DNA of 64,000 nt, taken from positions 1,736,001 through 1,800,000 of the forward strand of contig VJWM01000025.1 in assembly GCA_010909165.1 (NCBI GenBank). Reading direction: 5' to 3'. Positions within the stretch are counted from its first letter, which is position 1; each line of letters opens with the position of its first letter. The notes under the pieces are model-generated. The model had not been told where the DNA came from. It worked only from the letters and a program-made list of their open reading frames with translations, and made no database searches. Source of the stretch: Anthoceros angustus. Its lineage: Eukaryota; Plantae; Anthocerotophyta. A program made the translations under genes and the position numbers. Below, in pieces: positions 1-64,000 of this stretch.

Positions 1-25007: not shown

Positions 25008-26625
25008 ATGGCTGTGTCTCTGGGAGGGCAAGGCATGCCAACTGTGGGCCGGGTGCGGCTCGCGGACATAGTTGCTGTTGATGGATTACAGACGGAACAG
25101 TACCGGAATGCTGTCTCAATGCTTTCTCAGTCCCTGCAAAGATTCAATGCTGTGGTGATTCAATTGACTCCAGGGGATGATGTGTTGTTGCGTTGTGTTC
25201 TGGATTCTGTGAGGATGTTTTTCCATCATCGAGCGCCACCAGGTGCGGAAAGTGTGCATTCAGAGGACCCTCAGGACTGGAATCGCACGGCTGGTTATTT
25301 TGCAGAGCCCCAGCATATGAGGGAATTTTTCGATTACAGACCTGGAAGAAGTTCAGTGGAGGCTACAAGTGGAGCGGAGCTTGCCCCTTTTGGCTTGCCA
25401 GAACTTTTTTCCTTCTTAGGGAAGGCTGCCCGCAGTCTGCTGGATGCCATTGCTTGCTCTCTTGAGCTCAGGAGCTTTTCTTTCACAGAGCTCCTGGATA
25501 ACGTGCCCCTACGGCCTGGAGAGGTTTCGACATCTGTTCTCTCGGCCTGCTGTTATGGTAGGCCTGGAGTTCATTCTTCCCATGGGCTCCATGCACTTCC
25601 TGGTCAGGAGAGCCACATGCCCTTATATGATGATCCTGAGCCTCAAGTAGACAAGGGCCTGCTCACGCTAATGAAATCGGACAAACCTGGCCTGCATATT
25701 CGGGACTTTCAGGGAAGGTGGACGCTGGTGGATGCTGACTTAGGACCTCATGAAATGGTGCTGTATTCCGGCCTGACGCTGTTCCAGGCTACTGCTGGGT
25801 ACTTGTTGCCGGCATTACACAAAACGGAGATACTTGGGGGTCATGAGAACATGTTTGGGAGGTGCTACATTTCCTTCAAGTTGATGCCACGGGCAACGGC
25901 AATCTTGCATTGCGGACCAATGACTGCTGCAGGACACAATGTTGGAAGTCCATATTCAACACCTCTAGCTGTTCAAGAGTTCATGCAGAGGACACACTCG
26001 ATGGAGCAGCTCATGGCCCGGTCAGGTGTATCGAATTTCGCTTTCCCACCGCCACCCGAGAGTATGTGCTAAACCATGCAGTGTCACAGTGTTGTTTATG
26101 TTGCTTTGGTAGTCTGGGTAGCAGTTATTTCTTACTAACAATCAAATAGTTGGTCTGGAAGGTTTATCTGCAGGTACCCTGAAGGCTGCAGCAATGAAGA
26201 GGAGGAAGCAGGTATCAAGAGGCAAACCGTTAGCTCCGTCCAAGCAACTACGCTTGGAGGCTCAAAGAGTTCTGAAGGAAAGAGTGCAAGAGATTGCTGA
26301 TACCAAGGGCCTGAAGATCAAGTTTTGTAATTTCAAAGAGTGTGAAGAACAGCATATTAACTCTTTGGATAGCCCATGTTCTGGTATGAGAGTGGAGATG
26401 GGATGGCCTTCTGGGGTACCCTTTGTACATCCGCACGACCTGCCTAACAAGGCTAAGCAGGCCTTTCTAGAAGCGTATGAACCGGGCTGGACTGATGCAC
26501 AGGATCGAGAGCTTGCCTTGATTGAGTCAAGCCATGGGCACGCCCACCAGCATTCCCATGCTTGTAAGTCTGACCTTGTCGTCCCTGCAGCAAGGCTGGA
26601 AATAGAAGATGGGGCATGGAGGTAA
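25008..26625 (+). CDS. 2OG-Fe(II) oxygenase-fold protein, At3g12940-like; exon 1 25008-26060, exon 2 26174-~26563, terminal exon uncertain
   Basis: GMPTVGRVRLADIV...LSQSL...VPLRPGEVSTSVLSACCYGRP...VDKGLLTLMKSDKPGLHIRD...LFQATAGY, then KPLAPSKQLRLEAQRVLKERVQEIAD...GWPSGVPFVHPHDLPNKAK, closely matching my recollection of the conserved plant family. Confidence 0.88.
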
Positions 26626-28914
26626 TCTCACAGCTTATGATCTGGGACAAGACGGTGCCTCCCTTCCTAGCTCTCTACAGTGGGATGTTTCCATGTGTGT
26701 CGGCTGTCTTTCCAGTTCGGGGTTTGGGGACCACATTCAATGGCGGGTGACCTATTGATGATGAATGCTTGGCTGGCTATCAGTGGTGCAGGTCCTTGGC
26801 TTAAAAGGATTTGGGATACCCTAGTTTCACCCTTTTTGCCGCTCTGGACTGCAGCTGACAGATTTTGAGAACGTTTTCACATCTAACTGAACAGAACTCT
26901 GCATTGCCATACTCTCCTATCCTGAAAAAGGGATAAAGTTGAGAGATTTGTGTTACTTCTGCAATACTACTAATTCAGATACTGAACTGTGCTAGTTATG
27001 GAGTGGGCCTGCCAGTAATGTGCCATAACTCTTGTGAAGTGACAGGAGCACAGCTTGTGGAAGACGACCGTTTCTGCGAAAGGACGGTGTATGAGTATTT
27101 GCACACGAAGGGCAAGCAGGTGCCGACAGGGAAACCACAAGTGGTCAGTCACAAAGTTGACTTGATTTGTTTTGCGAAGGCGTCCTATGATGCTGGAGGT
27201 CGTGCTCAGGTAACGCTTCTAGGAGTCTAGGCTGCTTATAATTGGTTCTTTTGGTGTTCCTAAAAAGCTAGGTTTGCTTTGTGGCTGTTTCCCAATGGAT
27301 AGTGTTGGTCGTCAGGTCATGTACCATGGAGTCTGTGCTCCCTTCGCTCATGGCCATTCGAGTTGTCTCACTTCTAGTACCGTTGCCGGACGTCCTGTAA
27401 TTCTTCTCTCAAGAGAATATAGGGCTGATAATCCTATGTGTTGATAATCCTGTTCCTTGTTATTATGCAAATTATTGGGGGGAGAGCAAGCCATTGCTCA
27501 CATCGGCATATCACTGCAAGGCTAGCTGACTGTGAGTGGCAGCAGCATGCTAAAGCCCCAAATAAGTTGCTGAGTGACACCCACCGCTGGTATCATAAAA
27601 CATTTCTTTCCACGTCCAACCACTCTTCATACCCCGTACAGTTATGTGAGAAGAGTGTTTGATTTGGGCTCTTTAGTAGATTATTCGGTTTGAGGTCATG
27701 TGTCAGATCATTAACTTTGACGAGGCTTACTGTGGAAGTGCTCTGCTTGTGGCTGCAGTTCAAAGCCAGGGCAGGATTTGAGCAGTTCATTGACATCAAG
27801 TTTCAGCTTGAAACTGCATCCGATAAGAGTGGGAACGTGCATTAGAGCGATTGAGGAAACTCTCTGACTCTGTGCTTGGCGATTATGTGGAGGAACTGGT
27901 GTGTGTGGCGCCTTTAATCAATAGTCATAATACTCTGGAGTTTGGACAGTCCAACCAGCCCTGGAGCGATATCAAAATCCCAATTGTATTGTAAATAATA
28001 GGTGATATGATCATAAGTCTTGATTAGGCATCGGTCTGTGTGGGCTGGGCTTTGTTGTCTCGATCTCTCGTAAACCCGGGCCATATACAAGAGTATGCAA
28101 TTGGATTAGATTATAACTGAAGATTCGTTTTTGCTGAAAAACGTGAGTATGTCAGCAAAGCATGCTACTAGCACGTACATCCTCGATTCCTTGTCACTTT
28201 GTCAATGGGAAGGAGAATATACTAGTCGTCACATACTCCGGGAAGAAGGGTATCCGGTTCTTATGGATGCCCACATGATGTTATGACTTTCATCACGAAG
28301 ACAACTTCAAACATAAAATAGGTAGTATGTTTTAAAAATATATATTATTATTAGGAACGCTTAGCAAGGGATTAAGAGCATGCTGCAAGCACAGCAGCAA
28401 GTGAAAAATACGAAATAGTCCAGCAGCCATACAATTTTTAGCCATTTTTCGATAGGAGTTGTATCACATTTGTCATCTCAAATTTTTCAAGGAGCTCTAG
28501 AATGGCTTGTTTCGAAATGACAGCTTGAGGAGGTGTATGCTAGCATAACATAGCATCCAGCTCACAAAGTCCTTTGAACAATGCGGCTTGCTCACCTCTC
28601 CAAGTTGGATTTCCTCAAAGATATGGCTAACTGCATGGGATTAGAGGAGGATTCTCCAGCAACACACTTCTGATTTAGAGAACCTCTTCAATAAGTCCAT
28701 AATACAAGTCAAACCTATTGCTTATAAACCAAAGTGCAAGCATATATGTACTTTCTAGCTTACTAATTTTACAAAAAAAGAGATGGCTCGTCAGCAAGGC
28801 AAATAAGCTTATACAATTACAAGCTAATTACTAGGACAACCCTAAACTACCTAAATTTTGCTTTACAAAACTTTCAAATAAAAAATCCTCGAAAATCATT
28901 CTAAACATTTCAAT

Positions 28915-30623
28915 TCAAGCTCTTGAGTCACTATCATCATCACGTAGTGGCAAATCTACTACGCAATTATCAAAAGTTGTAGGAGGATCCAAAAAGTTCC
29001 CATGGAGAAAATCTCTTGCTGCAGAACGGAACATGTTGGTACTCATTATCTGAGTGTTATTGTAACATCCTGCCAAGTTGTCTTCACATCTTTCTTGTCC
29101 TAATACATGTTAAAGATGTAAGTTAAAACTTTTGCTAGAATGCGAATCAAACAACTCAACTAAATGCACTTTTCCATGCCATTCTACATGCTAAAGACAA
29201 ATTCATGGTTTTTCTTGGAATATGAGAGAAAATAACAATCAACTGAAGCAATGTACATACCATTGGTCAAATGCCTATTTGTAGAGATTAAAATTGTCGT
29301 TTTCACAAAACTACTGTAATCGGCATATATGAAGCTCATGTTGGGATTTGAACCTTGTAGGTTATTTATTAGTTGCCTTAGTTGCTGGTTATGAGCATCC
29401 ACCACTATGTTTAGAGGTTGAATACAGTCGAGTTGCGGACTTGAAACGAAGATGCTATGTGGAGGTGCTTCGCTTCCATTTATTGAAGACATAACCGGAG
29501 TTTGTTTTGCCAATTCGGAACATCCAATTGGAGGAATATTGATGAACATGAAGTTTGTAGCATTGCTAAATTGAATAAGAGCCTGCGAACAGACAAGTCA
29601 TCAAATATAAGATTTATATGAAGTAAGAACTAAATAATACTATGATTATAATATTTTATGTACATTGAACGTAAAAAAACTAGGTACCTCCACACCAAGC
29701 TGAATTTGGTGAATAACTTCAGGAACAACCATTGTGTCTATGTCCGATGCAGTGGTGTTGGAATAAAAATATGCTCGAACATAGTCGTTAGCTCCAATTC
29801 CAAAAATATACAATCCGTTTTTCATGTCCTCCTTGCTTGGCAAATGTTGGTTGCTAGAACTCTCTGCGAGTGATACAATCAAGAATGAAGAAAATTACAC
29901 ATGAAAATTAAAAATGAGTATAATATTTTTCATATATTACCTTCAGTAGAAAGCATTTGCTGTCTAAACTGGGATAACCAATATATTTCGATTCCAAGAG
30001 AATAAAAGGGGTCACTCAAAGCGGCTGTTGCTCCAGAATATGCAAAATTTACCCCACCCTTGAAATTTGGTCGGGTCACATTCATAAATGGATGAGGAGA
30101 TGAAAGACCCAAACCTTGTGCTGAACCCAGAATAATCCAAACATTAATACCTGTCCCATCTAATGCTATGATGCCAAATCATATAAAAATTACACCAACT
30201 GATGTTCCTACCTAGAAAGTCGATGATACGACGTTGATCCTTATTCGGTTGCACATTCATCTCGTACGCTTCATTAAATCCACTAGAATAATTGGCGTCT
30301 AGTGCTAGTTTATTGCCGTTATCTAGTAATGAATCTCCAAATCCAAATAATACAGGATAACAAGACTTTTCTTGCAAGCTTGTGTTTTCTTGCAAACTTC
30401 TAACCTTTAGACTTCCTTTATTAACCAAGCTATAACTCAAATCACTTCTAATCTTCCCACTCCCTTTGTGAGGAGAGCTGGAATTCAAATCACTTCCAAC
30501 CTTCTTTCCACTCCCTCCATGGGGGAAGTCATAACTCAAGTAATTTTGAGTCAAAAGTATCAAGATGGATAGTATAAAAGCTGAGATAAACAATTCTCCT
30601 AAGGTATTGAAGCGAATCTTCAT
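28915..30623 (-). CDS. GDSL/SGNH esterase-lipase family protein (5 exons, AT-rich), probably catalytically dead
   Basis: Block I FGFGDSLLDNGN, block II GVNFAYSGATA, block III GIGANDY, then NIPPIGC and IYADY. The last exon reads CEDNLAGCYNNTQIMS where WDGxH is expected. Confidence 0.88.
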
Positions 30624-31349
30624 TGTAATATTTAAAACCTACAATGAACCAAAGTTGAAAATATTTTAGCATAATTATCCAAAAAATATTTGAATTCAGT
30701 CACCATTTGGTCTTGGACTAGTGAACATTAGCTGAGTTCTAACCTAAGATAAAAGGTACTCTAATTTGATGCTAGCAAATTGATAGATGCAATAGGTAGT
30801 CACAACTAAGTAAAATTAAGTAGTCCTATCTACACCGATTTCATTGTGAAAAGACCCGAAGAAGAACATCATGAATTAAAGTACTATGCTGCACCAAAAT
30901 TTGACTGAAAATCTCCTATTACACCTATTATGTCAAACCATGAATATAAAAAAATCCTACTTACCGTTAGGTTGTTGAAGAAACGTTTCCCACCTTCACA
31001 GTAGTCCGAATAATGGGCTCTTTGAAGAGCTTTAGTGCAAAAAGAGCTTTCAACATCCACTACATAGCTTTAGGGCAAATAGAGCTCCCAACACCTATTA
31101 GAGGTCGTAGAGAATTAAGCACTCTTATATAAATCTTACTATAACAAGTGAACGTTCCGAATTTAGATCCTGCAGTTATATATAGAAAATTAGTCATTGT
31201 AACATCCACCTGTATTTTAGGATTTAGGAATTATTTATTTTAGAATACTACAGAATTGTAACATCATTCTCCATAAAAAGAAATCCTCCTACTTTGTCCC
31301 ATGCCACGAAGATATATGAGGGAGTTAGAAGTGGCTAACTAATAGCATA

Positions 31350-34300
31350 AACCAAGGGTTTTGAGAACTGCTCCTTATGACATCCTCTCATTTTTTAGGT
31401 GAGGGGACGGCAAATATCAAGGTCCACAAGAAGTATTAGGTTATGGGCAAATACCAAGGTCCGCAAGAAGTTTAGGTAAGGGACCCTGGGAGGAATACTA
31501 CGGTCAAGGCAGCTGAGACTGTTCTAGGTCGGGCGCCCCGACAAGTGCTCGTTATTTTGTGTAAATTTGCGGTCGAGTCAGGAGACCCGGCACGAGAGCC
31601 GATCTTTTCTATAGTACGAGCGTTAGCGAGGGCTGTTTAGGCTGATTTCCCGAATTGCGCTTCCTTTTTATGTGTCTAAGGTAAATGTACATAATTTACC
31701 TTTTTCACAGCTCGTCCGCCTAGTAAAAGAACATGATTTGCAATAGGGCCCAGTACGTTGCGCACCTTGGAGGATGGCTCACCATCTGCCCTGAGGGGGT
31801 ACGGCGGTTCGCCCCCCGCCCTAAGGGAGCACGGTGGCTCACCCCCTGTCCTGAGGGGACACGGCGGCTCGCCATGCTCCTTGAGGAGGACACCACCCGG
31901 AAAGCTAGCGGCTCTTACGCCTCCGGCCCTATCTCTTGTAGGCATCCACGAGGCGACACGCTCCTCATATGTCCTTGAGGATGAGTGCGACACCATGGAG
32001 CAGCTCCTTTTATACATGAGTGCGGCTTCATGCTACACCTCTTTTCCTACATTTGCGTGGCCCTGAGGATAAGCGCAGCTTCATGCTCTTTTTCTTGCTT
32101 CAGCGCGGCCTTGAGAATGAGTCCGGTTGCCTCTCTTGCATAAATATGACCTTGAGGACATATGCAACTGGTCACCTTTTTTGCATCGGTGTTATTGTGA
32201 GGACGAGCGCAACTACTTTTCTTATATTAATGTGGTTCGGAGGACAACGTGACTCCCTTTTTGCATTAGCTTGGCCTTGAGGACGGGTGCAACTCCCTTT
32301 TTTGCATTAGCTTGGCCTTGAGGACGGTGCAACTCCCTTTCTTGCATTCGTGGGGCCTGAGGACGGGCGTAGTTTTTTAGTTATCCGGTGCCTCATGCCT
32401 AGCCTTCGCTTCCCTTTAATTCCGTCCGTAAACAAGGCCATGTTGTAGCTTTAGTTTTTACAAAAACAAAAACTGGCTAATCGGATACCTTACTCGCCCG
32501 GTTTGTTGATGTGGCTGCCATGTCAGCAACTCAATGATGTGGCAATCTTCCATGCCACGTTAGCAATTTTACTACCTAGTTAAGCTATCAGTCTACAAAT
32601 GTGTAAATGTTCATTTTTACAATGTGAGGTTGTAAATTACGTTGTAAAATGCATTGTAAAACGCTTGCAATTCTTGAAGTATTTCAAGTCTTGTACTACA
32701 CACAGCTCTCGAGTATTGGATGGCATGAAGGCTGCAAGCATATGTTTGGAGGTGAGCTGTTGTAGAAGCATTCTGCGCACATGTGACGCACACATGTGGT
32801 ATGCTTGATTGTGATTCTTTCAAATAAGAATGGCTGATGGTGATTGTCTTCCAATAGCTGAGCTCTATTCCTTTTTAATTGTTGAATACATTGAACTTGT
32901 TATCAAATGCAACTGTGATTTCTTTGCTGCATTTTTAACATACGTATGATCTTCTCTTGGCTTCTTTGGTTTAGATAGTTCAAAAATGATAAGAGAACTC
33001 TAACATTGTGAGAATATGTATGGCGATGTCTCAATGGTTATGTCCAGATGGCCAAGGAAGCATGATATGTTACATTTAACTGTTAGGCTCTAGCTAGCTT
33101 CCACTTTATTTTGTGTGTAGATGACGATTAACAATATGTTGTTACCTGTCAGAATTGACTCTTTCTATGTACCTTGCCAGTTGTTGGCTAATATCAACAC
33201 TTTTTTTTGCTGTAAACCATTGAGTTCAATGTAGAGCTCATGATACCTTTTTTGGTACAAATCCTTGAGTTCAATATAGAGCTCATGATACCTTTTTTGC
33301 TGCAGATCCTTGAGTTCAATATAGAGCATGCATGATACCTTTTTTGTTGCAGATCCTTGAGTTCAATGTAGAGCTCATGAACACAATGTATCTGCCCGAA
33401 GGTATAAGCCCCAAGGTATAGACCCTATCCAATATTTTAAGTGGTCAGAGTGCTCCATGTTATGATTCCTTCTCTGAAATGGTTGTAGGCAATTGTTCCC
33501 TGTAGTCATGGTGTTCGTGAATCAGGCCAGAGCTACATAGGCGTTTGTTTCATCTGGAGCAGTTATTTTTACTAGTTAGTGTTTTGCACCTCCGAGTTAT
33601 GGTTTTTATCTTGGAGATATATTTTCCACCTTCTTGTTATGATTCTCATCTCCTTGTTATGTTTTTATTTCCCTTGCTATATTTTTTATTCATTTGCTAT
33701 ATTTTACCTCATTGCTAGATTTTTTACTCCCATTGCTATGTAATTCTATCCCTTGCTATATTTTTAACCTGCTTAGTAAGTTTTTTACTTGCTTCCTATG
33801 GTTTTTTCTAGTTCAGTTTTTATTCCTCTGTAATTTTATTTATTAGGGTCATTTTATCCTATTTTATATCAAGTAAAAATATTATCTTAAGATAAAATTC
33901 TCTCTCTAGATATTCACCTCCCTACCGGTAAAAGGACCGGGGATTGTGCCGGGTCTCCGGACGAGGCCGCGAATTTAGGTATAGGGTAAGCACGAGCGTC
34001 ACATTTATCTTCTCAAGGCATATCGGGCCCGCTATTGGGGAACATTTATCCTCGTACTCTCAAAACCTTTCGCCGATGGCTTAGGGAAGAACTTTCACAA
34101 GTTCCTCAGAGGTGCGCCAAGGCATATCACCCGTGTTGGCAAAGGCATATCACCCGTGTTTTGGCATGGAGCAGGGATCTCCCTTTCCTACTTGGTGGCA
34201 TTCTGTAGGCAATTGGGGTCCATTGCTCTCCAAAGAGACGAGCTTTGCAGGAGATATTCCCCGGGTGTTATCTTGCGGACGACAGCAAGCGCAGGGGACG

Positions 34301-34450
34301 CGTTGTCTGCAACTCGAGTTGGAGGTAGACCTTTTCAGATTCCTAGCTTGGACATCTTTGGCGCGGTAGAAATTTCCTATCAGATTTCCTTGCACCAGGT
34401 AAGGAACCCAAAGAATTTCCTAGCTTTGTCATCTTTGGCGTGTTAGGCGA
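31350..34450. mobile_element. Nested, degenerate transposon-like region (unclassified)
   Basis: 33-nt GC-rich tandem repeats (31763-31890), repeated ttgcattagcttggccttgaggac units (32060-32370), a ~41-nt repeat (33200-33380), AT-rich ttgctat repeats, diverged inverted homology between the two ends, and a stop-riddled hAT-like fragment (IRMADGDCLPIAELYSF, ~32820-32880). No intact TE ORF. Confidence 0.55.
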
Positions 34451-34631
34451 TTTCCAGTCAGATCTCCTTGGACCATGTAAGGAACCCAAAGGCTTGCGTG
34501 CTTCACCCGAAATTGTGCACAAGAAGCTTTATTGCTCCTGGTTTTTTTTCTTCCCCACCAAAGAATTTTTTAGTACACACATTATATACAGCTTACCATG
34601 TAGCACCAAAAGACAACGCCCATCTTCACAC

Positions 34632-36553
34632 TTACGATCCCTGGCACAAGAGGTTGTAAATCAGGAGGGTGATGCCGAATTGAGGGCTTGTTCGAAGAAC
34701 CCGGACGATGCTCCCTTTGAATAAGGATTTTGGTCCCTCATCCAACCATAGTTGCCGGAGACAGGCCCAAGCGTCCTTCACAGGTTCGTCGCCCGGTGCA
34801 GGTTCTTTCTGCAAGAGAGAGCACACCAATTATCTGACATGTCCAGGATGTTTCAGACTGAGTCCAGGATGTTTCAGATTGAGTGCACCTCGATGGGCAA
34901 TGGGCTACAAACCTGCAGACGTGTCTTGATAATGTCAAAAGGAGTCACCAACACCGTTGCGGGGATGGCAGCAATGAATCCAGCAGCAAAACTGTGCTCG
35001 GGATACGTCTGTCGCAAGAACGTGTACAAGGAAAAGAAGAGTGCTGAACTTGGAATGTCTCGGGCCATTGTGATGCCAGCTCCAGTGTAGAGACCTTGCA
35101 CTCCTAAATCTCTGACCACATCCCAAGCATTCTTCGGAGCACCTTCTTTGGATTGCGTCTGCAGTCTGACCTTCACCATCTCCATGGGATTGGTGAAAAC
35201 AACCTGCGAGAAGCCTCCACCCCCTCCTGCAATGAATTCTAGAGCCCAAATCCGGGCGCCGGGCAACCTGCTCTCCAACATTCCCAAAAGCAGCTCGTTC
35301 ACTGTAAGCTTCATGGCCTGCAATTTTACCAATGCAACTGTTCATCACAACCACAAAGCAGAACAGCCAGCTTCCTACCAGTTAAAGGATGCTATGCATC
35401 AGAAAACCAAGAAACAAACAGAGCCATGTACCTTTTCTGGAGCAATACCAACAAGCTGTGGAATCAATCCATCATAGAGCGAAGCTGGTCCTTCTTTGGC
35501 CACAAGTTTCTTAAAGCAGTCAAACTCGTCCTTGTACGCTGGCTCTTCCCCCTCTTTCTGTGGAAACGAAGGAAAGACGAAAGCCAACGGAGGTTCAGGG
35601 ACCAGAAACACCAAGACACCCAACAAGTGGACTCATCAATCAGTCACAAGCATACAGGAACGTACCGAGCGCTGAGCCTGCATACGTGTTTTAATAGTAT
35701 CCAGTGGATGCACGAAGGCGGCTCCAACGGCCCCTGCTATTCCCCCACCGCTAAAGTGCTGGAAAGCTCTGGTCAGCAACTGTGAAAGACCTGCTGCAGC
35801 TGGCTCTGCACCAGCAAAAGACGCAATTGCTGGAGCAGCAACTGAGCTCACACAGGTACCAATAGCCGAAGATGCCACAGAGTCAAGTGCTCTCACTGTT
35901 ACCATATCAGTAGACAATAACGATGGTGCAGCACCCACTGGCAGCGTAACAAACTCCAAATTGCCACTGTTGTCGGAACTATCTCCAATGATGGCCGCCC
36001 TGCAGCCAATAGCTTGCCCTTGAACTGCCTGCTCCATCTCGAACCGTACTTGCTGCTCAAGCATTGACTCCAAGACCGCAACATCCTCTGACCCTGGAGC
36101 GTCATAGACAGAAGCGGTAGTGGCCTCTCCTAAAGCCGGAGAAGACAGCATCAGAGAGGCACCAGCCGACACTGCTGCCGCTACCACCGCTCCCGGCTGC
36201 AGCCATGCGTCTGACCTAACCTCGCCGGTAGAGTGCACCCCCAACTGCTCCTTCTCCCCTAGCACTCTGCTGCCAGAGCCTGCCGCACAGTCCCCCGAAG
36301 AAGCCGAGGATGTGCCGCAAACCGCAACTCTACCGCCGGGCTTACACAGCATACTGCTCTTTCCACATCCGCACACTTTTGTCCAGGCTAGCTCTCGCAC
36401 CTCGCATCTTTTGCTCACCACCTTCCCCGTCAAAAAAACAGCCGAAGCCCGGCTTCCAGGACACTCCAACTCTGTAGCCGCAACTCCACCAGCTCCCACC
36501 CGCAGGCCAAGCATCTGGCCTGAAGCCGGGTGAGAGCTGGCACAAATTGCCAT
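34632..36553 (-). CDS. Mitochondrial carrier family protein of the aspartate/glutamate carrier (AGC/aralar/citrin) type with a long N-terminal extension; exons 36553-35666, 35557-35432, 35317-34913, 34808-34632
   Basis: Three Px[D/E]xxKxRxQ repeats ([33 protein letters not shown]) plus the AGC-typical [44 protein letters not shown] and [17 protein letters not shown]. Splice phases are consistent. Confidence 0.9.
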
Positions 36554-37371
36554 GAAAACTTCAACAATTGAGCAGATCTGAAGCCCTCGCTGCCAGATCT
36601 GCCACAATTGAGCCTCAAAAACTCACCAGCAAAACAAAGGCCTGGGGAAACTTCTTCCTTGCACCAAGAACAGAACACCTGCTGGTTGTGAAGCTTGCAA
36701 TCTCTTCCAAGAAAATGCACTGATCAAAGCATTCATCCAGCTCCCAGCTCAATTCGGAAGAAAAAGAGGGCCAAAAATCAGTGCTCCAAAGAAAAGCCTG
36801 CAGCAAGCCGCTGTGTCTTCACATGAGTTGCACACAATTCAGCTGACATGTGCACCGATCTTTCTCCGATATGTTGGCCGCTGCTGAGGCGATTCGGGCA
36901 CGCGGTGGCTGCTGCCGCCGCCAGCGTGCTATTCTGAGAGAATGTGTGCATTTCGCCAGTTACGCCACCCGCCCCGATATCGCGTTTCGCCACCACCGAC
37001 CCTACAGGACCGTTTACAGAAAAAGAACCGAGGAGGCGTGGGGAAGCGTGCGAGAGCAAAATGGCCGGCGGTGGACACTTGGCATTGGAGAGATCGGACG
37101 ATATTCCGGGGTGGTCATAACGGTCAACCGCCGCTCCGGCTCCACTACCTAATTCAACATTCAACCGGGGTTCATCTCCCGAGGCTACCAAAAGCACACT
37201 CTTGGTAAGAGTTTTGGGAAGAAAACAAACATTGTTGTAAGTTCTGATGTCTGTTACACAGCTAATCTCCATGTGAAGTTCCAGGGAGTTGGAAATCTAC
37301 CATAACCGCTCGGTAAAAAAAATTTGGAAACAAAGAACCACTGATATTGTTGTTGCACTTGTCCAGCACAT

Positions 37372-37696
37372 ATCTGCTAGAGAGTTAAAACCAGCTCGTT
37401 AAAACCAACGCCGGGAACTTCCAACGAATTGGAACATCCTTGTTCCACATGACATGATGTCTGCTAGAGAGTTAAAACCAGCTCCGTGAATTTCAAGGAG
37501 TTGGAACATGGTTGTTCCACATTACATGATGTCTGAGAGTTAAAACCAGCTCCGTGAATTTCAAGGAGTTGGAACATCGTTGTTCCACCTTACATGATGT
37601 CTCCTAGAGAGTTAAAATCAGCTCCGTGAACTTCAAGGAGTTGGAACATTGTTGTTCCACATGATGATGTCTGCTAGATAGTTGAAACCAGCTCCA
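37372..37696. repeat. ~70-bp tandem repeat (about 4.5 copies), each unit with a 7-bp stem hairpin
   Basis: Units start at 37380, 37467, 37535, 37607 and 37677: gagagttaaaaccagctccgtgaatttcaaggagt-TGGAACA-nnnn-TGTTCCA-c... Confidence 0.9.
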
Positions 37697-37955
37697 GCTC
37701 GGTGATCTGCAAGGAGACCACAGTGATATTTGCTACGTCGACGCACAGTGTAGCTAGTGTTCAACCTTGCGGGAACGCAACCTCCATTTTAACCGTGCCC
37801 GCCTTGGCCTTCAGTGGACGTGGAAGCGTCTCCTGTGGATCCAGTTACAAGTTTCAGGTAAACGATTCATTGAATGGCAACTCATCACAGGTGCTGTTCA
37901 AAAGAGCCTAGCAGTCTAGAGTGAAGCCCTGGATCTGGCTAACAGATGTATGTAC

Positions 37956-40900
37956 CTTCGGGTGGTGGAGGGACCTGGAGTCCAGAGCTCGATGTTGGTG
38001 CCGGTTGCTGAGGGTTTCCCTGTGGGACGTTCCTCCCCATGCCTGGAGACAGTCGACAGCCAACAGCACAGTCAGTTTACACATATATATGGAGTTCGCC
38101 CGCACAAACTACTGCTCATCAGTCCACATACTGAGCTGAAAAAACGACTGGGGACATTGCGCTGTCAGGAAATGGAAATTTGGGGTTAGAATGGAAAGAA
38201 CGTACCTGGGCCAGGAGCATGGGCATGTTGCTCGCCATGAGCCGGGGGACCGGCTCCCCTTGCAGGAGGAGCCGCGGGGACGATGTCCAGAGCCTGGTAC
38301 AGTTCCAGCAACCTCATCGGGTACTTGTCGCGGAGTTCCATGTAGTCAGGCAGGCCAGAGAGGAGGCAGTCGCGGGCGTTGGGATCCAAAGCCACCACAA
38401 CGGCATCTTGGAGAACACGGGACTCGGCGTGCTTGGCAGCCTCCCAGATCCTGAGGGCGGTTTCCGGTCCCAAAATCCCCAGCAGATACTGCTCGCAGAT
38501 AGCTACGGCCGCGGGGAGTTCGTAGTCGTACGATGCCTTGAGCATGTGGGTGCCGTGGGTGTTGAGCAAGGCGGGGTCGATTGTCCCTGTGTGGGCGTAG
38601 CCGAGTAAACCTAGCACCACCGGGTGCATAACCTCATCAACAAGCTCTCTCACCTCGGGGATGGAGCTGACCAGCAAGGCGGTCCTGACGAATTCGGCGT
38701 GCGCCCTCTGCCGCCGAGACATGGCCAGCAGTAGTTAGGTTACATACAAACAACACAAGTGAGAAGACACAGGACTGAAATGAGAAGACACAGGACTGAA
38801 ATGGGAAGACACAGGACTGAAATGAGAAGACACGGGACTCGGGGAAGACACGGGACTCGGGGGAAGACACTGGACTCGGGGAAGACACTGGACTCGGGGA
38901 AGACACGGGACTCGGGGAAGACACGGGACTCGGGGAAGACACGGGACTGGGGGAAGACACAGGACTCTGGGAAGCTGGAGGTAGATGGAGGTAGGTGGCG
39001 GTACAACACGCGTGAGAACACACGAGACTGTTTAAAATTTGAACGGCGGAAGGAGGTACGCACGCAGCAACGTTAACACATGTCAGAAAACACAGGACTG
39101 AAATGTGACTGGGAGGAATGAGTCACCACTTACCAGGACGTCTCTCTGGGCGCGAGAGAGGGAGCCGTCTCCTGAGCCGACGGGAAGATGCGAAGTTGGT
39201 GCCAAAAACATCTCTCTAACCACTGGAGCATAGTGGCGTTGCAAAATCGCCAGTCGCTGGGTTTCGGTACCTGCACTCCTCATTCTAGCATCCAGCACTT
39301 GGATATACTCGGCCTGAGTGAGTCCGGCAGCAGACGCTGAGAAGTAGTCCATGGCATAGAGCTGCTGCACTCGTTCCAGTAGTTCCGCATGGGGATGAGC
39401 ATGGGCACCAGCCGGCAATCCCATGGGAGCAGCCGGTCTAGGAGGCGGCGGTGTCGGAGGCCTGGGAAGAGGAGCAGGTCTGGGAACCGACAAGGGACCG
39501 AGTCCTGGATCAAATTCATCCGGGGCGCTGCTGGCGCCGGCATCGCTAGGGTCCTGATGCGGAGGCTGACGAGGAGGTTGTGCATGCGGAAAAGGAGAAG
39601 GAAAAGGAGTTTGATCCTGATCCTGGTCCCGAGGAGGATCCATATCCTGCATTGCAACCCCAGGCGCGGCAGCATCAGGCCGAGCCGGCGCCTTCCGCTT
39701 GGATCGTGCCCTCGATACTGGCGGCGGGAAGAGCTGGAGCGTAGGAGGAGCTCGACCGGGTACACCTGGTCTTGGATCCGCCTGCTGCTGCTGCAATCCA
39801 CCCAGAGTGCCTGGCCCAACGTCCCGGAACTGGTATGCAACCCCATTTCCCCCCTGTGGTTGTGGCTGGCTGCTCATGCCGCTGGTGCCATCGGCACTGG
39901 CCCATGAGTAGGTGTTGCCAGTGGCTGGTGCATCCTGACGAGCTCTGCTGCGATGTGCTCTCCGACCTGCTCGGGATGATGGGCCGTTGACGCTAGCGAA
40001 AGTTCCGTCGGGATTGCGGAGGCGCGGTGTCGATGTTCCACCTCCTCCCCCTCTTCGTCCTCGCCGACTCCGTGGCTGGGTAGCCTGTGCCTGCCCCGCC
40101 TGCTCTTCACCCTGACCCTGCTGTGCCTGCTGTGCTTCCTGTCCTTGTGCTTGGGGCGGGTCATGAAGCATCTGAGCAAAGTGGGCCCGAGCCTGACTGG
40201 CCACCCAAGACCGACGAGCCCTTCTCCGACTCCGCCGCTCTTCTTCGCACTCCACCTGAGCCAGTTGATCCTGCATGGCCGGCCCATAGCCATGGGCATC
40301 GCCATTCTCCTCCCTGTAAGTGGATGTCCGCACAGAATCATGGCAAGTGAGAGGAGCCACTCCCGTCCGGAGATGCTTGGCTGCAGGCTTAGCTGTGGAG
40401 CTGGAGCTGGGGGGCAAAGTGGCCATGGGGTCATGAGGAATGGTATGGGGAAGGAAAGGAATGGGTGGTGGAGGGGAAGGCATGGGGGAGGCAGAGGAAT
40501 CGGCATGGTAGCTGGGACTGGGCTGCTGGGCAGCAGCAGATGCACATGCAGCAACGAAAGCCCTGGACAAAGCTATTAGATGGTCCAGGATCGCCTGAGT
40601 CTGGGCAGGAGGCACGGGAACAGCTGGTGGCTGGGGAAGGGGATATTGGCTACGGGGAACATGAAGCTGTTGGCCAGCTTGGGGAATTGGGACAAGTGGG
40701 TGAAGCTGGTGGTGTGGGATTGGGTGAAGAGGGCGGAATGGAACAACTGGGTGGCATGGAACAACTAGGTGTGGAAGTGGAACTCGGCAGGGAATGTGGG
40801 GGATGTGGGGGATGTGGGGGATGTGGGGAACCTGGGGAATGTCGGGGATGCGAGGGATGTGGGGAATGTAAGGGATGTGGGGAATGTGGGGAAGAGGCTC

Positions 40901-41779
40901 GGGCATGGGAGCGGGAGTGGTGCCATTAGAATTCAAAGGGAAAGTGATCTCACCATCCGGCCCCCACCTCAGGGTAGGCCTGGGACGCCCGGGACCTCGG
41001 ACAAGAGGAAGAGTAAGATCCAGAGGTGGGATCGGTGGGTACAGCTCGTTGGCTCGGGCTCGGGCTTCGGGTGAGTAACGGGCTTGGGATTCGGCTGCAA
41101 AAAGGGCTCTGGCCCTGTTCGCAGCTGCCGTCACTCGGGCCAGTAGCTCGGAAGCTGGCATGGGGTGATATGCTGGGGCCACATGCTCAGGTGGAGGGTC
41201 TGGGAGCTGGTAAGACGGTAGCAGATGAAGAGGAAGGAGGTGATGCTGGGGAGGCGGGTGGAAATGGGGAGGAAGCTGCTCATGATGAAGAGGTGGCAAC
41301 ACATGAGGGGGAGGAAGAAATTGGTGAGGTGGAGGATCTGCTGGGAGGTGATAAGACGGTTGCAGATGAGCAGGGGGCAGGTCATGCTGGGGAGGCGGGT
41401 AGAAGTATTCTGCAGGCAGCTGATGATCAAGAGGAGGTAATAGATGCGGGGGAAGGAGTGGAGGAGGAGCAAGGGGAACAGGTGCAACGGGGATAAGAGG
41501 AATGGGTTCTTGGTCCAGATCATCTTCTACTTGTAGATCTTCTAGATCCGGAGTCCAATATGGTGGGGGAGGAGGAGGCATGACATGGCTAGGGGGGCCG
41601 CGGCGAATCTCGGGTATAGGGAATATGGTGCTCGGGGAGGTAGGGTCACGGGGACCTTGATTCTCGTTGCGAATGGAGTACGGGAACTGTGACTCGTCGA
41701 CGTCGCCGTCGTAGCCACCGCTAGCACCACCGCCGCTGCCACTGACTCCGGGGTTAATATCATCTTGACCAGACCCCAT
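37956..41779 (-). CDS. Large Pro/His-rich disordered protein with a C-terminal BTB/POZ-BACK-like domain; exons 41779-39134, 38707-38206, 38042-37956, terminal exon uncertain
   Basis: The 909-codon ORF ends [23 protein letters not shown] at a GTAAGT donor and splices in phase 0 to [12 protein letters not shown]...[11 protein letters not shown]...[22 protein letters not shown]...[21 protein letters not shown], giving a continuous SPOP/BPM-like BTB-BACK pattern. Confidence 0.75.
38752..38970. repeat. Compound intronic minisatellite (20-mer x3 grading into 18-mer x~8)
   Basis: gaagacacaggactgaaatg(a/g) x3, then gggaagacac(g/t)ggactcg x~8, sharing a gaagacac-ggact core. Confidence 0.9.
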
Positions 41780-41819
41780 GCTGCCTTCCCCTTGAGGCCT
41801 GCATAGCGCCACGCCCAGT

Positions 41820-42165
41820 TAGCCATCAACACAAATACACCCAAATACAATCCTCTCCAAACCAAGACTTGCACAACATATCCACCTCTCCCACACCAAA
41901 ACTTGCAAAACCACCCAACATATCCACACCCTCCTCCCCACACCACCAAAACTTGCAAAACCACCCAACACATTCCACACTCTCCTCCCCACACCAAGAC
42001 ATCCAAAACCACCCAACACATCCACCCTCCATCCCACACCAAGACATGCCAAACCACCCAACATATCCACCCTCTCCATCCCACACCAAGACATGCCAAA
42101 CCACCCAACATATCCAGAGTCTCCTATAGAAACCCAAGACTTGCAAAACCAGAACTTGAATAAAC
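41820..42165. repeat. ~41-bp C/A-rich tandem repeat (about 7 copies), probably in a 5'-UTR intron of the BTB gene
   Basis: Recurrent caaaaccacccaaca(t/c)atccacc...ccacaccaa units. They lie between an acceptor (tatgcag, ~41800) and a donor (ag|gtacgt, ~42272) on the minus strand. Confidence 0.8.
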
Positions 42166-42455
42166 CCTCAGTCCGGCGCATCAACAAGTGCTAGGCGCGC
42201 ATGCTCCAACGCGTCGCATAAGTTTGCAGCAAGGAACAAACCCAACACCTCCTTCTGGGCAGGAGCTCACGTACCTTGCAGTGCGTTGTAAGCGAGCCGC
42301 CCTTGAACGACTTCAGCAGCTGCCGCAGCTTAGCCTACGGGTGCCTCTCCTGCAAGCACGAAATAAACCAAGCAATGTTCAGCAAGAGCTGCGGACCTAT
42401 GATGCATATATAGCCTGGCTTGCCGAAAGAACGATTTGATCGAGCAGCACAACGA

Positions 42456-44590
42456 GAGCACGAGAGGGGCAGGGTGGAGGTCCTCGCCTGGACCAGATCG
42501 TTGTGGCTCACAAGCCGCTGCTAGCCTGGCTAGCAGACGAGAAGCTGCAGTAGAGCTACGAGGAGCTCGGAGGATCGCCCACGGGAGCTGAGTGGAGGAT
42601 CGAGACAGCTGCAGTAACGACCGAGAGCAAGCAGATCTACGCGGAGGAGCTCGAGAGCAAGCGGAACTCGGAGGAGGAACAAGCACGAGCTCGAGAGCAA
42701 GTAGAACTCGGAGGAGGGGCAAGCAGGAGCTCGAGAGCAAGTAGAACTCGGAGGAGGAGCAAGCAGGAGCTCGAGAGCAAGCAGAACTCGGGGGAGGAGC
42801 AAGCAAGAGCTCGAAGTAGCAAGCCGCTGGAGCTAGGAGGAGCTCGAAGGAGCAAGCAGAACTCGACGGAGGAGCAAGCAGACCTCGGAGGAGCTCGGAG
42901 GAGAAAGCAGGAGCAAGCGCCAGGAGCTCGGAGGAGGAGAAGAGACTGGAGCTGCACGAAGGCAAGAGCGGAACGCAAGAATGAGAAAGGAGGAGGGAGT
43001 GGGGCTGATAAAGGCCGACTCCCGCCTTGCCATTGGCCAGGGGCAGGGGCCCGGCGCCAGAGCGCTGCAGGTACAAGCTCAGGGCGAGCCGAGGCAGAGC
43101 CCGAGACAGAGGCAGCTGCCAGCGGTTGAAGAGTCCGGACAGCGTGAGGGGGAGCCTGAGCAGTAGCTCTTCTTCCAGAACTCTTCATGGACTCCCAGGC
43201 CGGCTGCTAATTCCCCAGCGACCAATCCCGCTCCGCCTGGCTTCGCCATCCTTCTTCTTCCCTTTATCTAACCCACGCAACCTATGTAAACATAACCATT
43301 ATTTATCCAACTCTCCGCTGAGTACAGCACTGCGAGTGCTCTGCCATGGTCAGCGTCCTCTCCCTCATCTGCCTCCACTGCACCCAGCTGGTAAACGTCA
43401 TCTCAACTGCACTCCCGTATTAACTTCTAGGGCTCCGCGTTCTGACAGCGTAAACGTCTCCTACATGCATTCATTCATTTCCTTGCGAGCCGGCTGACAT
43501 CGATACCGTATTCAATACTCGCTTACCACAGAGCACGAGAGGGGCAGGGTGGAGGTCCTCGCCTGGACCAGATCGTTGTGGCTCACAAGCCGCTGCTAGC
43601 CTGGCTAGCAGACGAGAAGCTGCAGTAGAGCTACGAGGAGCTCGGAGGATCGCCCACGGGAGCTGAGTGGAGGATCGAGACAGCTGCAGTAACGACCGAG
43701 AGCAAGCAGATCTACGCGGAGGAGCCTCGAGAGCAAGCGGAACTCGGAGGAGGAACAAGCACGAGCTCGAGAGCAAGTAGAACTCGGAGGAGGGGCAAGC
43801 AGGAGCTCGAGAGCAAGTAGAACTCGGAGGAGGAGCAAGCAGGAGCCTCGAGCAAGCAGAACTCGGGGAGGAGCAAGCAAGAGCTCGAAGTAGCAAGCTG
43901 CTGGAGCTAGGAGGAGCTCGAAGGAGCAAGCAGAACTCGACGGAGGAGCAAGCAGACCTCGGAGGAGCTCGGAGGAGAAAGCAGGAGCAAGCGCCAGGAG
44001 CTCGGAGGAGGAGAAGAGACTGGAGCTGCACGAAGGCAAGAGCGGAACGCAAGAATGAGAAAGGAGGAGGGAGCGGTGGGGCTGATAAAGGCCGACTCCC
44101 GCCTTGCCATTGGCCAGGGGCAGGGGCCCGGCGCCAGAGCGCTGCAGGTACAAGCTCAGGGCGAGCCCGAGGCAGAGCCCGAGACAGAGGCAGCTGCCAG
44201 CGGTTGAAGAGTCCGGACAGCGTGAGGGGGAGCCTGAGCAGTAGCTCTTTCTTCCAGAACTCTTCATGGACTCCCAGGCCGGCTGCTAATTCCCCAGCGA
44301 CCAATCCCCGCTCCGCCTGGCTTCGCCATCCTTCTTCTTCCCTTTATCTAACCCACGCAACCTATGTAAACATAACCATTATTTATCCAACTCTCCGCTG
44401 AGTACAGCACTGCGAGTGCTCTGCCATGGTCAGCGTCCTCTCCCTCATCTGCCTCCACTGCACCCAGCTGGTAAACGTCATCTCAACTGCACTCCCGTAT
44501 TAACTTCTAGGGCTCCGCGTTCTGACAGCGTAAACGTCTCCTACATGCATTCATTCATTTCCTTGCGAGCCGGCTGACATCGATACTGTA
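42456..44590. repeat. ~1.07-kb direct tandem duplication, each unit containing a ~40-bp subrepeat array
   Basis: 42456-~43510 is near-identical to 43531-~44590. Subrepeat gagctcgagagcaagtagaactcggaggaggagcaagcag. The copies differ mainly by 1-nt indels. Confidence 0.95.
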
Positions 44591-45914
44591 CACACTGTAT
44601 TCTGCTTTCAATACTCGCGTAGCACCGACTGGGAGTGGGAGTCGTGTAGCACCGACTAGGACTTGCGTTATCACTTATCTACATAGGTATAAGTAACCGT
44701 ATATACATCTATACAACTGTTGGCGGCGTGCCCTAAGTGCACATTTTCAAAATCCGGGGCACTTCAATTTTCCCGGGCCCTAAGTGTGCCTTGAATTCCC
44801 TTTCCCGCGCCCCAAGTATGGCATATTTTCCCGGGCCTAGAGTTTTCTGGATTTTTTCATACACATGTCCAACTGAACGGCCAAAGGGGGCTTTGCAACT
44901 TTCTCGGGCCCAAAGTGCCCAACTAGGACTTACACCACTATCTCATCATCTATAGACCTATGTATATAAGACTGTGTATACTAAGTTATACGTATACATA
45001 TACACAATGACTCACGACATGTCCTAAGTGCACTTTTTCCAATGCCATCAGTGCACTTGGTTTCCCGCGGTCCTTGCTTTTCCCTTTTCCGTGCCCTCAA
45101 TGCGGCTAGTTAACGTTTTCCTTGGCCCAAAAGAGGTCTTCTCTTTCTTTTTCGTATCCAAATGGGTTGTGCATTGGTCCCAGGCACAGAGTGGGCCTGG
45201 CGTTCCCGGCCTAGTTTTATATTACAACTAACTTTGTGGGCTCAAAGTGAGCCTCACATTCTATACTTATGTTATGCAACCAGCTCCATGGGCCCAAAGT
45301 GGAAACAACATTCCCTTCTTTCATGCGTATATTATGCAAGCACTTTCATGTGCCCAAAGCAGGCCTCAAAGAATATGATATCCGTATGACTAACATATAT
45401 CATGTATCCATCAAATTCAGATCTATTCATAACATACCAAATTCTAACTTGTATCATATATTCACTAGTTATTACATAATACCAACAACATGATATATAT
45501 TATGTAGTTAATATATAAATAATATATAATAATCTATATATCTATATCTATCTTACATTTATTATACTTGTACTCACACGTGATAATAGTAACTTCAAAG
45601 CTCAAAAGTTACTCGATATTATACTGATAAAATAGCTTATTCAAAAAATATATTTTATATTATATTAATTAAATAAATTTTTTAATTGAGTTAATAAAAA
45701 AAGGATGAGTTCAAGGGTTAAAGTTTGCAACACAGTCAAAAACAAAAAGAAACATGAAACTAGATCCTATAATGTATATAAGTGAATTGATTTCTTGAAT
45801 TGACTTGTGGTAGTTCTGTTAACAATAGCTTCTTGTTGTATATGTATAAATATTCTCATAAAAAAATATCAATTGGACATGCCAATAGTTTCCATTAGTT
45901 GCGGCCTTGTCCAT

Positions 45915-46330
45915 TGGAAGGATCTTAATCATGGTCACTGAAATGAGTGAAACATTTGCTGGACGCCCTTTTGTTTGAGAAAGTTTATTTGCACATCTAC
46001 TTATTTACCATTGGAAGGATCATAATCATGGTCACTAGCATGAGTGAAACATTGTTGGATGCTCTTTTGTTTGAGAAAGTTTATTTGCACATCTACTTAT
46101 TTACCATTGGAAGGATCTTAATTATGGTCACTGAAATGAGTGAAACGTTGTTGCATGCCCTTTTGTTTGAGAAAGTTTATTTGCACATCTACTAATTTAC
46201 TATTGGAAGGATCTTAATCATGGTCACTGAAATGAGTGAAACGTTGTTGCATGCCCTTTTGTTTGAAAAAGTTTATCTACACATCTACTTATTTATCCGG
46301 CAACTTTCTCCATTTGGAGGATGCTAATCA
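45915..46330. repeat. ~96-bp tandem repeat (about 4 copies)
   Basis: attggaaggatcttaatcatggtcactgaaatgagtgaaac...tttgtttgagaaagtttatttgcacatctac, repeated. Confidence 0.9.
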
Positions 46331-46707
46331 TGGTCATTGGAAATGAATCAAACACTTGTTGGATGCCTTTTTGTAAATTGCAAAAGATTACATGCTCGTC
46401 TACATATTTGTCCAAGAACCTTACTTTTTAGTCTAACAAGTTTATGATGTGACAAAATTTAAATTTAAATTTCTTTTTCTCTCCTAAGTTACAAAAAGTA
46501 ACCTAGGCAAAAGTTATTTTTACTCTTTGAGTTTGACTAAGTGTGAAGAAAAAATCAGTATTAAAAAAAAAATCCAAATGTCTCAATTGATCGGTCTATG
46601 TCTTAGGTTCTTGGTTGATGTTCACATAAGGACAAGTCAACACACCAAACGACTTTGCAAAAATAATTAGAAAGAGCCCCCTAAGTGGCTTACGAGAGGG
46701 CGCTTAA

Positions 46708-46815
46708 AAGTGCCTTAAGTACAAGAGGCCTCCTAGAAGCTTCAAAGTGCCTTAAGTACAAGAGGCCACCTAGAAGCTTCAAAGTGCCTTAAGGACAAGA
46801 GGCCACCTAGAAACG
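46708..46815. repeat. 37-bp tandem repeat (3 copies)
   Basis: cttaagtacaagaggcc(t/a)cctagaagcttcaaagtgc at 46714, 46751 and 46788. Confidence 0.9.
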
Positions 46816-47984
46816 CCTTATTACAAGTGGGCACGTTTAAGGGCCTTGCACCAGGGCGGCCTTGAAAGGGCGTGTTCTCGTGCGGGAGGTAGAGATGTAC
46901 CAGTGAGGGGTCCCAAAGAGGCCTACTGCGGGCCGGATATCACAGCTATGGAGAAAAGGGATCCCGAAGAGCTTCACAAGTGGCAAAGATGCTGCTATGA
47001 TCCGCTCCGCCTACTCTTCAAATGTCCTTGATGCTTGGCTTCGAACCCCAGTTGCAATCAATGGGCTGAAACGTTACATCACCAAGGGGGCTGCAATTGA
47101 GACAACGACATTTGAGATTCGCGCTCTCGTTCTTTCATGTCTATGTCTAGGTGGGCCCAAGCTGGGTTATGCAACCTTCTCGGGCCCAAAGTGGGTTATG
47201 CAACCTCGAAGTGTTAGACTTGCGTTCTCGTTCTTTCATGTACATCTATGTTCAACTGGGCCCAAAGTGGGTCATGCAGCCTTCTCAAGCCCAAAATAGC
47301 TCATGCGGCCTTCTCGGGCCCAAAATGGGTTGTGCAACCTCGAAGATTACGCGTTCCGCTTCTTTCACACCTACGGATGCTTAGGGTTCCTTTCCTTGAA
47401 ATTTCTTTAAATTTCATTACTATGTTGTGGAACCTTAGCATTCCCCCTTCTTTCATACATGCATTGTGAAACCTTCTCGTTTCCACTCTTTCATTCATAC
47501 CCTATTCTTTTCTAGCTGTTCTTTCATCTCTATGTTATGCAACCCTAATTCATGTTCCCATTTTTTGTGTCATACCTATGAAATTGTGTTAGCATTCTTT
47601 CAGCTCTTAGTTGTATAAATTTCATGTTAGTTATGGAAGTACAATTTCATAACACACCATTTTGTTATGAACATAAAAATAGAGCAATCTTTATTGAAAG
47701 AGGAGAGATGGGTAAGCTCATCTACCATAAGACACCATAGGGAAAGCCCAAGAGTCACAAGTTATGCTATTTATTGGATGAAGAAATTTTCTAATCATAT
47801 CCTACCAACCTGTCACTTTGTATCATATATTTATTATTCATTGCATATTATGTATAATTTTATATCCTATATATTGATATGTATATATATTACATATATG
47901 CAATTCTTATACCATCACTCAGTATGAAATACTTATGTCTTAATGATAATTATCACAATATAACACATTCACTTCGATCATCTC

Positions 47985-49075
47985 CGCTTGGCTGGTGGAA
48001 TACTTTTCAGGGAAAAGAAACCAATGCTTTGAAGTCATTTCTCAACGTTTCAACCTCATTCCTATGCAGACTTCTGGTGGCTGACTCTATGCCGCAAGAG
48101 TTTCATAAAAGTGCTGCAAAGTATCAAGTTATATCTGCTCTCCATTCTCGTATCCTAAGGCTGGTTTGGAAAAGCCCAGGCGTGCTAGAACGATATAGGT
48201 GCGCTCTCTGGCAAATACTACGCACTACTCTTTCAAACGCGGACAGATGGAATGGTTTCTTTGAAGCTATGGGCTGCCCCTCCTGCACTATTTGCGGCTT
48301 GGGACAAGAGCTTACCAGTGAGCATATCTTTTACAGCTGCCCCCTTGCACAAAAAGTCTGGTTGCAGATCCTCTCATGGATTCGTAAGATCATGAAGGAC
48401 ATGAATCTAATTATATCTAAGTTCATTGTGCTCTTTAGATTAGATGGTGATTTTGGAAAAGCCTGGCTATCAAAACAACTGTGGCGAGCGCTTCAGGCCA
48501 CTACCATTCATGTCCTTTGGGTCCACTGGACGGCCGTGATTTTCAAGGGAGATGATCCTGCAATGTGCTACAAGCTGCTCTGCCAAATTTGGGCGTCTGT
48601 ACTTTTCACTGCTATTGGATTGCTTAGGGATGATCCGAAGCGATTCAAATCGAGGGATTCATGGCAAAACACTGGTCTCTTGATTTCTCTCCCCTAGGAC
48701 ACTGATGAGAGAAGATTCGGGCTGCGCATGGAGAGGGATGGAGCCGAGTGAAGTGATCTCGGCTTTGTGGTACCATCACTGCCCGTTTTTATGTCCGCCA
48801 TAACTGGTGGAGCGTCTGGGTGGTGTGCTCAGCAAACTGTATGATATGAAGTATGAGGTGGTGGGGGGAGTTTGAGTAAGGGGCTCCTTGGGGGCCTGAC
48901 ACTTTGTTCCTATTTCTGTGATTTGTGCTGGCCGCGATGTGATGGCCCAGATTGGTTGGTCCCTTGCTCGATTTGCAGACTCTGTTCGACCCCTGCTTTT
49001 TGCTCCTGGTGTGGTGAGCTGTACGATCACATCCATTTATATAGTGTTGTATAAATTCGTCTACAAAAACGTTCA
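47985..49075 (+). mobile_element. 5'-truncated LINE (L1/Tx1-like): ORF2 C-terminus with zf-RVT zinc knuckle, plus 3' UTR
   Basis: VWKSPGVLERYRCALWQIL...CTICGLGQELTSEHIFYSCPLAQKVW...LWVHWTAVIF is the typical zf-RVT and C-terminal region of plant LINE ORF2. The RT domain is absent. Confidence 0.85.
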
Positions 49076-49833
49076 CTTGGGTTTTGATGATATACTTCTC
49101 TAATTGATTATGATAACTCTAAAGCTTAGGAGTTACTTGGAATCATACTTGAATATTAGCTGATAACTTGACTTTTCTTTGATGAGCTTCAACGTTACAC
49201 CACAGCCGTTGCGATTGTATTCTTTTAGCAAGTGCTAGCTTAAGTCCCCTACGCTCTCGTTATCACCAATGTTCCACTATATGTACATAGGTAGATACGT
49301 AATGTTGTTGTATATGCAAAGTCTCGTGGTGGTATTGGAGGGAGTCAAAGTTGCGAAATGCATCTAAGGAAGGAGCCCCATAGACAACGACATTCACACC
49401 ATGGCTGCACGCGTACATAATCCAACATGTACTGCAAACTTTTCTTGGGAGCGTCATGGTGCGAATCCAGCAACTGCGAGGATGGAGATGCTTTGCTTGC
49501 CATACTCGACTGTGCCAGGGGCCAGCATGACATGTAATACATAAGAGGGGGCAGGAGGACGGCGCCCTAATTTTACTACGGTTGCATGGCTGCAGCCCCA
49601 AACAAAACAGAAAAAAAGGGGATTCGATCCGCTGTCAAAATATCCAGATTAACAATGTCTGTACTCTACTTCATACACACATGTACAGCATTGCCATCAC
49701 ATCATGTCTGGAATTGCGTCCACCACATTTATAAGTTTGCTGAGCGCAGCTCCGGCATCCAACATTGCAAGCAAGCGAGATGTGAAGGAGAAATTGGGCA
49801 GATGCAGGGCGCATGGGGGAGCCTGAGATGCGA

Positions 49834-50910
49834 TCAGCGCTTTGAGAAACGGCGGTCATTCCTCATGTTGTTATCACCTCTCCTGGGAGGCGAGAGGAGT
49901 TCGGTGTGTTTCATGGAGGACTTGCTGACCATCTTCGGGACCTCTTCAACTTGGAGGTCCTTGCCGAGCACTGTTACCCTCCCCTACTCTCTGTCCACCA
50001 TGAACGAGGTGAAATCTGCATCATACGAAGAAGCAAGAGGAATCAGGTGAGCAGGAGCTGCCATCATATTGAAGTTTGAATAAACCAAGGCTGTTTGTGC
50101 TTCAACTCACCGGAGTCGTCGGACAAAACGCTCCTCACTCAGTTCTCGCACGCCTCGTAGCACATGAGGCATTTGAGCTCTACCAGCTGGTTAAGACGTG
50201 GCCCAGGCCAGCTTCCGTTAGAGTCGCAATCATTTTATGACGATAACATCGAATGTAAATTTGCAAGCGAGATATGCACGACATCCGTATCAGAGCTAGC
50301 CGGGAGATGGAAGGAGGGAAGGAAGCGATATCAATTTCAACAACGTTAACCCATCACAGCTAACCACAGTCTTGATCCTCCTGTCACCATTGACGCCACC
50401 ATTGTCGGGAGCATTGGGATCATACCAGCGCGCGGCGCGCACGTTCTCGTGCAGCCCGTAGAAGAACTGCACAAATGTATGGAACAACTCCAACCTCAGA
50501 AGAGCCTGAAGCGGGAAAAGGGTCACAGTGCTCCACTTCGAGATGTGGCAAACTGGTAGCATATGCATGCAAGGCAGGCACACAATTGCAACCTTCCTAG
50601 GCAGGAACGAGGAAGGCAGGACAACTAGGGCAGGCCAGGGGCAGCTATGCTACCGTTTACTAGCAGAGGAGGCAGCATCCAGAGAGATAGAAGTACAAAC
50701 ATCGAGCACACAGGACAATGCGCATTAACCCATGCCACAAAATGTTCATTGGGTCGGAAAGAAGAGCTCCGGGGAGAAGAGTAGGCACGGAGAGCAGCAA
50801 GACAAAGCACAACACAGCACAACAGTCCAGGGTTGGAAGGAAAGACTCCGCCTCAGCCAAGCTCTGGCAGCTACCTAGTACATGGCCCGCGCCTCGTTAG
50901 GGAGGCTCAT
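49834..50910 (-). pseudogene. HMA-domain gene copy A (pseudogene)
   Basis: Same four-exon layout as copies B and D, but with premature stops at 50875-50877, 50139-50141 and 49984-49986, and a Cys-to-Tyr change in the metal motif (MCYEAC). Confidence 0.85.
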
Positions 50911-51499
50911 GGCGTCTGCAGGATCCAAGTGGCTGAGGACAGGAAGAAGCTGAGGGCCCGGAGCCACAGGGCACTGCGCCAGCTTCTGGTGATGGCGGAA
51001 ATATTGGAAGGGGAGAGGGCAGGGGGGAGCTTAGCAGCGAGGCCAGGCCAGCGAGCTGGAATCCCAGTGTGATGGAGGGTGGAGGGAGCCGTGTCTTATG
51101 AAGGACCAGGGACCGGGGAGCTCCCCGGTCCCGGGTGGCCAATGGGACCTGGCATGCTTATCGGGCCCGAGTTCATGGTACCTTGAAAGCAGAGCAACTA
51201 GCATTAGCTGGCAGGTTGCCCATGAATTGACACATGCTCTTCTAACTGCGTCCTTGTTTAGCATAAGTGCACCTACAACACTGATGCTGACGAGCTCGGA
51301 CCTCTCTCTCTCTGCTAGGGCAGTTTGCTCGGTGCCGGTGGTTAGATCCACTGGGGTCCATTGCACTTATCCGTTGCGTCGCATTTTTGTATAGTGCATC
51401 ATTCTAGCATCTTGGTATTAATGCTTTTACGTTACAAGTTTTACCTTTATGATATGATATACGGGATGGGTCCATATATTTACCACGTTACAAGAAATG

Positions 51500-52045
51500 G
51501 ATATTCGATTTGTCGACAAAGACCGAACTAGTTTTTATGTATTCACTTTCTAATGCAGCATCGACTCGACTCATTGAACAAGGAAACTAGATTTTTGTAA
51601 TCACTTCCAATGGAGGATCGATTCAACAAAGTCTAGATTTTGTGCAATCATTTCATATGGAAGATTATTCATCATATACTTATACACTTTCCAAATAAAA
51701 GATTGATTTATTAAAGATGAAACTAGATTTTATGTAAAGAACATGAAGGAATTAGACTTTACAGAGTTAACTTGATCCAATGGGTCATTCACACTTTCGT
51801 AGTGTGATATCATTTGAGGGGATATCGGATGTACCATTGACTGATATTCTACAATGTCACAAAGATGGGTAGATTCATCAAAGACAAAACTCGACTTTAT
51901 GTAACATCCATTTGTCAAAAGCTGATATTTCATAATATAAAACAGATGGATAGATTCATCAAAGACAGAACTAGACTTTATATAACATCTATTTGTCAAA
52001 AGCTGATATTTTACAATATAAAAAGATGGATAGATTCATCAAAGA
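51500..52045. repeat. Degenerate AT-rich ~50-bp repeat family; a related block lies at 59090-59260
   Basis: Recurrent gattcatcaaagacaaaactagattttatg-type units upstream of HMA copies A and D. Confidence 0.7.
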
Positions 52046-52586
52046 CAGAACCTGACACAATATAGTGAATGCGGAGGAATATGCCCGTCATACACTTCTA
52101 GGGTCATCCGGTCATTCATGCGAGAGAAACTAGTTTTGCTCTATTTATAATTTCCTCTAAACTTCTATATTATTTGTAATTTTCTCTAAAATTAAAAAAC
52201 AATAGGATATACATACAAAATATTTATAATTATAAATACAATCGAAAGTATATATAAAGAGTACATAAAGACCGATGTGTCCACTCATGGAAGCAACTTG
52301 ATGAGCTGGTTTGAGCGTACGTCCGCCCGATTTCAGGATGTCCGGTGCAGAATGGTTCCTTGTGCTGCCCGGGTGAGGGCCGTACAACTTCCCTCCACTT
52401 TTTGGTGCCTTTTCCCACTCCATCCTGCCCTTCTCCTTCCGGTTGCCGTCTCTGCCCTTGCTTCGTCGGAGAGCGACTTCCATTCCACGCCGCCAAGCTG
52501 GGACTCCTGTGCGCCCGCGCTTGGAGTTACCCCGGATTGGATCCGTCGAGGTAGAGGATTGAGTCGTGTGTGTGCAGGAAGCAAGC

Positions 52587-53548
52587 ATGAGTCAGCCGCC
52601 TTCCTCCGGATCCGACGCGTGGGCCGTGTATCAGGTAGCTTGGGATCGTGGTTTCGGGCTTCTGCCTCTTGACGTTACCAGATCCTTTTGCTTTCCACCT
52701 CCAAATTTGGTTTCTGGTTGGTTGATTCCCTTTGCAATGCAGTCTGAGACTTCGTAGACAGTTTGAGGCTTCGTTAACTCCTTTCCTGGGCGATTTCAGC
52801 CCCGAGTTGATCTCACAGTTGTCTGCCTGCGGAGTTCTCTCGATGCCTGACTTGTATGATGCTTTTGCGCCATATTGTGAAGCGGTGGATTTTGAAGCAG
52901 ACGTTTTCTGAGGAGTGATGGGCTTTTGCAGTTCTTTCACGGCGCGTACGACCCCGTGCAGGCAGCCCACTGGTATGAGTCGTCGGTCGCTCAAAAGAAG
53001 AAGAAAGACCAGAAGGAAGAGGCTAAGCCGAAAACCGTGGTAACGGAGAAGTCTGCTTCAAATCCTGACTGCTTGAGCCTTTGATTGCGAGCATTGATTC
53101 CGCGTGCTGAAGCCTGCTGTATGTGCTGCGTCTCGACAGATATCGTTTTTGTTTTTTGTGACCATGATCGAAGCTAACCACGGCCCCGTCGGCTTCCCCG
53201 TTTGCAGAATGTGGAATTGCTTTGCCACATGTGCTGCGAAGCATGCGCGAAGAAAGTGAGGACTGCTCTCAATGAAGAAGAAGGTGAGTTGAACGGCAGG
53301 ACAGCCATTCCATTCATACAAGCTTGTATGTTGCACTCTGAGATATCTATCTGTCGGCTCTTACGCTTGTGTGCTCTTGTTTGGCAGCCATCACCTCTCA
53401 CACGGTGGACCTTGGGCTAAGCAAGGTCACCGTGAGCGGGCACAATTTGAAGCCCCAGGACGTGCTGAAGATTGTCGCCAAGGCTGCAGGGAAGCCCACG
53501 GAGTATTGGCCCAAGTCCAGCAAGAAGAACAAACGCCACAAGAAGTGA
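52587..53548 (+). CDS. Heavy-metal-associated (HMA) domain protein, copy B, non-prenylated HPP type, ~130 aa; exons 52587-52634, 52932-53039, 53208-53283, 53388-53548
   Basis: MSQPPSSGSDAWAVYQ / FFHGAYDPVQAAHWYESS...KPKTV / NVELLCHMCCEACAKKVRTALNEEE / AITSHTVDLGLSKVTVSG...VLKIVAKAAGKPTEYWPKSSKKNKRHKK*. Splice phases are consistent and there is no CaaX. Confidence 0.88.
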
Positions 53549-54219
53549 GCTGCAGCGCCGTTGATGAAGTTGGGCGGTAACACTTGTGTAGGAAGCAGTA
53601 GCGCCTACAGGGCCTGTACAGGGGAACAGGTTCCAACTTCCCGCCTCCCCGAGTCTGGAGGTGACCCGGGTATATCACATTTGCTAGCGGGAAACAGACA
53701 CAACTTCGCTTGCGTGGTGACGGATAGATAGGTAGCTCACAAGGAGGGTTTAGCCCTTGAGACGCTGAGTGGGTTACAAATCTACAAACATCAAACGATA
53801 TTTGCGATATCTAAATATTTTATTTCAGACGTATATTTTTATTGATTTTATATGCTAGTTCCGGGACGACAGGTGGGGACTTTTCAAGTAGGTGCGTAAC
53901 TTTCACCCCCATTAGAAAGGAGCTTCGATCTTCTGGTACAACAAAACACTGCTGTGATCCACAATTGCTACTCTGCTGTCTATGGACGTTCTGCCAAGTC
54001 CATGGGCTAAACTACCACACCAGCAAGGGCGGCTGCGATTGTGTGCTTCCAAGCACGTGCTGGCTCTGAGACAGCGACAAACACTCACCAAACTCTTCTA
54101 AAAATCCGACAAGTACTGCACACCAGACGACTGCAAGTCCGGCAGTGGGATGCTCTGGCATGACACACGGAGGGCCCCGCCAGGGGACGGCGCCCCTACT
54201 TTCACCTGAAACCTGAAAT

Positions 54220-54660
54220 TACCATGGCTGGACAGCTTGCACTCTGAAACCTGAATCTTACCATGGCTGCATACCTGCCTGCAATCTGACACCTGAAACT
54301 TACCATGGCTGCACAGCTTGCAATCTGAAACCTGAATCTTACCATGGCTGCATACCTGCAACCCGGCAACCGGAAATTTACCATGGCTGCATAGCTGCAA
54401 CCGGAACTCTACCATGGCTGCATAGCTGCAACCTGAGAGACTTGCCATGGCTGCATAGCTGCAACATGAAAGACTTACCATGGCTGCATAGCTGCAACCT
54501 GCAACCTGAAAGACTTACCACGGCTGCCTAGCTGCAACCTGCAACCTGAAAGACTTACCACGGCTGCCTAGCTGCAACCTGCAACATGAAAAACTTACCA
54601 TGGCTGCATAGCTGCAACCTGCAACCTGAAAGACTTACCAGGGCTGCATGGCTGCAACCG
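54220..54660. repeat. Minisatellite (~30-37-bp unit, about 13 copies) in the 3' flank of HMA copy C
   Basis: ttacca(t/c)ggctgcatagctgcaacctgaaagac-type units. Confidence 0.9.
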
Positions 54661-54939
54661 AAGACTGTGAGATTCGTTCGTCCACGGAATCTCATCCATC
54701 CCATTTACAAGTATGCTGACCACAGCTCCGTCAAAGTATGCATGCCATCGTGAGCTGCAGCACCCACAATTTCAGTCATCGAACTGATGGTCGATTGAGC
54801 GCAATGAGGTTTCCATTCCAGCCCTGCAAGAGAAATGCATGACCAAATTCAAGGAGTGTGCGGGAACTTGAGATGCAAACAGCACTTTGAAGACTGGCAG
54901 TCATTCCTTGAGCCCAACACTTCAAGCAATGAAGTCATT

Positions 54940-55920
54940 CCTTGAGGAATGATCCAAGGCATTTTTCCAGGGTTGAGTCACCGCACACAGTCACCTTCCT
55001 CAGCTCTGTCCACCATGAGCGAGGTGACATCTGCACAGCCAAGCGTCGGTATCATGATCAGGTGATAAGGAGAGGGATGCCTTTCAGTTACCAAAGCTGT
55101 TGGTGCTCCAGCTAACTCACCGAAGTCGTCGAACAGGGCGTTTCTCACTCTCTTCTTACACGCCTCGCAACACATGAGGCATTTGAGCTCCTCCGTCTGC
55201 TCAGCATGCGGCGGCCCTCAGCTTTCAAGCTCTACAAGGTAACATGACGATGACAGCGAACGTTTGCAAGCGGGATATGGCATTTCAGAGGGGAGTTCGA
55301 AGGAAGCGATTTCTTGAGAGGACTTCACAACTTACCACATGCCGAGTTGGTCTTCCTGTTGCTAATGACACCGTCACCGTCATAACTGTTGTCGGGAGCA
55401 CATGGATCATATCAGCGCGCAGCACGCACGTTATCGTGAGGTCCATAGACGAACTGCGAAAATTGATGGAACAACTCCGACGTCAGAAGGGCCTGACGCT
55501 GGAAATTGGGCACAATGTGTGACACTTCAAGCTGCGGCAAAAGCAGCAGGCAGGCAGGCGATTGCAAGCTTCCAAGGCAGGAACAGGAGATTGAGGGACA
55601 GCTAGCACGGGACAGGGCCAGCTATGCTGTTTACAAAAGGGGGAGGGAAAGCATCCAGATCGACATAAACCGACATGATCGATCAGTGCACACAGCACAT
55701 AGAAGATCTGCCGGGAAAAGAAAGGCCTGGAAAACAGAGCAGCAAACCAAAGCACAGCACATCACATCACATCACATCACAGCAGTCCAAGGGTTCGAAG
55801 AAACGACTCCACCTTGAGAGGGATGTGAGGGGCCAAAGCTGCATACACGCATTGCGTTCAGACGCTGGCGACGGCGGATTGCGAGGGGCGAGAGGAAGGA
55901 ACTTGGCGGCGATGCCAATT
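54940..55920 (-). pseudogene. HMA-domain gene copy C (pseudogene; exon 1 missing)
   Basis: FVYGPHDNVRAAR*(TGA 55412-55414)YDP / TEELKCLMCCEACKKRVRNALFDDF / DVTSLMVDR, followed by a 2-nt deletion at ~55005. Intron and 5' homology to copy D continues to ~55920, but the start exon is absent. Confidence 0.82.
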
Positions 55921-56629
55921 CAGGAGGTGCCTAACCCGAGGTGCCTAATTAACCCTTGACCAACTGAGAATGGATGTTTTTCTTCGCGGAAAACTCAGAT
56001 TCGATGTTGCAAAGCGGTACAAAGTTTATAGCTAGTTCTTGAGGTTATATTTAATTTAAGATTAAATACTTTATACATATTTTATCGAAGTCCGCATTGG
56101 GAATTTGAATCGAGGTAACCAGTACATCACTAACAACTAGCGGCCTAGCACATGAGAGGTAGGGGATGATCATTAACCATCCAAGATGTTTATATGTAAC
56201 TAAGGATAGGTGATAACCATCTGACACTAATCCATCTGAAGGGCGCTTAGCTGGGGAATTCCCATGAGCCCGTACATGGATATGGGTTCATTGGAAGGGA
56301 GGACAGTTGGGTAGCATTGGATGAGAACTTCCCAAGAAGTCGGATTGTAAAAAAACCCACCCTTGAGTGGGATCACTGTTGGGATGGGGTGCCATCCATC
56401 CCCTGTTGTGAAAAGGCCCACCCTTGAGTGGGATCACTGTTGGCCTGTAGCAAGCGTGCAGAGACAGCGACATTGACTCCCCTAATCCGACCATGTACTG
56501 CACGTTTGTCAGCATGTCAGACTGCAAATCCGGCACTGCTAGGGAGTGGGATGCTCTGGTTTGGTTTCACCTGGTACCAGAAGGTGGCATGGCACGCGGA
56601 GGGGGCCCCCCGGGGGTGCCTCCCCAAAT

Positions 56630-56810
56630 TTACTATAGCTGCATAGCTGCAACCAGAACTTTACTATGGCTGCATAGCTGCAACCAGAACTTTACTATGG
56701 CTGCATAGCTGCAACCTGAAATTTACTATGGCTGCATAGCTGCAACCTGAAAGACTTGCCATGGCTGCATAGCTGCAACCTGACATCTACCTTGGCTGCA
56801 TCTACAGGTG
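56630..56810. repeat. Related minisatellite (about 5 copies) in the 3' flank of HMA copy D
   Basis: tttactatggctgcatagctgcaacc(a/t)gaa units. Confidence 0.88.
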
Positions 56811-57163
56811 CAACCTAAGTGATATTAATTACATCCGCTATCACAAAAACCCATATTAGCAATGTCTGTAATCTACTACATACATAATTGTACAGCATTG
56901 CCAGTGGAGCAGCGTCCTGGGAATCGCATCCACCCCATTCTCAAGTACGCTGACTGCAGTTCCGTCAAAGTAAGCCTGGCCCCCTGGCCCATCGGCCCAT
57001 CGCGAGCGGCAGCTGGAAGAATTCGCAGACATGGAATTAATGGTTGATTGTGCCCAGTCAGGTTTCCATCCAGCATGGCAGGTGCAAGCAAAGCGAGATG
57101 CGAGATTTTGAAAGAGAAATGCATGACAGGTCGAAGGCGCGTGTAGGAACCTCAGCACACGTT

Positions 57164-58204
57164 TCAATAACGGCGGTCATTTCTCGAGTTGTTATCGCCC
57201 CTCCTGGAAACTGGCCAGAACTCGGTAGTGTTCTTGGAGGCCTTGCGGACGATCTTCAGCACTTCTGCGGCCCGCAAGTCCTCACCACTTACAGTCACCT
57301 TCCTCAGCTCTCTGTCCACGGTGAACGAGCAGACATCTGCACAGCCAAGCGTCGGCATGTAACGAGGTGATCGATTACAGCGGGCCGGGATGAGCTAGCC
57401 TTTAAGCTATACCAAAACTATCGGTGCCCCAGCTAGCTAGCTCACCGGAGTCCTCAGACAGAGCGTCCCTCACTCTGTTCTCGCACGCCTCGCAACACAT
57501 GAGGCATTTCAGCTCCACCGTCTGCTCAACACACCGCGGCCGTCAGCTTCCACGCTTTACAAGGTTTACAATTTGACGATAACAAGCGGGATATGGCATT
57601 TAATTTCAGCGGGGAGCTGGAAGCAAGCTGCACTTTCAAGAGGACTTCACAACTCACCACGGACTTGCTCCTCCTGTTTCCAGTGCTACCGGCGCCGTCA
57701 TATCTGTAGTCGGAAGCGTATGGCTCTTGCCAGCGCGCGGCTCGCACGTTATCGTAAGGTCCATAGAAGAACTGCACAGATTTACGGAACAAGTCCGACG
57801 TCAGAAGGCCCTGACGCTGGAAACCGGTCGCAAACGTTTGACACTCCGAGGTCCGGCAAAAGCAGCAGGCGCCGGGCAGACAGGCAATTGCAGGCTTCCA
57901 AGGCAGGAACGGGGAAGGTGGGACATGTGCTAGCGCGGGACAGGGCTAGCTATGCCGTTTACAAGTGGAAGGGGGAGCATTCAGCAGAATGACAAGAAAC
58001 TTGTACCAACATCCTACAAACATGCAACAGCGCACTGAAGAGCCGGGGGGAAGGTGTGGAAAGCAGAGCAGCAAAGCAAAGCAAAGCACAGCGCTAATGC
58101 TAGCGCAGCAGTCCAAGGGCAGGAAGCCAAGACTCCACCTTGCGAGCTGTAGAGATGGCACCAACCTCATACAGGGCCCACGCCTCGTTAGCCGGGAGAC
58201 TCAT
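57164..58204 (-). CDS. HMA-domain protein, copy D, non-prenylated HPP type, ~133 aa; exons 58204-58166, 57771-57658, 57521-57446, 57336-57164
   Basis: MSLPANEAWALYE / FFYGPYDNVRAARWQEPY...KSV / TVELKCLMCCEACENRVRDALSEDS / DVCSFTVDRELRKVTVSGEDL...VLKIVRKASKNTTEFWP...DRRY*. Exon lengths fit the reading frame. Confidence 0.88.
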
Positions 58205-58379
58205 CGTCTCAGAGTTGGAGAGGCCTGTTGAAGAGGCCTGTCGCTGCTGGATGTGCGGGGCTGAAGCTCGGCGACCAGTGCGGGCGATGGCGGATGGCTA
58301 GAGGCGAGAGGGAAGGGGGCCCGGGGGAGCTTGGCGGCGATGCCAAGCGAATGAGCGAGGTGAGGCCAGAATGGAGGCA

Positions 58380-58640
58380 TCCTTGTCTTATAAAGGGGAG
58401 TGCGAGCGTTCCCAGTTCGCCGTTCCCCGTTCTCCGTTCCCGGGAAGGGAAGGAAAGCCAAGGGAACCAAACACGCGTTCTCCCCAAGTTAAGTTTACCG
58501 TACCGTGAAGGCAGAGCAACCAGCACTAGCTGGCCCGTTGCCAGTGAATTGACACACGCTCTTCCGACCACGTCATTACTTTGGCATAAGTGCCCTTCAC
58601 AACCCCGAGATGCCTGATGTTGACAAACCCAGAGCTTGGC
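58380..58640 (-). promoter_or_regulatory. TATA-like box and conserved upstream block shared by HMA copies D and A
   Basis: Minus-strand cctttataag at ~58385-58395. The block gcagagcaac-agca-tagctggc...tgaattgacaca-gctctt...gcataagtgc is shared with 51185-51280. Confidence 0.55.
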
Positions 58641-59688
58641 GAGTGGCGGCCAGCGCCTGCTCTTCCTGGTGCGGGTGGTTGAATGGAGTGGGTGGTCCGT
58701 TGCAATTTGCACTTGTGTATGTATAACTTCAAGTAATCCTTGCTGAATGATGACTTGAGTACATACATATATATGTACATACGTAGAAGTTCATGCAAGC
58801 AATTTCTGAGTTTGATGTTTCATCCTTAGATCACTGAAAATGTCACACCTCGTATCTTCCTTGGTGGCTTGGGATGGTGGGACCCCAAGGGAGTGTAACG
58901 TCCCTCTTTTCCTCTCCGCACCCTCTTCCTTCCCTCCCTTACCGTTCCCCCTTTCCTCCCTCTCTAACCGTGCCCACTTCCTTCCTTCCCGCTTTTCCGT
59001 AGTTCACAAGTATGTTTTCTTCTCGTTTTGTGAAAGAGAGACTTTTGCACGCCTTCAATTACTCTAATTTTATGCCATCACTTTCCTATATAGGATAGAT
59101 TCATCAAGGTAAAACTACATTTTATGCAATCACTTTTCTATGAAGGATCGATGGATTCATCAAAGACAAAACTAGATTTTATGCCATCACTTGCAATGGT
59201 GGATCCATCTTCAAAGACGGAACCAGGTTCTAGTCATCACTTTAAGTCCATTCATAAAAAATGAACCTAAATTATAAAAATAATATGAGAAAATTAGACT
59301 TTATGGCAATGGTTCTACTGTACTTTGTTCTTAGGTTGTGTCCATATCTTTGAATTCAATCATCACTCAAAATAATAGATGTGGTCCATGTTTTTTAGTT
59401 CCACATTTGATTTATGCATACCTAGGCTTGTGAGTATTACAAGTAAGACCCCAGCACCGTAGTAATTATGGTGGTAATTATTGTCCTAAAAAAAATGGTA
59501 TATTATAGTTACATTTATAGTAATAAAAATATAATTACATGATAGTTAATTACCTATTTATTTTAAATTATGTATGTATATAAAAAGAATATTTATATTT
59601 TACTATCATAGTAATTATGGTAGCAAGATAAGATAAGATGACCTAACGAATTGTGGAATGCGGGTGGTGGCGGCATGAAGGAGGCTTT

Positions 59689-59962
59689 TGCGAGAAATAT
59701 GGATCGTGGAGCAAAGAGCCACATGCTTTGTTTTTGCAAGAAATATGGATCGTGGAGCAAAGACCCACATGCTTTGCTTTTGCGAGAAATATGGATTGTG
59801 GAGCAAAGATTCACATGCTTTGTTTTTGCCAGAAATATGGATCGTGGAGCAAAGACCCACATGCTTTGCTTTTGCGAGAAATATGGATTGTGGAGCAAAG
59901 ATCCACATGCTTTGCTTTAGCGAGAAATATGGATCGTGGAGCAAAGACCCACATGCTTTGCT
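59689..59962. repeat. 46-bp tandem repeat (6 copies) with an internal inverted repeat
   Basis: gcgagaaatatggat(c/t)gtgg-AGCAAAG-acccacatg-CTTTG(C/T)T-tt. Confidence 0.92.
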
Positions 59963-60109
59963 TATAAAAACACGACACTCCACTGAAGATCAAGGGGGAG
60001 TTGCACAAGGATGTGAAGACCAGGTTTGCTAGCTTTGTTTAAGCATGAGTAGCTTGATAGCTAAAACGCACGTCATTCTCACATAAAGTTTTGGAATTGC
60101 GCATGGGGT

Positions 60110-60700
60110 GACAAATAGTGGTGGAACATTTTGGCTGATGCAGATTGGATGTTAGAGAAGCTGGATCATGCATATTTCAACGAGTAGATTATTGTCACTT
60201 TTGGTCAATTGCTAACACAAGATGGTGATCTTAGACAAAGGGGGAGTAACTCAGCTCTGTATGGGGAGTAACTCTGCTATGTTCTTTGAAATTGTTTTGC
60301 ACTTGCTGGATTTGTGGGTTGCATGCAAGGAATTTGATTGGCATGATTGCTTTATTTCTGCTGTGATGTTAGATCCGAAGCATAGGAAGTTGTTACATAG
60401 CGTATGCTGCCTAGCATTTCACTAGGTGATAGATTGAAAGGTGAGTAGGTCATGAAGCAATTGGCACCTAACGCTAGAGAAGCTCATTGCGTTTTGTTGC
60501 AGTTCGATCACTATCGCCTTATACCTGGTAAGTTATGCATTGATGAGGAGATGCATTTCCAAGAAGAGTTGATGTATAACAGTGTGGAATGGTGGGAAGA
60601 GTATGGAGGGACACGCATGGAAACATGTCTAGCGTAATAATAGAGCAAGAACTATGTTGGACAAGGTTGGTATGCTTGTTTATGTCTACAATAACAATAG
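60110..60700 (+). mobile_element. Degenerate hAT-superfamily transposase fragment (C-terminal / dimerisation region)
   Basis: Frameshifted, stop-containing pieces WNILADADWMLE...QDGD..., FISAVMLDPKH and MYNSVEWWEEYGG resemble the hAT LDP and WW-x-x-YG motifs. Confidence 0.6.
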
Positions 60701-62626
60701 AGTGTTAAAACGCCACAATGCCACTACTGAAGCAACAGATTGGGAGGATTGGATAGCATACAAGTTTAGAAAGTCTTGAACCTAAAGAAAGTCTTGTCCT
60801 GCAGAAAGTGGCATGGAAAATATCTGTATGGAAAATGTCCAATGTAATTACCGAGGGGTATCAGTAATTACGTCAGAATATACGGTGATAATATAAGATA
60901 TAAAATAGGTAGATTGTAAAGCCATAAGCCTCTGCAGTTTCCACCTCAATTTCTAAAATGGAGGGACAACAAATATGTAGAAGGAAGGTGGAGTTGGACC
61001 TCATTTTTTTTAGAGCCTAAACTCAACTCTGACACCAAAAATGATTTAAAGCATACATCCCAATCTCTACATATTTATGAAGTCTCCATGTTCCCCCTTT
61101 GAAGATGTACAAGAGAGATTTTATTGAGGTGAAAAAATGATGGGAAAAGCCCATCTAGAAGGGGACAACCAAAGGGGACCAGGGGGTCGAGGTGAAGAGG
61201 AGCAAATGAGCTCCCTACCTAAAGTCACATACTGCACCCACAATGTCATATGTAGGAAGAATAAATGGCCTGCAAACCACGGAGGTAGAGGAAGATGCGT
61301 CACCTACTGTCACCGCCTTGTGGAGGATCGCCATTGAGAGCGCCCGTTGAAGGGCAATTGAAACCCATTAACAAGGTCTCCTAAGAAGTAGAGACGGCTC
61401 CTCGTCTCTAATTTTGAGGGTGTGAAAACAGGGGTTTGTTTTCGGAAAACCGTGTATTAGGCTCTTTTTAAAATTCTACTTAAAAATGATGTATGAAGAA
61501 TGAAGAGTTTTCAAATGAAACCGTGCATTTCAAGGTTTGTTTACTAATTAGTCCTTTTTTCCCTCTATACTATATGACCTACCCTAAAAAAACACGCAAG
61601 ATTTGAAGATAAATACCTGATGTGGGGTCTGTTTGCACATTTTCACACCAGCCAAGATTTCAATAAGCGTTCACATAAGCGCTCACATAATAAATAGGAA
61701 AGTGTTTAAGCGTTCACATCGTAAATAGGAAAGTGGTGGGAACGATTCACCAAATGAAACGACTCGACCCCGGACATCCGATGCGAGCGCGCACCGTTCA
61801 GCAGGAGTCAAAAGGGTTTTGATTTAAATATCCGGACACACGGTGCAAACGCTGCACGCGGTATGATGCCTTTGGTGCTTCAGAGCCAGAAATCGTGCCT
61901 TTCCCACTGCCGTGGGACATGGCAGTCGTCTCGCCATTGGCCGTTGAATAGCACGAATGTGTTCACCCAATCGCCTCCGCGCTCATCCAAAGTGCTTCTG
62001 CGTCCGCGCACTACTGGTCTTGTTCAGATGGGGTTTGGATGCAAAGCCATTCCGCTACAATGGCAGACCATGCTCCACAACGTGGAGATTTGGAATGGCA
62101 GCGGCTTCAAGGTTTTGGTTCACCATCACGTGTCGTGCACGACAATGTGCTGTCGCGTATATGGGTAAACAAGGAATGAGTAAAAGGATTGCGGCTGGTG
62201 GTCATCCACCCGTTTCGATTTACCAATCGCCGCTTTGATTGTCAATGAGCAAATGTTTGACATCCCTCTGTGAAGAGTGCCAATGCTCAAACATGAATCT
62301 TTGGAGGGCTAGCGGCGAAGAGGCCACGTTGACAGCAGGATAGCACCGAGCGACCCGCCCCGACTATCCGTGTCGAGGTTGGTGTGCGGACATGTATGCC
62401 TCACTACAAGTCAAAGCACAAATCATTCTTCACGAGTCCAACAAGTAAACGCAACTATGCTTGTCAATCGGGTCCTCCACGCATCCCACCAAACGATTCG
62501 GATGCTAGATATTGTTTGGTTGTCCACCCATGCGCTGGCCTCGTACATCCACCTCCCTCCAAACACATGCATTCACCGCCATCGCTGAAGTTAGACTTTC
62601 TCTCCGGCAGCAAAGCGGTATCAAAG

Positions 62627-64000
62627 CGATATCACTTGAAGTTGAATCCCTATCCATAACAACCACCCGATCCCCGGTGACGGCGGTCCATCCGGGTCCG
62701 AGCTGCGTATAAATCACACTGCACTACCCGTATTTCCAAGTAATTCCTCACCGCGTGAATTGTATTGGCGCAAGATGCGCCGGAGGAGGATGTCGAGCAC
62801 ATGCGCCACGGTCCTCTCCACCCCCACTTATTGCTCTCATCCAACCCGCTCCCCACGGCCGTGATCGCTGCTCCCGTCTCCTTACTTCCCTGCCACACCC
62901 GTGGACCCCATAAGCCCGGCCTGCGCCTTACACGACCTCCCATCGGGAACATCCTTCCGAAGGCAGAGGAGGCCGTGGAGTGGCGGAATCCAGACCGAAT
63001 TGCGCCCAATTCCACCTGCTGCTCGGATCCAAGGCCTACCCCGCGGTGCGATGAATTAGGGCATCCGGTGACAAACCCCGCCGGCCAAGCCCACGAGGCT
63101 CGTCATCCTGCGGGCGCAGCTGCCTCCGCCTTCCCACACGCTCCAATTCCCTCCCGGCCCCTACCATGCACACGCACCTTCCAGAACCTCCGCCACCACG
63201 AGTCCGCGCGATCTCCCCAGCCGCACCCTCGGCCGGCCGCCGCCGGTGGACTCCCAGCTGACGGCGTGAAGGGAAGGGCCCCGGCCCGCTCCCGAGGAGC
63301 AGAGCAGCGGCACCAGCGTGGATCTGCGAGCCGACAAGCCTCCCGCCGCATCACCGCCGCGCCACGGTAGTCGGAGAGGCACCGGCCGGAATCGAGAGAG
63401 CTGAGACCGTGGAGTGGCGGAGTCGCAGGCCAGCCGGGCGGTAATTCCGATGCCGGCGTCGCGGTGGCGGCGGCACCAGCGTGGATCTGCGAGCCGACAG
63501 AGGAGGCCGTGGGAGTGGCGGAGTCGCAGGCGGAGTCGGATCGTGGCGATGCCGATGCCAAGGCGATTTGGGTATTGGTGGTGTGCGGGTTCCGTGTCTC
63601 GAGTCCCGACATAGCCAGCCACCATTTCGGATTTACCAAGTGGATAAGTAAGCCTTCGAAGGCAGAGGAGGCCGTGGCGCCGGACGTCCGATGCTCGCAG
63701 CGATTCCGGAAAGCGGATATTACTTCCCTTGCTCCTTGCGTTTTCTATTCCATACGATTCGAGTGTGTACAAGTGGATATGTTGGTTTGAAATTACTAGG
63801 ATATTTATACTCAAATTCATGGTTCCTTGGAACACGATTTTTTAAATAGCATTGGCGTGCGCTTACTTGCAGCCGATATCACTTGAAGTTGAATCCCTAT
63901 CCATAACAACCACCCGATCCCCTACAGAGAGCATCCATCCGGTCCCGAATCACAGATCGTCATACCGCAGTACCGACGGCACCTCACACCAAAGGAATTA
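62627..64000. repeat. GC-rich ~1.25-kb direct-repeat unit with internal duplications (unclassified, TE-like)
   Basis: A 49-bp stretch at 62627-62675 recurs at 63874-63922. An exact 30-mer occurs at 63307 and 63470, and gaaggcagaggaggccgtgg at ~62959 and ~63658. Confidence 0.7.

What the first reader, a model, noticed from the sequence alone, without database searches (positions are those of the whole stretch)
34632..36553. AGC/aralar-type aspartate-glutamate carrier with a plastid-like bipartite leader in a land plant
Seen: the carrier domain keeps the AGC hallmarks (PQLxGxAPEKAxKLTVN, SQVxFTNP, RDxP, RxSPQFGxTL). The ~255-aa N-terminal extension has no EF-hands. It opens Ser/Ala/Cys/Arg-rich and later has a hydrophobic stretch ending in a signal-peptidase-like site ([22 protein letters not shown]). 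Established, to my knowledge: animals and fungi use AGC in the malate-aspartate shuttle, Arabidopsis has no clear AGC ortholog and its UCP1/2 carry Asp/Glu, and some plant MCF members are plastid-targeted. Inference: an AGC-clade carrier retained in seed-free plants and retargeted to the chloroplast envelope or thylakoid, a potentially undescribed amino-acid transport route.
Basis: partly seen in the sequence, partly recalled or inferred. Interest (0 to 1): 0.72.

Follow-up and report, generated by a model that had tools for sequence, protein, structure and literature searches.

The report
AGC-type carrier with signal-like leader
A real four-exon plant gene encodes a membrane transporter of the aspartate/glutamate-carrier type, which reviews say plants lack; it carries a conserved leader that looks like an organelle sorting signal, but where the protein sits in the cell is still unproven.

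Summary
Window 34632-36553 (minus strand) is a 4-exon gene with GT..AG introns of 108, 114 and 104 nt. It encodes a 531-aa mitochondrial-carrier-fold protein.

The carrier has the AGC substrate contact points (Lys-Lys / Arg-Asp / Arg). It is 43-46% identical to animal Aralar and fungal Agc1, and 38-39% to GC-like carriers. In a tree it falls inside a strongly supported streptophyte clade, which groups with characterised AGCs rather than with GC-like carriers.

Orthologues occur in zygnematophyte algae, Klebsormidium, mosses, liverworts, ferns, Selaginella, Ginkgo and Taxus. None was found in angiosperms. "Seed-free plants" should therefore read "all streptophytes except angiosperms".

The roughly 255-aa extension is family-specific and mostly disordered. 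It always contains a signal-peptide-like segment: a basic edge (twin-Arg in mosses, gymnosperms and chlorophytes), an uncharged core, then small-x-small followed by an acidic residue.

This fits a bipartite plastid (thylakoid or envelope) leader. It also fits a mitochondrial intermembrane-space sorting signal. Localisation and substrate remain untested. I rate the plastid reading about 0.45 and the mitochondrial reading about 0.35.

Verdict: a new variant of a known kind, of moderate interest.

The parts
34632..36553 (-). Whole coding span of the AGC-type carrier gene (4 exons, 531 codons plus stop)
   Evidence: The same exon layout is found in the relative L001.
35666..36553 (-). Exon 1, residues 1-296: the whole N-terminal extension plus carrier helix 1
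   Evidence: Pfam Mito_carr matches residues 263-295 only.
36209..36553 (-). Residues 1-115: Ser/Ala/Gly/Cys-rich region upstream of the hydrophobic core. First basic residue is Arg18. Residues 1-119: 8% acidic and 11% basic.
   Evidence: composition over residues 1-119; boundary.
36353..36373 (-). Residues 61-67, 'CGCGKSS': a short C-x-C-G-x-x-S motif shared with mosses and liverworts; unexplained
36128..36208 (-). Residues 116-142: signal-peptide-like uncharged stretch. It has an Ala/Val-rich core and a Ser/Pro-rich tail, and ends A-L-G directly before Glu143.
   Evidence: The same n-h-c form is present in all streptophyte orthologues.
36017..36091 (-). Residues 155-179: the only confidently predicted element of the extension, an amphipathic helix (pLDDT about 90)
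   Evidence: It aligns with the 'LE...ELE.EIQ' stretch of orthologues.
35804..35878 (-). Residues 226-250: second, weaker Ala/Ser/Val-rich stretch just before the carrier. It is not conserved in Ginkgo, Taxus, Adiantum or Selaginella.
35666..35767 (-). Residues 263-296: carrier helix 1 with matrix-gate motif PLDTIK
35558..35665 (-). Intron 1 (108 nt, GT..AG, phase 0)
35432..35557 (-). Exon 2, residues 297-338. It ends on contact-point-I Lys338 (codon 35432-35434).
35318..35431 (-). Intron 2 (114 nt, GT..AG)
34913..35317 (-). Exon 3, residues 339-473. It contains Lys341 (35309-35311), the matrix-gate motifs PMEMVK and PFDIIK, and contact point II Arg424-Asp425 (35057-35062).
34809..34912 (-). 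Intron 3 (104 nt, GT..AG). It holds two tandem copies of a 17-nt unit, 21 nt apart.
34632..34808 (-). Exon 4, residues 474-531 plus TAA. It contains contact point III Arg512 (34692-34694). The protein ends about 10 residues after the PQFG motif.

Best explanation
What it is. The gene encodes a six-helix carrier of the aspartate/glutamate-carrier (AGC) branch of the mitochondrial carrier family. It belongs to an orthologue group found throughout streptophytes and lost in angiosperms.

Transport (inferred). The central binding site is that of AGCs: two Lys on helix 2, Arg-Asp on helix 4 and Arg on helix 6. The three matrix-gate motifs are intact. The most likely activity is therefore alternating-access transport of aspartate and glutamate. 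The cytoplasmic-gate charges on helices 2 and 6 are lost in the whole streptophyte clade, and there is no C-terminal helix. Coupling or regulation may therefore differ from animal AGCs.

Leader (inferred). The 255-residue extension has no folded domain. Its conserved part is a signal-peptide-like segment ending small-x-small before an acidic residue. I read the extension as a bipartite leader:
- an N-terminal organelle-import part;
- then an export or stop-transfer signal, cut by a type I signal peptidase near Gly142/Glu143.
After cleavage, the remaining roughly 110-residue acidic linker and both carrier termini would lie on the trans side of the membrane.

Destination (inferred, lean only). 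A plastid membrane, either thylakoid or inner envelope. There such an export signal would be needed to reproduce the mitochondrial orientation after import into the stroma.

What is shown: the gene model, the family and clade, the contact points, the conservation and form of the leader, and the taxon distribution.
What is inferred: substrate, cleavage and organelle.
For: Gene and fold:
- Gene model and Mito_carr repeats.
- The Ginkgo orthologue folds as a canonical carrier, pLDDT above 90, and matches UCP1 and the ADP/ATP carrier by Foldseek.

AGC identity:
- Contact points K338/K341, R424-D425 and R512 match 86 of 113 aligned AGC-type proteins, including named Aralar1/2 and fungal agc1. GC-like proteins have Ile at the third point. 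The review gives the same definition (PMC6769469).
- Careful tree: a clade at 100/99 support holds opisthokont AGCs together with the green clade (96/96). The streptophyte clade has 100/99 and the embryophyte clade, which includes the window protein, has 99/95.

Leader:
- The form is conserved in 29 relatives. In 15 the uncharged stretch ends exactly small-x-small followed by Asp or Glu; most others have A-x-A a few residues earlier.
- Twin-Arg sits directly before the core in mosses, Ginkgo, Taxus, Bryopsis and a second chlorophyte-like protein.
- The two chlorophyte leaders give the only NCBIfam hits, both to Tat-signal models, though below cut-off.
- A profile of the extension finds only this family among 1.84 billion representatives.
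- The extension is disordered in AlphaFold models. It diverges fast: 35% identity against 72-83% for the carrier exons, in comparison with L001. That is the behaviour expected of a targeting or linker sequence.
- A thylakoid signal is defined as charged / hydrophobic / A-x-A, with RR for Tat. The peptidase Plsp1 also acts at the envelope (PMC10267391).
- The N-terminus is uncharged and Ala/Ser/Gly-rich up to Arg18, and similar in mosses and Closterium.
Against: - No localisation, processing or transport data exist for any member.
- Every characterised AGC is mitochondrial.
- The window copy has no Lys or Arg within five residues of the hydrophobic core (the nearest is Arg at -8), and no RR.
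- The region upstream of the core is 115 residues here and up to about 225 in relatives. It is 5-16% acidic, so it is longer and more acidic than textbook stroma-targeting peptides.
- That region keeps a C-x-C-G motif across bryophytes, which a disposable peptide should not.
- Land-plant leaders give no Tat-model hit.
- Identity to AGCs (43-46%) is no higher than the AGC-GC identity reported in the review (46%). The tree has only GC-like and amoebozoan outgroups, not the whole carrier family.
- No obvious role is known for Asp/Glu exchange across the thylakoid.
Confidence: 0.45

Rival explanations
1. Mitochondrial AGC. The protein sits in the inner mitochondrial membrane like all known AGCs and serves a malate-aspartate shuttle in non-flowering plants. 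The leader would be a matrix-targeting presequence followed by a hydrophobic stop-transfer (intermembrane-space sorting) signal. That signal would be cut by the inner-membrane peptidase, or kept as an anchor.
For: - Clade membership with mitochondrial AGCs.
- Some relatives have Arg-rich N-termini: Selaginella has 20% Arg in the first 40 residues and Bryopsis 17%.
- Basic residues, then a hydrophobic core, then a small-x-small cleavage site before an acidic residue also describe mitochondrial bipartite presequences of the cytochrome b2/c1 type (my knowledge, not tested here).
- Plant ADP/ATP and phosphate carriers are known to carry cleaved N-terminal extensions (my knowledge).
- In Arabidopsis UCP1/2 carry out Asp/Glu exchange (PMC6769469). 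That could explain a dispensable AGC in angiosperms.
Against: - Carriers reach the inner membrane from the intermembrane space with both termini already on that side. Animal AGCs place a 320-residue N-domain there without any presequence. A conserved export-type signal is therefore not needed (my knowledge).
- The window N-terminus has one Arg in its first 33 residues.
- A-x-A with Ala at -1, together with twin-Arg in several lineages, is the thylakoid or bacterial pattern.
Confidence: 0.35
2. Uncleaved signal-anchor. The hydrophobic stretch is a seventh transmembrane helix. The 115-225-residue basic region upstream stays on the matrix or stroma side as a functional part, for instance regulatory or metal-binding through the Cys motif. 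This reading is compatible with either organelle.
For: - The upstream region is long and keeps a C-x-C-G-x-x-S motif in mosses, liverworts and the window.
- One extra helix gives a consistent topology with the carrier in its usual orientation (inference).
- The Ginkgo model shows the core as a helix, though at low confidence.
Against: - The polar Ser/Pro tail and the small-x-small site before an acidic residue are conserved where a plain anchor needs none.
- The upstream region is only 37-39 residues in Ginkgo and one alga-like relative, and it lacks the Cys motif in all tracheophytes and algae.
- The region is predicted to be disordered.
Confidence: 0.15
3. Carrier of the AGC branch with a shifted activity. 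It could be a uniporter, or a transporter of another acidic or neutral amino acid, because the cytoplasmic gate network is degenerate.
For: - Helix 2 reads N-E-L-L-L where AGCs have N-D-F-V-R. Helix 6 reads Y-N-L-L-C where AGCs have Y-E-L-L-Q-R. This holds in all streptophyte rows.
- The stem branch of the clade is long, 0.76 changes per site.
- Weak cytoplasmic networks are associated with net transport rather than strict exchange (my knowledge of the carrier-symmetry analyses).
Against: All five charged contact-point residues are unchanged. Yeast Agc1p also does uniport yet remains an Asp/Glu carrier (PMC6769469).
Confidence: 0.2
4. The leader is not part of the protein. Instead it would be an untranslated region, a mis-joined exon or an annotation artefact.
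For: Some database models of orthologues are truncated or frameshifted: Physcomitrium at 356 aa, Klebsormidium at 285 aa, and Selaginella isoform X1.
Against: - The frame is open for 296 codons from the first ATG after a stop.
- The start and architecture are conserved in L001.
- Full-length single-ORF transcripts from several lineages include the leader.
Confidence: 0.02

Closest known systems
Animal AGC1/AGC2 (aralar, citrin; SLC25A12/13) and yeast Agc1p
   Same: - Same branch of the carrier family in the tree.
- 43-46% identity over the carrier domain.
- Identical charged contact points KK / RD / R.
- Intact matrix gate.
- A long N-terminal extension precedes the carrier domain.
   Different: - No EF-hand domain; the extension is unrelated, disordered and signal-like.
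- No C-terminal helix after helix 6.
- Cytoplasmic-gate charges are lost.
- Identity is lower than between yeast and human AGCs (57-58%, PMC6769469).
- Location and activity are untested.
Glutamate carriers GC1/GC2 (SLC25A22/18) and GC-like fungal carriers
   Same: They form the sister group. Contact points I and II are shared, and they also lack EF-hands (PMC6769469).
   Different: GCs lack the Arg at contact point III, which the window protein has. Identity is only 38-39%. They fall outside the AGC-plus-green clade.
Arabidopsis UCP1/UCP2 (functional Asp/Glu exchangers of flowering plants)
   Same: The proposed substrates are the same (PMC6769469).
   Different: They belong to a different branch of the family, with R-N at contact point II and no extension. 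They are not orthologues: no angiosperm protein appears among the best 120 hits.
Plastid-located carrier-family members (Brittle1/pANT1, TAAC/PAPST1, SAMC1, FOLT1)
   Same: They set the precedent that this family can be sent to the plastid envelope or thylakoid by an N-terminal extension (PMC7565455).
   Different: - They are nucleotide or cofactor carriers.
- As far as I know their leaders are simple transit peptides without a signal-peptide-like second part.
- None transports amino acids.
Bipartite thylakoid-lumen transit peptides (Sec or Tat type, cut by the thylakoid processing peptidase Plsp1)
   Same: They share the charged edge, hydrophobic core and A-x-A end, and RR is present in several orthologues (PMC10267391).
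   Different: - The leader here precedes a six-helix membrane protein, not a soluble lumen protein.
- The first part is much longer and more acidic than usual.
- The window copy lacks the basic edge.
- Tat-model hits are absent in land plants and below cut-off in chlorophytes.

Membership tests
Mitochondrial carrier family (SLC25, Pfam PF00153) | Three tandem repeats of about 100 residues matching Mito_carr | tested here: met
   Matches lie in exons 1+2 (repeat 1), exon 3 (repeat 2 and the start of repeat 3) and exon 4 (rest of repeat 3), with E-values from 1e-7 to 2e-25.
Mitochondrial carrier family (SLC25, Pfam PF00153) | P-x-[DE]-x-x-[KR] on helices 1, 3 and 5 (matrix gate) | tested here: met
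   PLDTIK, PMEMVK and PFDIIK.
Mitochondrial carrier family (SLC25, Pfam PF00153) | [FY]-[DE]-x-x-[KR] on helices 2, 4 and 6 (cytoplasmic gate) | tested here: not met
   Helix 2 reads N-E-L-L-L, helix 4 Y-T-F-L-R and helix 6 Y-N-L-L-C. The motif is degenerate in all streptophyte orthologues. It is also partly degenerate in AGCs, so this does not exclude family membership.
Mitochondrial carrier family (SLC25, Pfam PF00153) | Six-helix bundle fold | tested here: met
   Tested on the Ginkgo orthologue, which is 72.5% identical in the carrier domain. AlphaFold gives pLDDT above 90 for residues 190-467. Foldseek matches UCP1 and the ADP/ATP carrier with E-values of 1e-9 to 1e-10. The window protein itself has no reference as a spliced sequence, so it was not folded.
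Aspartate/glutamate carriers (AGC; SLC25A12/13, Agc1p) | Contact points: two Lys (I), Arg-Asp (II), Arg (III) | tested here: met
   K338, K341, R424, D425 and R512. The definition comes from PMC6769469.
Aspartate/glutamate carriers (AGC; SLC25A12/13, Agc1p) | Groups with characterised AGCs to the exclusion of other subfamilies | tested here: met
   100/99 support for a clade of opisthokont AGCs plus green-lineage proteins, rooted on GC-like carriers. Limitation: no outgroups from the other roughly 25 subfamilies could be fetched.
Aspartate/glutamate carriers (AGC; SLC25A12/13, Agc1p) | Orthologue-level identity (yeast against human 57-58%) | tested here: inconclusive
   43-46% to Aralar and agc1. 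That is close to the AGC-GC figure of 46% given in the review.
Aspartate/glutamate carriers (AGC; SLC25A12/13, Agc1p) | N-terminal EF-hand regulatory domain (animal members) | tested here: not met
   The precomputed Pfam lists show only PF00153 for all streptophyte orthologues. Yeast Agc1p also lacks Ca-binding motifs, so this feature defines the animal members, not the whole subfamily.
Aspartate/glutamate carriers (AGC; SLC25A12/13, Agc1p) | Aspartate/glutamate exchange activity; inner mitochondrial membrane location | not testable with these tools
   This needs proteoliposome assays and localisation experiments.
Bipartite thylakoid transit peptide (Sec/Tat type) | Hydrophobic core followed by a polar tail ending A-x-A | tested here: met
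   residues 116-142 end A-L-G before Glu. Orthologues mostly have A-x-A before Glu or Asp. The definition comes from PMC10267391.
Bipartite thylakoid transit peptide (Sec/Tat type) | Charged edge directly before the core (RR for Tat) | tested here: not met
   The window has no Lys or Arg within five residues; the nearest is Arg at -8. The feature is met in mosses, Ginkgo, Taxus and two chlorophyte-type relatives (RR), and partly in ferns (KR/RK).
Bipartite thylakoid transit peptide (Sec/Tat type) | Stroma-targeting first part: uncharged start, hydroxylated, few acidic residues, usual length | tested here: inconclusive
   The first 40 residues are 15% Ser/Thr, 5% acidic and 5% basic, which fits. 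But the part upstream of the core is 115 residues long and 8% acidic. No predictor was available, and predictors are unreliable in bryophytes anyway (PMC11581415).
Bipartite thylakoid transit peptide (Sec/Tat type) | Match to Tat-signal profile models | tested here: not met
   There is no hit for the window or other land-plant leaders. The two chlorophyte-type leaders hit TIGR01409 and TIGR02811 below cut-off.

The most novel reading that the evidence does not exclude
Streptophytes other than flowering plants keep an AGC-type acidic-amino-acid carrier that has been moved into a plastid membrane. A Tat/Sec-type bipartite leader would set it in the mitochondrial orientation, with the matrix face towards the stroma. 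This would be the first amino-acid carrier of this family in a plastid. It would also be a transport route for aspartate and glutamate that flowering plants have lost, alongside other plastid traits lost in angiosperms.
Probability: 0.4. Interest if true: 0.75.

Novelty: new variant of a known kind. Interest (0 to 1): 0.55.

Why it matters
Reviews of this transporter family state that plants have no close AGC homologue and that Arabidopsis uses UCP1/2 instead (PMC6769469). This gene shows that the statement holds only for flowering plants. A well-conserved AGC-type carrier runs from zygnematophyte algae to gymnosperms.

Little is known about amino-acid transport across plastid membranes. DiT2.1 is described as the only characterised chloroplast amino-acid transporter in Arabidopsis (PMC5948301).

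If the leader does send this carrier to the plastid, it would add a new route and a new way of inserting a six-helix carrier. If it is mitochondrial, it would mean that non-flowering plants run an animal- or fungal-type, possibly electrogenic, Asp/Glu exchange. Its loss would then mark a change in redox shuttling at the origin of angiosperms.

Either outcome is directly testable in Marchantia, Physcomitrium or Anthoceros.

Tried and rejected
- **Exact database look-up.** Searching with the exon-1 ORF did not find the protein itself. Only a 35%-identical relative (P0001) and exon-1 fragments of orthologues turned up.
- **Full-length searches.** The spliced 531-aa protein has no reference, so it was used only inside scripts. 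Database tools received single exons by reference, or orthologues by id.
- **Extension profile search.** A profile of the extension (alignment A1) was run against 1.84 billion representatives. It returned 19 hits, all from the same family or its exon fragments. The extension is therefore not a module found elsewhere.
- **Family scans of ten leader segments.** Pfam gave only noise at E>=0.019. NCBIfam gave two sub-threshold Tat-signal hits, for chlorophyte-type relatives only.
- **AlphaFold on the extension.** There is no folded domain. A regulatory domain like the EF-hand domain of animal AGCs is therefore rejected.
- **Second hydrophobic stretch as an obligatory membrane helix.** Rejected. 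It is absent in Ginkgo, Taxus, Adiantum and Selaginella.
- **ER signal peptide.** Rejected. The core starts 37-225 residues from the N-terminus.
- **Synteny between the window and L001.** There is none beyond the gene itself.
- **PDB sequence search with exon 3.** It returned only UCP, GTP/GDP and ADP/ATP carriers. No AGC carrier-domain structure was found.
- **Pfam on 20 other long ORFs of the window.** The aim was to name the organism. Only LEA_2 and zf-RVT matched. The source is a plant, but the species is unknown.
- **Organism from the tree.** The window protein sits as its own embryophyte lineage, outside mosses, liverworts and tracheophytes. Together with the roughly 100-nt introns this suggests a hornwort, but I could not verify it.
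- **Literature searches for a description or localisation.** Nothing was found. No supplementary file of PMC10027655 is held as text.
Full report
**1. What is in the sequence**

On the minus strand between 36553 and 34632 lies a four-exon gene. The exons are 36553-35666, 35557-35432, 35317-34913 and 34808-34632. The three short introns (108, 114 and 104 nt) all begin GT and end AG. The ATG at 36553 is the first ATG after an in-frame stop.

The spliced product has 531 residues. Pfam finds only the mitochondrial-carrier repeat, spread over the end of exon 1 (residues 263-295) and exons 2-4, with E-values down to 2e-25. No EF-hand family appears even at E<=0.1. A PROSITE-type EF-hand pattern is also absent.

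**2. Gene-model support from relatives**

The exact protein is not in the 5.8-billion-protein collection. The nearest relative of the extension is P0001, from a Logan assembly (sample SRR33208241, locus L001). Its locus has the same four-exon layout. Its carrier exons are 72-83% identical to the window, but exon 1 is only 35% identical. It has the same start, 'MA.CA.S.P'. There is no synteny beyond the gene.

Full-length orthologues that are encoded as single ORFs on short contigs, and are therefore transcripts, align colinearly across all three exon junctions.

**3. Which carrier it is**

Two searches were run, with the Physcomitrium orthologue and with the carrier domain of the Ginkgo orthologue. 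Both return first a tight set of streptophyte proteins:
- mosses, including Ceratodon and Sphagnum;
- the liverworts Calypogeia, Riccia and two Marchantia species;
- the fern Adiantum;
- Selaginella;
- Ginkgo and Taxus;
- the algae Closterium, Mesotaenium and Klebsormidium.

After a gap from E=1e-84 to 1e-65, only animal Aralar1/2 and fungal Agc1 proteins follow. No angiosperm protein is among the best 120 in either search.

The window carrier domain shows the following identities:

| Compared with | Identity |
|---|---|
| Ginkgo | 72.5% |
| a moss | 69.5% |
| Klebsormidium | 55.5% |
| Bryopsis | 44% |
| named Aralar / agc1 proteins | 43-46% |
| GC-like fungal carriers | 38-39% |

The review of amino-acid carriers defines AGCs by two lysines at contact point I, Arg-Asp at II and Arg at III, and notes that glutamate carriers lack the Arg at III (PMC6769469). 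The window protein has K338, K341, R424, D425 and R512. This is the same pattern as 86 of 113 aligned proteins, including the named AGCs. A group of short Mortierellomycota proteins has Ile at III and so behaves as GC-like.

A careful maximum-likelihood tree was rooted on those GC-like proteins. Support values were:
- 100/99 for a clade that unites opisthokont AGCs with a green-lineage clade;
- 96/96 for the green clade (Bryopsis plus streptophytes);
- 100/99 for streptophytes;
- 99/95 for embryophytes.

The window protein sits in the embryophyte clade as a lineage of its own, beside mosses, liverworts+Selaginella and Ginkgo+ferns. The limitation is that carriers of the other subfamilies could not be fetched as outgroups. 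The test is therefore AGC against GC-like and amoebozoan relatives, not against the entire family.

**4. How the carrier part differs from known AGCs**

The three matrix-gate motifs are intact. The charged residues of the cytoplasmic gate are lost in every streptophyte row. Helix 2 reads N-E-L-L-L where AGCs have N-D-F-V-R, and helix 6 reads Y-N-L-L-C where AGCs have Y-E-L-L-Q-R. The protein stops about ten residues after the PQFG motif, so there is no C-terminal helix.

From what is known of carrier symmetry (my knowledge), a weak cytoplasmic network goes with net transport rather than strict exchange. The transport mode may therefore differ, even if the substrates are the same.

The Ginkgo orthologue folds as a canonical six-helix carrier with pLDDT above 90. 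Its best structural matches are UCP1 and the ADP/ATP carrier. No AGC carrier-domain structure was found in the PDB by sequence.

**5. The extension**

All land-plant and zygnematophyte orthologues carry an extension of 190-470 residues. Mean column identity across it is only 22%. It evolves much faster than the carrier.

It has no homologue outside this family. A profile search of 1.84 billion representatives gave 19 hits, all orthologues or their exon fragments.

It is predicted to be disordered. In the window, only residues 155-179 form a confident helix. In Ginkgo, residues 1-186 are below pLDDT 50.

The one feature kept everywhere is an uncharged stretch of 21-29 residues. It has an Ala/Val/Leu-rich core, a Ser/Pro-rich tail and a small-x-small end. 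In 15 of 29 proteins an acidic residue follows directly; most of the rest have A-x-A a few residues earlier.

Basic residues usually precede the stretch:
- Twin-arginine occurs in mosses, Ginkgo, Taxus, Bryopsis and a second chlorophyte-like protein, whose leader reads like a classical Tat signal.
- Ferns have KR or RK.
- Liverworts have a single Arg or Lys.
- The window has none within five residues.

Among ten leader segments scanned, the only NCBIfam hits were the two chlorophyte-type leaders against Tat-signal models, and both were below cut-off. Pfam gave nothing meaningful.

A second Ala/Val/Ser-rich stretch just before the carrier is missing in four lineages, so it is unlikely to be a membrane helix.

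**6. Reading the leader**

The charged / hydrophobic / A-x-A form is that of substrates of type I signal peptidases. It is the definition of a thylakoid transfer signal, with RR marking the Tat route, and the plastid peptidase Plsp1 also works at the envelope (PMC10267391).

*Evidence that favours a plastid*
- The start is uncharged and Ala/Ser/Gly-rich in the window, mosses and Closterium.
- Twin-Arg is scattered widely across the tree.
- By inference, a carrier imported into the stroma would need an export signal to push a long N-terminal tail across the membrane and adopt the mitochondrial orientation. A mitochondrial carrier needs no such signal.

*Evidence against, or unexplained*
- The part upstream of the core is long (37 to about 225 residues; 115 here) and 5-16% acidic.
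- It keeps a C-x-C-G-x-x-S motif in mosses, liverworts and the window.
- The window lacks the basic edge.
- All characterised AGCs are mitochondrial.
- Mitochondrial bipartite presequences of the cytochrome b2/c1 type have the same general form (my knowledge).

Targeting predictors were not available, and they are reported to lose reliability quickly in bryophytes and algae (PMC11581415). I therefore lean to a plastid membrane (about 0.45) over the mitochondrial inner membrane (about 0.35). The remainder goes to an uncleaved anchor or dual targeting.

**7. What is known**

The review literature says that no close AGC homologue has been found in plants, and that Arabidopsis UCP1/2 carry aspartate and glutamate (PMC6769469; PMC7020223; PMC7565455). 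I found no paper that describes this streptophyte group or localises a member.

The databases hold the orthologues under automatic and inconsistent names. The Selaginella alleles appear as 'Aralar2 isoform X1' and as 'adenine nucleotide transporter BT1'. The Physcomitrium protein appears as 'calcium-binding mitochondrial carrier protein-like'.

The gene family is thus visible in databases but undescribed. I file it as a new variant of a known kind: an AGC-branch carrier with its own signal-like leader and an altered cytoplasmic gate, present in streptophytes except angiosperms.

**8.

The taxon statement needs correction, because gymnosperms keep the gene and only angiosperms lack it. The chloroplast retargeting is a reasonable but untested hypothesis with a serious mitochondrial rival.
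- Grouping outside AGC is not the case.
- Angiosperm orthologues were not found.
- A mitochondrial location with an untranslated leader: the leader is clearly translated, and the location is open.

**9. Other points**

The window is from a plant (LEA_2 and zf-RVT ORFs). The tree position and the roughly 100-nt introns suggest a hornwort, but this was not verified.

Noticed in passing
window 36353-36373 (-), residues 61-67 of the carrier precursor: A short motif C-[GSA]-C-G-x-x-S ('CGCGKSS' in the window) recurs upstream of the hydrophobic core in mosses, Sphagnum-like proteins and liverworts (11 of 16 bryophyte rows). It is absent in ferns, gymnosperms, Selaginella and zygnematophytes. That is odd for a part thought to be a disposable targeting peptide. 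Ferns instead show 'NGG-V-x-C' about 45-50 residues in, and the window has 'GGRVAVC' at residues 72-78. From memory, this resembles an RbcS-type stromal processing site.
   Followed up: partly
window 39083-41812 (-): An open frame of 909 codons in the GC-rich block next to the carrier gene. It is very rich in Pro, His and Gln, with runs such as repeated I-P-H-I-P-H. It has no Pfam match. It is probably a large exon of a proline-rich protein of unknown kind.
   Followed up: partly
window 22128-22889 (+): An ORF of 253 aa with a LEA_2 (late embryogenesis abundant / NDR1-like) domain, E=1.2e-14. This is a plant-type gene and supports a plant origin for the window.
   Followed up: no
window 47879-48697 (+): An ORF of 272 aa with a zf-RVT domain (zinc-binding region of reverse transcriptases), E=4.7e-8. 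It is probably a remnant of a non-LTR retroelement, and it lies in an AT-rich stretch.
   Followed up: no
window 34841-34878 (-), inside intron 3 of the carrier gene: Two tandem copies of a 17-nt unit (TCTGAAACATCCTGGAC), 21 nt apart.
   Followed up: no
whole window: Composition alternates between GC-rich blocks (0.54-0.59; 1-6 kb, 12-26 kb, 38-44 kb, 62-64 kb) and AT-rich blocks (0.36-0.43; 10-12 kb, 28-34 kb, 44-48 kb). The carrier gene sits at the edge of an AT-rich block.
   Followed up: no
database orthologues P0020/P0141 (Selaginella), P0002/P0128 (Physcomitrium), P0021 (Klebsormidium), P0022 (Mesotaenium): Several public gene models of this family look wrong or truncated. Selaginella isoform X1 has an out-of-frame C-terminus. 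The Physcomitrium models lack the hydrophobic leader segment. The two algal models start at the carrier domain. Automatic names are inconsistent: Aralar2, BT1, 'calcium-binding'.
   Followed up: partly
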